Under the pieces are notes generated by a model. That model did no database searches. It worked only from the letters and a program-made list of their open reading frames with translations, and was not told the origin of the DNA. The translations under genes were made by a program, and so were the position numbers. This document shows, one piece after another, positions 1 through 64,000 of a DNA stretch of 64,000 nt. Origin of the DNA: Octopus vulgaris (taxonomy: Eukaryota); the NCBI GenBank assembly GCA_951406725.2, contig CATOCA020000002.1:806001-870000 (forward strand), in the 5' to 3' direction. Each line of letters opens with the position of its first letter. Position 1 is the first letter of the stretch.

Positions 1-1051
1 TTGGTGAGACCTAAAGTTCGAAGGTCGTGCTTCCTAAGAAGGAAAGGTATGTAGGCCACAGGTTATGTTCTCACGCACAACATACTTCTATAGGTCTCGG
101 TCTCTAGTCATTTCCTTGGTGTGACCTAAAGTTCGAAGGTTGTGCTTCACCACCTTGTCCCATGTTTTCCTGGGTCTACCTCTTCCACAGGTTCCCTCAA
201 CTGCTAGGGTGTGGCACTTTCGCACACAACTATCTTCAGCCATTCTCGTCACATGACCATACCAGCGCAAACGTCTCTCTTGCACACCACAACTGATGCT
301 TCTTAGGTCCAACTTTTCACTCAAAGTACTTACACTCTGTCGATTATGAACACTGACATTACACATCCATCGGAGCATACTGGCTTCATTTCTTGCGAGA
401 TTACGCAAATCCTCAGCTGTCACAGCCCATGTTTCACTACCATGTAGCATGGCTGTTCGTACACATGCATCGTACAGTCTGCCTTTTACTCTGAGCGAGA
501 GGCCTTTTGTCACCAGCAGGGGTAAGAGCTCTCTAAACTTTGCCCAGGCTATTCTTACTCTAGCAGTTACACTTTCAGCACAGGTAGCGGAAGCTATCAA
601 CTACTTTTAGTTTTTCTCCCTGGAACGTGGTAGAAGTTGGTCTCTGCATATTTTCAGAGTTTATTGCTCCTGAGCATCTGCCACAGATAAAAACTATTTT
701 CCTAGTTAGTCTTCCTTTGACATTACTACACCTCTTATGTGTCCATAGCTTACACTTGGTGCACCTTATAGAGTTTCTACCTATGCCTTTTTTACAGATC
801 AAGCAGGGCCATCTACCTGAAGGCGTTTGTGATTGGTCTACCTTCCTACTTATTAGGACTTTGGTTTTGGCTAGGTTGATTCTAAGGCCCATCGATTCTA
901 AACTTTGCTTCCATACCTGAAACTTCTCCTCCAGTTCTGATAGAGACTCAGCAATTAGAGCAAGGTCATCAGCATAGAGGAGCTCCCAGGGGCATCCTGT
1001 CTTGAATTCCTCCGTTATTGCTTGGAGGACTATGATAAATAGGAGGGGGGT
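1..1051 (-). mobile_element. RTE-clade LINE, 5'-truncated 3' part (RT with Cys-rich PHD-like insertion), frameshifted
   Basis: ORFs 575-1069 (ELLYADDLAL RT motif; CxxC...CxxC..WTHKRC..CGRC) and 88-600 (HGSETW, RRLRWYGHV, GRGRPRKTW, typical RTE C-terminus). Confidence 0.9.
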
Positions 1052-1067
1052 GTATATATATGTATGC

Positions 1068-1084
<17 letters not shown>

Positions 1085-1103
<19 letters not shown>

Positions 1104-1265
1104 AGTTCACTAAAAATTTAGATTCAGTTTAATATGGTACTTTAGTTAAAGGCACCAGAATTTGGTATGGTATTATCCATATAATTCAAAATGGGGTGAT
1201 TATAATCAAAATAAGCAACAAAGATATCCAGAGGTAATGCAGTACGATCATTCGTGATCATTCGT
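1085..1265. repeat. Fragment of a repeat family related to 29340-29470 (Penelope-like/hammerhead-associated), adjacent to (TA)n
   Basis: tatAATCAAAATAAGcAACA...GTGCA(g/a)TACGA similarity to 29420-29465; starts right after a (TA)n tract. Confidence 0.4.
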
Positions 1266-2499
1266 CTTTTGGTTTCCTGTAGCTTTGCTCTCTTTTACAA
1301 ACCCAGTGAACATATATTTCCTATTTCAAAGAAATTTAGACAATAGATATATGAACCAAGTTAAAAAGATTATCAACAATTCAACTTCTCTGGGTGATAT
1401 TAAGATGCCCACCTCCAACAGGAGCCTTAACTCTCACATTTTAGAGCTCCATGACCATCATTTTTCAGGAGCAAAATCTTTTTAACAGGTTCAATAAGAA
1501 TGGAATTTTGGAATATGCAGATAAAAATAAGTAGTATGAGATACATGTGGAACGATTACATTTATTTTTTGGGTGTGTAAAGAGGGAAATAACCCTCATC
1601 TGCAATTTTGATGAAATTCGAAACAGATATTCCAGTTCATTACAGAAAATATAACAGAAAAGTCTAATTCTTCAATTGCATCTAACACGGGCAACGCCAG
1701 GTATCTCTGCTAGTTAATATATATATGTATATCATAAAGAAGAAGAGATGACTCAAGAAAAACAGTGGTAACATCATGGGCTTACCACTGTTTCTGCTAT
1801 AAGTCTGAGTTCCCTGTGGCATGGCATTTCTTTTGCTCTTGCATAGCGTTTGCACACAGATTTTTGTGTTTTCACCAGGCGTTATATACATGTTCCTAAT
1901 ACTTCTTTCAATCGTGTTTTAACTTTCACTGATATCATATATCCCACTTCCTATATTTGTTTTGACACCTAGATAAACTGTATTCAGCTTATAAGACCTC
2001 ACTTGTTTGTTATCCTAATGAATTGAGACTGAGGTATCATGAAAGTCACTTTTTGCGTCCACTTGCCAGAATAGGACAATTGGGCACTGATGATTTTGCT
2101 ACTACTAATTAGACAATGAACCCGTTTTCATGATAGCCTATTTGAAACCATTACATTTTGGTGAAGAGAGAATTAGAAAATTCTCCCACATTAAAGCAGA
2201 GAGAAAGTGAGAAATTAAATGAACCTGATTTCTACTAATATATACACTTAAAGGAAACATGCACGCAGGAAGAAATTGAAAGAAACAATGTAGTCTGATG
2301 GAATTGTTAAAAGGAGTTATCTACCTTATGTTCCATCGTGTACATTTTTCCCTTGCTTTATTCTTATTAATTTCTATATCATTGGACATTTGCATATTTC
2401 AAGGTGTTCAGGTTAAATTTGACAGATTACATGAAAAGAAAAGAAAACAATATCCCATTCCCAGAATAGAAAGTATTTTTTTAAATATCAAAAAAGTTT

Positions 2500-3110
2500 C
2501 AACTAGATTGTGGCTGGAAGATGAGAGTTTACTGTCCTCAGCCTCCACAGTGGCCTCAAGATTGCTGCTGAACTTTGTGTATGCATTCTTCACTCTGTCC
2601 TTGCGAAATTCTTTGAATTCCTCTTTGATCTTGCCCTTGGTGTTGCAAGGAGAGCTGTTGATGCCATGCTCACACAGTAATCCATGGAATTAGAATTGGG
2701 AGGCCAAAAATTGGAGCAGCTGATACTTAGAAATTCTCCAACAACCAATTCTGACTCTTTCTGGAGGTATGACAGGGAGCAGAATCCTACTGCCTTCCAG
2801 CAACAACCCTCTCCTGCCAGCTCTGAATTGAGCCTAAGTCCCTGTTTAAAGATTTGCAGATTAATTCCAGTGTGCAGATACAGTCAGATACAGACACAGC
2901 TTCATAGTTTATGTTGCATCTGTCCATCTCCTGTCTTAATCGTCTTTGCAGTGTTCGAAGAATATTGAGCAGCAGTCCTGATGTTGGCATTTTGATACCT
3001 GGCACAATCAACATGATACAGGTATCTCTTTTCCAATATTCAGATGGCTTCCAGTTCTCCATGTCAGCTAACTCTTTCCTGACTACAACTTTGATCTTTG
3101 TGCTCTCCAA
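2500..3110 (-). mobile_element. Decayed Tc1/mariner-superfamily (maT/DD37D-like) transposase remnant
   Basis: Minus-strand translation gives DSAPCHTSRKSQNWLLENF, NFWPPNS.. and KNAYTKFSSNLEATVEAED, matching the Tc1/mariner catalytic and C-terminal region; many frameshifts. Confidence 0.7.
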
Positions 3111-3111
3111 C

Positions 3112-3340
3112 ACTTATTTCTTTACTGCCCACAAGGGGCTAAACACAGAGAGGACAAACAAGGACACACATGGATTAAGTCGATTACATCCCATCCAGTG
3201 CGTAACTGGTACTTAATTTATCGACCCCGAAAGGATGAAAGGCAAAGTCGACCTTGGCGGAATTTGAACTCAGAACGTAACGGCAGACGAAATACCGCTA
3301 AACATTTCGCCCAGCGTGCTAACGTTTCTGCCTGCTCTCC
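3112..3340 (-). mobile_element. tRNA-derived SINE
   Basis: Minus strand has A-box-like GGCAGAAACGTTAGC, B-box-like GAGTTCAAATTCC and core GTCGACTTTGCCTTTCATCCTTTCGGGGTCGATAAATTAAGTACCAG; further copies at ~10500-10790, 22510-22640 (+) and 24550-24695. Confidence 0.8.
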
Positions 3341-4372
3341 AACACTGTTGACTGTTCACCAAAACATCAACCTGCTCTTGAAAAAAAACAAACAGTATTG
3401 TAATCAACAATAGGCTGCCTCTGAATGACTGTTTGTACAGTCTTCCCCATTTATGTTCTTTGGTAAAGATTCCGTATTTAAGGGAGAAACAGAGCAGCTT
3501 ATCTTTCACTTCATCTGTTTGAATGACCAACATGTGTATCTTCAAACCAATTAAGTAAAGCATGAAGTTCTTGTGGCATCTCTGTCATAAGAACAATAAC
3601 TTGTTTTTGCTTTCAACACAGTATCTGGATCAGTGTTTTATAGACAAGTGGAATCCAGTTGAGCCAATGCTTTTGCAAATTTGGTACTAAATGAAATGTA
3701 AAAAAAAAAATTATGTAAATGTGTAGCTTGTTCAAAGTTGCACACGATTGAGGTAGGTCTCAAAATTTGGTTCACTTCCTTTCAACTATTTGAACATTCT
3801 CATGTATATAGGGTATTGTTTGTTTGGCAAAAGAGCATACACTATAGGGTGAACTCCATTATACATAAATTTGAGAAAAGAGGCTGGAGTGACACTGAAT
3901 GTACCATCTGCAACCCACATATCAAATGACTCTATATGTTGGTGCCAGCTCACTTTTCTGAAGATTAAAATCTAATTGGGGTTTGGTTCACTTGAGAGAT
4001 ATGTATTTTGTATTCTTTTGGCAAAACTAATTACTGTAAATTGGCTAGATTAGCCTGTGATATGTTGTTAAACATTCACTTTAACTACAGTCAGGGACCC
4101 AAGAGTCTCTGCTGCTCTTTTATTGTTTTAGCTTTGTTATAAAATATGCTACTTTATGTACCAGTGAAGCTTCATGTAAATGGAAATTTAACATTTTTAC
4201 TATCTCTCCAGCTTTTGTATGTGGTCTTGCTTAGCATTGATTTCTCTGCTTGCAGTATCAAAATTTCAATTCATAGTCAACTTTGCTTACTTTGTCAAAG
4301 TTGTATAGAAATCCATTGTGAGAAAATTTTTCTATTCTATGTTTTTTTCAATATTTCTCCAGCCATCATATA

Positions 4373-4444
<72 letters not shown>

Positions 4445-4672
4445 TAATTAATCAATATAGGGTGGCAAAAAAAATTTTGTAGAATTCTTTTGCCACCAGC
4501 GGCCTAGTGGGAAAAAATTAAATAGTCATAAACCATTTTTAAGTTCAACATCACAATCAAGGAACGGCCATAATAGGCCATTCACCCACTAGAAATAACA
4601 GCCAAAAGCTTTAACCGCAAAATAACGTCAATTCCGTAAACCAGGAGAAAATTAAAAAACATTTACCCTGTA

Positions 4673-4779
4673 ATTTCTTAGACGATGCACCGTTTCATCT
4701 ACTGTTTAATGGAAAACTAACCTGATTAAATTAAATCAAGCCAATCTACCATAGGCCCTTAGATTCATCAGTAAGAAAT
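4673..4779 (-). ncRNA. Type I hammerhead ribozyme (copy 1)
   Basis: Minus: AUUUCUUA-CUGAUGA-AUCUA..(long stem II)..UAGAU-GAAA-CGGUGCAUCG-UC/UAAGAAAU; 8-bp stem I, intact core, GUC cleavage triplet. Confidence 0.85.
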
Positions 4780-5165
4780 AGCCAAGCCGGAACAGATATT
4801 TTTCACGAGGCATTCTCGTTGCTACCTCGTCAATATCTGACCTAAAATTTTCAAATCGTCGCACTCGCGCATCAAATTTATCGGCAGCAAATAAATATAA
4901 GCCGCCGATTCCATTACGGAATTAACCAGAAAATTCATAATTAATCAATATAGGGTGGCAAAAAAAATTTTGTAGAATTCTTTTGCCACCAGCGGCCTAG
5001 TGGGAAAAAATTAAATAGTCATAAACCATTTTTAAGTTCAACATCACAATCAAGGAACGGCCATAATAGGCCATTCACCCACTAGAAATAACAGCCAAAA
5101 GCTTTAACCGCAAAATAACGTCAATTCCGTAAACCAGGAGAAAATTAAAAAACATTTACCCTGTA

Positions 5166-5272
5166 ATTTCTTAGACGATGCACCGTTTCATCTACTGTTT
5201 AATGGAAAACTAACCTGATTAAATTAAATCAAGCCAATCTACCATAGGCCCTTAGATTCATCAGTAAGAAAT
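5166..5272 (-). ncRNA. Type I hammerhead ribozyme (copy 2)
   Basis: Identical to 4673-4779. Confidence 0.85.
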
Positions 5273-5911
5273 AGCCAAGCCGGAACAGATATTTTTCACG
5301 AGGCATTCTCGTTGCTACCTCGTCAATATCTGACCTAAAATTTTCAAATCGTCGCACTCGCGCCAAATTTATCGGCAGCAAATAAATATAAGCCGCCGAT
5401 TCCATTACGGAATTAACCAGAAAATTCATAATTAATCAATATAGGGTGGCAAAAAAAATTTTGTAGAATTCTTTTGCCACCAGCAGCCTAGTGGGAAAAA
5501 ATTAAATAGTCATAAACCATTTTTAAGTTCAACATCACAATCAAGGAACGGCCATTTTTTTTTGCCACCCTATATTGATTAATTATGAATTTTCTGGTTA
5601 ATTCCGTAATGGAATCGGTTACATAGCTTATTTGCTGTTATTTATAGACTGGATGAAAATAGAACATTTGAAATTATGGCCGTTCCTTGATTGTGATGTT
5701 TCTAAGGGCCTATGGTAGATTGGCTTGATTTAATTTAATCAGGTTAGTTTTCCATTAAACAGTAGATGAAACGGTGCATCGTCTAAGAAATTACAGGGTA
5801 AATGTTTTTTAATTTTCTCCTGGTTTACGGAATTGACGTTATTTTGCGGTTAAAGCTTTTGGCTGTTATTTCTAGTGGGTGAATGGCCTATTATGGCCGT
5901 TCCTTGATTGT

Positions 5912-5946
<35 letters not shown>

Positions 5947-6299
5947 TCACACAAAAAGTGAGGCAGAAAGCCAAATGAAGTTTAGTAGTCAAGTAGTTTG
6001 TTTACAAGTTGTCAACTAGAATAAAAACAAAATTTTCATGGTGTCAAAAGGCCATGGGGATAAAACATCTTATGCCAGATAAGCCACAAATAGGCAGGGT
6101 AAAACTGGTCAAAACATCCCATACTTGCTCATATATTGGCTTGTATTACAGTCCTCATAAATCGGTATACCTTTAAGCATTATCATTCTGCCCCTCACTA
6201 CAGATTGTGGTACTATCAGATGCATTGATTATTGCATTGAAGCTAGTATACTTTGCTGGATGTGCATGTACAACAGAGAGTAAGCATCTTGAGAGAAAA

Positions 6300-6955
6300 G
6301 AAGGGCTGATCTCTGGAGGAAGACATGGGATGAGATGGTGAAGCATGATCTTCGAACGTTGGACCTCATGGAAGCAATGGCTAGTGACCAAGACCTTTGG
6401 CGATATGCCATGCTTGAGGAGACCTGTGAAGCTAAGTGAAATTGTAATCATGGTCAATGCCAGTGTCACATAAATGGCATGTAAAAAGCACCTTTTGAGT
6501 GTTGGGCCTCAGGGAGGCATCTGGTACCTATGCTGGTGGCACATAAAAAGCATCTGTTGAGCGTTGGGCCTCAGGGAAGCAATGTGTCGAATGCCAGTGT
6601 CACATGGATGGTACTTGTGCTGGTGGAACATAAAAAGCACCTTTTGAGCGGCCTCAAAGAGGCAATGACATGACCGGCACTTTTGTCAATATGCCATGCT
6701 TTAGAAGACCCATCAAACCAAGTGAGATCGCAGTTGTGGTGGATACTGGTGTCGTCCAACTGGCACCTGTGCCAGTGGCACATAAATGTACCCATTACAC
6801 TCTGTGAGTGGTTGATGTTAGGAAGGGCATCCAGACATAGAAACCATGCCAAATCAGACCAGAGTCTGGTGCAGTCCCTCAGCTTGCCAGCCCTGGTCAA
6901 ACCATCCAACCCATGCCAGCATTGTCAATGGACATTAAATGATGATGATGATGTC
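6300..6955 (+). mobile_element. RTE LINE 3' end fragment with (GAT)n tail
   Basis: RKTWDEMVKHDLRTL remnant, internally repetitive 3'UTR, ends CCAACCCATGCCAGC..TAAATGATGATGATG; similar tails at ~10050, 16190, 42640 (+) and 49205, 61277 (-). Confidence 0.8.
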
Positions 6956-7466
6956 AGTACAGACTGAAAATGCTTCTTATCATAGTTCATTCTGTCCTTT
7001 AATTAAATTTTTGGCATTTCTTTTAAATATCTTCATTATTTAGTTAATTTGAAGCTATGAAGCTATCTTTTATAAGCTTTTGTTGATGATCAACTGATGT
7101 GGCTGGTATTTGGGATACCCACATATGTTTGTATGTATTGTGTATATTATCTCTACAATTATTTGAAGTTGAGTCTTCACTCTGAATATTCAGTTTTCTC
7201 GTTTCTGTTTATTACACTGAAATTCAAACTCAGCTGTGAATGAACTTTACCTACTTCTAATAAGGAATTTATTTTCCCCTCATTTGCCTATTCACTGGCA
7301 TACACACTCATAATTTTTTGCCAACATTTCGTATCAGTTCTAATATACATCTTGGTGTAAATTTGGTTAGACTTAATAATTTTTGTGTAGGTTAATAAAT
7401 TTAATGAAAGAAAAAGTGTTTATGTCATTAACCTCCTGTACTATATTTCTTTTGCAACTCTACAAG

Positions 7467-7556
7467 CCCTCAAATTAGCAGTAGTCATCTCAGTAGCAGT
7501 TTAAGCCGCAGACCATTGAACAACAGAGCTGATCAAGACCAAAGCAGCTACACAAG
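7467..7556 (+). CDS. Internal coding exon (90 nt, phase 2-2) of a gene encoding a Ser-rich tail-anchored protein (LEM/LAP2-emerin-like by inference)
   Basis: Pyrimidine-rich ...TCTACAAG acceptor and AG|GTAAAT donor; open frame PQISSSHLSSSLSRRPLNNRADQDQSSYT; joins in frame to 11253. Confidence 0.7.
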
Positions 7557-7784
7557 GTAAATTATCTTTACAAATTTATCTTCCACTTTCTGTTGTCATG
7601 ATATTATGAATATCATGACAACAGAACTAAAGAACTAGTGAAAAATTTCGTCAATGGGGGAATATCAGCTAACATCAATTAAATTTTTTTTTTGCTAGCT
7701 CAAACTTTACATTGCAAAGTGCAGAATGTAAACATTTACATACACTATAGGGTGAACATATACATGTGAATGTCTTTTTATGGT

Positions 7785-9533
7785 GAGTGTCAGCTATAGC
7801 CTAGTCACTTGTATAGTTAACTAGGTGATACATGAAGGAGTCATACCCAATGACTGGTGCAGCAGCATAATAGTCAACTACTACAAAGGTAAAGGTGATG
7901 CTTTAGATACAAATAATTACAGAGGTATCAAGCTGTTGGGTCAGGTAATGAAGGTTACAGAGAGGTTCATAGCCCAACTGATTAGGGAGAGAGTCAGCTT
8001 GGATGAGATGCAGTTTGGTTTTGTGCCAGGGAAAAGCACCACTGATGCCATATTTCTGGTGAAACAGCTGCAGGAGAAATACCTAGCCAAAGATAAGGCA
8101 ATAACGGAGAAATTGAAGACAGGATGCCCCTGGGAGCTCCTATATGCTGATGACCTTGCTCTAATTGCTGAGTCACTATCAGAAGTAGAGGCAAAGTTTC
8201 AAGTGTGGAGACAAGGATTAGAATTGAAGGGCCTTAAAATCAGCCTAGCTAAAACCAAAGTCCTAATATGTAGGAAGGCAGGCAAATCACAAACGCCTTC
8301 AGGTAGATAGCCCTGCTCGATCAGTAGAAAAGGCGTAGGTAGAAACTCTATAAGATGCACCAAATGTAAGCTATGGATACATAAGAGGTGCAGCAATGTC
8401 AAAGGAAGACTAACTAGGAAAATAGTTTTTGTATGTGGCAGATGCTCAGGAGCAATAAACACTGAAAATGCTCAGAGACCAACTTCCGCCACATTCCAGG
8501 GAGAAAAACTAGAAATTGTTGATAGCTTCCGTTACCTAGGTGACCAAGTCAGTAGCTGGGGCGGGTGTGCTGAAAGTGTAACTGCTAGAGTAAGAATAGC
8601 CTGGGCAAAGTTCAGAGAGCTCTTACCTCTGCTGGTGACAAAAGGCCTCTCGCTCAGAATAAAAGGCAGACTGTATGACACATGTGTACAAACAGCCATG
8701 CTACATGGCAGTGAAACTTGGGCCGTGACTGCTGAGGACATGCGTAAGCTCACAAGAAACGAAGCCAGTATGCTCCGATGGAAATGTAATGTTAGTGTTC
8801 ATACTCGACAGAGTGTAAGTACCTTGAGAGAAAAGTTGGATCTAAGAAGCATCAGTTGTGGTGTGCAAGAGAGACGTTTGCGCTGGTATGGTCATGTAGC
8901 GAGAATGGATGAAGATAGTTGTGTGGAAAAGTGCCACACCCTAGCGGTTGAGGGAACCTGTGGAAGAGGAAGATCCAGGAAAACCTGGGACAAGATGACC
9001 AGAGACCGAGACCTATGGAAGTATGCTGTGCGTGGGAAGACCCGGCAGGACAAGTGAGACCATAACCCATGGCCTCTACCTGGGATGTAGCCAGCCCATT
9101 TATGCATACCTTTCCTTCTTGTGACACAAACCCTACTTGTGAAGGCCTGTTGAGGCAAGTGAAAATCAAAATCAAAATCGAAATTGATCAACATCAATGG
9201 AAATTGTAGCTGTGATACCAGTGCCGATGGCACGTAAGAGACCATCCAAATGTGGCCGTTGCCAGCGCCGCCCCGACTGGCCTCCGTGCCGGTGGCACAT
9301 AAAATGCACCATCTGATTGTGGCCGTTGCCAGCCTCGTCTGGCACCTGTGCAGGTGGCACGTAAAAAGCACCCACTACACTCGCGGAGTGGTTGGCGTTA
9401 GGAAGGGCATTCAGCCGTAGAAACACTGCCAGATCAGACTGGGCCTGGCACAGCCTTCTGGCTTCCCAGACCCCAGTTGAACCGTCCAACCCATGCTAGC
9501 ATGGAAAATGGACGTTAAACGATGATGATGATG
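7785..9533 (+). mobile_element. RTE-clade LINE copy, 5'-truncated, with internal deletion and stop codon; full 3'UTR and (GAT)n tail
   Basis: ORF 7825-8310 (YKGKGDA..NYRGIKLL, QFGF, YADD; deletion at KYLAKDK|AITE), TAG replacing Trp at 8308-8310, ORF 8635-9057. Confidence 0.9.
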
Positions 9534-10055
9534 TTCAGTTGTGAATGTGGCTACAAATAGTGCCCAATATGAAGTAAATGCCCTTTACACAGGAAAAAAA
9601 AATATTAACATTGTCAACTCTTTTCCATGAAAGGATATTTTTATTTAAATCATATGCTGTACATTTTAAAATTTCTCAGTGCTTCAAAATATTTAAAATG
9701 TATATGTGAGCGAGTATGTGTGTGTGCATGCACTCTCACATGCACAAGAGTTAGGAATTCTGACAAAGCAAAACATCTCTCCTGCTCTTTATACCTATGA
9801 CTAGGGATTTTTTTTTAGCCAAAATATCAGGGTTATTTATAAGTTTTATCGCAAAAGTTTAATCTTTGTTTATATTTACTTAGCACCTATGCTGATACAA
9901 CGTAAAAAGTACATGCTGTCAAGTGGTTGGAAAGGGCATCCAACTGTAGAAATGAGGCAAAACAGATGATGTGAACTTGGTACTGCTTCCCAGCTCTGGC
10001 CAAACTGTCCAACCTGTGACAGCATAGAAAACAGACATTAAATGATGATGATGAT

Positions 10056-10212
10056 TGCAGTGGCTGTGTGGTAAGTAGCTTGCTTACCAACCACATGGTT
10101 CCGGGTTCAGCCCCACTGCGTGGCACATTGGGCAAGTGTCTCCTACTATAGCCCCGGGCCGACCAAAGCCTTGTAAGTGGATTTGGTAGACGGAAACTGA
10201 AAAAAGCATGTC

Positions 10213-10256
<44 letters not shown>

Positions 10257-10325
10257 GTTTGTGTGTCTGTGTTTGCCCCTCCCAACATCGCTTGACAATC
10301 AATGCTGTTGTGTTTATTTCCCCGT
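10056..10325 (+). mobile_element. tRNA-derived SINE (second family)
   Basis: TGGCTGTGTGGTAAG A-box, GGTTCAGCCCC B-box, TTGGGCAAGTG core; related copies at ~13700, 15285, 20700-20820 (-), 39750 (-), 47455 and 58700 (-). Confidence 0.8.
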
Positions 10326-11252
10326 CAAAAAATTGGGGTTTGGAGTTTGTGTGTGCATGTGAGTGAGAGATATAGAGATTGTCTGTTGTGACAGCCATAC
10401 TACTGCCCTACCCATCTCCATGCTGCAATAACAAAAAAGGAGGAGGAGGAGTGGGGTGAGTGAAGCAAGTCATGTGGGTCAACAATAATAAATTTTGGTA
10501 CAAGGTTAGCAATTTCAGGGGAAGGGGTAAGTCAATTACATCAATCTCAGTACGCAACTGGTATTTATTTTATCAACCATGAAATGTAAAGTCAACTTCA
10601 GCAGCAGTTTGAACTCAGAATGTTAAGACACAAAATGCTGCTAAGTTTTCAAAATAATTATAATCCTTTCTGCAATAGGAACAAAGACTGGATTTTCATG
10701 AGAAGGAGTAAGTTGATTATACTGACCCTAGTGCGTGGCTAGTACTTAATTTATCAACCCTGAAAGGATGAAAGGCAAAGTCTATCTCAACTGCAGGATA
10801 TGATTTAAACATTAGTTGCTGCTTCTAGAAAGTTGAGTGACTATATAAAGTTGCCTTCATTAGATTCTGTTGTTAATCTCAATGAAAACCAGAAAATGGA
10901 TTCAGTAGGAGTGCAACAATTGTTAATCTTTTTGTACTTAATGTGCTTTGCAGCATAATGATTGGGTTTAATGAGAATAGTACCTCCCCACATAGTATTG
11001 CATTGTTTTTTAGCCCAACATTTCCCTTATTGAGCAAACCTCTGAGCAAAATCCTTTTTACTATATCTCTCTCCTTAAGATGGTGAGGTTTCATTTAAAG
11101 GGGATTTAGCTGCCATTACTAGCATGTGGAGTGATTTAGCATTTTAACTACTCATTTAAAATTTTTTATAAAATATATTTACTTCATATTCATTGTTTCC
11201 TGCTTAACTTTGTTCATTAATTTGTATATATTTATTTACATTTTCTCCATAG

Positions 11253-11415
11253 TTTGCGTGAACCAGGAGTCTCCTCATCTGCTGTTCCTGCTAAAGCTGG
11301 CATGTCTTGGATTACAAAGCTCCTTATAATGATTGTGTTGGGTTTTATGTTGTGGATGATATTCATGAACTTTGAGTATCAACCTTCAGTACCTAGTCTA
11401 ACAAGTACCAATTAA
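11253..11415 (+). CDS. Terminal coding exon with C-terminal transmembrane helix (tail anchor; LAP2beta/emerin-like by inference)
   Basis: TTTTCTCCATAG acceptor; LREPGVSSSAVPAKAGMSWITKLLIMIVLGFMLWMIFMNFEYQPSVPSLTSTN* ; followed by AT-rich 3'UTR with AATAAA at ~11500 and ~12555. Confidence 0.75.
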
Positions 11416-12386
11416 AATGGTCACCTCCATGAATTCCTCATAATCGAATAACTGCATGCCAATTTCATTTTTCTTTTTTTTCTCTAAATTGTAGTTTAAA
11501 ATAAAAATTATTTTTCCTATTGGATTATTTTATCTATGACAGTTATATCAAAAGTAAGGTCCTTTTAAATTTATTTTGTTAGTTTCTAATTTAGCTATGT
11601 TATGAATAAACTTTGTTTTAGGAATAGACACACACACACACAAATATATAATACTATCAGTGATGATAAATAAACTAACTTTAGGTTAGTGAAAATATAT
11701 TTGTGACATACTTCTAAGAGCAAATTCACTGCAGTTACTATGAGGAAAGAATTCTCACTTATGGCAAAGGGTGTAAAAACACCATATCTTTTCACTCTCT
11801 CTCTCCCTCTCTAATGGACTTCCTTTCACTTTGTGTATTCCTCATCACTGCATTGCATTGGTACTTGTATATTTTGACCAGGCAGTCTGCGAGCACAACC
11901 AGTCACTAATATTGACTGCTCTAAGATAAAGCTATGGTTTTAGGACTGCCTTTCTTCAGTACCTCCTAAAGAAGGTTAAAAAGCCAGAAACACATCTGTT
12001 AGAGAGACACTGAGCAGATAAGGTGTTTTTACACCTTTTATCCCATGAAAAAGAATTTTTATCTCCATAGTAAATGCAGTGAATTTATCTTTAGAAGTCA
12101 AATTATGCCACAACCCATATTTTAACTAACCTGAAGTTCACGTGTGTGAGTGAGAGAAAGTTTTGTTTTATAGCAGTAAGCTATTTATGCAATCTTGTAA
12201 TAATGGCACTTTTAATTTAGTGTTTCTTGTTCTTTAAGTTCTTAAATTCAAACCAATATTAAGGACAAAATGTACATACTTTTAGTATTACTCAGCTGCA
12301 TGGTGTATTTTTTCCTTTTTTAATGTATGTATACATAAATGGAAGTGAAGTAGACACTGGACTTGGATTGTGAAGGAATTAAAGTG

Positions 12387-12434
<48 letters not shown>

Positions 12435-14398
12435 TTGTACAACTTACTTGGCATGCATATCAATTGCTTTAATAATAATTTTTCTAAAGATTATTTTTAT
12501 TTTCTAATTTTACTTTTAGTGTATGTATATACAGCAAAAAAATAATAACTTGAAATAAATTTCTTTCAATGTAGTAATTTCATTTATTTTGTAAACCAAT
12601 TACTGTTTGTGGTTTTTATCTTTTTAATTGGGTCCAAACATTACTTAGTAAACAACATAATTGAAGTTTGGCATAAGATTTTGATTATGAACACAACAGT
12701 GCTAATAATGGAATATGAACTAATTGTTTTTTTCTGATCTCAGCTTTCATGTTTTTGTTTATTCAGGTCTAGATGTATTTTTCTTCTTTCTTTTTTAAAA
12801 ATTCTTTTTAATTCAGATTACTCTGTCAGACATAATGCTTATTTATTCAAATGGTTTGAATTTATCATGCATTATCTTGTAGTTTTAAGATTTCAATAAC
12901 ATGATTGTATATTTTTAGAATAACATTCTGTGGTAGGTGTGAGAGGCTGATTCTAGTCAGTTTGAATGGGAAACGGATCTTAATGTAATTTCAGATTTGG
13001 CTACTATTTCTAGCAGGTCAAGGAAGCATGTAGTGACTTTCTCATTGTCTTGAGCTGTCGATTCTTTGGCTGGTTGGGCTCAACATTGAGTTTTCTAGGC
13101 AAGCCTTAACTCTTTTGGAATGCTGAATTTGTTTGTATTTTTTATAGTGTCGAAAATTGATTTTTTTTTCATACAAAAAGGAAATTGTAACACATCTTAC
13201 ATGAGACCTTTTATTTAATTTTACACCATTTACCAGAATATTTGCAACATACTGCTGTTTATCCCAGATTTATTTGGATTTTCCTCCTTTTTTGCATCTC
13301 CTTTTTCTCCCAGGCAAATATTAAGCAGTTGAGACACATTTCCCCTTAGCTAGACAGGCAATCCCCCCCCCTTTTTTTTTATTTTTTAAATTTTACCTTT
13401 TTTTATATTAACCCATCACTACAAGACTATCCTCATACCTGTGGTGTGCTGAACTTCCTTTATCTACAGCAACTTATTACTGAGTCGACAACAATTAAGT
13501 CTCTTTAGCAACACATACACAGTACAGTGAGAAGGTATTAATTATTGACCCTTCAGTGAGCAGGCTAGCAATTTTTCACAGTCACCATCTTCAACATTGC
13601 ATGTTTCAACAATGCTGGTAAAAAGAAAATAAATAAAACTCCAATCAAGTAGCCAAACAAATCTCTTACATTTCACTATATAGGAAGTAGATACTCACTC
13701 TGCAGTTGTATGGTTTCAATGCTATACCACTGCACAGTACCTTGAGCAAATGTCTTTTATCATAGCTTTGGGTCAACCGATGCTTTTTTAATTAAATTTG
13801 GTAAATGACCTGGAGTCTAGTCTGTTGAAAACATTTGATCAGGTTCTCTGATCAGAAGACAACCGCCCCACCGCCATCACCACCAGTTTCTCTGGCTAGA
13901 TTATAAACAAAAAAATTCTGAAGTGGAGTGCTGTTTTTTATTTATTTACAAAAACTTAGTTTTTGCATAATTTTTTTTTAAGGCATGGAAAGTAGTGTGT
14001 ACACTAATGTTCACAATACATTGGCAGCAGCAGGGTTTGTATTTGTGTAAGTCTAGTAATTCATTGAGTCACAGCTACATCAGTAGAAGGGATCTGCTGC
14101 TCCTTCCTCTATAGACAACTTGCACAACCAGCTCAGCTAAGGAAACAAAATTCTGACATTATTATTTACTTACTTTTTTTGTGTGTATTATTGTTCACAT
14201 TTTTTTCATGTTTTGAATGACTCAGTTGCATTCTATTTCTCTTTTATAAGTGAACGTACAAGCTGGTCAGATCTTTTCATTTGGGGCTTCAATGCTTAAA
14301 AGCAAAGCTAAATTAGATTTAAAATCAAATCATTTTCCTGCATAAAATTTTAAAGGGGAAATTTAATTAATCTATACTTAATTTGATATTTTTCTTTT

Positions 14399-15082
14399 CT
14401 AGTAGCTTTTCCTAATGCGTGATTTGACTATGTCCATTAAAGAGCAAGTGTTTTCTGTAACAATACCTTGTTTGTGGAGATTCTGAAGTTGTGCTTCCAT
14501 ATTCCTTTTGTCTTTACCTAAAGTCCAGCACACCCGAATGGAGAGCTGTAGAAGAGCAACATAGATGGTATTGTCTACAATGTCAAAGTTTTGCATGCAG
14601 TTGAGTGCTGTCTCTGCATACCGATGAGCCATATAAGGTCGGTCTAGTTGATGGTAACAAGCAGCTATTGCACATAGGGTCAACATGACATCTGGGTGAG
14701 CATCTGAATGTACCTTCTCTTGGATGGGAAGATACTTTTCCATCAAAGGAATTGCTTGAGAGTATTTATGGTCATTTATTAGGCTATAGGCAGTCTGCAG
14801 TTCTTTTAGGTAGAAAAAATTAGCAAATTCTTCTGAATATCGTATTTCAGAAATAGAGAAAATGTGAGTGAGATACTGTTCGAATGCTCTGCTACGACGA
14901 GCAATTGTCTCACTAGTGAAGTTACCTGTTAGAAGTTTTTTAGGGAAGAAAATGTCTTCCATCTTATGGGGAATCTTCTTTTTCAACCTGTGGTGAAGCT
15001 TTGCAAAATCAGAGTAACGTTTCTCTATCATGGTTGGCATTTTATCAATCCCAGAGTTCTTGCTGATTAGCACTGTGTACAT
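14399..15082 (-). CDS. SNX21: Sorting nexin 20/21-like, exon 3 (rest of PX domain + TPR-like PXB domain)
   Basis: IEKRYSDFAKLH..FPKKLLTGNFTSETIARRSRAFEQYL PX motif; TTTCAATTATAG|ATG acceptor, phase 0; stop at 14399. Confidence 0.9.
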   Translation of the reverse strand: MYTVLISKNSGIDKMPTMIEKRYSDFAKLHHRLKKKIPHKMEDIFFPKKLLTGNFTSETIARRSRAFEQYLTHIFSISEIRYSEEFANFFYLKELQTAYSLINDHKYSQAIPLMEKYLPIQEKVHSDAHPDVMLTLCAIAACYHQLDRPYMAHRYAETALNCMQNFDIVDNTIYVALLQLSIRVCWTLGKDKRNMEAQLQNLHKQGIVTENTCSLMDIVKSRIRKSY

Positions 15083-15749
15083 CTATAATTGAAACAAACA
15101 GAAGCAGTTAAATTATCAAATATCTGAATCATTGCTGCCATCCTCACAAAATATTGGGTTCTTACTCAAGTCCAGTTTTTTGTAGGGGCGGGGTATTGTC
15201 TATCTTACTCAATTAGATATATACAATCATATAGTTTTGAGTTTAATCTCATTGCATGGTACCTTGGTGAATACTTCAGTAGTGAAGGCATGTGGGTTAG
15301 TGGTTAGGGTACTTGGCTCATGATTATAAGGTCAGGAGTTCAATTCCTGGTGACATTTTGTGTCCTTGTGGAAGACGCTTTATTTCATGTTGCTCTAATC
15401 ATTTCAGCTGGCAAAAATGAGTTGTACCTGTAATTCAAAGAGTCAGCCTTGTCACATTCTGAGTTATGCTGAATCTCCCTAAGAACTATGTTTAATTTCA
15501 CAAGCAGGCTCAACTAGAACCCTCACTGATGGAGTGCCAGTTACTTTGAAAGGAAATCTGAAAGCTCCTGTCAAGGACTGTGTCTGTTTTGGGATGGTTG
15601 ACTTGACTTACCACCTAGTCTTTGGGTGGCTTGACCCTAGTTGTCTTCATTCTGAGGATTTCTTATTCCAACTAGTCTCAAGTTGTACAAGAGGTCACGA
15701 GTTGTCCTTCCTCTGCATTGAACCATTAAAAAGTATTATCAATCTTATA

Positions 15750-16190
15750 ATCTGTAGATGAGGTAGACCGAGGACATCATGGGACAAGGTGGTGTAGCAT
15801 GATCTTTGAATGTTGGGCCTCACAGAGGCAATGACAAGCGACTGAGAGCTTTGGAAGACCTGTCAAACCAAGTGAGACCGTTGCTGTGGCTGATGCCAGT
15901 GCTATCTAACTGGCATGTAAAAAGCACCGTTGGAATTTTGGGCCTCATGGAAGCAGTGACAGGTGACCAAGACCTTTGGCAATATACCGTGCTTGTGTAG
16001 ACCTGTCAAGCTAAGTGAGACTGTAGTCGTGGCTGATACCAGTAGCACATGAAAAAACATTCACTACACTCTTGGAGTGGTTGGCATTAGGAAGGGCATC
16101 CAGCCATAGAAACTTTGCCAAATCAAATCAATTTTCAGTCAAACCATCCAGCCCATGCCAGCATGGAAAACAGACATTAAATGATGATGT
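15750..16190 (+). mobile_element. RTE LINE 3' fragment
   Basis: GRPRTSWDKVV remnant, same 3'UTR and GATGATG tail as 9060-9533. Confidence 0.75.
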
Positions 16191-16274
16191 TGAACCTTGA
16201 TACATTTTGAATTTAAAATGTAGAGGGATGAGACTATATTGTATTGCATTAGGCATGGCTCTTTAATTCTACTG

Positions 16275-16400
16275 AATTTCCATCAGGAATTGTTTGAGAG
16301 TATCTATGATCATTTATTAGGCTACTGGCAGTCTGGACTTCTTTTAAGTAGAAAAAATGACAAAATTCTTCTGAATATCATATTTCAGAAATGGAGAAAA
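16275..16400 (-). pseudogene. Degenerate intronic duplicate of part of SNX21-like exon 3
   Basis: TTTCCATCAGGAATTGTTTGAGAGTATCTATGATCATTTATTAGGCTA...TTCTTCTGAATATCATATTTCAGAAATGGAGAAAA aligns with 14737-14862. Confidence 0.8.
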
Positions 16401-17105
16401 GTTCTTCAGAGTTGCTATGATTGTATCAGAAAATAGAGGTAAGTGTGTACATGGTAATAGTTGAGCTTCCAGTACTAGCTATTTCTAGATAAGTTGTCTC
16501 TAACTAGTTTGGATTCCCATTTATACTGTTAACACTGATGCTGATAGACTGAAATTGCACCATTTTCGTTGACCAAATCATTTTATGTTCTTGTACATAA
16601 CCAACCTTACAAAGCTTTACAAAGGAGATTTTATGAGGTTACCTGACCTGCTGGAATGTAATTTGAAGGAAATTTGGCTGCTACTTCTAGCAGCCAAATT
16701 TCCTTCAAATTACACTATCCCACCTAGGAAACAAAAGGAAATTTAGCTGCTATTTTTAGTATGTTGAGTGAACATGCAGATGTTTTTATACTGGTGCAAT
16801 TTGATCATGAGAAAATCCATTATTAGCTTTTTATTCTACACTACCACAATTGTTGCTGGGGAATTTCAGAAAAGACACCACCAGTTGTCTTTCTTACCTC
16901 GAAGTTAGATTCACCTTTAGCTTTGGATAAGAGCTGTATGTATGTTACTGTTAATGGACAACATGCCATTCCAGCTCATACATCACATACTTCTGCTAAC
17001 AGGTGGATTCTTCCTTGGCTATAAGGGATTCTCCAGTAATAAAACCAAAGGGAGATAAAACGTCAGAAGTTGAGAAATATCAATGACAAAAAAGAGCTAA
17101 CTCAC

Positions 17106-17221
17106 CACAAATGAGGAACGTCCCTGTTTGACTTTATCAGCTGAAGTCACTTCAAAATTGACTCGCTCATTTCCATAATATTGCCCATCAAATGGTACTC
17201 GATCTGGATAAGATGCCGGTT
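17106..17221 (-). CDS. SNX21: Sorting nexin 20/21-like, exon 2 (116 nt; start of PX domain)
   Basis: CTTTACAG acceptor and GTG|GTGAG donor; (E)PASYPDRVPFDGQYYGNERVNFEVTSADKVKQGRSSFV; phases 1 and 0 fit both neighbouring exons. Confidence 0.85.
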
Positions 17222-17639
17222 CTGTAAAGGAAGGTGGTATTTGGCATGTAATTCCCTACAAAACGTCATGTCTATAGTATTGGCTAAAATAGAGTAGTAC
17301 TGCAAAGTAATATTTGGTAAGAAGGGCTAGCAAAGTTAGATGTAATTAGAACATATACAGTACTCAAACTAAGCCATGAAAGAACCTCCATAGTCATTTG
17401 ACTTACAAGGAACCAAATTTCCTCAAATCACACTCTACTATCTTGAAAAGGGAGGATTACAAAATGACAATGATATTAGCTGTAACTCTTTTGATCATAT
17501 TGTATACCTGTTCAACCAGGGTTGATTTAGGGCTCAGCTACTACTGATCCAGAAATCCAGTAACTTAGACACTCAAACACAGTAGGTTAATAGAACTGTT
17601 CCTTAAAAATCTCAGATAACTGGTTTTGTTCAACAAAAG

Positions 17640-20050
17640 ACAACATTATCATTCACTTCAGTGGACGTGTTGGGAAGCTCTTTGATAGATTTCATGGCAG
17701 TTACAGCCTTGGTTCTAGAAATGAGGGAACAAAGCTGCTGGAGTTTTGTGATGCAAATGACTTGCTTGATTTGCAATACTGATTTCAGGAAACCTGCCAG
17801 CCATCTGATCACCTATCTATCTGGTGAGTAAACAAGCGAGATTGACTACATTCTCACTAGAAACATGCATGGATGCAAAATCCTTCTTAGGTGAAGAATG
17901 TACAACTCTTCATACGTTAGTGGTTAGTGACCTATAGCTAAAAGGGCCTAGAGAGACAAACCAATATGGAAAAGGTTATGGAAGCTCAAGGATCTTTCAA
18001 GCTAGAGATTTAGCAATGTTCTAAATGAAGCATTTGATGAAAAAAAGGAAGAGATAAAGACATAACATAAAAGACAACTTGGAAGTTCTTATGGAATAAC
18101 CTAATAAGGATGACAATCTGTGGCTGGAGCAAATCTGCTGCCAGACTAATGGTGGTGGAATAGTGAGGTTGATAGGACCACAAAAGAGAAGAGATGGGTC
18201 TGGAGAAAGTGGAAAGTTGGGGGTAGCGAAAAACCATATCAGGTAGCTAAAAGGGAATCTTGGTGACAGGTTTATCTAGCTAGAGCAGAAGTAGAAAGAA
18301 AGGGTTTGCCATTGTCTTACAGTATGAAGATCAGAGACTTGAGGTGTTCTGGACAACTAGACAGTGTGTAGGAATGGATAATGTTATACTTGCACTTAGT
18401 GATTCAGAAAAGAAAGAGGCATGGAAGAGATACTATGAAAGCCTATTAAATGTGGAGAAAGAAAGGGTGTCTCCTCTATGTGAAATCAACAGAAGCACCA
18501 GCAGTGTGATGGCAATTTAAGATATGAAGACAGAAAGCCCCTGGTCCATCAGGATTTACTTCTTAAAATATCTGGTGGAGTAGGATACAGTCTAGTCACC
18601 TGTATAGTTAATAAAGTTATTCAGGAAGGCATGACTACCCACCAATGACTGGTATAGCAGCATCATTGTCATCTGCTACAAGGGTAAGGGAGATGCCTCA
18701 GATAGAAGTAGAGATATCAAATTGCTGGACCAGGTGATGAAAGTTGTGGAGAGAGATAGAGGTTATAATCCAATTAATTAGGCTAGATTAAATGAGTGTG
18801 GCTTTGTGCAGGAGAGAAGGACTTCTGATGCTATCTTCGTAGTCAAGCAACTGCAAGAGAAGAATTTAGCTAAGAATAATCTGTTATACTTGTCATTTGT
18901 TGATTTGGAAAATCTTCAAAAGAGTAACTTACTCAGTGATATGGTGGTCTCCGAGGATGTTAGGATTGTGAAAGTGGTACAAGAGTAAGTTAAGAGTTAG
19001 CCATTAGTAGTGATGAATTTAGGGTACAGGTAGGTGTTCACCAAGGCTCAGTTCTCCCCCCCCCCCTCTTCAGTGTCCTCCAGGCCATAACAGGAATTTA
19101 AGTCTGGATTCCCATGGGAACTACTATATGCTGATGATCTTGCTCTCATAGAAGAATCTGAAACTGACTAGAAAATAAATTCTAGGTATGGAAGCAAAAC
19201 TTGAAATCAAAGGGTCTTAAGGCTGTCTTAGCAAAGATCAAGGTCCTAGTAAGCAAGAGAAAAGACAGGAACTTATCCCCTTTAAGTAAATGGCTCTGCT
19301 CAATATATAGGACAGATGTAGGCAGGATTTCTATTTGGTGTACCCAGTGCAAGCTATGGATAAAAGAAGTGCTGTAGAATCACATGAACTTTGAGAGAAA
19401 GTGCTTGTGTGTAGAATATGCATGATTTCTTCATATGCCCCAGAAGATCTCTAGAGGGTGTAGGTAGTTTTTATTACATATGTGATTTAAGTAACAGTGG
19501 AGAAGGATGTTCCAAAAGTGTAATTACTAGATTAAGAACAGGATGGAAAAAAATTCAGAGAACTTTTAGTGCTGTTGGCAACTAAAGGTCTCTCACTCTC
19601 CAAATGAAAAAATGATTGTATGGTGCTTGTGTACGAATTATGTTACATGGTAATGAGATGTAGGCCCTGAGTGCAATAGACATGCGAAGACTAGAGAGAG
19701 ATGAAACTAGTATGCTCCTTTGGAAATGCAATGTCAGTGTACATGTATGACAGTGCTAGTATATTGAGAGAAAAGTTAGGTATAAGAGGAATTAGATGTA
19801 GAATGCAAGAAAGAAAACTGCATTGATTTGGTCTTGTGATGCATATGGACAAGGATAGTTGCATAAAGAAATACTAGTCACTTAAAGAGGATGGAATGTG
19901 TGGAAGACAGAAATCCATGAAGACATGGGAAAAAGTATTGAGAGCTGATCTCAAGATGCTGAACCTTAAGGAGGAAATGACTAAGGAATGAGATATCTGG
20001 CACCTTGCTGCACTTGAGAAACCTGACCATCACAACAGAATCAATATCAT
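17640..20050 (+). mobile_element. Old, heavily decayed RTE LINE (endonuclease end + RT)
   Basis: Remnants RNEGTKLLEFCD, IDYIL, YKGKGDA, TSDAIFVVKQLQEK, VGVHQGSVL, ELLYADDLAL; many stops. Confidence 0.85.
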
Positions 20051-21321
20051 AAAACCACCTTGATAAATGCATGTACATGTGAAGTTGTGTCTCACTGCCT
20101 TGTCAATCTTCCTTCACATCTCATTCCCTAATACTTATCACCTCTTTATCTCTGATATTATCCAGCATCCATCTAGAGAGCAAAATAGGCACATACTATA
20201 GACATTCTCCCTCCCTTTCATTACCTTCCTCTTTCCTCCCATTTCAGAACCACTTCCTTGCCTCATATCTTCCTCCAGCCATTCTCACTCTTCTCTGCTA
20301 TACTCCATCCTTAACACCTCTTTCATATCCTCTCACTCCCAATATCCTCACATATTTAACAAACCCCTGAACCACTCCTATACCTCTCACCTTCCATTAC
20401 CTCAATCCCATCTAACCATTTCCCCTCACAATCTTACGGAATTTTCCCTTGCCCACTCACCCAGTCCAATCCTTGGTATCACTCCACTTATATTCACCCC
20501 AACAAATTTGAAGTTATGTTGACATAAATCATCCTGCAGCTCTACTTTTGAAAAATAAAAAATTCTTTACTTGGAAAACAGATATAGGTGACTGGCAGGA
20601 AAGAGAAATGGTTGTAATAATGCCCCAGTAATAAATAATCATCCAAATCTTACTGACAGGGGAAAATATGTAAAACAAATATATACCTAACAAGCTTTTG
20701 TACAGTTTCCATTGACCAAATTTCACTTAGAGGGCAACTAGAATTTCTAGTAGAAGACACTTGCTCAAAGTGCCATGCTGTAGGATGAAACCCAAAACCA
20801 CAATATTATGAAACAAGCTTCTACACAGCTCACATGTACCAAAATCCATTCATGAGACTTTGGTAGAAGGCAATTGTGCAAAGAGCAATGAAGTGGGAGT
20901 GTATCCAAAACAAATTTCTTATTCCCTCACAGTCATCATGCTTGCACCCATGTGTTCAGTTAATTTTTCTTTTGCAACTATTATTGTTAACACTTGCCCA
21001 CTCTTTTTATTATTTGCACTCATTTTTCTTTACTTGCATGAGTTGAGTTAGTAATTAAGCTGCATGCCCTTTCAACTTGTTTTTATCAATCAGGCAAACT
21101 AGAAACAGAAAGTTGTGTCTTGCCCAATGGTATACAGCTAAAAAAATTTGAAAACGACAAGGAAGCTTCTACATGGTGACATGATTTTATTCAAATCTTC
21201 AAACCATGCTTTTTTGTCTTAAAAACAAAGACAATTTAGATAATACAGTTCTATATTTAAGAGATGAGAAATTATGTACATTATTTACAATTGATGGCTA
21301 TTTGTCCTCATCTTGTTTGTT

Positions 21322-21367
21322 AACACAACGTTTTGGCTGATATACCCTCCAGCCTTCATCAGGTGTC
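21322..21367 (-). ncRNA. Minimal type I hammerhead motif, likely inactivated (G12>A), in a Penelope-type repeat (~21250-21600)
   Basis: Minus: GACAC-CUGAUGA-A-GGCUG(GAGGGUAUAU)CAGCC-AAAA-CG-UU/GUGUU. Confidence 0.65.
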
Positions 21368-22959
21368 TTGGGGAAATTTCAAACCTGGGTTCTCATCCCT
21401 AAGGTATTTTTTGATGTTGTTATTATTATTATTATTATTGTTCAAGTCACTGCCTGGAAATGAACTCGGAATCTTGGGGTTAAAAACGTGGGCTACTAAC
21501 CCCAAGATTCCGAGTAGCTCTAGGACAATTCTGTTTGACAGATCTATGATCAAATACATTCCTGCCATGACCATCACCCTTTTTAGGAGTATATAGTACC
21601 ACATTATCTTTAATGTATCCTTGCTTTTTTTTAAAGTCAGTGGAGTATGATTCAAGAAAGATCTGGTTGCTCTTTATAGCTATTCAAGTGACTGTGTTGT
21701 AGATTCAGTATGTACCAGTAATGTATTGGTGTTGGTAAGGCAAGTGTTTTCCTTATTATTGTGTGTATATCTTTTGCCTATTTATATCATCAAAAGGTGT
21801 AAATATCAGCAACAAAACTAAAAATAACTATTCAAAAAATTGTGTGAGATTGCCTAAGTTGCACAGACTATCCCTTGATTTTGACAAATTGATCATGGCT
21901 GGAATGCCTTTGATTTATCACAGCTGAAGAACAACAGAGGTGAAGGAATCAACTCCAGTAGGGTATGAGTTAGTAAGTATATATGCATACATGTATGTAG
22001 ATAGAAAGGTAGGTTGTTTTGTTTTGTTTGCTTTTCTTATTCTAATTTATATTGGAGGTACTGGAGGTGGGGAAATAAAATGTGAGGTTCATGATTTACC
22101 AAAAGTAATAGATAAGACCCCTTCCTCTAGATAAAAACCAATAAAAAGTGTCTGTGGCTCTATATGCAGGAACAGAAAGGGCCTGGGACACTGATACTGT
22201 ATGGTTGTTGCTGCAATTTGATAGAAGCTTCCTTTGATTCGGCACATTGCCAATCTTGGAAGGAGACAGGTATGATCTATTGAATTGTGTACTAATATAT
22301 TACTGGTACATATGTCATCAATACCCTCATAGGTAGGTGGGAGACATAAAACATAGATAACTAAAGCAGAATGTGAACTCAAAACAGATATCAAATGCAG
22401 ATAATGTAAACCTTTTGATTGTTTCCATCAATCTATATAATTATTTAATGAATAGTCAGTATTTTTAGACCATTGGACATACTCCCAAGAGGGTTTTAGT
22501 TATGGTCCTTTCAGAGTTCAAATCCTGCTGAGGTTAACTGTGGCTTTTGATCTTCCATGATTGATAAATTAAAGTACCAGTTAATTACTGGGGTTAATGT
22601 AATCAATGATACATTCCTACCAAATTTCTGGTCTTGAGATTTAGTAGGAAGTTACTAAGAAATGTTATTTGGTAAGCATCAGATAAAATGGAAAAATGGA
22701 TGATAAATGATAATGATAGTTGAGTAGTCTTGTTATCTGTTAGGGTGCAGAAATTTCCAAAGTATAACATTTGATATAGCTCAGTTTTCAGCCCAACAGC
22801 AAAGCCTACCTTGCATTGAGTATCAATGGTAGAATTATGTGAAATGTGTTAACCCTATCCAAGTCAATTACATCCCCCCCTTAAATTTCTAGCCTTGTGC
22901 CTATATAAAAAAGTATTAGCATCTCCAGTATTGTTTACCTAACTATCAAGCTTTGCTCC

Positions 22960-24050
22960 AATTACTATGTGATTAGATTGGAGCATCTACTATTCAAGTT
23001 CTAAAAAGGATGTATTCCACTAGTTGGCACCCTCAATCTGGCAAGCTAGGCATGCGATGGCTGCTGATCTGTCGACACTGAGGTTGCGCCACCAACATGG
23101 ATTCCTAGACAGTAATTAGGTGTGGTCACAGTCCATGAGACATACTTTTCCATATGGAGCTGCAGTCTTGGATGTAGCCAAAGGTGAATCTGGGCACCTG
23201 AAGTTTATAATGAAGTTGGGCACTCAGCCCTCTGTCAACTGGGCAACAGGATTGGTGGATGTTCCACTCTAGCAATTTATAGAGAATTAGTAGTAGGGAA
23301 GAGTAAAAACATTCTTGAGGAAGCTCTGAGTATTGATAAAAATGAATTGGTTTGACTGGTCTATAGGATTTTCAGTTCAAGGGCTCATGGATAACTTCTT
23401 GAAGTCCTTAGCTTGCCAGTGTTAGCGAGAGGCTCTATCAGTTCAAGATCAACTCTATAGGCAGACCTGTTTTCACACAGAGCAATAAAACCATTCTGCA
23501 TGCAATGTCTGGTCATTGATGACTTTTGGAATTATGCTGAACAGATGCTGTTGCATGTTGGGTGGATCAGGCTATCAGCAGAGTCCATTGTGATGATTGC
23601 CCTGCAAGCTTCCTTTAACTGGGCAGGGAAGGCAATTTTCTTTTGTCTGGTGACTATAATGAAAGAAGTTGAGTGGTGGACAAGGTTGAAAGGTCTGAGG
23701 ACAGAGACTTTGCTCTTTGGTAGAGCCTTCTGGTTTCACGGGGAAATGAGAATAAGGACAGCGAAAGGAGGTGGTCTCCTAGAATAAATAATTTGAAGAG
23801 TTAGTGTAAGTGGTGAATCATGGCAAGAGTTGATGACACTGTTCTAAGTTTAAGAACAGCATTTACAGAGGGATCTTACCCTTGGCATTCAATGTGATTT
23901 TATATCTGTGGAGGCCTTTGAATGGCCCTAGATGAAAGTCCTCCTGGATCAGGTTGTATCATTATCTTTCATTATTTGTATACCATCCATACTTTTATTT
24001 CATGTTTTTTTTTTCATTGGATTTTTCAAAGTAAACCCCCATTTTAGACG
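22960..24050 (+). mobile_element. Decayed L1/Tx1-like LINE 3' fragment
   Basis: ORF 23500-23787 resembles 54487-54843 (GWIRLSAESIVMIA..MKEVEWWTRLKG vs RVQLSSKSVMKIV..AKEVVWKTRVKG). Confidence 0.65.
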
Positions 24051-24696
24051 TGTAAAACTTTGCCCCCTCATCCATCATCCTGGAGGCAAATGAAGTTACC
24101 GTTATTATGCCAGTAGAAAATGATAACTATGGTTGTGGTGTCAATGTTAGACGATAGTATTGATTTTGATTCTTTGGTGGCAGGTTTTCCATTAGCTTGT
24201 TTTACAGAGGTGGACGTTGAGGGTATTATGTATTTCTTCAAGAGCCAAGCAAAAACTACCGATTTGGAACACATTGAAAGATATCAACACTAAAGTATCT
24301 CGGCAAAATAATGAACACGCACTTACACGCACATTCCTATTTTGACTACATACATTGAACTAGCAATACTATAATAAAAGCAAGTTGATAGAAAAGTTGA
24401 CAAGGTTAAATGCATGTATATATGTACGTATCATTTTTTATGTATGCACGTATGTGTACGTAAACGTACATTCTATATAGTATTGAGTGCTTTTTATAGA
24501 ACACCACACATACACCAGACATATATAAACATACATTTATCCATTTCTACATGAAGCACAAGGCCCGAAATTTTTGGGGGAGGGGGTCAGTTGATTAGAT
24601 TCAACTCAGTACGCAACTGGTACTTAATTTATCGACCCCGAAAGGATGAAAGGCAAAGTCAACCTCGGCGGAATTTGAACTCAGAATGTAAAGATA

Positions 24697-24768
<72 letters not shown>

Positions 24769-25315
24769 TATATAAGCATACATTTATCAATACACATTTG
24801 TGCATGCGTTATTTGTGCGCGCGCGCACACACATTAATACATACGCACATGCATGCATACATACATATATCGTATGAAATATACTTTTACGGAAGTGATA
24901 CTTCTCAATTAGGTATAGAAATTTCTTTTAGGATATATAAATTATTTTTGTGCATTTATCTACATATGTATATATGTGAGGGAGAGAGAGAGAGGTGGAA
25001 ATTAATACATATGTGCATAAAATAATCTATTTCTAAAGAAAATGTCTAAAGATATAATGAAAAAAATTATTACGGGCGTAAAAAGAAACATTTTGTATAT
25101 ATACACATTCAAGCGTACATACATACACACACACAGGTATTACATTTAGCACTATCAATTTTACATTCTATATAGTATTGAGAGCTTTTTCACTTTATAC
25201 TTGAAAATCTTTTTGTATAATTTACATGCATGTCTACGTAATGCACACACGCAAATATAAAAATATACAGGTATGTTCGCTTAAACACTTATATACCTGC
25301 ACGTGTGTGTATGTG

Positions 25316-25384
<69 letters not shown>

Positions 25385-25549
25385 GTATGTATACACACAC
25401 ACACTGTGTGTGCGTATGTATATATACACCCACTAACACATAGATAGACAACACACACACATGCATATGTGGATGGGTGGGTATGTTCGAATCTATGTGT
25501 ATCATTTATCTACGTACGTACATATATGTATATATGCATGGATAAGCAC

Positions 25550-25988
25550 CTGTCTTGACGATATCAGTGGCAGAATTTCGAGCTTCTTCATCTTCTGAAA
25601 ATGACAAAGTCCCCAGGTTCGCGAAGTTATCATCATCCATTTCGTCTGCAAGGGACGCTAGTTCCTCTTGGTCGGACATGAATAATGGTTCATTCACTGT
25701 TTGACAGGGGCTGTTGGGTGACCAATGCCAACGCATTTGATGGTTGTCATTTGGGGTCAGCACTGGCGAAAGTCCAGGCAGTGGCGATGTTTGAGTCGGT
25801 GATGAAGTTGGTATTGATATTGTTGGCGCAAGATGAGAGCGAAACGGCGAGGGTTGCGGTGAACATCTTCCTGTAGCACTATCAGCATCTGTAGCCGCAA
25901 TGAAGCTGTTGCTCCGCTCTGAATCGGATTTATTAGTTTCCTTATCTAGATACTGGTTGATAAATGATTTCCTTAAAAGAGAAGCCAT
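25550..25988 (-). CDS. SNX21: Sorting nexin 20/21-like, exon 1 (low-complexity Ser/Pro-rich then acidic N-terminus)
   Basis: ATG at 25988, ORF MASLLRKSF...DIVKT, donor ACAG|GTGC at phase 1 matches exon 2; CpG-richer first-exon context. Confidence 0.75.
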
Positions 25989-26869
25989 TTGTGCAGGTGA
26001 AGATGACGAATAATAATAGTAGTAATGATACGCATCACCGTAAAATGAAGATTTCCGACTTCATCCCGACTGGCCGAACGAACGCCTAAATAAAGTCAAA
26101 AGAATTGCTGAATGAGAAAAGACGACGACGAACAATAGGAGAGAGAGTAAGAGAGAGAGAGATTATGCAATGACAGCAACGATTAGGCGAAGGGAAATTG
26201 AGGATAGCAAATCAATATAGAGAAAATAAAGATGAAGGGAGTGATGGTGGTACTGATGAAGGTGGGTGGAGCAACAGAGTGCGTGGGAGATATTGAGAGA
26301 AGTAGAGTGGAAGAACACGGGAAAAACTGATGAAAGAGAAAGAGTATAAAGTGGGTAGAATAAAATGTAAAAGAGTTGGGGGAAAAGAGAGAAGGTAAAA
26401 ACGGAGTAAGAAAATGTGGGGAATGAGTGTAAGAAAGGGAAAACGATTGAGAGACTTTTCTAAAGATAAATTTTAAAATAAGGAAGAGAGTGAGAGAAGA
26501 GTAAATAGTAAACAAAGAGAGAGAGTATGAAAGGGAGGATGAGAGATAGTAACAGACAGCTGTTAATAGAAAGCGGAAGTGTCAGTAATAAACATTATAC
26601 GAGGTTGTCTTACCTTGTTGTTCTTCGATAAGTATTTCATCACTATTCTTTACAACTCTCAATGGCAATTCTACTATTCTCCCCACCCCCACGTGTCTTT
26701 CTCTCTCTCTCTCGAGCTGCATCTGTTTCTGTTTATCTGTATATCTATCTGTCAGTCTGTCTGTACATACGTACGTACAGTTACGAAGACTATTTATAAC
26801 GTTATCCGCAAGTTTGCCCTGACCTATACATCAAAAGCATGTCAGAACCTGTAGGTATTCACTCCTTTA

Positions 26870-27255
26870 AAACAAGGAATACAGATGGAACACTACAATA
26901 AAAACAGCAATTCGGTGCAAACATAATAGACCTGATGTTGTTCTGTTTGGACAGGGAATAAAAGTCATGCACTGTTGTAGAGGTCAGCTGCCTCGCGGAT
27001 GTGAATGTACAATCAAAAGACCAGGAACAAGAAAACATTTATGATGAAGTAATGCAGAGCTTACAGCTCTTGTGCCCTGACTATGAATTCTCATTACTAA
27101 CTATCATAAGCGCATTAAGCTGTGTACCAATAAATTTATACAAAAACCTTGAAATACTAGGTTTTTCAAAGAGAGAGCAAAAGAAACTAACGTTGATTCA
27201 CCAAATCCAATACAGTGAAGATTTGTGAGACATTCCAAAGATTCTCCATCTGAGA
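26870..27255 (+). mobile_element. R4/Dong-like non-LTR element 3' fragment (restriction-like endonuclease)
   Basis: CKHNRPD..VVEVSC..DVNV..ENIY motif, homologous to 36810-37720. Confidence 0.75.
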
Positions 27256-27736
27256 TGCTTGTGACTCAAAGGAGGCTTGACATCTGAAATTCCTTAAATG
27301 AATCGATGCACATACTTGGGTGTGTGCATCAACAGCTCAACCAACAAGCCACATATTTACAAGCACCAGGAACTTTCTTAACTAAAAAAAAGTCATGCTT
27401 CATTAGTGACCAGCCTTAACTCTTTAGCATTCAGATTACTCTGTCAAAAGTAATGCTTATTTATTCACATTGTTTGAATTAATCATGCATAGTCTTGTAG
27501 TTTCAAGATTTTGATGATAGCGTAGCTTATTTTTAGGTTGACATTGTAGGATAGGTCTGACAGGTAAAATCTGGCCAGTTTGGACATAAAGCAGGTAGAA
27601 TATTTTGGCTAGATATGGCCACTAAAGAGTTAACTCTCTTAAGAAGAATTTAGTAAAACTCAAAGAAAAATAAATACATGCATACACATATGTGCATACA
27701 TACATCCACCCACTCACACACACACATACATATATA

Positions 27737-28900
27737 TTAGGTTAGAAAGAAAATCCTATCAAATTTCAAGCTGGGAAAGAAACAAATGCTTCTTTAGTCA
27801 TGCTTGATATACTTAATCAAGATATTTTCCTTCATTATTGATAACTTAAATGCATCAATTTGGGCAAATTGTGGATCCCTTGGGCATAAAATTTTTCAGG
27901 TTTTGAAGCAAAGAAACTCTGAATATCATTTTTAACCTCTTCACAATTAATAAACTGCTTTTTTCCGAAATAATATTGCAATGATTTGAAAAGAAGATTG
28001 TCAGATGGAGGAAGGTCAGGGTAGTAAGGAAGATGAAGCAGAACTTCCATATTCAGTGTCATAATCTTTTCCTCAGTGACTTGGACAATATGTGGTCTTG
28101 CTTTATTGTATAAGAGCAATGTCTCTTTACAACCAACCAATGATGGGTGCTTTTTCTGAAAATTTTTGTGCAATGTTTCTAATGGACAACATTACTTCTC
28201 TTTCATTTTAGTTTTACACTTCATGATAATCAACTCCCTTCATATCCCACTAAACACAGCATAACTTTTTTTCAAGTGTAGTCCTGGTTTGGGGATGGAT
28301 TCTCCTTTTCCATTGGGGGTTAACCATTGCCATTTCTATTGCATTATGATTATAGAGAACTCACTTTTCATCACTTGTGATGATTCTACTTAGCAAAGGT
28401 TTGGTAGAAAGTCTATGCTTCAATGAGAAGGGAAATTATTTGATTAAACTGAGTAGTCAGATGATGAGGGACCCACTGACAAAGTTTAGACATGTGAAGG
28501 GGTTTTATGGTTGACATGCAACTTAAATTGAACCGTTTGCTTACTCTTGTGCAGGTTGCTTTGGATTTTCCTCAACCACAGTTTTCAGAACTTTTTCATC
28601 CAGATTGAGTGTAAACTGCAAGAACAAAATTTCCCAAGTGAGGTTGGCCAAACCATCATTGGTGCATTTGGAAATTTAAAGGTTCATTTTCATAGATAGA
28701 ACAAATATTTCTTGCTGCTTCCATTGCTTAAGCATCCCTCTTAAATTCATACACCATGCAGTGTTTGATATAGGACTGATTGAAACTCATTTTAAAAGGT
28801 AAAAATCAATTCAGATTTAACCACTATGATATAAAATAATCTGCGAAGTGTCAAAAACGTTACAATGTAAAAATTTATGCCTATTTTACCATATGTATCC
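27737..28900 (-). mobile_element. Decayed mariner (DD34D-like) transposon
   Basis: ORF 27835-28173 (NKARPH..HLPYYPDLPPSDNLLF), WVP and TSDEK remnants; TA-TTAGGTT terminus. Confidence 0.85.
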
Positions 28901-28946
28901 ATTAAGTGTTCATGATATATATATATATATCGATATAAGAAAACGA

Positions 28947-29179
28947 AGAAAAAATATTGTGGATACTTATTTTATTTGTATCACAATTAGAACACTGCAA
29001 ATAGTTTAATACAAATAAAATTTAAATGAACATACATTAACATAAAATAAGCATAAGAATAGGCACCTCTTATGCTTATTTTATGTTAATGTATGTTCAT
29101 TTAAATTTTATTTGTATTAAACTATTCGCTATATTCTTATTGTAATACAAATAAAATAAGTATCCACAATATTTTTTCT
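28947..29179. repeat. AT-rich inverted repeat, ~112-bp arms, 9-nt spacer, next to (TA)n
   Basis: AGAAAAAATATTGTGGATAC...GCATAAGA / TCTTATGC...GTATCCACAATATTTTTTCT. Confidence 0.85.
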
Positions 29180-29453
29180 CCATTTCCTTTTATTAATAAA
29201 TGTAAATTAGACTGATTATCCCTTTATATTAAGAGAATTCTCTCAAAATATCATGATAACACCAGTTGATCTCTGGATTTTATAATCCCTAAAGAGGATA
29301 CTATATTCTTAAATTGACTATATTTTTAAGAAATAATTAAGATTCAATTAAATTAGGTACTTAAGTTGAAGCACCAAGTCAATCCAGTATTATCTGCATA
29401 GCTCGAAGTAAGGTAAATAATATCAAAATAAGTAACAGGATGTCAAGTATTAG

Positions 29454-29539
29454 TGCAATACGACTGTTTCAAGCGGCTCCATTTAATTGAACAATGCAAG
29501 CATTACATCAATTTAAATACAGTGCCACCTTCAGTTGCA
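29454..29539 (-). ncRNA. Degenerate type I hammerhead with long stem II (core appears to have lost 3 nt)
   Basis: Minus: UGCAA-CUGA[uga]AGGUGGC...GCCGCUU-GAAA-CAGUCG-UA/UUGCA; stem I UGCAA/UUGCA and stem II pair. Confidence 0.55.
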
Positions 29540-30765
29540 ACTAAAGATAGCACTGAATATGGAGACACATGTTGCGTAAATTGGTGATATCCTCACTGTT
29601 TGAGGGAGATCATAGAAATGATGTTGTGTTAGATAGCAACCATCTTTCAGCTGCTTAGGCTCAGTTATGTCCGCTACTCTGATTGGTTGGTTTTCATGCA
29701 GTTTCATTTCACGTCAGTGTGTAAGCCAACCAATTACGGCCTTAGGATAAGGTCCCATGACACAGTCTTTTGGATTTTCTTCTGGAGCCTCTAGAATGTT
29801 ATAAAAACCCAGCGATCCAGTGAATCAAGGTCTTTGGTCTCTGGCCATTGACCATACAGCAGCTGTGACAGAGCAGACCAGCCAGTTTCAGCAACCCAGT
29901 CATGTTCCTGCTCCAGCCAGCAACTACACCAACATACACCATCAAGCAGGATATTTTCCACCACCGTTGCCTTCATCTCACTGTCCCCATCATCATCGTC
30001 GACTTCACTTTGATGCCAACATTCACTCAGGTTTAACTTCTCACTGTTTGTGACTACTTCACTAAGGTTAATAGCCAGAACTACCTGCGAGAATTTCCTG
30101 TATCAAGTAAACTGGCACAGCATAGTAGTCACAACCTCTACACAACATGTGTAGTAACCGATTCTGCCTTGTAACCTCAACTTCTTGTACAGGACTACAA
30201 CTATTGTGTAACCTTACTACGAACTGGTAAATTTATCTCTATCTTGTGTCTGGACATTATTTCTTTGCTCTGTATAACACTCTTATAACACTTACAACAG
30301 ACACATATGTCGCACGCACTCAGGCACTTCCCTCTGCTAGCACCCATACTCACTCTTATTGTACACTTCTGTAAATAAAGTCTTCTTTCTCTCAAACAGT
30401 AGAACGGTTGTTGTCTTCCTTTGGCACATATTCTTTTATACCATGTATTCAGCTTTATTCTTAGTTGTGGGACAACTGTGTGGCGTTTGAAAGGAGACAT
30501 TTCTGTCACCAACTCCTTTACATACGGTCGTTCACTACACTGGTTTGTCAAAGGCAAAAACGGCAATAAACCATCACTTGACAACCGATGTTGGTATGTT
30601 TACATCCCCATAACTTAGTGGTTCAGCAAAAGAGACCAATTGATTAAGTACTCGGCTTACAAAGAATAAGTCCAGGGATCAATTTGTTTGATTAAAGGCG
30701 GTGCTCCAGCATGGCTGCAGTTAAATAACTGAAACAAGTAAAAGAATAAAAGATATATATATATA

Positions 30766-32047
30766 TCAGGTCAGGCCATAAGTTCTGTCTGATTTTACCT
30801 TTTTTAAAATTGAATGAAATTTAATGGCATTTTAGAATGTCTAATGGAATTTAAAATTATTTTTATGCATTTGTGTACATTTAAACTAATTAAATATTAT
30901 TTTATAGAATAATAGAATTAAAATTTCTTTGATTAAAACCCTTTCTAACATGGAAGTATCCAAAGAGCATTTGAGGCACATAATGATTAATGAGTACAAA
31001 AAGGAAACTCTGCAGCCGAAGCGACTCAAAACATACACTCAGTTTATGGGAAAGAATGCTTGAATGAAAGAACTTGCAGAAGATGGTTTGCAAAATTCAG
31101 AAGTGGAGATTTCAGCCTTGTAGATGAAGATTGAACAAGACATCCAGTTGAGTTTGATGATAAACTCCTTGAGGCATTACTTGAAGAAAATGCTGTATTA
31201 TCAGTTGAAGAATTGGCAATAAATCTTAGTTCAAACCATACAACTCTTCATCATCATCTTCAACAACTAGGAAAGGTTCCTAAACTTGGAAAATGGGTGC
31301 CTCATGAATTGTCCGAAAGCAGCCGCAAATCCCGAGTTGACATCTGCTCTTCTCTCCATTCTCACAAACTCATTTCACCCTTTTTGGATAGACTTGTGAC
31401 TGGTGATGAAAAACAGATCTCCTATCAAAATGTTAAACGTTGTAAGCAATGGCTTGGTAAAAGGGAAAAAGTTCAACTACAACCAAGAAGGGAACTTCAT
31501 GGGAAAAAGGTTCTTCTCTCTATCGGTGAGATTGCAAAGGAGTAATTCACTTTTAGTTGTTACCACCTAATGCAACAATCAATGCTCAAGTCTACTGTCA
31601 GCAATTAGGGCGTTTGAACCAAGCTTTGAAGAAAAAAAGACTGCTTTAGTGAATTGAAAATGAGTGATGTTTCATCAGGACAATGCGTTACCCTTCACTG
31701 CAAAGATCACATCACAGAAGATCGAAGAGCCTGGTTGGGAAAAAATTCCTCATCCACCTAATTCTCCCAACATTGCTCCCTCAGACTACCATTTGTTTCA
31801 TAGTTTACAGAATCATTTGGAGGACATAACTTTTGCAAGCCAAGGAGGAGGTCAAAACTGACATTTCAGAGTTCTTCACTTTGAAACCAAAAGAGTGATG
31901 TATTGATGAGATTAAAAAGCTTGTAAATAGAGAGAAGGAAGTCAAAGATAATCAGGGAAAGTACATTGATGATTAAATTTCAATTAAATATAACATTTGA
32001 TTACTTGTTTTCTTTATTCAAAATTTGGACAGAACTTATGGGATGAC

Positions 32048-32051
<4 letters not shown>
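30766..32051 (+). mobile_element. Full-length decayed mariner transposon (~1.29 kb) with TIRs in TA context
   Basis: TIRs TCAGGTCAGGCCATAAGTTCTGTC / GACAGAACTTATGGGATGACCTGA; WVPHEL, VTGDEK, HQDNA and HPPNSPNIAPSDYHLF motifs. Confidence 0.93.
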
Positions 32052-32117
<66 letters not shown>

Positions 32118-32315
32118 TATACACACATATAAGACTAATAACCTGGTATGGAACTCAATATACATATGCTTCAGAATGAAGCATTAGTTAAGTACAGAGG
32201 AGCAATAAGAAAATAAGATGACAAAGGAATAAGCGATTATCTTATGCACTTACAGCTAGCGAGGTTCATAGGATAATTGTTTATTCCTTTGTCATCTCAT
32301 GTTCTTTTATATATA

Positions 32316-32745
32316 CTAGCTGAGTAGCCCATCATTGCCAGGCAATTTTCACAGCAGAACACCTTTATTTCAATTTTATTTTATTCCATGTCAGGCCACG
32401 TTTTCCCTGATGGATAGGCTTCTTGATCAGGATGGATTTATGCATTATTTTGGATAATATTTTCACTCTTCTTTCTGAAGTAGTCACAAACTTTGTTTAT
32501 CAAGACATTAGTCTTGATAAACAAAGTTTTTTTGTTTTTCCATTTGGTGCATAAATGTAAAGATTTTTCTTACTTCCTACTTTTCAACATTCAATGTAAA
32601 GCAGACCATGGTTGATGCAGGGCTCTTCAAGGTGTAAACAGGCAATCAAAAATATTTGTCCTTGCAATTTGTTGAGGGTCATGGTAAAACTAAGACTTAC
32701 TGGTAATTAAAGTTGCTTGGAATGAAATGGGACATCATCTCCTGA
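32316..32745 (-). mobile_element. Helitron 3' fragment (PIF1-helicase end, hairpin + CTAG)
   Basis: Minus: PVSLSFTMTLNKLQGQ..LHLEEPCINHGLLY remnant; ends GCCTGGCAATGATGGGC-TACTCAGCTAG. Confidence 0.7.
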
Positions 32746-32961
32746 GTCCACGTGAAAGAGGCTTTTGTGTGTTTATCATCTAATCGAAGCACCCTGTGCT
32801 TAGGTGTTTCCTGAGATAATGTGATAGAAGCTCATGTTCACATATCATCAAGTCTATTCCTTTCTTGTTTGAGTGTCTCCTGAGCACGCCGCTGATATTT
32901 TGTGAGAGTTTTTCAACACTGTCATCCTTATGAAATTCCTTACAAACATGCATACACACAT

Positions 32962-33029
<68 letters not shown>

Positions 33030-33699
33030 AGCATGAGAGATATACATATACAGAGAGAGAGAGAGAGTGTAGTAAATATATATAGATAGTGGTAATTTTA
33101 CAATGTGAAAAGTGTAAAAGACAGAGAGATAGACAGCTAGAGAGAGGCACAAAGACAGATACATGTCATATGGAGAGAGAGGTGTGAGAAATATACATAT
33201 ACAAAGAGATAGAGAGAGAGAGTGTGGTAAATATATATGTGTAGAGAGGGAAGCATTAAAGACAGAGAGACATGATACAGAGAGGTAGATAAACATTTAT
33301 AAGATATCACTCACACACATATGCACACACAAATGCACACACTCAGGTAATCATGAGTTTAAGGTGGCAGCTTCTAAAGACAGTCAATGCTGGTGATCTG
33401 AAAGTTGAGCTATTTCTCATTTGAAATTAGACTCAGGTTTCAAAAATCAAATCCATTTTTCTCTAGAACACACAGTTACGAAGTCTTTTGGTGACATACA
33501 CATACAGCATATACAGCATATATAGTGGGGGGCATCTGACAATAGGAGGGGTGTCTGACTGTAGAAAATATGCTTTGATGAATTCCATCTGACCCATGCA
33601 AGCATAGAAAAGTGGACACTAAAACGACGATTACATATATGCATTCATGGATGCATGCATATATACATACAGTCCACCCATGACTGAGGAAAACCATTT

Positions 33700-36600
33700 C
33701 TAACCTTTAAGAACATTGTGCACTCAAAACTACCTTATATGAGTAAGAGTAGCGTAAGTAAGAGTAGCAGCGAAGTACAGAAAAAAGAGAGTTGGGGCAA
33801 GGATGTTACCCTGCTTGACACCAGTCTCTACAGGATTAGGTCCTGCTATACCACCACTGGCATTGACCCAAGCCTCCATCCCATCAGGAAATGATTTGAT
33901 TATAGATACAAAATGATCCAGACATCCAAGTTTGCCAAGTATTTTCCATAGAGAGACCCTATTCACAGTATCAAAGGCCTTGGTTAAATCAATGAATACC
34001 TGGACAAGATCTGTATTCTGCTCATAGCACTTCTCCTGCATCTGTCTCCCCTGTCAAAATCATATCCATCATTCCTCTTACCAGATCGGAACCACACTGA
34101 GATTCAGATAGGATATCATTTACAAGACACCTATTCAGATGGCTAAGAAGAATACTTGCTAGAACCTTACCAGCAGCTGATTTTAGAGTAATACCTCTGT
34201 AGTTGCCACACTCTGATCTGGCTCCCTTTCCTTTATACAAAGGAAGAATAATTACATCTTTCCAGTCCTTCAGCATTGCACCATCCCTCCAGATTACACT
34301 AATAAGTTCATGAAGGGGCTGTGTAATGTGATCACCACCAAATCACAGGACCTCAGCACAAATACCATCCTTACCAGGTGCCTTACAAATATACTTATTG
34401 CTGTCATTACTTCATCTTATGAGGACATGGAATTTAAGGAGCTAACGACAGGTCTTTGTTGTGTAGTGTCAATAACTGCTTTGTCCACAGCTGACTCACA
34501 GTTTAGGAGTTCAGAAAAATGTTCAATCCAGCAACCTGTGACCTTTGTTGATTTATTAAACAAAGTAGAAGACTCCTTGGAAAGCAAAGGAGCCGATGCA
34601 GAGCTCTTAGGCCCATAAACTTGCTTCATAAGATGGTAAAACTTCATGTTGTCACTTGCATCAGCAGCAGCCTGAACATCACAAGCAAGATCCTCCCACC
34701 AGGTGTTCTACATCTTCCTGAGAGATTGCTACAGTAGTGATTTTACACTGCTGTTGTGGGCAAGAGCTAGATTTTGAAGCACAGCTGGAAGTCTTCTATG
34801 CAGTAATACACTGTGGGTATAGTGTTTCATGACCAGCGGTTGCTGAATTTTAGCATCATTTTCATCAAACCAGTCTCTGCATCTGGCAGTAGCATATCCC
34901 AGTGTTTCAGCAGCACATTGAAAAACCTGGTCTATAAAATCTTCCCATGCTGTAGTATTTTCAATGCTGGCTAAATTATTCTGAAGTTCTTTACTCACCA
35001 CAGCATCATTCAGACACCAAGGAATGCCACTGGCCCTCTTCTTTCTTTCACTCTGATCATCATCTGGAACTTTGCTCACACCAGACTGTGGTCTGTCCAG
35101 CACTCTGAACCATGAAAGGACTTGACATTACAAATGTCATAGATGCCACACTTGTGACATCTTGACATAATCCAGCAAGTACCAAACTTTAGACCTTGGG
35201 TGCATCCATATTTTTGTGTGGTCCCCTTTGAGCCTAAAATGAGTGCTTACAATGTAAAGTCTGTATCTCTCTTCAAAGTCCCAGAAGCATGAAACCATTG
35301 CTATTCATATTCCCTATACCAAAATGTCCAAGAGAGTTACCTGTCTGCCAAACTGTTCCAACTCTAATATTGAAATCCCCCAGTAGAACGACTTTATCAG
35401 AATTGGGGATTTTGCTAAGTATGGCTCTCAGCTAGGTATAGAAAATAGTTTTATCTTCATCACACCTAAGTAGGAGCATAGGTACTTATTAAAGTAGCAG
35501 AGTACCCACCTCTCTAGTGCAAAATGTAGAGTCATTAGACAATCACTTACAGGAACAAGGATTTAAGATCAAATGCAAAGCCAACAACGTCTCTGCACTC
35601 CTTCTTCGGTTTCCCCTTCCAAAAAAAGGTGTATTCACTTCCTACTTCCTCAAGCTGACAATCACCTTCTACATGAGTCTCTGAAAGTGCAGCTATATCA
35701 GTGGTTCAACAAAGTGCAGTGCATCTTTCAGTCCTACAGTCACTGTTGTTATCCAACAGTGTGCACATTCCAACATGAAAATATTCAAGTTTTAACCTGA
35801 TTTTATAAGTATTCTCTTTGCTTTTCAAGTACTGGATGGACATCTGTCAGTCACGCTAAACTGACCAAATTGAGAAAGATAGGCAATTTTTGGTTCATTT
35901 TTTTCTAGAACCTCCCCAGCCCCTGGGTGAGCAGTGCCCTCCTCAAATGGAACTGCTCAGACAACTATGCAGCAACCGAATCCCATCACTGTCTTAGGTG
36001 ACAAGGAGATGACTTTATATCTAACATGGGCCACCTACATGCAGGTCGCTGACTATATGCTTGCAACCTGTCGTGTCTGCATGCTACCCCACATTCCCAT
36101 TGCTGCAGGACTTCCAAATAAAAACATATATAAATATATATCTAAAAAAAATGGAAAAAAAGTCAGCAATGCCTGCGCAAAGTTTTAGGTTCAATAAAAC
36201 TTGCATGACATCTCACAGACCCTCTCCACTCTATTGACATTATTCAGAGACATGCTGAAGCAAGATGTCTGGTGTCAATATGAGTTGCAGGCTCAGAGAT
36301 GTGGGAGCACCATGATCTCAAGCATAAGCAAAAGATCCCCAAAATGTACAATGCCATTCGCTACATTTCTGGTTTTATATCAGATTAGCCTTCTCCTAGA
36401 GACATGCTTCAATAAGAGCTAAGGAGTGCCTCACTGCCACTGGTCTTTCAGCATGCCAGATACAATCCTGGAATTTCTGCATGCCTGTGCTATTGCAAGA
36501 TAGTCATTGAACCTGCACTAGGTTCATCCGGCCTTTTCACAGGTCTTGTTTTTAGTCCTGCTGGGATTCTAGCAACCCCACTCACCAGGCTAGCCTGGTG

Positions 36601-36700
36601 TGGGTGCCGGTTTAGTCACTGACAACCCAACCGTGCAACAGGTTGTACTGGGTTCCATGTTACCAGTAGCACTCATGAAAACCTCATAAGTTACCTGACA
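33700..36700 (-). mobile_element. Decayed RTE (BovB-like) LINE: endonuclease, RT N-half and probable 5'UTR
   Basis: LLGDFN, HPRSKVWYLLDY, DWFDEND, YKGKGARSECGNYRGITL, FIDLTKAFDTVNR, GVKQGNILAPTLF; 5' boundary uncertain. Confidence 0.85.
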
Positions 36701-36809
36701 TAACATACATACACACATACATACATACATACATACATACATACATACATACATACATACATACATACATACATACATACATACGTACATACATATATAC
36801 ATACATACG

Positions 36810-37720
36810 ACTCTACCACAACGTATAATCAGATGAAAGGATGAGTCTATATGAGCAGAAGACTATGCATGGATATGTCAGTAGAAAGCTCCATGATGAT
36901 AGTAACATCGATCATCAAAGCAGTTTATCATGGACCAATAGCCGAGTTACCATCTCCCAGTTTGAAGGGTATGTGTTTGCAATCCAGGAACAGGAAATAT
37001 CAACCAAGTACCTGATGCACAAAAGGGATAAAAATGCAGGAAAAGCTGTAAAATGTGATGACCGATGCAGACTTTGTGGAGTTCACACTGAAGATATCAT
37101 GCACATGATAAGCAGTTGTCAGAAAATATCATCACAGTATTATCTACTGATGAGACATGATGTTGTAGCTAAGACTCTATAATGAAATTCGTCAGAAAGA
37201 TAATTCCGAGGACAAAGAAATAAGAACCCACAATATGATAGAAGCCATAGCAACTCTTAATAAAAAGGAATACTGGTGGAATGTATTGGTGAAGACCTCA
37301 ATAAAATGTAAGCACAACAGACCTGATATAATGATTTGGGATAGAGAAGAGACTGTGCACAGTAGTGGAAATTAGCTGCCCAGTGGATGTTAACATAAAG
37401 CTGAAGATCAGTGAAAAAGAGAACATCTATGCTGAACTATTGAGAAATCTGCTGATACTCTATCCAGATTACAAGTTCAGATTTATACCTGTAATTATTG
37501 GGGTCCTGGGATATGTAACACACTGCCTAAATACCAATCTTGAGAAATTAGGCTTCTCAAAACCAGAAAGGAGAAAGCTAATTTGAAGACAACAGATCCA
37601 ATCCATCACTGGAACTGTAAAAATCTGTAAAACTTTCCAGAAGTTTATCATTTAAATATATATGAGCATGTCTAGATATGCAACTACATGCATGAGAATA
37701 TATACATAAAACATACAAAT
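36810..37720 (+). mobile_element. R4/Dong-like non-LTR retrotransposon, 5'-truncated, inserted in (TACA)n
   Basis: AIQEQEI, CRLC..H..C knuckle, RHDVVA, HNRPDI..EISCP (PD-D/ExK-type endonuclease); (TACA)n on both sides. Confidence 0.88.
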
Positions 37721-37739
37721 CTGCACATACATACATACA

Positions 37740-37773
<34 letters not shown>

Positions 37774-38249
37774 CAAAAATACCCTGTTGTTGATGTAGAA
37801 ATTCCAATGAAGGAGTCTTGGATCTAGGTTAGAAACTGGTTCTTTTTTTATTGGCAAGAAGGCTTGGAATAAACTGAATAATGACATACATACATACGTA
37901 CATACATACATGGTGGCTGCCCCCTCGTTATCAAGTATGGCTATTGCACGAAGCTTAATCAATGTTGTTATCGTGCAATGCCTGTGCAAGAAGATTTTTT
38001 TAAAGTGAGGAAAGGCTGTGCACTGAGTCAATCCCATTCACAAAGCAACAGCAGCCATAATCCGAAAAGAAGAACAAGTCAACATCATCGGTAACCACTG
38101 AGCCGCAGATTTTATATCGGAGTTATCCCAATTACCTGAGTTACCTTCTCCTAGATGGATGCCCTAACAAAGGCTAGGAGTCCTTCACTCCCAATACATA
38201 CATACATACATACATACATACATACATACATACATACATACATACATAC

Positions 38250-38710
38250 ATAATCCACATGAATGTACAATCAAAAGTCCAGGAAAAAGAGAACATTTAT
38301 GGTGAATTAATGTGGAGCTCTTGTACCTTGATAAGGAATTTTCATTTGTACCTATGATCATAGGTGCATTAAGTTCTGTACCAAAAAAATTGCACAAAAA
38401 CTTAGGAACCCTTGATTTCACAGAAAAGGAGCAAAAGAAACTGATACAGATCCTCCAAATCCAATCTGTTAGTGATACAGTGAAGATTTATAAGACATTT
38501 CAGAAATTCTTCATGTGAGATTCTTATGTGAATAGATACACACTCTTGCCTCCCTCCCCCCCACACGAAAATACCTATGCTGAACTATTGAGAAACCTGC
38601 AGTTACTCTACCCAGATTACAAGTTCAAATTTATACCTGTAATTATTAGGGCACTGGAATATGTAACACCCTAACCCTAACTCTAAGTACCAATCTTGAG
38701 AAATTAGAGA
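38250..38710 (+). mobile_element. Two further R4/Dong-like 3' fragments, the first directly after (TACA)n
   Basis: ORF 38312-38518 and 38570-38710 homologous to 37365-37650. Confidence 0.8.
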
Positions 38711-39900
38711 GTGAGTGAGGCTGGGGGAGAAAGAGCGACAGAGAGACACCGAATACGGAGAGGGAAAGAGAGTGAGTAGAAGCTGTCAAAAGCCGTTATA
38801 GAGATAAACAGGAGGGAAGGGGGAAAGAGAGATGGAAGAAGAAAGGGTAATAACTGCAAGGGGGAAACAACAAACACTTGTCAAAGTCCTTTTAAAGACA
38901 ATGAATTTTCACTCTTTTTGCCACGTACAGAAAGAGAGAGAGAATGGATGTTTAAAAAGAGTGACAGCGCCGGCGAAGGCAGCGGGGGAAAGATAGTGGA
39001 AGCTTCAAACGTCGTTATAGAGAGGAAGTGAAGAGAAGGGAGGAAAGAGAGAGAGAGAGACGGAGGAAGACAGGCAGATAAGAGAAAGAGAGAAACAACA
39101 AAAACTTGTCAAAGTGTGGGGTTTTATGCCCTAGTAACCACAGCTTTTGAGATAGAGCCTAGCCCAGTCACATCCTCGCCTCTTTTTACATGTCGCTGTA
39201 AATTTTGGAGCGAATCCGACCGGATCTAGTGACATTGAATCCTTACCAAAGCCAAAGTGTGCAAGTTTTTTTTCCTCTTTTATATAGGTAAACTAGCATT
39301 TTACGTTGTCAAGTCACTGTATAGTCGAAAGGTAAGAGTTACTTCCCTTCCAGGATCAAGTTAATTTCGGAAACTTTTCCTATTATGCACCGTTTGGGGG
39401 TATTTATACCCTGCAAACCCTTAATATCTTCACAACAACTACTTATCGCGAATTCTAACCATCGTGGGTCACATCCTCACCACGCATTTAGTATCCCTGC
39501 CAATTTTCAGCTCGATCCTAGCACGTCTAGTGCCATTGAATCCTAACCAAAGCCAAAGTGTGCAAGTTTTTTTCCCTCTTTTATATAGGTAGACTAGCAG
39601 TATCGCCCGGCGTTGCTCGGGTTTGTTTCGACCCTTTAGAACTGGAACTTTTGAAAATTAAATATTTTGCATTGTAAATTTGAATGAAATTGGTTGTGTA
39701 GTTCTCAAGTTTTAGGGATTCACACAGACAGACAGGCAGACAGATATAGCAGAAAACACATGCCAAATTATCACACAGTGGGACTGAACTGAGGACCATG
39801 TATTTTGGGACCAAGTTAGTTACCACACACCCACACTTGCACTTATGTATGTGTGTGTGGGGGGTGTATGCGTGCATGGGTGTATATATGTATGCACGTA
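38710..39900. mobile_element. Cluster of non-autonomous Helitron/Helentron-like repeats
   Basis: Recurrent AATTTTCAGCTCGATCCTAGCACGTCTAGTGCCATTGAATCC..TTTTATATAGGTAGA; minus-strand hairpin CCCGAGCAACGCCGGG + CTAG at ~39593; near-identical block at 58400-59150. Confidence 0.65.
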
Positions 39901-40072
39901 TATATGTGTACATATTACATGTACATCTATATATATATACATCTACATAGACATGTATACATATACATCTATATCTATAGAAATACAGCTATACATATAC
40001 ATGTATACATATAGAGCTATACATATACATATATACATCTATATCTATACATGTATATATATATACATGTGT

Positions 40073-40117
<45 letters not shown>

Positions 40118-40333
40118 TCAATTTAGGGTAGCAAAAAAATTCAATAGAAATTTATCGCTACCAACGGCCTAGTGGAAAAGAGAAAATAGTCAACGACTAA
40201 GTATATAAATATAACAATTTAGGAATGACCCTAACAGGTCATTCGTCCACCAGAAAGAGCAGCCATAACTCACACCGCCAAGTAGTAGTAATTCAAAAAT
40301 TAGGTGAAAATTCAAAAACATTTACCCTAATTC

Positions 40334-40437
40334 ATCTTTTAGACGTTGCAACGTTTCTGTGTCATTAATGATTAAATTAGCTTAATTAAATTAAATTAAG
40401 CTAATCTACCATAGGTTACACTTCATCAGTAAAAAAC
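40334..40437 (-). ncRNA. Type I hammerhead ribozyme (further copies 40808-40911 and 41281-41384)
   Basis: Minus: GUUUUUUA-CUGAUGA-AGUGU..long stem II..ACACA-GAAA-CGUUGCAACG-UC/UAAAAGAU; palindromic stem III. Confidence 0.8.
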
Positions 40438-41848
40438 CTGGGAGAGACAAATATACACGAGGCGTCTGTATCGATGCCTAGGGAATATCTGTCTTAAAAT
40501 TTTCAAGACTGACGTATTCGCGCCAAACTTATCAGCAGTAAATATAAACTGCCGATTCAATCTCAGAATTATTCAGAAAATTATCAATTAGTCAATTTAG
40601 GGTAGCAAAAAAATTCAATAGAAATTTATCGCTACCAACGGCCTAGTGGAAAAGAGAAAATAGTCAACGACTAAGTATATAAATATAACAATTTAGGAAT
40701 GACCCTAACAGGTCATTCGTCCACCAGAAAGAGCAGCCATAACTCACACCGCCAAGTAGTAGTAATTCAAAAATTAGGTGAAAATTCAAAAACATTTACC
40801 CTAATTCATCTTTTAGACGTTGCAACGTTTCTGTGTCATTAATGATTAAATTAGCTTAATTAAATTAAATTAAGCTAATCTACCATAGGTTACACTTCAT
40901 CAGTAAAAAACCTGGGAGAGACAAATATACACGAGGCGTCTGTATCGATGCCTAGGGAATATCTGTCTTAAAATTTTCAAGACTGACGTATTCGCGCCAA
41001 ACTTATCAGCAGTAAATATAAACTGCTGATTCAATCTCAGAATTATTCAGAAAATTTTCAATTAGTCAATTTAGGGTAGCAAAAAATTCAATAGAAATTT
41101 ATCGCTACCAACGGCCTAGTGGAAAAGAGAAAATAGTCAACGACTAAGTATATAAATATAACAATTTAGGAATGACCCTAACAGGTCATTCGTCCACCAG
41201 AAAGAGCAGCCATAACTCACACCGCCAAGTAGTAGTAATTCAAAAATTAGGTGAAAATTCAAAAACATTTACCCTAATTCATCTTTTAGACGTTGCAACG
41301 TTTCTGTGTCATTAATGATTAAATTAGCTTAATTAAATTAAATTAAGCTAATCTACCATAGGTTACACTTCATCAGTAAAAAACCTGGGAGAGACAAATA
41401 TACAGATTAGCTTAATTTAATTTAATTAAGCTAATTTAATCATTAATGACACAGAAACGTTGCAACGTCTAAAAGATGAATTAGGGTAAATGTTTTTGAA
41501 TTTTCACCTAATTTTTGAATTACTACTACTTGGCGGTGTGAGTTATGGCTGCTCTTTTCTGGTGGACGAATGACCTGTTAGGGTCATTCCTAAATTGTTA
41601 TATTTATATACTTAGTCGTTGACTATTTTCTCTTTTCCACTAGGCCGTTGGTAGCGATAAATTTCTATTGAATTTTTTTGCTACCCTAAATTGACTAATT
41701 GATAATTTTCTGAATAATTCTGAGATTGAATCGGCAGTTTATATTTACTGCTGATAAGTTTGGCGCGAATACGTCAGTCTTGAAAATTTTAAGACAGATA
41801 TTCCCTAGGCATCGATACAGACGCCTCGTGTATATTTGTCTCTCCCAG

Positions 41849-41952
41849 GTTTTTTACTGATGAAGTGTAACCTATGGTAGATTAGCTTAATTTAATTTAA
41901 TTAAGCTAATTTAATCATTAATGACACAGAAACGTTGCAACGTCTAAAAGAT
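41849..41952 (+). ncRNA. Type I hammerhead ribozyme in the inverted copy
   Basis: CTGATGA at 41857-41863; GAAACGTTGCAACGTC at 41929-41944. Confidence 0.8.
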
Positions 41953-42067
41953 GAATTAGGGTAAATGTTTTTGAATTTTCACCTAATTTTTGAATTACTA
42001 CTACTTGGCGGTGTGAGTTATGGCTGCTCTTTCTGGTGGACGAATGACCTGTTAGGGTCATTCCTAA

Positions 42068-42149
<82 letters not shown>

Positions 42150-45100
42150 TCTATAAATATTCATCTATATGTATACATCTCCCTATATATATAGCTAGTG
42201 TTAATTGAAGGCTACAAAACCTGCCACACACAGACAACTTCAGCTTTATATATCTAGACTAGCTGAAGGTGACCCGCTCTACGCGCGGGTAAGAGTGTGG
42301 TTGTTACTTTCTGTTGCTTCCTTTCAGCACGTAAAAAGCACCATCCGAACGTGGCGGATTGCAGCGCCGCCTTGACTGGCTTCTGTGCTGGTGGCACGTG
42401 AAAAGCACCAACCGATCGTGGCCGTTGTCAGCCCCCCTGGCACCTGTGCCGGCGGTACGAAAAAAGCACCCACTACGCTCACAGAGTGGTTGGCGTTAGG
42501 AAGGGCATCCACCAGTAGAAACACTGCCAGATCAGACTGGAGCCTGGTGCAGCCTCCTGGCTTCCCAGACCCCGGTCAAACTGTCCAACCCGTGCTAGCA
42601 CGGAAAACGGAGGTTAAACGATGATGATGATGATGATTCTCCCTCTTTGTTTCTCTCTCACTTTCCCACTCTCTTACTCTTCCTTTCTCTCGGACTCTCC
42701 CTCGCTTTCTCTTACTCTCTATCTTTATCTATCTCTCTCCCATTTATAAACAACAAAAGATCTTGAGTTAGTTGAGAAATAAAATATTTAGAAAGATCAA
42801 TCATAAATATCAGGCAGTAACAACGGAAAGGTCTGCTTCAAGGCAGACAGCAAAACACTAACATTTAAAAGGGACAGACGAACTTGCAAGCTGAATAAAA
42901 ATAATGAAATATTGGAAACCAAAGTTCGAAGGGATAGAATCTGAGGGTAGTAGAGTCAGCATGGCTGGCATTTCTTAACGACGGACAGCAACGTTTTGAC
43001 AGTTTAACGGCTGGCGTAAAATCATGGACGGCAACACATTGACGATTAAAAGGCTGGCGCAAATTTTTTAGCTTGATGTAACAGAGAATTGCTAAACACC
43101 CGCTCCTTTAAATTTTAATCCCCTTCCAGCCCCATTTAGACCCCTTTTCACATTTTGGTTAATATAACGCGATTTCATTCGGGTGTACTGGGGCCACATT
43201 TTATAAGATGAGGAATTTTGTCCTAGAGGTCACGCCTTTCATTTGAGGAAAAAAAATAGTTGTCATGCAAACTTGCCAGCACTTTTAACATAGGTCTGCA
43301 TCTATGTATGTGTGTGTGTGTATGTATGTGTATGTATGTGTGTGTATGTATGTGTGTGTGTATGTATATATTTCCATTGAGTCAACCTCATTATTTTCTC
43401 CATAGCAGACCGTTGCATAAACAGGCAAAGGTACATACATACACACTCACACATACACACACACATACATGCACATACATACACACACATACATAGATAC
43501 ATACACACACACACATACATGCATACATACATATACACATACATGCATATACACGCACGCACTACAAAAACCGAGTAAAAAATTTCAGTTATCTATCTCT
43601 TTCACACAGACAGATACATAAAAGAAGGCCGTTTGTATTAAATAGAGTGAGTATTGTGTGTTGGTGGTGGTGGCGATGATAATTATCATTAGGAAAAAGA
43701 GTGAGTGAGTGAGGAAGACATATACATAATTTGTAGCGATGATAATTCTCCCTATGAATGCAGACAGATACATCAAAGAAAGCCGTCTGACGAACTTATA
43801 AAGGGAAAGTGAAAGGGAGTTGAGGGGAATACATTAAATAACAGGAGTGGCATTCTCAAAGTTATAAATGAAGGGGAGTAAGAGAGGGAAAGAAGGAAAT
43901 AGCGTGAGTGAGGAAGATGGCCCCTAGCAACCACACCTTTCAAGCTAGGGATTTCTAAGGTAGCTCACGAGCATCGTCACCTCATTCTACATGTCCCTGT
44001 AAATTTTGGAGCGAATCGGACGGGACGTAGTGGCATTGAAAGCGATCCAAGCGGTAAAAACGCATTTCAGTTTTATATATAGAGATTAAGAGCACTTCCC
44101 GTTCGATTTTTGAGGCGATTCGGTCTGCAAAATATTCTCTCATTTTGAGCTATTTTTTGACACCATTTTGAACTGACAACTTCTTAAAAAGGCACACTCA
44201 AAACTGCTAGAATTTGCATTTTTCAAGCTAGAGAATTCAAACTTGCTCCAATCGATTCAGGAAATTTTCCTATGTATATGCTCATATTTTGTTTTTCGAA
44301 AAACTCAAAAATTGAACGTGTTTTCGCCCCATTTTTCCGTTGCATTAGCGCAAACACGCGCACAGTCACGTGTAGAACCCAACATGTTGAGTGAACACAA
44401 CTCAAGGCAATAATGTATGACATCCACTCACTCGGAGAAAATGCATTTCGGGCCTTTGTTATCGAGATAGAGACTTGAAACCTACTCTGGCCGTAGCTAC
44501 ACCACGCCTTCTATAGGTGTGTAAATTTTCAGCTCGATCCTAGCACGTCTGGTGCCATTGAATCCTTTTGAATTTTGAAAAGTAAAAATTTTGCATTTAT
44601 CTGGTTGAAATACACCGAAAAATAGCGACACAGTAAAAAAATCGTAAAAAATGGGGATTTTCATAGAAAAAAAGCACCCTTTTGCAAGGGCCCGGACACA
44701 GGGGGTGCAGCGGGTGCACCTGCACCCCCTAGAATTCTCAGGGGGTGCAAGATCAAAATTTGCACCCCCTACATAACCTTACCAGTTTCAGAAAAAAGTG
44801 TCTAAAATTTATCGGTATAAAATGCTTAAGTCTCAAAACAAAGAAAAAAAATTAATAATAAATAAAATTGATGAAGCTGGCATAAAATTCCCTAGGGAGT
44901 TTGTGACCACTAACTTCTGAAGGAAAGTAGTGTCAAAATACAAAAAAAGTGACATTAACTGTAGCATCAACAATAACAACAAAACCAGCATGTATGGTTA
45001 ATTTTGAACATATAGCATTACTTGAATTATTGAAGACAGCTCCCACCCAGTTAAAATGTGTAACTCTCTCTTTCTGTCTATCAAATACTTCTCTCCATCT

Positions 45101-46169
45101 TTCAGTATCACTCCAAAGTTCTTTGTAATTGGTGTTGCTAATTGGTGTTGAATGGATTCGACTGTTTGACCCCAGTCTAAAAATAAAACCCTTTCAAAAT
45201 TCTTTCAGTCGAAACGATTTTCTCATATAGGTTGTTACGTCCAAAATGTGCAGGAAAAAATTGTTTGAAAGTAAAAACTTTGAAAGGAAACATTTAACTA
45301 TAAATAATTGCAAACCGAAATTACGAAATAAATTTGTAAAGCCACACATCCGCTTCTATTCTTATTCAGTGGTACCCCACACAGCTTTCAATATTTGGTG
45401 GACATTGTCTCCGTTTTCCAACCTTTCTTATCCTCTTCTTTGTAAAACATTCCCTATCTATTTCTATCGTTTTTTCTCTCTTTACTACATTTCATTTCTT
45501 CCTGTCTCTATTACTGTTAACCACCTCCTATCTATCTTTATTGCCTTCTTTCTCTACACATCCTCTTTTTGTCTACCTGCGCTCCCAGGTCAATGGGTCG
45601 TCCCCCCGCCGTCCACCTTTTTGGTGCAAAACGACTATTCAGTATCGCATACCATTATCTGATTGACCACTGCCTGGTAAGTGCCTTTTTTTTCAACTTC
45701 AGCCCAGCATTCACTTCAGCCTTGATTCCCGTTTTCATTTTTCATTCAACCTTTACTTTCCTTTTGTCTTTATTCCTCTCTATCTGCTCTTTTTATCCTT
45801 CTCTTGAGTTCCTTAGGAAATAGTTTCCTTTCAGCGTTACTACTAACAAATCGTATCTTAAAGACATAGTTTAGGCAGAATGCCTTATATGTTGACGACT
45901 TTCATTTTTTATCTTGCCTTAATTCTGTCGTATTATCAATCAAAAGTCTTCCTGCGTATATATAAAATAGTATCTGCATCATATTTGTTTCCGATACTGT
46001 CCTGCTTTTTCGTTTTATATAGAAAACACTGATTTAATTAGTTTGATAAGTGCCTCTGCACGAAACTCTCAAACCTTCAGTCACTATGTAACTTTCACCG
46101 ATCAATAAATCTATACTTATTTGAGTCTGACTCAGCATGAGTTCTATTTTTCCTGTTTGAACCACTATG

Positions 46170-46210
46170 CCTCTGATGAGAACCCAATAAGGTTCGAAAA
46201 TCGATTAAGG
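46170..46210 (+). ncRNA. Minimal type I hammerhead ribozyme (Penelope-type)
   Basis: CCU-CUGAUGA-GAACC(CAAUAA)GGUUC-GAAA-AUCGAU-UA/AGG; intact core, palindromic stem III AAUCGAUU, short stem I. Confidence 0.75.
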
Positions 46211-46443
46211 TTGTTCATCTTTTTTTCAATCTACGGAGAAATGGCTAAATTTGCCATTGGGCAGAATCCCAGCCGATAATCGGCTCGGGATTCTCCCCAA
46301 TGACTTTACTAAGGTCACTCGGGGCCCCAATTCGCCGTGAAACCATTTGGTAGTTGGTATCGTTACGATGTCTATTTATATTTACCCACTTCTCTACCTG
46401 TAGAGTAAGCTCTCCTCCAATTATATGGTTTTACCGTATATTA

Positions 46444-46493
<50 letters not shown>

Positions 46494-46809
46494 CTTATGA
46501 TGAAAGGCAGATTTTCTCTGCCTGTTCCCATGTTTCTTTTTAATACAATTCTACAATATAGAATTTCTTCAATTGGAATTTACCTATGATTTTTCCAAGT
46601 AGATTCGATTGGGTCATGGCATGTAAAGTTTTTTCACTTTGCCCCCCAATTAAGCAAAAATTCGAGAAAACTCAATATTTTACGATTTGCTTCTCTCATT
46701 TCAATACTAGTCATCCTTTTTGCTAGAGGAAGATCCGCTATGGTCTTATATGCTACACCACTGGTTTTCAATTCATATTAATCAAATTGATATTCAATTT
46801 TTCACCCTT

Positions 46810-46846
<37 letters not shown>

Positions 46847-47574
46847 TAGCAATTCGTATAAAATTGCATCAATGACTTGAACTTGAATAAGTGGTTTCAC
46901 ATAAATGGGGATAAATTAAAAAGGTTTGTTATTATTATTACTGTTTGACTATTGTAATCACGTTTGTTGGTTCCTCGTCAGGGAAACGTTGTTGTGTTGC
47001 ATTTGTTAAATAATTGTAAACCGTAACCCCCCCTTCCTTTCGGAGAAGGGGCTTTGGTTATTGTTTAAAAATTGAATTGTGTCCCTCTTTGGGGAAATTG
47101 ACAATATTTTCACCGTCTTTACGGAAGCATTTTTGTTAAAATGCCTTCGATAGAAGAAAGTCCAAAAATGAATTTCGCTGCAGCCGTACACTTCTATACA
47201 AGAGGGAGGACAAAATCCAATTGATCGAAATTGCAAGAGACGGGCCTATAATTCCAGTCTGTTATATATTTTGAGTATTGTTATCACTAGCGATATCAAG
47301 ATATAACTTTGTATTTTGTATTTTATGTGTAGATGTATATATATAGATGTAGATGTAATATGTACACATATATATATACACATATATACATGCATAATAT
47401 ATCTACCCATACACACATACGCACACACACACACACACACACACACATACATAGGGGTAGGTGTGGCTGTGTGGTAACAAACTACGTTCCAAACACATGG
47501 TCCTGGGTTCAGTCCCACTGTGTGGTGACTTGGCATGTGTCTTCTGCTGTAGCTTCAGACCAACAAAAGCCTGT

Positions 47575-49085
47575 TCCATTGTTAAAACGCCTTCTGATCT
47601 CAGAGATGCAGTGTTCCTAGATCTACAAGCTAATTATCAGAATATGGATTGGATTGGCCAAAGGGCTATTCTGGCCCCGAAGAATAAAACTGTTCACCAT
47701 ATTAATGATGAAATGCTAAAACTCATTCCTGGGAATGTCTATGTATATAAGTCTATCGATACAACTCCTGACCCAGAGGACGTCATCAACTATCCAATAG
47801 AGGTACTCAATTCCTTTGAGCCCCACGGACTACCACCACACATTCTCAAACTTAAAGTCGGTGCCCCTATAATGCTCATTAGAAATTTGGTTCCCCCAAA
47901 ACAATGCAATGGCACACGTTTGATCGTTAAGTCCTTATCTCCCAATCTGATTGAGGCCACCATTATCACAGGGTGCGGTCGAGGCAACATTGGATGCATC
48001 TTTTCCCATCAGGAGCAGACCTACCTTTCATATTTCGGAGGTCTCAGTTCCCAGTAAGGCCATGTTTCGCAATGTCAATTAACAAAGCGCAGGGTCAAAC
48101 ACTGTCTGTGGCGGGAATACATTTGGGAGAGCCATGTTTCTCTCATGGTCAGCTTTATGTTGCCTGCTCGCGTGTCGGCAGCAACAGTGATGCTTTTGCA
48201 TTCGTTCCACAACAAAAAACATTGTGTACAAGGAGGTTTTATAGGATTACTACGTTTCATCATTTTCGAACACGTTAGTATTTCACTTACATACGACTCT
48301 CTTTTATGATGGCATTTACATTTTTAAGCGTTTCATGACATTAATTCACACTTAACCAACACCTGTCCTTCGCTCACCTCTATTTCTATCCATTCATCAT
48401 CAAACCACCAGCCTCATCTTTTATATCCAACGTACATGACACATCTACCCCCTACATCTACACTCTCACTGTTAAAGTTTACATAAGCGACAACACGATC
48501 GCAACATACACTTTAGAAACTAAGCAACAGAACATTTTATACAACAACAAATTTAATCATAACGCCCATCAATGAAAACATCTCCACCGCTGTGTTGTGA
48601 TTCATCTATTCAGCACCACTACAGTCTTGCCGGTCTGACATATGGTGAGTAGATGCTATTGTTCTATATTTTATAAATTACCCATATTTACTTACCCATG
48701 CTTCATTCTCCTCTTGCCTACATAGGGCATTCATTCTTTTTTAACACAGCATGAAGTTTTGTAACAGCACATCCGCTGCCGTTCGTGGAAAACGAAGAGA
48801 CCCTATTCACCTGCGAACGTTTTACACCGCCTTCCACGACTATCAAATTCTTATAATTATGAGAACAATAACATAGCTCTTTTCAAGGCAACCTCGCATT
48901 CAATTCTTACACCATTCTACGAGAGGGTAGGAACCCGTTTACACGGCTTTCTATACACTTACAAATACATTCATTCGCCGTAAACTTATATCAATATTTG
49001 CCTGAATAATCATCATAATTCAGTGCAATCATTAACAGTACTTTCAAGCAATTCAGCCCCGAGCATCGCCGGGCAATTCTGCTAG
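47575..49085 (+). mobile_element. Helitron 3' part: PIF1-like helicase remnant and canonical 3' end
   Basis: RAILAPKN, GLPPHILKLKVGAPIMLIRNL..CNGTRL, QFPVRPCFAMSINKAQGQTL, FSHGQLYVACSRV; terminal CCCGAGCATCGCCGGG hairpin + CTAG at 49082-49085. Confidence 0.92.
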
Positions 49086-49510
49086 TATATATATATATAT
49101 ATATACATATCAGAGAGCGAGCAAGAGAAAGTGATACAAGCACGCATATATATATATATACATTAATATATATATATATTATACATTATAAATATTATAT
49201 ATATTCATCATCATTTAACGTCCGCTTTCCATACTGGCATAGGTTGTACGGTTTGACAGGGCCAAAAGCCAAGGGCTACCAGCTTCCATCTAGTTTGGCA
49301 AGGTTTTCGTGGCTGGGTGCCCTTCCTAACGCCAACAACTTTACAGTGTATATATATATATGTGTGTATATCATAGATTTCTGAATCTGCCCACTTGGGA
49401 CTGACATTGATAAAAATAGAATTCAAATCGCAAGGCGGATCATTAGAAAGAGGCAACACAAGGAGGAAAGCGAAAGCCACTGATGAGGTAACAGAAGTGT
49501 GACGAAAGAA

Positions 49511-49588
<78 letters not shown>

Positions 49589-50399
49589 GTACATATGCAA
49601 GCACACACACACACACACACGCATATACATACGAACGTATGTATTTGTGTGTCTGTATGTCACCCCACCATTGCTTGATAACTAAAGTTGATGCGATTAT
49701 TCCCCTGTAACTTGGCGATTCGAAAAAAGAGGCGACAGAATAAATACAAAGCTTACAAAAAATAATTCCTGGCATTGATTTGTTCAAATAAAAGACGGTG
49801 CTCTAGTATGGCCTATCGTCTTTTGAAACATATTGGATGGGAGGTCATGTTGCTGGTTTTGCCAATAAAAACACAAGCACTATTTATTTGATGTTCACTA
49901 TTTGTTTTTCAGGTTTTTGTTCGACCAGAGTTCTTTCGCTACAATTCAGTGGCCTTAAACGTGGTCCTTTACTTTCTTCTTTTTTCTTTCTTGTATCTGC
50001 CCTATTTAATCATCTGTCATGTTGTAATCCACAGAAATCCAAAATCTTTCTCTATCTCACTCTTTATGCCTGTGTATGTATATACATATAATATGTGTTC
50101 ATACTCAGCGGTCAACATTTGGTCGATATTGTCTTAATTTTCTATCCTGCTCCTCTCGGCTTCTTTCCCCTCTTGTTTGCAAAACATTCCCTATCTATTT
50201 CTATATGTCTTTCTCTTCACATATCTGCTTCTTTTCTCTCTTTACTCATCTTCATTTCTTCCTCTTATTATCACTGTCAACTACATCGTGTCTACCTTTA
50301 TTTCCTTGTCTCCACACTCCCTGAAGACATTTCGAGAATATCTGACATTGCTTGAGGCAAATCCAGTTTCCTTAAACGTGTTGGGTTCATCATTTTGAG

Positions 50400-50915
50400 T
50401 TAGAGAATAAGAGATAATCTAACCGTGGCGACACTCCTCTAAAGAAGGTCATCAAGGTCGTTTAATCTGCAGGGAAGGTGATGGCCTCAGTATTTTGGAT
50501 TGCAAAAAGCATCGTGTTTATTAACTACTCTCAAAAGGCTCTCACCATCAATGGAGAGTGCTGTAACTGTGCCACCTTTCTAAGGCAGTTGCGAAAGGCT
50601 ATCAAGGCCAACCGCAAGGAAAACTGTGGAGTATGTTTTTCTTTCATCGAAACAAATACTCCAGTGCACAAGTAATTGGTTTCGATGGCTGCTGTTTGTG
50701 ATTGGCTTTGAACTGCTAAACCACCCTCCCTACTTTAGTGATTTGACCTCATCTTATTATCTATATCCCCTACATATATATAAAAAAAATACTCGGTTAG
50801 GAACCAATATCATAGTGATGATGTCTTATCAGCTGTTGAAAACTTGTTTAACTAAGAGGATAGCTTCTTTTCCCAAGGCAATCGATGCTATGAATCCCTG
50901 AAAGAAGTATGTAGA
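50400..50915 (+). mobile_element. Mariner transposase fragment
   Basis: SAGKVMASVFW..INY..G.TING and GFELLNHPPYFSDLTSSYY motifs. Confidence 0.8.
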
Positions 50916-51438
50916 TGATCTTTTCTGTTTGATTTTCACTTTTCAATTGCCTCAATTTTGTTCCAATTTCAAAAATGTGAATTGTTCACATGAACTAAAC
51001 CAACAGTATGTTTATCCAACATTTCACACAAATTTATTAAAACTTCCATCGTTGAATGTTTTAACATTGTAATGTTGTCACCTTGTACAAAATGCCAGCT
51101 TCCACATCCTGTTCTCTGATTGAGGGAAAAATGATCAAACTTTAAACCTCTGTCACAGTTTTCTAAAGTTTTTCTGGAATAAGTGAATAGCATCAGATTC
51201 AACGCGAAAAATTACACCAATGCATCAAATTTGAAAATTTTCGCTTAATTTTAAAATTTCTGAAGGTGAAATCAAACAGAAAAGATTCTAATATTTAAAG
51301 ATGAACTTCATTTGGTCACATTCCATTTGGTCAGCCTGTTAATTTTCCAGTCGATTCCTCATAATAATAAAAGTTATTATTATTGAACATTTGTTTGTTT
51401 TGATACCGAAATTAGAAAACTTCATCTTGTTTGTAAAA

Positions 51439-52957
51439 AATTTGGGTACTACAGAAGTGTGGACCTGAGTTCTGAGAATGCGCATGTCACAAATTTGCGC
51501 GTGCGAGCGTTAGTTGTAAGTAGTCGAATTTAGCACACATGGCAAACGACGAGACGCGCGGATGTGCGCTACTAGTTGATTTTAACACAGAGGTAAACAA
51601 CGAAGCGCACGGACGCGCGCTACTTGTAAATGGAGCGGGGTCATCCATGTAATACAAAAAGAAAATTGCAGATAAATTGAACATAAAAGTGAAAAATAAT
51701 CATTGAATACCGAAAAAAACATTCATCTCCCCTAACCCTAGACGATCAAACTTAAGCGTTTGACCCGGTCATAAAAACAAAAAAAACCCCCTAAACCCTA
51801 ACTCTCAACCTAACCCTAAACCCTAACCCGGATCTTTTCCTTTTAAACGGCAGTTTCAACACAATTTCTAGTTAACTAAACACTTTTAAACTTCGTATAC
51901 TGGTAGAATGTGTTTATAAAACATAATTTTTTCTTGGCTTTATTGAGAAATTTCTATAGTTTGTAAGATATTTCCACTTTAAAATCGAGCATTTCGGCAA
52001 TTTTAACCAATCGCTGACGTCCATTTAGGTAAATAACATTCCGTGCTGTATGAATATGTCCCTCCTTTAAGAAACAGATTGGGTTTATTTACATTTGCGA
52101 AGAAAAAAAAGATACCCTTCCCCAACCCCTAACCCTAACTCTAACTAACCCTAACCCTAAAACAGATTAAAATACAATAGATCGATACTAGAGTTATAAT
52201 TATGGGTGACATTTTCATTTGACACCGCTAGAAAAAAATCCCATTTTCCGTAGCGGTGTCGTATGAAATTGTCACCCATAATTATAACCCTAGTATCGAT
52301 CTATTGCATTTCAATCTGTTTTAGGGTTAGTTAGGGGTGGGGGAAGGGTATCTTTTTTTCTTCGCAAATGTAAATAAACCCAATCTGTTTCTTAAAAAGG
52401 AGACATATTCATACAGCACGGAATGTTTTCACCCCAAATGGAGTTGAGCGATTGGTTAAAATTGCCGAAATGCTCGATTTTAAAGTGGAAATATCTTACA
52501 AACTATAAAAATTTTTCAATAAAGCCAAGAAAAATGATGTTTTATAAACACATTCTACCAGTATACGAAGTTTAAAAGTGTTTAGTTAACTAGAAATTGT
52601 GTTGACATATGCCGTTCAAAAGGAAAAGATACCCTAACCCTAACCCCTAACCCTTAATAAAATATGGGAAAAGCTGGAGATGAATGTTTTGAAAACATTC
52701 TGAACTATCTTTCAGAATGTTTTACTTTTCAATGAAATATCATTTTGTTATTTTTCATGTTTTTATTAAATTTATCTGCAATTTTCTTCTTGTATTAGAT
52801 GGATAACCCACCCTCCATTTACAGCAAGTAGCGCGCGTCTCGTTGTTTACCTGTATGCTAAAATCGATTACTTACGACTAACGCGCTCGCATGCGCAAAT
52901 TTGTGACATGCACACTCCCAGAACTCGGACCCATACTTCTCCAGTAGTGCCAAATTT
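51439..52957. mobile_element. Outer fold-back/MITE element with ~270-bp diverged inverted arms and internal TAACCC repeats
   Basis: 51439-51735 is the reverse complement of ~52655-52957 (e.g. CATGTCACAAATTTGCGC / GCGCAAATTTGTGACATG). Confidence 0.8.
51830..52632. mobile_element. Inner fold-back element: ~400-bp arms, ~20-nt spacer, inserted in a TAACCC tract
   Basis: ATCTTTTCCTTTTAAACGGCA...GACACCGCTA / TAGCGGTGTC...TGCCGTTCAAAAGGAAAAGAT; CCCTAACCC on both flanks. Confidence 0.9.
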
Positions 52958-53910
52958 TAGAACTGAGTTTGCACCCCCTAAGCAAATTTTGTTCCCGGGC
53001 CACTGCCTTTTTGATGTAAATAATTTTTGGTGTTAACATGGTCCGATTTGAATTTTTTCTTCTACGGAAGGAAGAGCAAGTCTTCTATCATACTCTCAAT
53101 TTTGGTCAACTTGCGCCGCAGGGTCTCGGAGGAGATAGTGTTAGTTGAAGGCTACCAAACCTGCCATACACAGACAACTTCAGCTTTATATATAGACTAC
53201 TCGTAACCCGTTGTGTCACCGGAAAAGTCTGAGTTTCCCAGCAACAGAGTTTTGTTTCGTAGGTTTTTTTCTTCTTTTTCCAGATTATTTTGCATGCTTT
53301 CAACGATTGTGACTTAGAAACCACGAGTAAGCAGCTCCTTTCCCCAGAAAAGGAAAGATTTAGCAGCTATTTCTTGCACGCCCTGCTACCACATAATAGG
53401 TATTTCGGGTCCTTTATCGCAAATAGCGGTTACGTGGTAGCGGGGCGTGCTAGAAATAGCAGCCAATTATTTGGAAGTGAGATACGTTGAATGCACTCGG
53501 AAAAAAAAACCTATGCAAAAAAATTTCACACTGAGGTTACGAACAGGTCTTTTACGAAATATTTACGCCAAAAAGAATTTTTGTAATGGTATTCATTGAA
53601 AATAATTTTTGAAAGCCATTGAAATATTGTCTGTTTAAAGAAAACTAAAATATAAATACTTATTGTACAAACAACTTACATTTTTGAAATCACTTTCACT
53701 TAGAAATATTACTAAATGATTAGTCACTGGACCACGTGCGATTGTTTACATAAGATCGTCACTTTCCGTAATTTTTTTATTCTATTATTTCTGTGGGTTG
53801 GGGGGAAGGGTATCATAAAAGCCAGACAGATAGAGCGCGAAGTTCTTTTGAAGTTGGCGTTCCGCTTGTGTGTGTGTATCTCGCACACCCCATCAAACAC
53901 ACACACACAT

Positions 53911-53941
<31 letters not shown>

Positions 53942-54294
53942 CTCTCTCTCTCTCACGCACATCAAATCTTCCAATCAAGATCAAAAGATCCCATTTTCCC
54001 CTCAACCCCATATGTAAAGATATATATGTATACACATTATATATATATTTATATACACACATATATATATAAATTAACCCACTATATATATCTGATTAAT
54101 AATATCTGTTATGATTGTGCGATGGTGGTGGGCGATAATATGTCAACGTTCTAAAAGACGGGAATATTTAAACTGTTGCTACTGTCACGCTTTCGTTCTA
54201 TAGATAGAGGCTGAAGTACAGTGAGAAAGGTGGTGGGAGAAAGAGAAACAGAGAGAAAATGCAGACAGACGTACAGAGAGAGAGAGAGTGTGTA

Positions 54295-57200
54295 TTTCTT
54301 TATTCACCATAAGGTTGAGAAAAAGAGGGGACAAAACAAACGTTGGGGTCAGGGTATCGAATTAGACGAAACATATGAATAAACGATAATGAGTGAATAA
54401 CAAAAAATGAAGCGGAGGACGTGGTTGACCCCACAAACCACATACTCACACTGAAGACTTTGCTTTCTCCTTTTTCACATTCTTGATTAAACAGGTTCTT
54501 TCACTCGCAACATACTTGCTATAGACTTCCATCTTTTACGAAACATACTTTGCGACAGGCATTTCTTCTCCAGCCTTATTTTCCGTTTCATGTGGAAAAC
54601 GAAAAAATCGATTAGCTCGAGACTGGAGATAAACATGCCTGTTGCAATTCCTTTTACTCTCGTCTTCCACACTACTTCTTTCGCCATAGCAACTACCGAG
54701 AGAAAACAGGCTCGCTCCTCCCTATTCAGGGAGGTCGGCGGAACTATCTTCATTACAGATTTGCTCGACAGTTGTACTCTTCTCGAATGCGACAGCAGGT
54801 GTTCGACATAAGCACAGAGTTCAGTCACCTTGGGGCATTGCACAATCGCGTGCAGGACAGTTTCACTGTCCCTCTCACATCTTGCACAAACCGGCGAAGG
54901 TGCACACCCATGTCTAAAGAGCTTATCTCGAACCGGTAAAGCTCCTCTGTAACATTGCCAGGCCAGGGACCGAATGTTCTTTGGAACAGGCTGGCCAGTT
55001 GATTTTCGTCGAAGCCCAGAGTTTCTCCTAGGACGTCGTCACACTTAAACTCTACTATCCCTCTATAGAAGAACGAGGTAGTACCCCCGACACCGGCGTT
55101 GCCCGACTGGGAGAGAAGCACGAGTGCCTGATAGCACTCTGCATGCCACATGCCCAACCTCGGTCTACACTTGATCCATGGGTTCAGTTCGTTAAACGAT
55201 GTGAACTGTGGAAATAACAACTTGACGAACGGAAACCACACCTGCTCACCGTCCAGGTAAATCCAGAGGTGCCTAAGCCTGAACGCATGTCTGCGCATTT
55301 TTAGCCACGGCATCGCTAACCCACCCTTCAGCGGCTTTTGGCAGAAAATAGAGCGCCTTAAAAGAGGTCTGCTGCCCCTCCAAAAAAAGCGAAAGAGCAT
55401 GCGTTCCAGTTTGTTCAGCCACGAATCGGTGCAAGGCACGACGGTCAGGCGGTAAGTGATTACAGAGGCGATAAACACCTCTGCAACCTCCGCCCTCCCT
55501 TTCAGGGACAGCTTCCGCTCAGACCATGTCTGAGTTAGGAGAGCCACCTTTCTCGCCACCTCGCTCCAGTTCTTCTCTATCTGGAGATCTGGACCTAACC
55601 AGATTCCAAGCATTTTCACCGGTCCTTCCGTCCAACGTCCTACGACGCTGTCGGAAGACATCGACTTGCCCCTCCAGGTGCCGAGTTGCAAGCCGACCGA
55701 TTTATCCCGGTTGACTTTCGCTCCTGCCACCGCTTCGTAGTCCCTTAAGGCCTCACCCACCCACTGTAGGTGCTCGACTCAGGAAACGATGACGGTGATG
55801 TCGTCCGCATACGCCGAAGCTGACTTTCCGCACCCTAGATCTTGCGGAGTGCCTCTCATAGTTTCCAACCTCCTCAGCAACGGCTCGAGGGCCAAAACGT
55901 AGAGAAGCGGGGAGAGAGGACACCCTTGACGTACCGAACGTTCAATGCTGAACGGCTCCGAAAGGAAACCATTTACCCGAACTACCGATTTGATGTTGCT
56001 GTATAAAGCGATGATCCATCCGCGGAAGGTCGGGCCGAAGCCAGCCGCCGCGAGGACCGCCGCCAGATACTGATGATCCACCCTATCAAACGCTTTCGAT
56101 TGGTCCAAGTGGACCATAGCCCCACTCTTGCCAGGAATCCTATTTACCCTTTCTAAGGCATAGCGTAGAAAGTGGAGATTGTCGTGGATGGTCCTTCCAG
56201 GGATGGCGCAAGTTTGCGCCTCGCCAACAAGTTCACCCACGACCCGCGCCAACCTTTTTGCTAAAACCTTGGCCAAAATCTTCAACTCTGCGTTAAGCAG
56301 AGTGATGGGCCTAAAATTATCAATTAAATACCCCTTGTTTGGGTCCTTTCTTAACAGCGCTACTACCCCTCGGCTCACAGACTTAGGAATTCTCCCGTTC
56401 TGCTGCCAGTTGGTGTACAGCATGCAAATAGGTGCCCAAACAAGTCTGACATGCTACTATAGAGTTCGTAAGGCAGACAATCGAGTCCCGGCGATTTGTC
56501 CCCGCCGCAGTCTGCCAACATATCCTCGACTTCTTTGGCTGTGATCGGCGCCTCACAAGATTCCGCGTCCGGCCACGATAGACGCGGCGAACCGGCTAGG
56601 AAGTCTGCGAGCTTCTCCCCGCACTCCAGCTCGCCGCTCCTCCCGAATAGCTGGGCGAAATGATCATGAAACACCTTGCACATCTCCTCGGGTTCGTTTA
56701 CTAATCGACCATTTGGGCCCGTCAAGGATGGAATGGTTGAGTTGTTTCCTTCTAGTTATGATTCTATCAATGTAAGATCTGGACGACCCGTCGTTTCTTG
56801 CCCAGGTCCACGCTGGAGTGTCTGGGTGGTCCAGTCTGAATCTATCTGCCAATTCGAAACGACTTAGCATATCATTGAGGTGAAGTAATCCCCTCCTATT
56901 CTTTCTCGAGCCAACATAATCTACGCTTGCATCGCAAATTATGTTGAAGTCACCTAGCAATACTAACGTGTTCGACGTGCCAAGAAAATTCTCTAGGCTT
57001 TTGAAATACTCTTTCTGCCCGGCTTTTCCTTCGCAGGGAGCATAGACAGCGACCAGCCTGAACACTTTACCACTGCTGTGCGTCACATCCAAAACGACCA
57101 ACCTGCCTTCCGGATCTATAAAGACAGTTCTAATCTCTAAATCCAGGTTTTTCCTGACCAGCACTGCCACTCCTCCGCCCCCTCCAGGTCGACAAGGAGA

Positions 57201-58380
57201 AACGTATTTCTCGTAGCCGTTTAGAAGGGGCGTAAAGGCCTGCAGCCCACTCAGTCTGGATTCGGTAATTACCACTACATCCAAACGATGCGACCTAAGG
57301 TCGTTAAGGAGGTAGCCTTGCTTCCAATACGACCCCAGGCCGCGAATATTTATACAACCGAGTTGAAACGAGAATGTGAAAAATTAGTCGAAAGTTTAAA
57401 ACTTACTGTTTTAATGGAAGGGTGTAGTTTCACCCTCCTCTTTTCTGTCTGTGAGTGTTGTGTTTTGCGAGGTCAGTTTTTTTGCGAATTGCCTGTACAG
57501 ATGGCTCGAAAAGTTCATCTGTAACGGGCAGACGTCCTCCGCAAAAGATCTTTTTATTTCAAAATAATCAGCGTTATCTATTGTATAAAATTCGACATTT
57601 TCAGAAATAGTACTATTTATATCTGTTACGATATATTTTTTCGCCGATTTCATTAAAATAATTTTTTCTCTTAATGGGTTATTGTTTTTATTTATCGCCG
57701 TGAGGGTGTTTCTTTTTTTTTTGTTAGGCGATTGTGGAGGGGGTGTTTGTGGGTGTGGGTGTGCTTGTAGAAGCGTGGGTGTTTATAGGTGTGTGTGTGT
57801 GCTTGTGGTAGGTGTGTGTGTGTTTTTTTGGCTACGTGTGTGTTTGCGACTGTATTTGTGGGTGTGGGTATGCTTGTCTGTCTCGGAGTATAGTCCTGTG
57901 TATCCGAAGAGGGTGGATTTTTCCGTTTCCGTCTTCTTTTTGAAGGTTCTATGGTGACCCATTCCTGGATGTTGTTGTTGTTGTTTTCTCCCGTTGTCGG
58001 CTGAACTTCGGCAATTGGGGTGCGCGACGTGGCTGCTATTTCTAGCGGTGTAGTTGTTGTTTTCGGCGTCGTGCTTGCCTCTGCAGTATTTTCTTTGGCT
58101 GTCTTCTTGCAGCTCGACCTTATGTGGCCTTTCTCGCCACATTTATAACACCTAGGCTTTCTTCCCTCGACTATTACCATCATGCTGGTATTATCTCCAA
58201 TGGTGAGGGAGCTGGGTAATTTTTCCAAGTCCGAGTGGTTTGCTTGGATCACAAGCTCTAAGTCTTGTCCATACCAGTTCATGTGGCGATATCTCTTAGA
58301 CTGAAGAATGGCAATTTTTTCCTCTTTGCCTAAGAGAATCGCTGCTGTGACAAAGTCCACATCTATTTCGGGAGGAATGT
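54295..58380 (-). mobile_element. L1/Tx1-clade LINE: partial ORF1 (CCHC knuckle) and frameshifted ORF2 (APE endonuclease, RT, Cys-rich C-terminus)
   Basis: ORF1 CYKCGEKGHIRSSC; EN CINIRGL, VAVYAP, LLGDFN, SYIDRI; RT KSPGLD, FRPITLLN, LDQSKAFDRV, VRQGCPLSP, AYADD; GC-rich and young-looking; AATAAA then microsatellite at the 3' end. Confidence 0.93.
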
Positions 58381-59603
58381 CTGTGACATAGCAACCACAT
58401 CTTTATAACTTGCAAATTTTAATCACCGCAGGTCGGATCATCACCACGCATTTAGTACCCCTGCCAATTTTCAGCTCGATCCTAGCACGTCTAGTGCCAT
58501 TGAATCCTTACCAAAGCCAAAGTGTTAAGTTTTTTTCCCTCTTTTATATAGGTAGACTACCCGTATCGCCCGGCGTTGCTCGGGTTTGTTTCGACCCTTT
58601 AGAATTGGAATTTTAAAAAATTTTAAATTTTACATTGTAAATTTGAATGAAATCGGTTGTGTAGTTCTCAAGTTTTAGGGATTCACACAGACAGATATAG
58701 CAGAAAACACATGCCAAATTACCACTCAGTGGGACTGAACTGAGGACCATGTGTTTTGGAACCAAGTTAGTTACCACACAGCCACACCTGCACTTATGTA
58801 TGTGTGTGGGTGTGTCTGTGTGTGTATGTGTGCATGGGTGTATATATGTATGCAACCAGTGTTGTGGATATGATACTGCTGTGGGCTCGCTCGGGCCCTA
58901 ATGAGGTCATGTGTAAAATTTGAATGAAATTGGTTGTGTAGTTCTCTAGTTTTAGGGATTCGCACAGACAGACACACATTCTCAGTTTTATATATAGAGA
59001 TAAGCCCGGTTTCACCCGGTCTGTTTGAATGATGTGACTGTGATCGCTTTCAGTTAGGCATAATCTGTAACAACATTTCTCAACCTTATCACTTCGGCTC
59101 CCCTGTTTCGATTGGAGCCTCCAGCTGTTTTTTTCCCCTTTTATATAGGTAGATTATTTACTTGTTTGTTCCTTCTTGAACCATGTCTGGCTCATTGGGG
59201 CCAGTTTCCCGGTTTCTTTGGCGTATAGGTTCCCCACCTGGATGGGACACTGGTCCGCTGCAGGTGAGCTGCAAGATGCAGGAGGAAAGAGTGAGAGAAA
59301 GTTGTGACGAAAGTGTCAGCAGAAGTTCGCCATTATCTTCTGCTTGAGCCGCATGGAGCTTAGGTGTTTCACTCTTAAACACACACATCACCCAGTCTAA
59401 GATTCAAACCTGCGATCCCTTGACCGTGAGTCTGCTGCTCTAACCACTAGGCCATGTGCCTCCACAATTATTTACTTGCTTAGTAAATATTGCTTTTATT
59501 ACTTTATCACAGTCATAATCTCTCTTTTTTAAAGAGTCAATCTGTTATATATATTTATATATATCATTAATAATTGGTAGAACTTGCATAGGTGTGCATA
59601 GTT

Positions 59604-59623
59604 AGATAGATAAATAGATAGAC

Positions 59624-59690
<67 letters not shown>

Positions 59691-59709
59691 CAGATAGATA
59701 GATAGATAG
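59604..59709. repeat. (GATA)n microsatellite; the window also has many (TA)n, (CA)n, (GA)n and (TACA)n tracts
   Basis: Direct reading. Confidence 0.95.
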
Positions 59710-59999
59710 CTTAATGGATGGAGGGATACACACACACAAAAGTCTGGTGCTGTGAGAATACATGGGAATGGTGTTTCTTTACTTTTTCAAATATACCCAA
59801 ATTTAAAATGATCTAATATAACGATATCATTCATTTGGCATGTGTTGAAATATGCCAAAACAATTTTATTCCACATAAATATATGTTACTTTACATATAA
59901 TTTGTGTTAATTCTATTTACTGAAACTTGCTAAGAAGCGTATTTTGCTTTAAAGTAGTAATTGTCAGTAATCATACTGTTTCCAATTCTCTCAGACAAT

Positions 60000-60960
60000 A
60001 TTTTTACATTAGCCTTCTTTCAAACTCTAGATAATGCAACATACAGCCGACCATGTGAGAAGAATTCTGTCGGAAGATATATTCCAAGGAAATAGTTTGC
60101 ATATAAATGTGAATGGAAATTCCATTTCTTGAGATATGTATGGTATTCTTGGGATTAGCATAAGGACCAGAAGCAACCTTGGCCTCAATAACATGATCAT
60201 GTAAACTGACAATGATGTTGCATGTGCCATTGCTATGTCCATTAGTAGCATCTAAAATTCTCAGACACATTATGCATCATTTTTTCTTCATTTTGAGAAT
60301 GTATGGTAGAAACTCTGATAAACTTTGTTGATAAACTTGATTGGGTACAGAGTTTCATTATCAGCTGTATCTGAGCTTCTGTATGTTTTTAGCTACCCAG
60401 GGATCCTGGTCAACAGAGAATCATCTACAAATTGTGCTGCTTCATTTGTAGGAGTAACAATGATTCTATTTGCTGGCCACACAGGGTTTGTGAAGTTATT
60501 TTTGAGGTCAGCATATACAAAATCACATAGATCTGAAAGAGTTCCACTTTCAAGACAAAGGTCATTGGGTAGTTTGATTTTGAATCCACCTAGGTTTTGT
60601 TCAACAGAAATGTTGCCATTTCCTACATCAAGAAGGTAATTAGCAAACTCTCTTTCATCAGAATGACCTTCTGTAAGAAGTCTTAGATTGGTTGTCAAAT
60701 CCACTACTTCCACATGATTGCAAAGAAAAGACCTCTTTAGTGTTGCATCAACAATTTGTGATCTGATACCTTTAGTTTGAAGTAGAATATTCTCCTCTGA
60801 AGATACCCTAACCAGTCGGTCATGTGTAGAGGAAACAGAATCATGTCTACAACTCTGTACATATTCAGACATCTGTTTCAGTTGCTTTTCCCTGGTTTCA
60901 CCTGATTCAGCTGCCCACCTTTCGCTCTGCCATTGTGCATTTGCTGCTAAATTTTCTTTT
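60000..60960 (-). mobile_element. Decayed, internally deleted Helitron Rep/helicase fragment
   Basis: ORF 60393-60872 (QIVDATLKRSFL..LTTNLRL..FANYLLDVGNG..RIIVTPTN) and NGHSNGT / SHGRLY remnants. Confidence 0.8.
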
Positions 60961-61624
60961 TCAGTCGCATATAATATATAAATAAAAGCTTGATAAAAAC
61001 TATCTTGTTTAGTGTGCTAGAAATAGCAGCAGTCACATAGTTATTGTTAGGCTTATAGCATTCCAAGTAGCCATACCAACAAAATGACTTCTTCATTTAA
61101 AAAAAAAATTATACTGGTATATTAAAGAATTTTCATTTTATCAAAAATATTTATTTAACAAACTCCAGAAACTGATAATATTCTTGAAATTATGCCTCAT
61201 ATCCAAGTTATACAACTATTTTATGTAATAACATGCATTTATTCAACACAAAATCACTTAAAAATTATACTGGTATCATCATCATCATCATCATCATTTA
61301 GCGTCCGCTTTCCATGCTAGCATGGGTTGGACGGTTCAACTGGGGTCTGGGAAGCCAGAAGGCTGCACCAGGACCAGTCTGATCTGGCAGTGTTTCTACA
61401 GCTGGATGCCCTTCCTAACGCCAACCACTCCGTGAGTGTAGTTATTATTATTATTATTTTTATTATTATTATTATTCATTTTGTTCAACGTGTAGAAGTA
61501 CATATGTGTTCAATATTGTTTTATTCAATTTTAGAAAAACTGAAACATGTCATAGACAATTCTAGAACATATTGAATTTTGTGCATGACTTTTGGCTCCT
61601 CCTGTATGTATGCATATGTATGTA

Positions 61625-61691
<67 letters not shown>

Positions 61692-62166
61692 GTATGTATT
61701 TTGGCCTGCTGACTTAGTCAGTAGGGTGGCCTCATTAGAAAGCTAAGATGATGCAAAGTGCATTGTGACTAGCGATGTATAACAGCATTCAACAGTCTGC
61801 TCAATCACATGATCATGTGATATATATATGTGTATGGGACACAGCCTTTGTGTGTGTGTGTGGTGGGAGGAAGAAGAAGCATCCGTTTAGGTGTATATAT
61901 GCAAGGTTGTTTGGGGAACAAGAATGAAAACGTGTTTGCATGATTAAGTATGCACGTGCATGCATGCGTGTGTGCATGTATTTGTGGGTGTGTGTGTGCA
62001 TGTATTTGTGGGTGTGTGTGTGCATGTATTTGTGGGTGTGTTAGTCCATATTGATTGTCAGTGGGGTGGTTTATGTGAGTGTGTAGGTGTTAATGTGTAT
62101 ATGTAAGGGCATGTGCTTGTTTGTGTATACATGCCTCTACATGAAACTGTGTGCAGAGTCTGTGTG

Positions 62167-62204
<38 letters not shown>

Positions 62205-62227
62205 AGAAGAGGAAGAAGCAATATGTC

Positions 62228-62668
62228 TTAGTTCTTGGTGTCATCTCCATTCTTTTCTTTATTATATTGGCGGTGCCACTCCATGTTGGTCTTTGACACT
62301 CCTTCACCCCGTTTTGCAGCCTGTCTCCCGCTGTACATCACAATGATGCAAAGGACAATGGTGACAGCAACCATGCAGAGGCTGACATAGACACGGCTCA
62401 AGTCTTTGGCTTTGTTGATCACTGATATCGAAATGTATTCGGGGACATCTTCAACAGATTTATATTTCTTATGCCAAACCAAAATGCGTTTATCAAAATT
62501 AGTTGCTCTCTTAAGGTTGGCAGGAGTTCCTTGAAGTTGTGAAGAAGTACGGATCCCAGGAGTGAATTGCAATAATGACTTGAAGCGATTGCCGACGAAA
62601 GAATTAGAGCATCGAAGATAATGTGACAGCCGAAGGAACCGACAACAGAACAGAGATGATGAAGACAT
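62228..62668 (-). CDS. FAM162A: FAM162/UPF0389 (DUF1075) family protein, 146 aa, single coding exon; probable N-terminal mitochondrial presequence and one TM helix
   Basis: FDKRILVWHKKYKSVEDVPEYI..INKAKDLSRVYVSLCMVAVTIVLCIIVMYSGRQAAKRGEGV..NMEWH matches the family signature; intact ATG to stop. Confidence 0.88.
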   Translation of the reverse strand: MSSSSLFCCRFLRLSHYLRCSNSFVGNRFKSLLQFTPGIRTSSQLQGTPANLKRATNFDKRILVWHKKYKSVEDVPEYISISVINKAKDLSRVYVSLCMVAVTIVLCIIVMYSGRQAAKRGEGVSKTNMEWHRQYNKEKNGDDTKN

Positions 62669-63022
62669 ATTTTCTTAATAAATGTTTGGATGTCAATGAC
62701 AGACGGTGTATATTAAAAAATTTTCATTTTATCAAAAATATTCATTTAACAAACTCTGTAAACTGATAATATTCCTGAAATTGTGTCTCGTGTCAAAGTT
62801 ATAAAGCTTTTATTAAATTATCATTAATGAAAATAGAGGCGAGCGAGAATGAGAGACTGTTGGAAATAAAAAAGTAAAATAGTGTTTATTATGAAACATT
62901 AAAATTTACTCCGCAGTGAATGCAATGAATATTTAAATTTATGAAGAATTGGATGCAGTGAATGCAATGAGTATTTAAATTTGTGAGAATTTGGAGTTAA
63001 AAAAATTCAATAAACTTCAGAA

Positions 63023-63335
63023 ATTGAAATTATAGGAAATTTCTTAGAACATGAATTTATAAAAAATATTTCCAGACAGTCAAGTTTTTAATATTACTTT
63101 CTTTTAGTACTTTTAGTAATTGCTACATACCTAATTGATAATCAGCTTTCTCCATTATAGTATCATCATCATCATCAGGTTAAGGTAATGATGATGATAC
63201 TATAATGGAGAAAGCTGATTATCAATTAGGTAAGTAGCAATTACTAAAAGTACTAAAAGAAAGCAATATTAAAAAAAAACTGTCTGGAAATATTTTTATA
63301 AATTCATGTTCTAAGAAATTTCCTATAATTTCAAT
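63023..63335. repeat. AT-rich inverted repeat, ~150-bp arms, ~14-nt spacer, followed by (TA)n
   Basis: ATTGAAATTATAGGAAATTTCTTAGAACATG...TATCATCATCAT / ATGATGATGATA...CATGTTCTAAGAAATTTCCTATAATTTCAAT. Confidence 0.9.
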
Positions 63336-64000
63336 ATATATATATATACTACTGATCCAGAGTAGTAGCACATGTTAGGATTCCAGCTATGGGTTAACTA
63401 ACATGTTGACTAAACCCTGCCTTATCTTTTCTCTTTTGTCAAATCCAGAACAGCATTTGTTCCAGCATCTGGTGGCTACTCCAGTCACACACCCTCTGTG
63501 TCTGTCCAACATTAGGTCGCAAGTCATATGTTTTGTGCTGCTATTAACTATTAACTACAATAGGACAAAGGTGAGTGGGTTGGCTGTAAAGGCACTCCAC
63601 TACATACTGTTGATGCAGCTTGTCCCTGATCACAGCTGTCCTGGATATTTTCCTTGTCACTGAACCAGTCACAGATAAGTCAAGTTGTGCCATGGAAGAT
63701 TGTGTACTCTTTTCATCACTGCAAACAAATCTTTGCACAGACAGTTCACCCTTCTAATGCAGTTGAAACTTTAAAAAACTGTCAATTGCTTCCTGGAATG
63801 TCAGAACTTTATTTGATCTTTCTCAGATCAACTTCATTGAAAAACTTCTTTGGTTGCATCAAAGTTCAAATATAACATAGTGGCTCTTGGACAGGGAGAG
63901 GGATCCATATTCTACAGGAGTGGTGTCCTCAATGGCAATGACAGAAATCATGGTGAGGGGAGGGGATTAAAACACGAATCCATTCTTACCTTGTGCTGTT

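Follow-up and report, generated by a model that had tools for sequence, protein, structure and literature searches.

A 64,000-nt window of the Octopus vulgaris genome (contig CATOCA020000002.1, positions 806,001 to 870,000) was analysed here. It holds two insertions built from hammerhead ribozyme units, which belong to families A and B. The family B insertion has two back-to-back arms between (TA)n tracts. The features are listed below in window positions.

40075..40114, no strand: left (TA)n target tract
40113..41404, minus strand: left arm, 2.7 units of 473-474 nt
40113: outer end of the left arm, the "long" end, at unit position 228 after the cleavage site
40334..40437, minus strand: type I hammerhead motif 1, predicted cleavage after 40342
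40808..40911, minus strand: type I hammerhead motif 2, predicted cleavage after 40816
40817-40828, minus strand: stem III of motif 2, with a palindromic UGCA loop; an A-A mismatch lies at the base of stem II
40848-40881, minus strand: inner helix of the long stem II of motif 2
40816..41288, minus strand: one monomer of 473 nt from cleavage site to cleavage site, the predicted RNA
40922..41029, minus strand: further conserved hairpins (41006-41029, 40967-40981, and 40922-40965 enclosing 40934-40953)
41075..41109, minus strand: hairpin 14 nt upstream of the long end site (about 41061)
41116..41200, minus strand: long-range helix closing a multiloop; hairpin 41170-41191 and the short end site (about 41158-41161) lie inside this loop
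41198..41212, minus strand: 15-nt motif GGCUG..UUUCU, also at 40739 and 40265 (minus) and 42021 (plus)
41281..41384, minus strand: type I hammerhead motif 3, predicted cleavage after 41289
41404..41405: inversion junction; the left arm stops at unit position 358 and the right arm starts at 408, with a 1-nt overlap
41405..42072, plus strand: right arm, in inverted orientation, with 1.4 units; the "short" end (unit position about 130) is on its outer side
41405-41469: 3' half-motif of the hammerhead
41849..41952, plus strand: type I hammerhead motif 4, predicted cleavage after 41944
42072..42141, no strand: right (TA)n target tract
4440..5914: family A insertion, arranged in two arms in the same way; long end at 4440, short end at 5914

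The family B repeat has a period of 474 (2.7 copies, 99% matches) and is about 72% identical to family A, in agreement with the initial annotation, which had described a 474-nt hammerhead array diverged from A. That annotation treated 40113..42071 as a single array. This holds for the minus-strand units up to 41404, whereas 41405-42072 is an inverted arm on the plus strand. Both outer ends of the insertion adjoin (TA)n. The family A insertion has a unit of 491-493 nt and a scrambled centre. The GC content of the unit is about 33%, the longest ATG open reading frame in the window units encodes 43-66 aa, and no LTR pair was found in the mapped insertions. The sequence GCGCG is invariant in all 14 aligned units (window 40519-40530 on the minus strand and the equivalent positions); its context in A and B, which we take to resemble an E2F site, makes it a possible promoter element. 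Other long palindromic repeats in the window (28919-29207, 51832-52630 and 63023-63335) are 87-92% self-complementary and unrelated to A and B by BLAST.

The hammerhead motif consists of a stem I of 5-8 bp, the CUGAUGA core, a stem II of about 65 nt, GAAA, a 4-bp stem III and GUC. The core elements CUGANGA, GAAA and UH are thus present, with stems I-III in type I order. The pattern had 1,214 matches in the genome, versus 0 for a control pattern. Stem I differs yet pairs in nine subfamilies and families (A, B, B3, B4, F, G, C, D and E), and this covariation indicates that the ribozyme is under selection. Position 10.1-11.1 is A-A in window B, B4, G, C and E and is paired in A (A-U), F and B3 (G-C) and D (A-U). 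Rfam hammerhead models gave no match at E<=1 for the window or at E<=10 locally. The long stem II is the likely cause, and a model match is not a defining feature of hammerheads. The minimum-energy fold forms without stems I and III. The motif and its covarying stems suggest that the units may cleave themselves. In the window B subfamily, double compensatory changes relative to close B subfamilies are seen in stem III (40817-40828; A-U to U-A) and in the hairpin 41170-41191 (G-C to A-U).

The two-arm layout recurs across the 2.8-Gb assembly. Insertions were mapped at 22 B and 28 A loci out of hundreds; these loci are top BLAST matches or multi-ribozyme loci and therefore lean towards long, young insertions. 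In 44 of the 50, the outer end of one arm falls within unit positions 128-140, counted from the cleavage site, and that of the other within 226-244 (the B short-end figure of 140 includes TA overlap). Not one of the 50 has both ends at the same site. The six departures comprise four insertions with one end elsewhere and two that have no inverted arm (L041, L046, L057, L059, L062 and L071). An inverted 5' copy, a tail at one end and a microsatellite target make up the Penelope "tail" signature, which is present in 44/50 insertions. The rule of one short and one long end also holds in 13/13 family C and 8/8 family F loci with both ends scored (30 fetched for each family). A regex end count yielded one long/long and one short/short locus, but these were artefacts of a flanking element (L041) and of an off-site end (L071).

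The centre of the insertions is variable. Among 48 central junctions, judged at BLAST level, 23 overlap by at least 2 nt, 15 overlap by 0-1 nt and 10 are gapped. At L067, L070, L073 and L079, the arms start at a nearly equal unit position inside a hairpin, leaving a fold-back centre. A hairpin that terminates in CC precedes each outer end by about 10-15 nt, and the end falls within an AU-rich stretch able to pair with TA; the (TA)n target hides any target-site duplication. Complete units follow one another head to tail, up to about ten in a row. Near-identical A and B copies occur on many contigs, and young copies on different chromosomes are 97-100% alike.

Non-LTR retrozymes were defined by Cervera and de la Pena in 2020 (PMC7229834), who showed circles in coral, mussel and axolotl and proposed Penelope-like elements (PLEs) as drivers; the words "inverted", "octopus" and "cephalopod" are absent from the text of the article. 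Li et al. (2026 preprint, 10.64898/2026.07.22.740005) linked non-LTR retrozymes to pLTRs in Xenopus and, in the available text, favour local amplification as the origin of tandem arrays. The octopus family shows the tested features of this class: tandem units, at least two of them consecutive and each with a type I hammerhead, non-coding sequence, low GC, no LTR, dispersed recent copies and PLEs in the same genome. Its sequence thus places it among the non-LTR retrozymes; a retrozyme RNA was one of the two readings offered by the initial annotation. As far as the available text of these sources goes, it resembles the metazoan members in that its tandem units lack coding sequence and contain a single type I hammerhead, GC stays below 50%, LTR, PBS and PPT are not visible, PLEs co-occur and the predicted fold is self-paired; its unit size falls within the 51-972 bp range of the preprint. 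It differs from them as described there in its two diverging arms, its two fixed ends in (TA)n, its stem II of about 65 nt and a motif common to several families. Circular RNA has been seen for metazoan retrozymes, whereas for the A/B family it is a prediction from the DNA. The axolotl retrozyme HHR_Amex2 and newt satellite 2, as presented in PMC7229834, share the type I hammerhead, the mismatch at the base of helix II and the tandem units, but have another sequence, shorter stems II and III, and no dispersed two-armed insertions. The initial annotation did not recognise the family as described, and no description of it or of two-armed retrozyme insertions was found in the mostly open-access literature searched; the class, however, is known. 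What is new is the insertion anatomy and the one-unit bottleneck described below.

Variation among the units of an insertion bears on the form of the template. Within the arms, the cleavage site is passed without indels in 246/248 matches. Of the variants within insertions, 158 are confined to a single unit and 11 are shared by some of the units; one variant has the same index in both arms. A further 27 variants, in 19/50 loci, are private to one locus (relative to the 22 B and 28 A loci out of hundreds) and are carried by its units collectively; 23 of the 27 are present in both arms, and L055 has four private variants in all 9 covering units. If both arms had read a linear multimer, index-matched sharing would be expected, whereas one monomer read repeatedly would lead to the pattern observed. 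Variants found nearly always in every unit or in just one fit a single monomer read repeatedly, and the locus-wide private variants in 19/50 loci indicate a one-unit bottleneck. No ADAR-type skew was found among the template-borne variants (A>G 4 and T>C 5 of 27). Sequencing-run contigs containing the stretch were listed in 20 entries, none of them recorded as RNA. In contigs of four runs guessed to be RNA, parts of the unit are covered at a depth of about 5-16; strand, ends and circles are unreadable there, and these data were not used as evidence.

We consider it probable that the family inserts as a non-coding retrozyme, its two arms being made by a Penelope-type RT/GIY-YIG protein that cuts a TA repeat and, starting from each of the two strands, copies a single RNA monomer, probably a circular one. 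The array would first be transcribed, and the hammerheads, judging from the motif and the covarying stems, would cut the transcript into monomers. The monomer would then be ligated into a circle, as suggested by other animal retrozymes and by the seamless junctions. A Penelope protein, possibly as a dimer, would bind a conserved module of motif and hairpins 60-230 nt after the cleavage site and cut (TA)n on both strands. The fixed ends observed suggest that one DNA end primes at unit position ~130 and the other at ~230. Each RT would circle the template for a variable number of turns, and the two cDNAs would finally join at a variable point, often via short homology, to give the back-to-back arms; the junctions are observed, and the joining route is our suggestion.

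Such a process has precedents among PLEs. Craig et al. (10.1101/2021.04.23.441226) describe PLEs with an inverted copy, a tail at one end and a (TA)n bias, and the study in PMC11167929 reports that a purified PLE protein extends both strands, has two internal RT starts and is predicted to form a dimer. Circles have been proposed as templates (PMC7761336 and PMC4209133), and PMC7761336 mentions retrozyme repeats without a motif pointing to the driver. In the available text of PMC7229834, Craig et al., PMC7761336 and PMC4209133, circles as the template of Penelope RT are proposed rather than shown, and the origin of the tandem and inverted structures of Penelope is called unresolved. Compared with PLEs of the Neptune/Naiad type (TA targeting) and Poseidon (PAc), as far as these are described there, the A/B retrozyme has the same inverted 5'-truncated copy, one-end tail and (TA)n bias, and its two predicted internal RT start sites lie downstream of the hammerhead, as do those of the PLE in PMC11167929. 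Unlike these elements, it has no ORF, a tail of about 100 nt instead of 30-40, whole-unit multimers in both arms, and a full hammerhead with a 4-bp stem III in place of a minimal one.

It is unlikely that the two sites were primed on a linear RNA instead, either an uncleaved multimer followed by gene conversion that makes the arms homogeneous or a cleaved monomer copied with precise end-to-end template jumps. Ribozyme cleavage was dispensable in vitro for the Anolis PLE, which used mostly unprocessed RNA and whose ribozyme mutants still inserted, according to the available text of PMC11167929; the fixed ends of the octopus insertions lie away from the cleavage site, and young donors are homogeneous anyway. 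However, a multimer predicts equal-index variants across the arms, and a single one was seen against 158 singletons, while the one-unit bottleneck in 19/50 loci also speaks against it. Template jumps should leave indels at the junctions, nearly all of which are exact, and the covariation of stem I indicates a ribozyme under selection.

Copying of a monomer through a folded RNA would also account for the conserved pairing outside the ribozyme. The monomer folds better than its shuffles (z -6.7 on the minus strand and -5.1 on the plus strand). The six helix pairs quoted in the initial annotation were all recovered with identical letters when the minus strand was read in A (4440-5555) and in B (40113-41404). 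When its 58 pairs were scored in an alignment of 14 natural units or part-units, 92.6% of the cells paired and 11 pairs had changed on both sides; no shuffle reached this level, in a control that ignores relatedness. Because the helices were picked from A and B, the comparison of these two is circular, and the non-ribozyme helices were therefore tested on other subfamilies, with substitutions permuted among the paired columns. Fewer pairs were broken than expected from B to F (4 versus a null mean of 8.2, p 0.001), A to F (5 versus 10.2, p 0.002), B to B4 (0 versus 2.4, p 0.006), B to B3 (2 versus 4.6, p 0.011) and B to H (2 versus 4.0, p 0.043). The comparison of B with B2 was borderline (1 versus 2.5, p 0.065), that of A with A2 was uninformative, and pairing in the one partial G copy was not significant. 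These comparisons share common ancestry and hence are not independent. In the automatic alignment (A1), the A rows are out of register at the 5' hammerhead core and the F rows at two helices; columns 405-440 were excluded from the all-column null, and the F rows were excluded for the two helices in the G-U count.

RNA helices outside the ribozyme are thus under selection, as the initial annotation had claimed, and pairing is mostly kept in the held-out subfamilies. However, its picture of a structure preserved over the entire monomer goes too far: the tested helices hold 116/473 nt, or 164/473 with four added helices, a quarter to a third of the unit, although they are spread along it. Its statement that mismatches resolve as G-U pairs on the minus strand is right in direction but weak when held out, with 12 new G-U versus 6 A-C types (p 0.12). 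An alternative count gave 16 versus 7 (p 0.047 against an even split), a value that is weaker given a G- and U-rich strand. The likely reason why pairing outside the ribozyme persists is that cleavage, ligation and RT loading all require a folded RNA.

The initial annotation had also considered a replicating viroid-like RNA. An RNA of this kind, copied from RNA to RNA as well and only now and then written into the genome, is very unlikely. Helices are conserved along the unit, the families diverge with compensatory changes, and RNA-RNA replication is raised as a possibility for mussel retrozymes in the available text of PMC7229834. Yet in the hammerhead scan the motif appeared in a single polarity (for other ribozyme types, Rfam was the only search), retrotransposition through a folded RNA explains the selection, and the young copies on different chromosomes are nearly identical. 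With Avsunviroidae and plant LTR retrozymes the family shares predicted hammerhead processing, a small structured RNA and predicted circularity; it differs from them in having a type I rather than a type III hammerhead, one polarity only and a genome-encoded origin, and in giving no sign of RNA-RNA replication.

Local hairpins can be corrected at the DNA level. A DNA-level element, similar to a MITE, a foldback element or a satellite, might thus acquire its paired changes by palindrome correction. The insertions are indeed inverted repeats in TA, the held-out G-U excess is not significant, and the opposite strand also folds well. Nevertheless, the two termini differ from each other and the centre varies. 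The hammerhead core shows no change, whereas stem I, located across the junction between units, covaries, and the helix spanning 85 nt has no broken cell. We regard this explanation as highly improbable.

Retrozyme copying is also supported by families outside A and B, which share the end layout. Family C, reached via a chance BLAST match, has a unit of about 590 nt with its own full hammerhead, and many of its copies are short end fragments; at L184, three tandem copies of such a fragment with TA between them likely reflect local duplication. Families C, D, E and others form a second hammerhead retrozyme clan with units of about 550-590 nt (L196, L209-L210, L226-L227, L231-L234, L225 and L236). 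The second clan cannot be aligned to A and B, yet it has the 15-nt motif GGCUG..UUUCU and the two-end layout. The motif lies 51-71 nt before the short end and is common to these otherwise unalignable families. It has 28,775 matches in the genome, compared with 13 for a control. Among the first 30 matches, 17 were placed by inspection in retrozyme-like families, and most others lie in a different repeat. The motif followed by pure TA within 55 nt has 1,791 forward-strand matches (on the reverse strand, repeated counting inflates the number), which suggests ~3,600 insertions and, likely, a superfamily of thousands. The different repeat is abundant, and in it the motif is mostly followed by AGC/AGT with no TA end nearby; it occurs in the window at 53465 (minus) and 58030 (plus) and at L208, L212-L217, L223, L224 and L235.

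A possible source of the enzyme was sought with a GIY-YIG domain profile. Of 6,136 candidates, 150 were scored and 148 matched; 16 lie in 781-aa open frames with an RT domain. The element with these frames is a young two-ORF PLE (e.g. L144:744-5990, L146 and L148-L150) whose copies are 98-99% alike and lie in (TA)n. Its ORF1 of 479 aa has no clear Pfam match, its second ORF of 781 aa encodes RT plus GIY-YIG, and its pLTR carries a minimal hammerhead-like core. The two ends of this PLE are 40 nt apart in (TA)n, so that its tail measures 40 nt versus about 100 nt in the A/B retrozyme, and both copies with an end on each strand (L123 and L146) have one of each end. The 781-aa RT/GIY-YIG element is a candidate driver. 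The likeness of the 15-nt motif to the end of the coding PLE was not significant (p 0.14-0.83). The one strong BLAST match in this search proved to be a fragment of family A that lies in a TA tract close to part of a PLE.

No autonomous PLE, with an RT plus GIY-YIG ORF, is present in the units or the mapped insertions. The notion that the units are merely truncated pseudo-LTR ends of a coding Penelope element, which the initial annotation had itself raised, can virtually be dismissed: Xenopus retrozymes resemble pLTRs (10.64898/2026.07.22.740005, available text) and many family C copies are short end fragments, but complete units repeat head to tail up to about ten times, the window units have no ORF longer than 66 aa, family C has a full hammerhead unit of its own, and tblastn of two PLE proteins matched only the flanks of mapped insertions, never the interior.

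Within the favoured retrozyme reading, a more specific arrangement can be proposed tentatively, with chances that we judge slightly under even. A Penelope RT dimer would load at two fixed sites onto one circular ribozyme RNA and run rolling-circle synthesis from both strands of one break, the module of motif and hairpins being the RT-loading signal of the superfamily. Several observations count against the favoured reading as a whole, namely the A-A mismatch at the base of stem II in B, the minimum-energy fold without stems I and III, and the finding that the A/B units have no BLAST similarity to PLE sequence in 46 GIY-YIG loci (of 6,136 candidates). If this arrangement is correct, the insertions would be genomic proof of circular RNA as the template of retrozyme transposition, and the tandem, inverted and tailed structures of Penelope elements in general would be explained. 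The family offers young, near-identical insertions with base-precise ends, a strict pairing of a short with a long end, and a one-unit bottleneck. It suggests at which two sites synthesis starts, which module may load the RT and which enzyme of the same genome may be at work. Since an in vitro system with a PLE protein exists, as described in the available text of PMC11167929, the question of the circular template may be put to a direct test.
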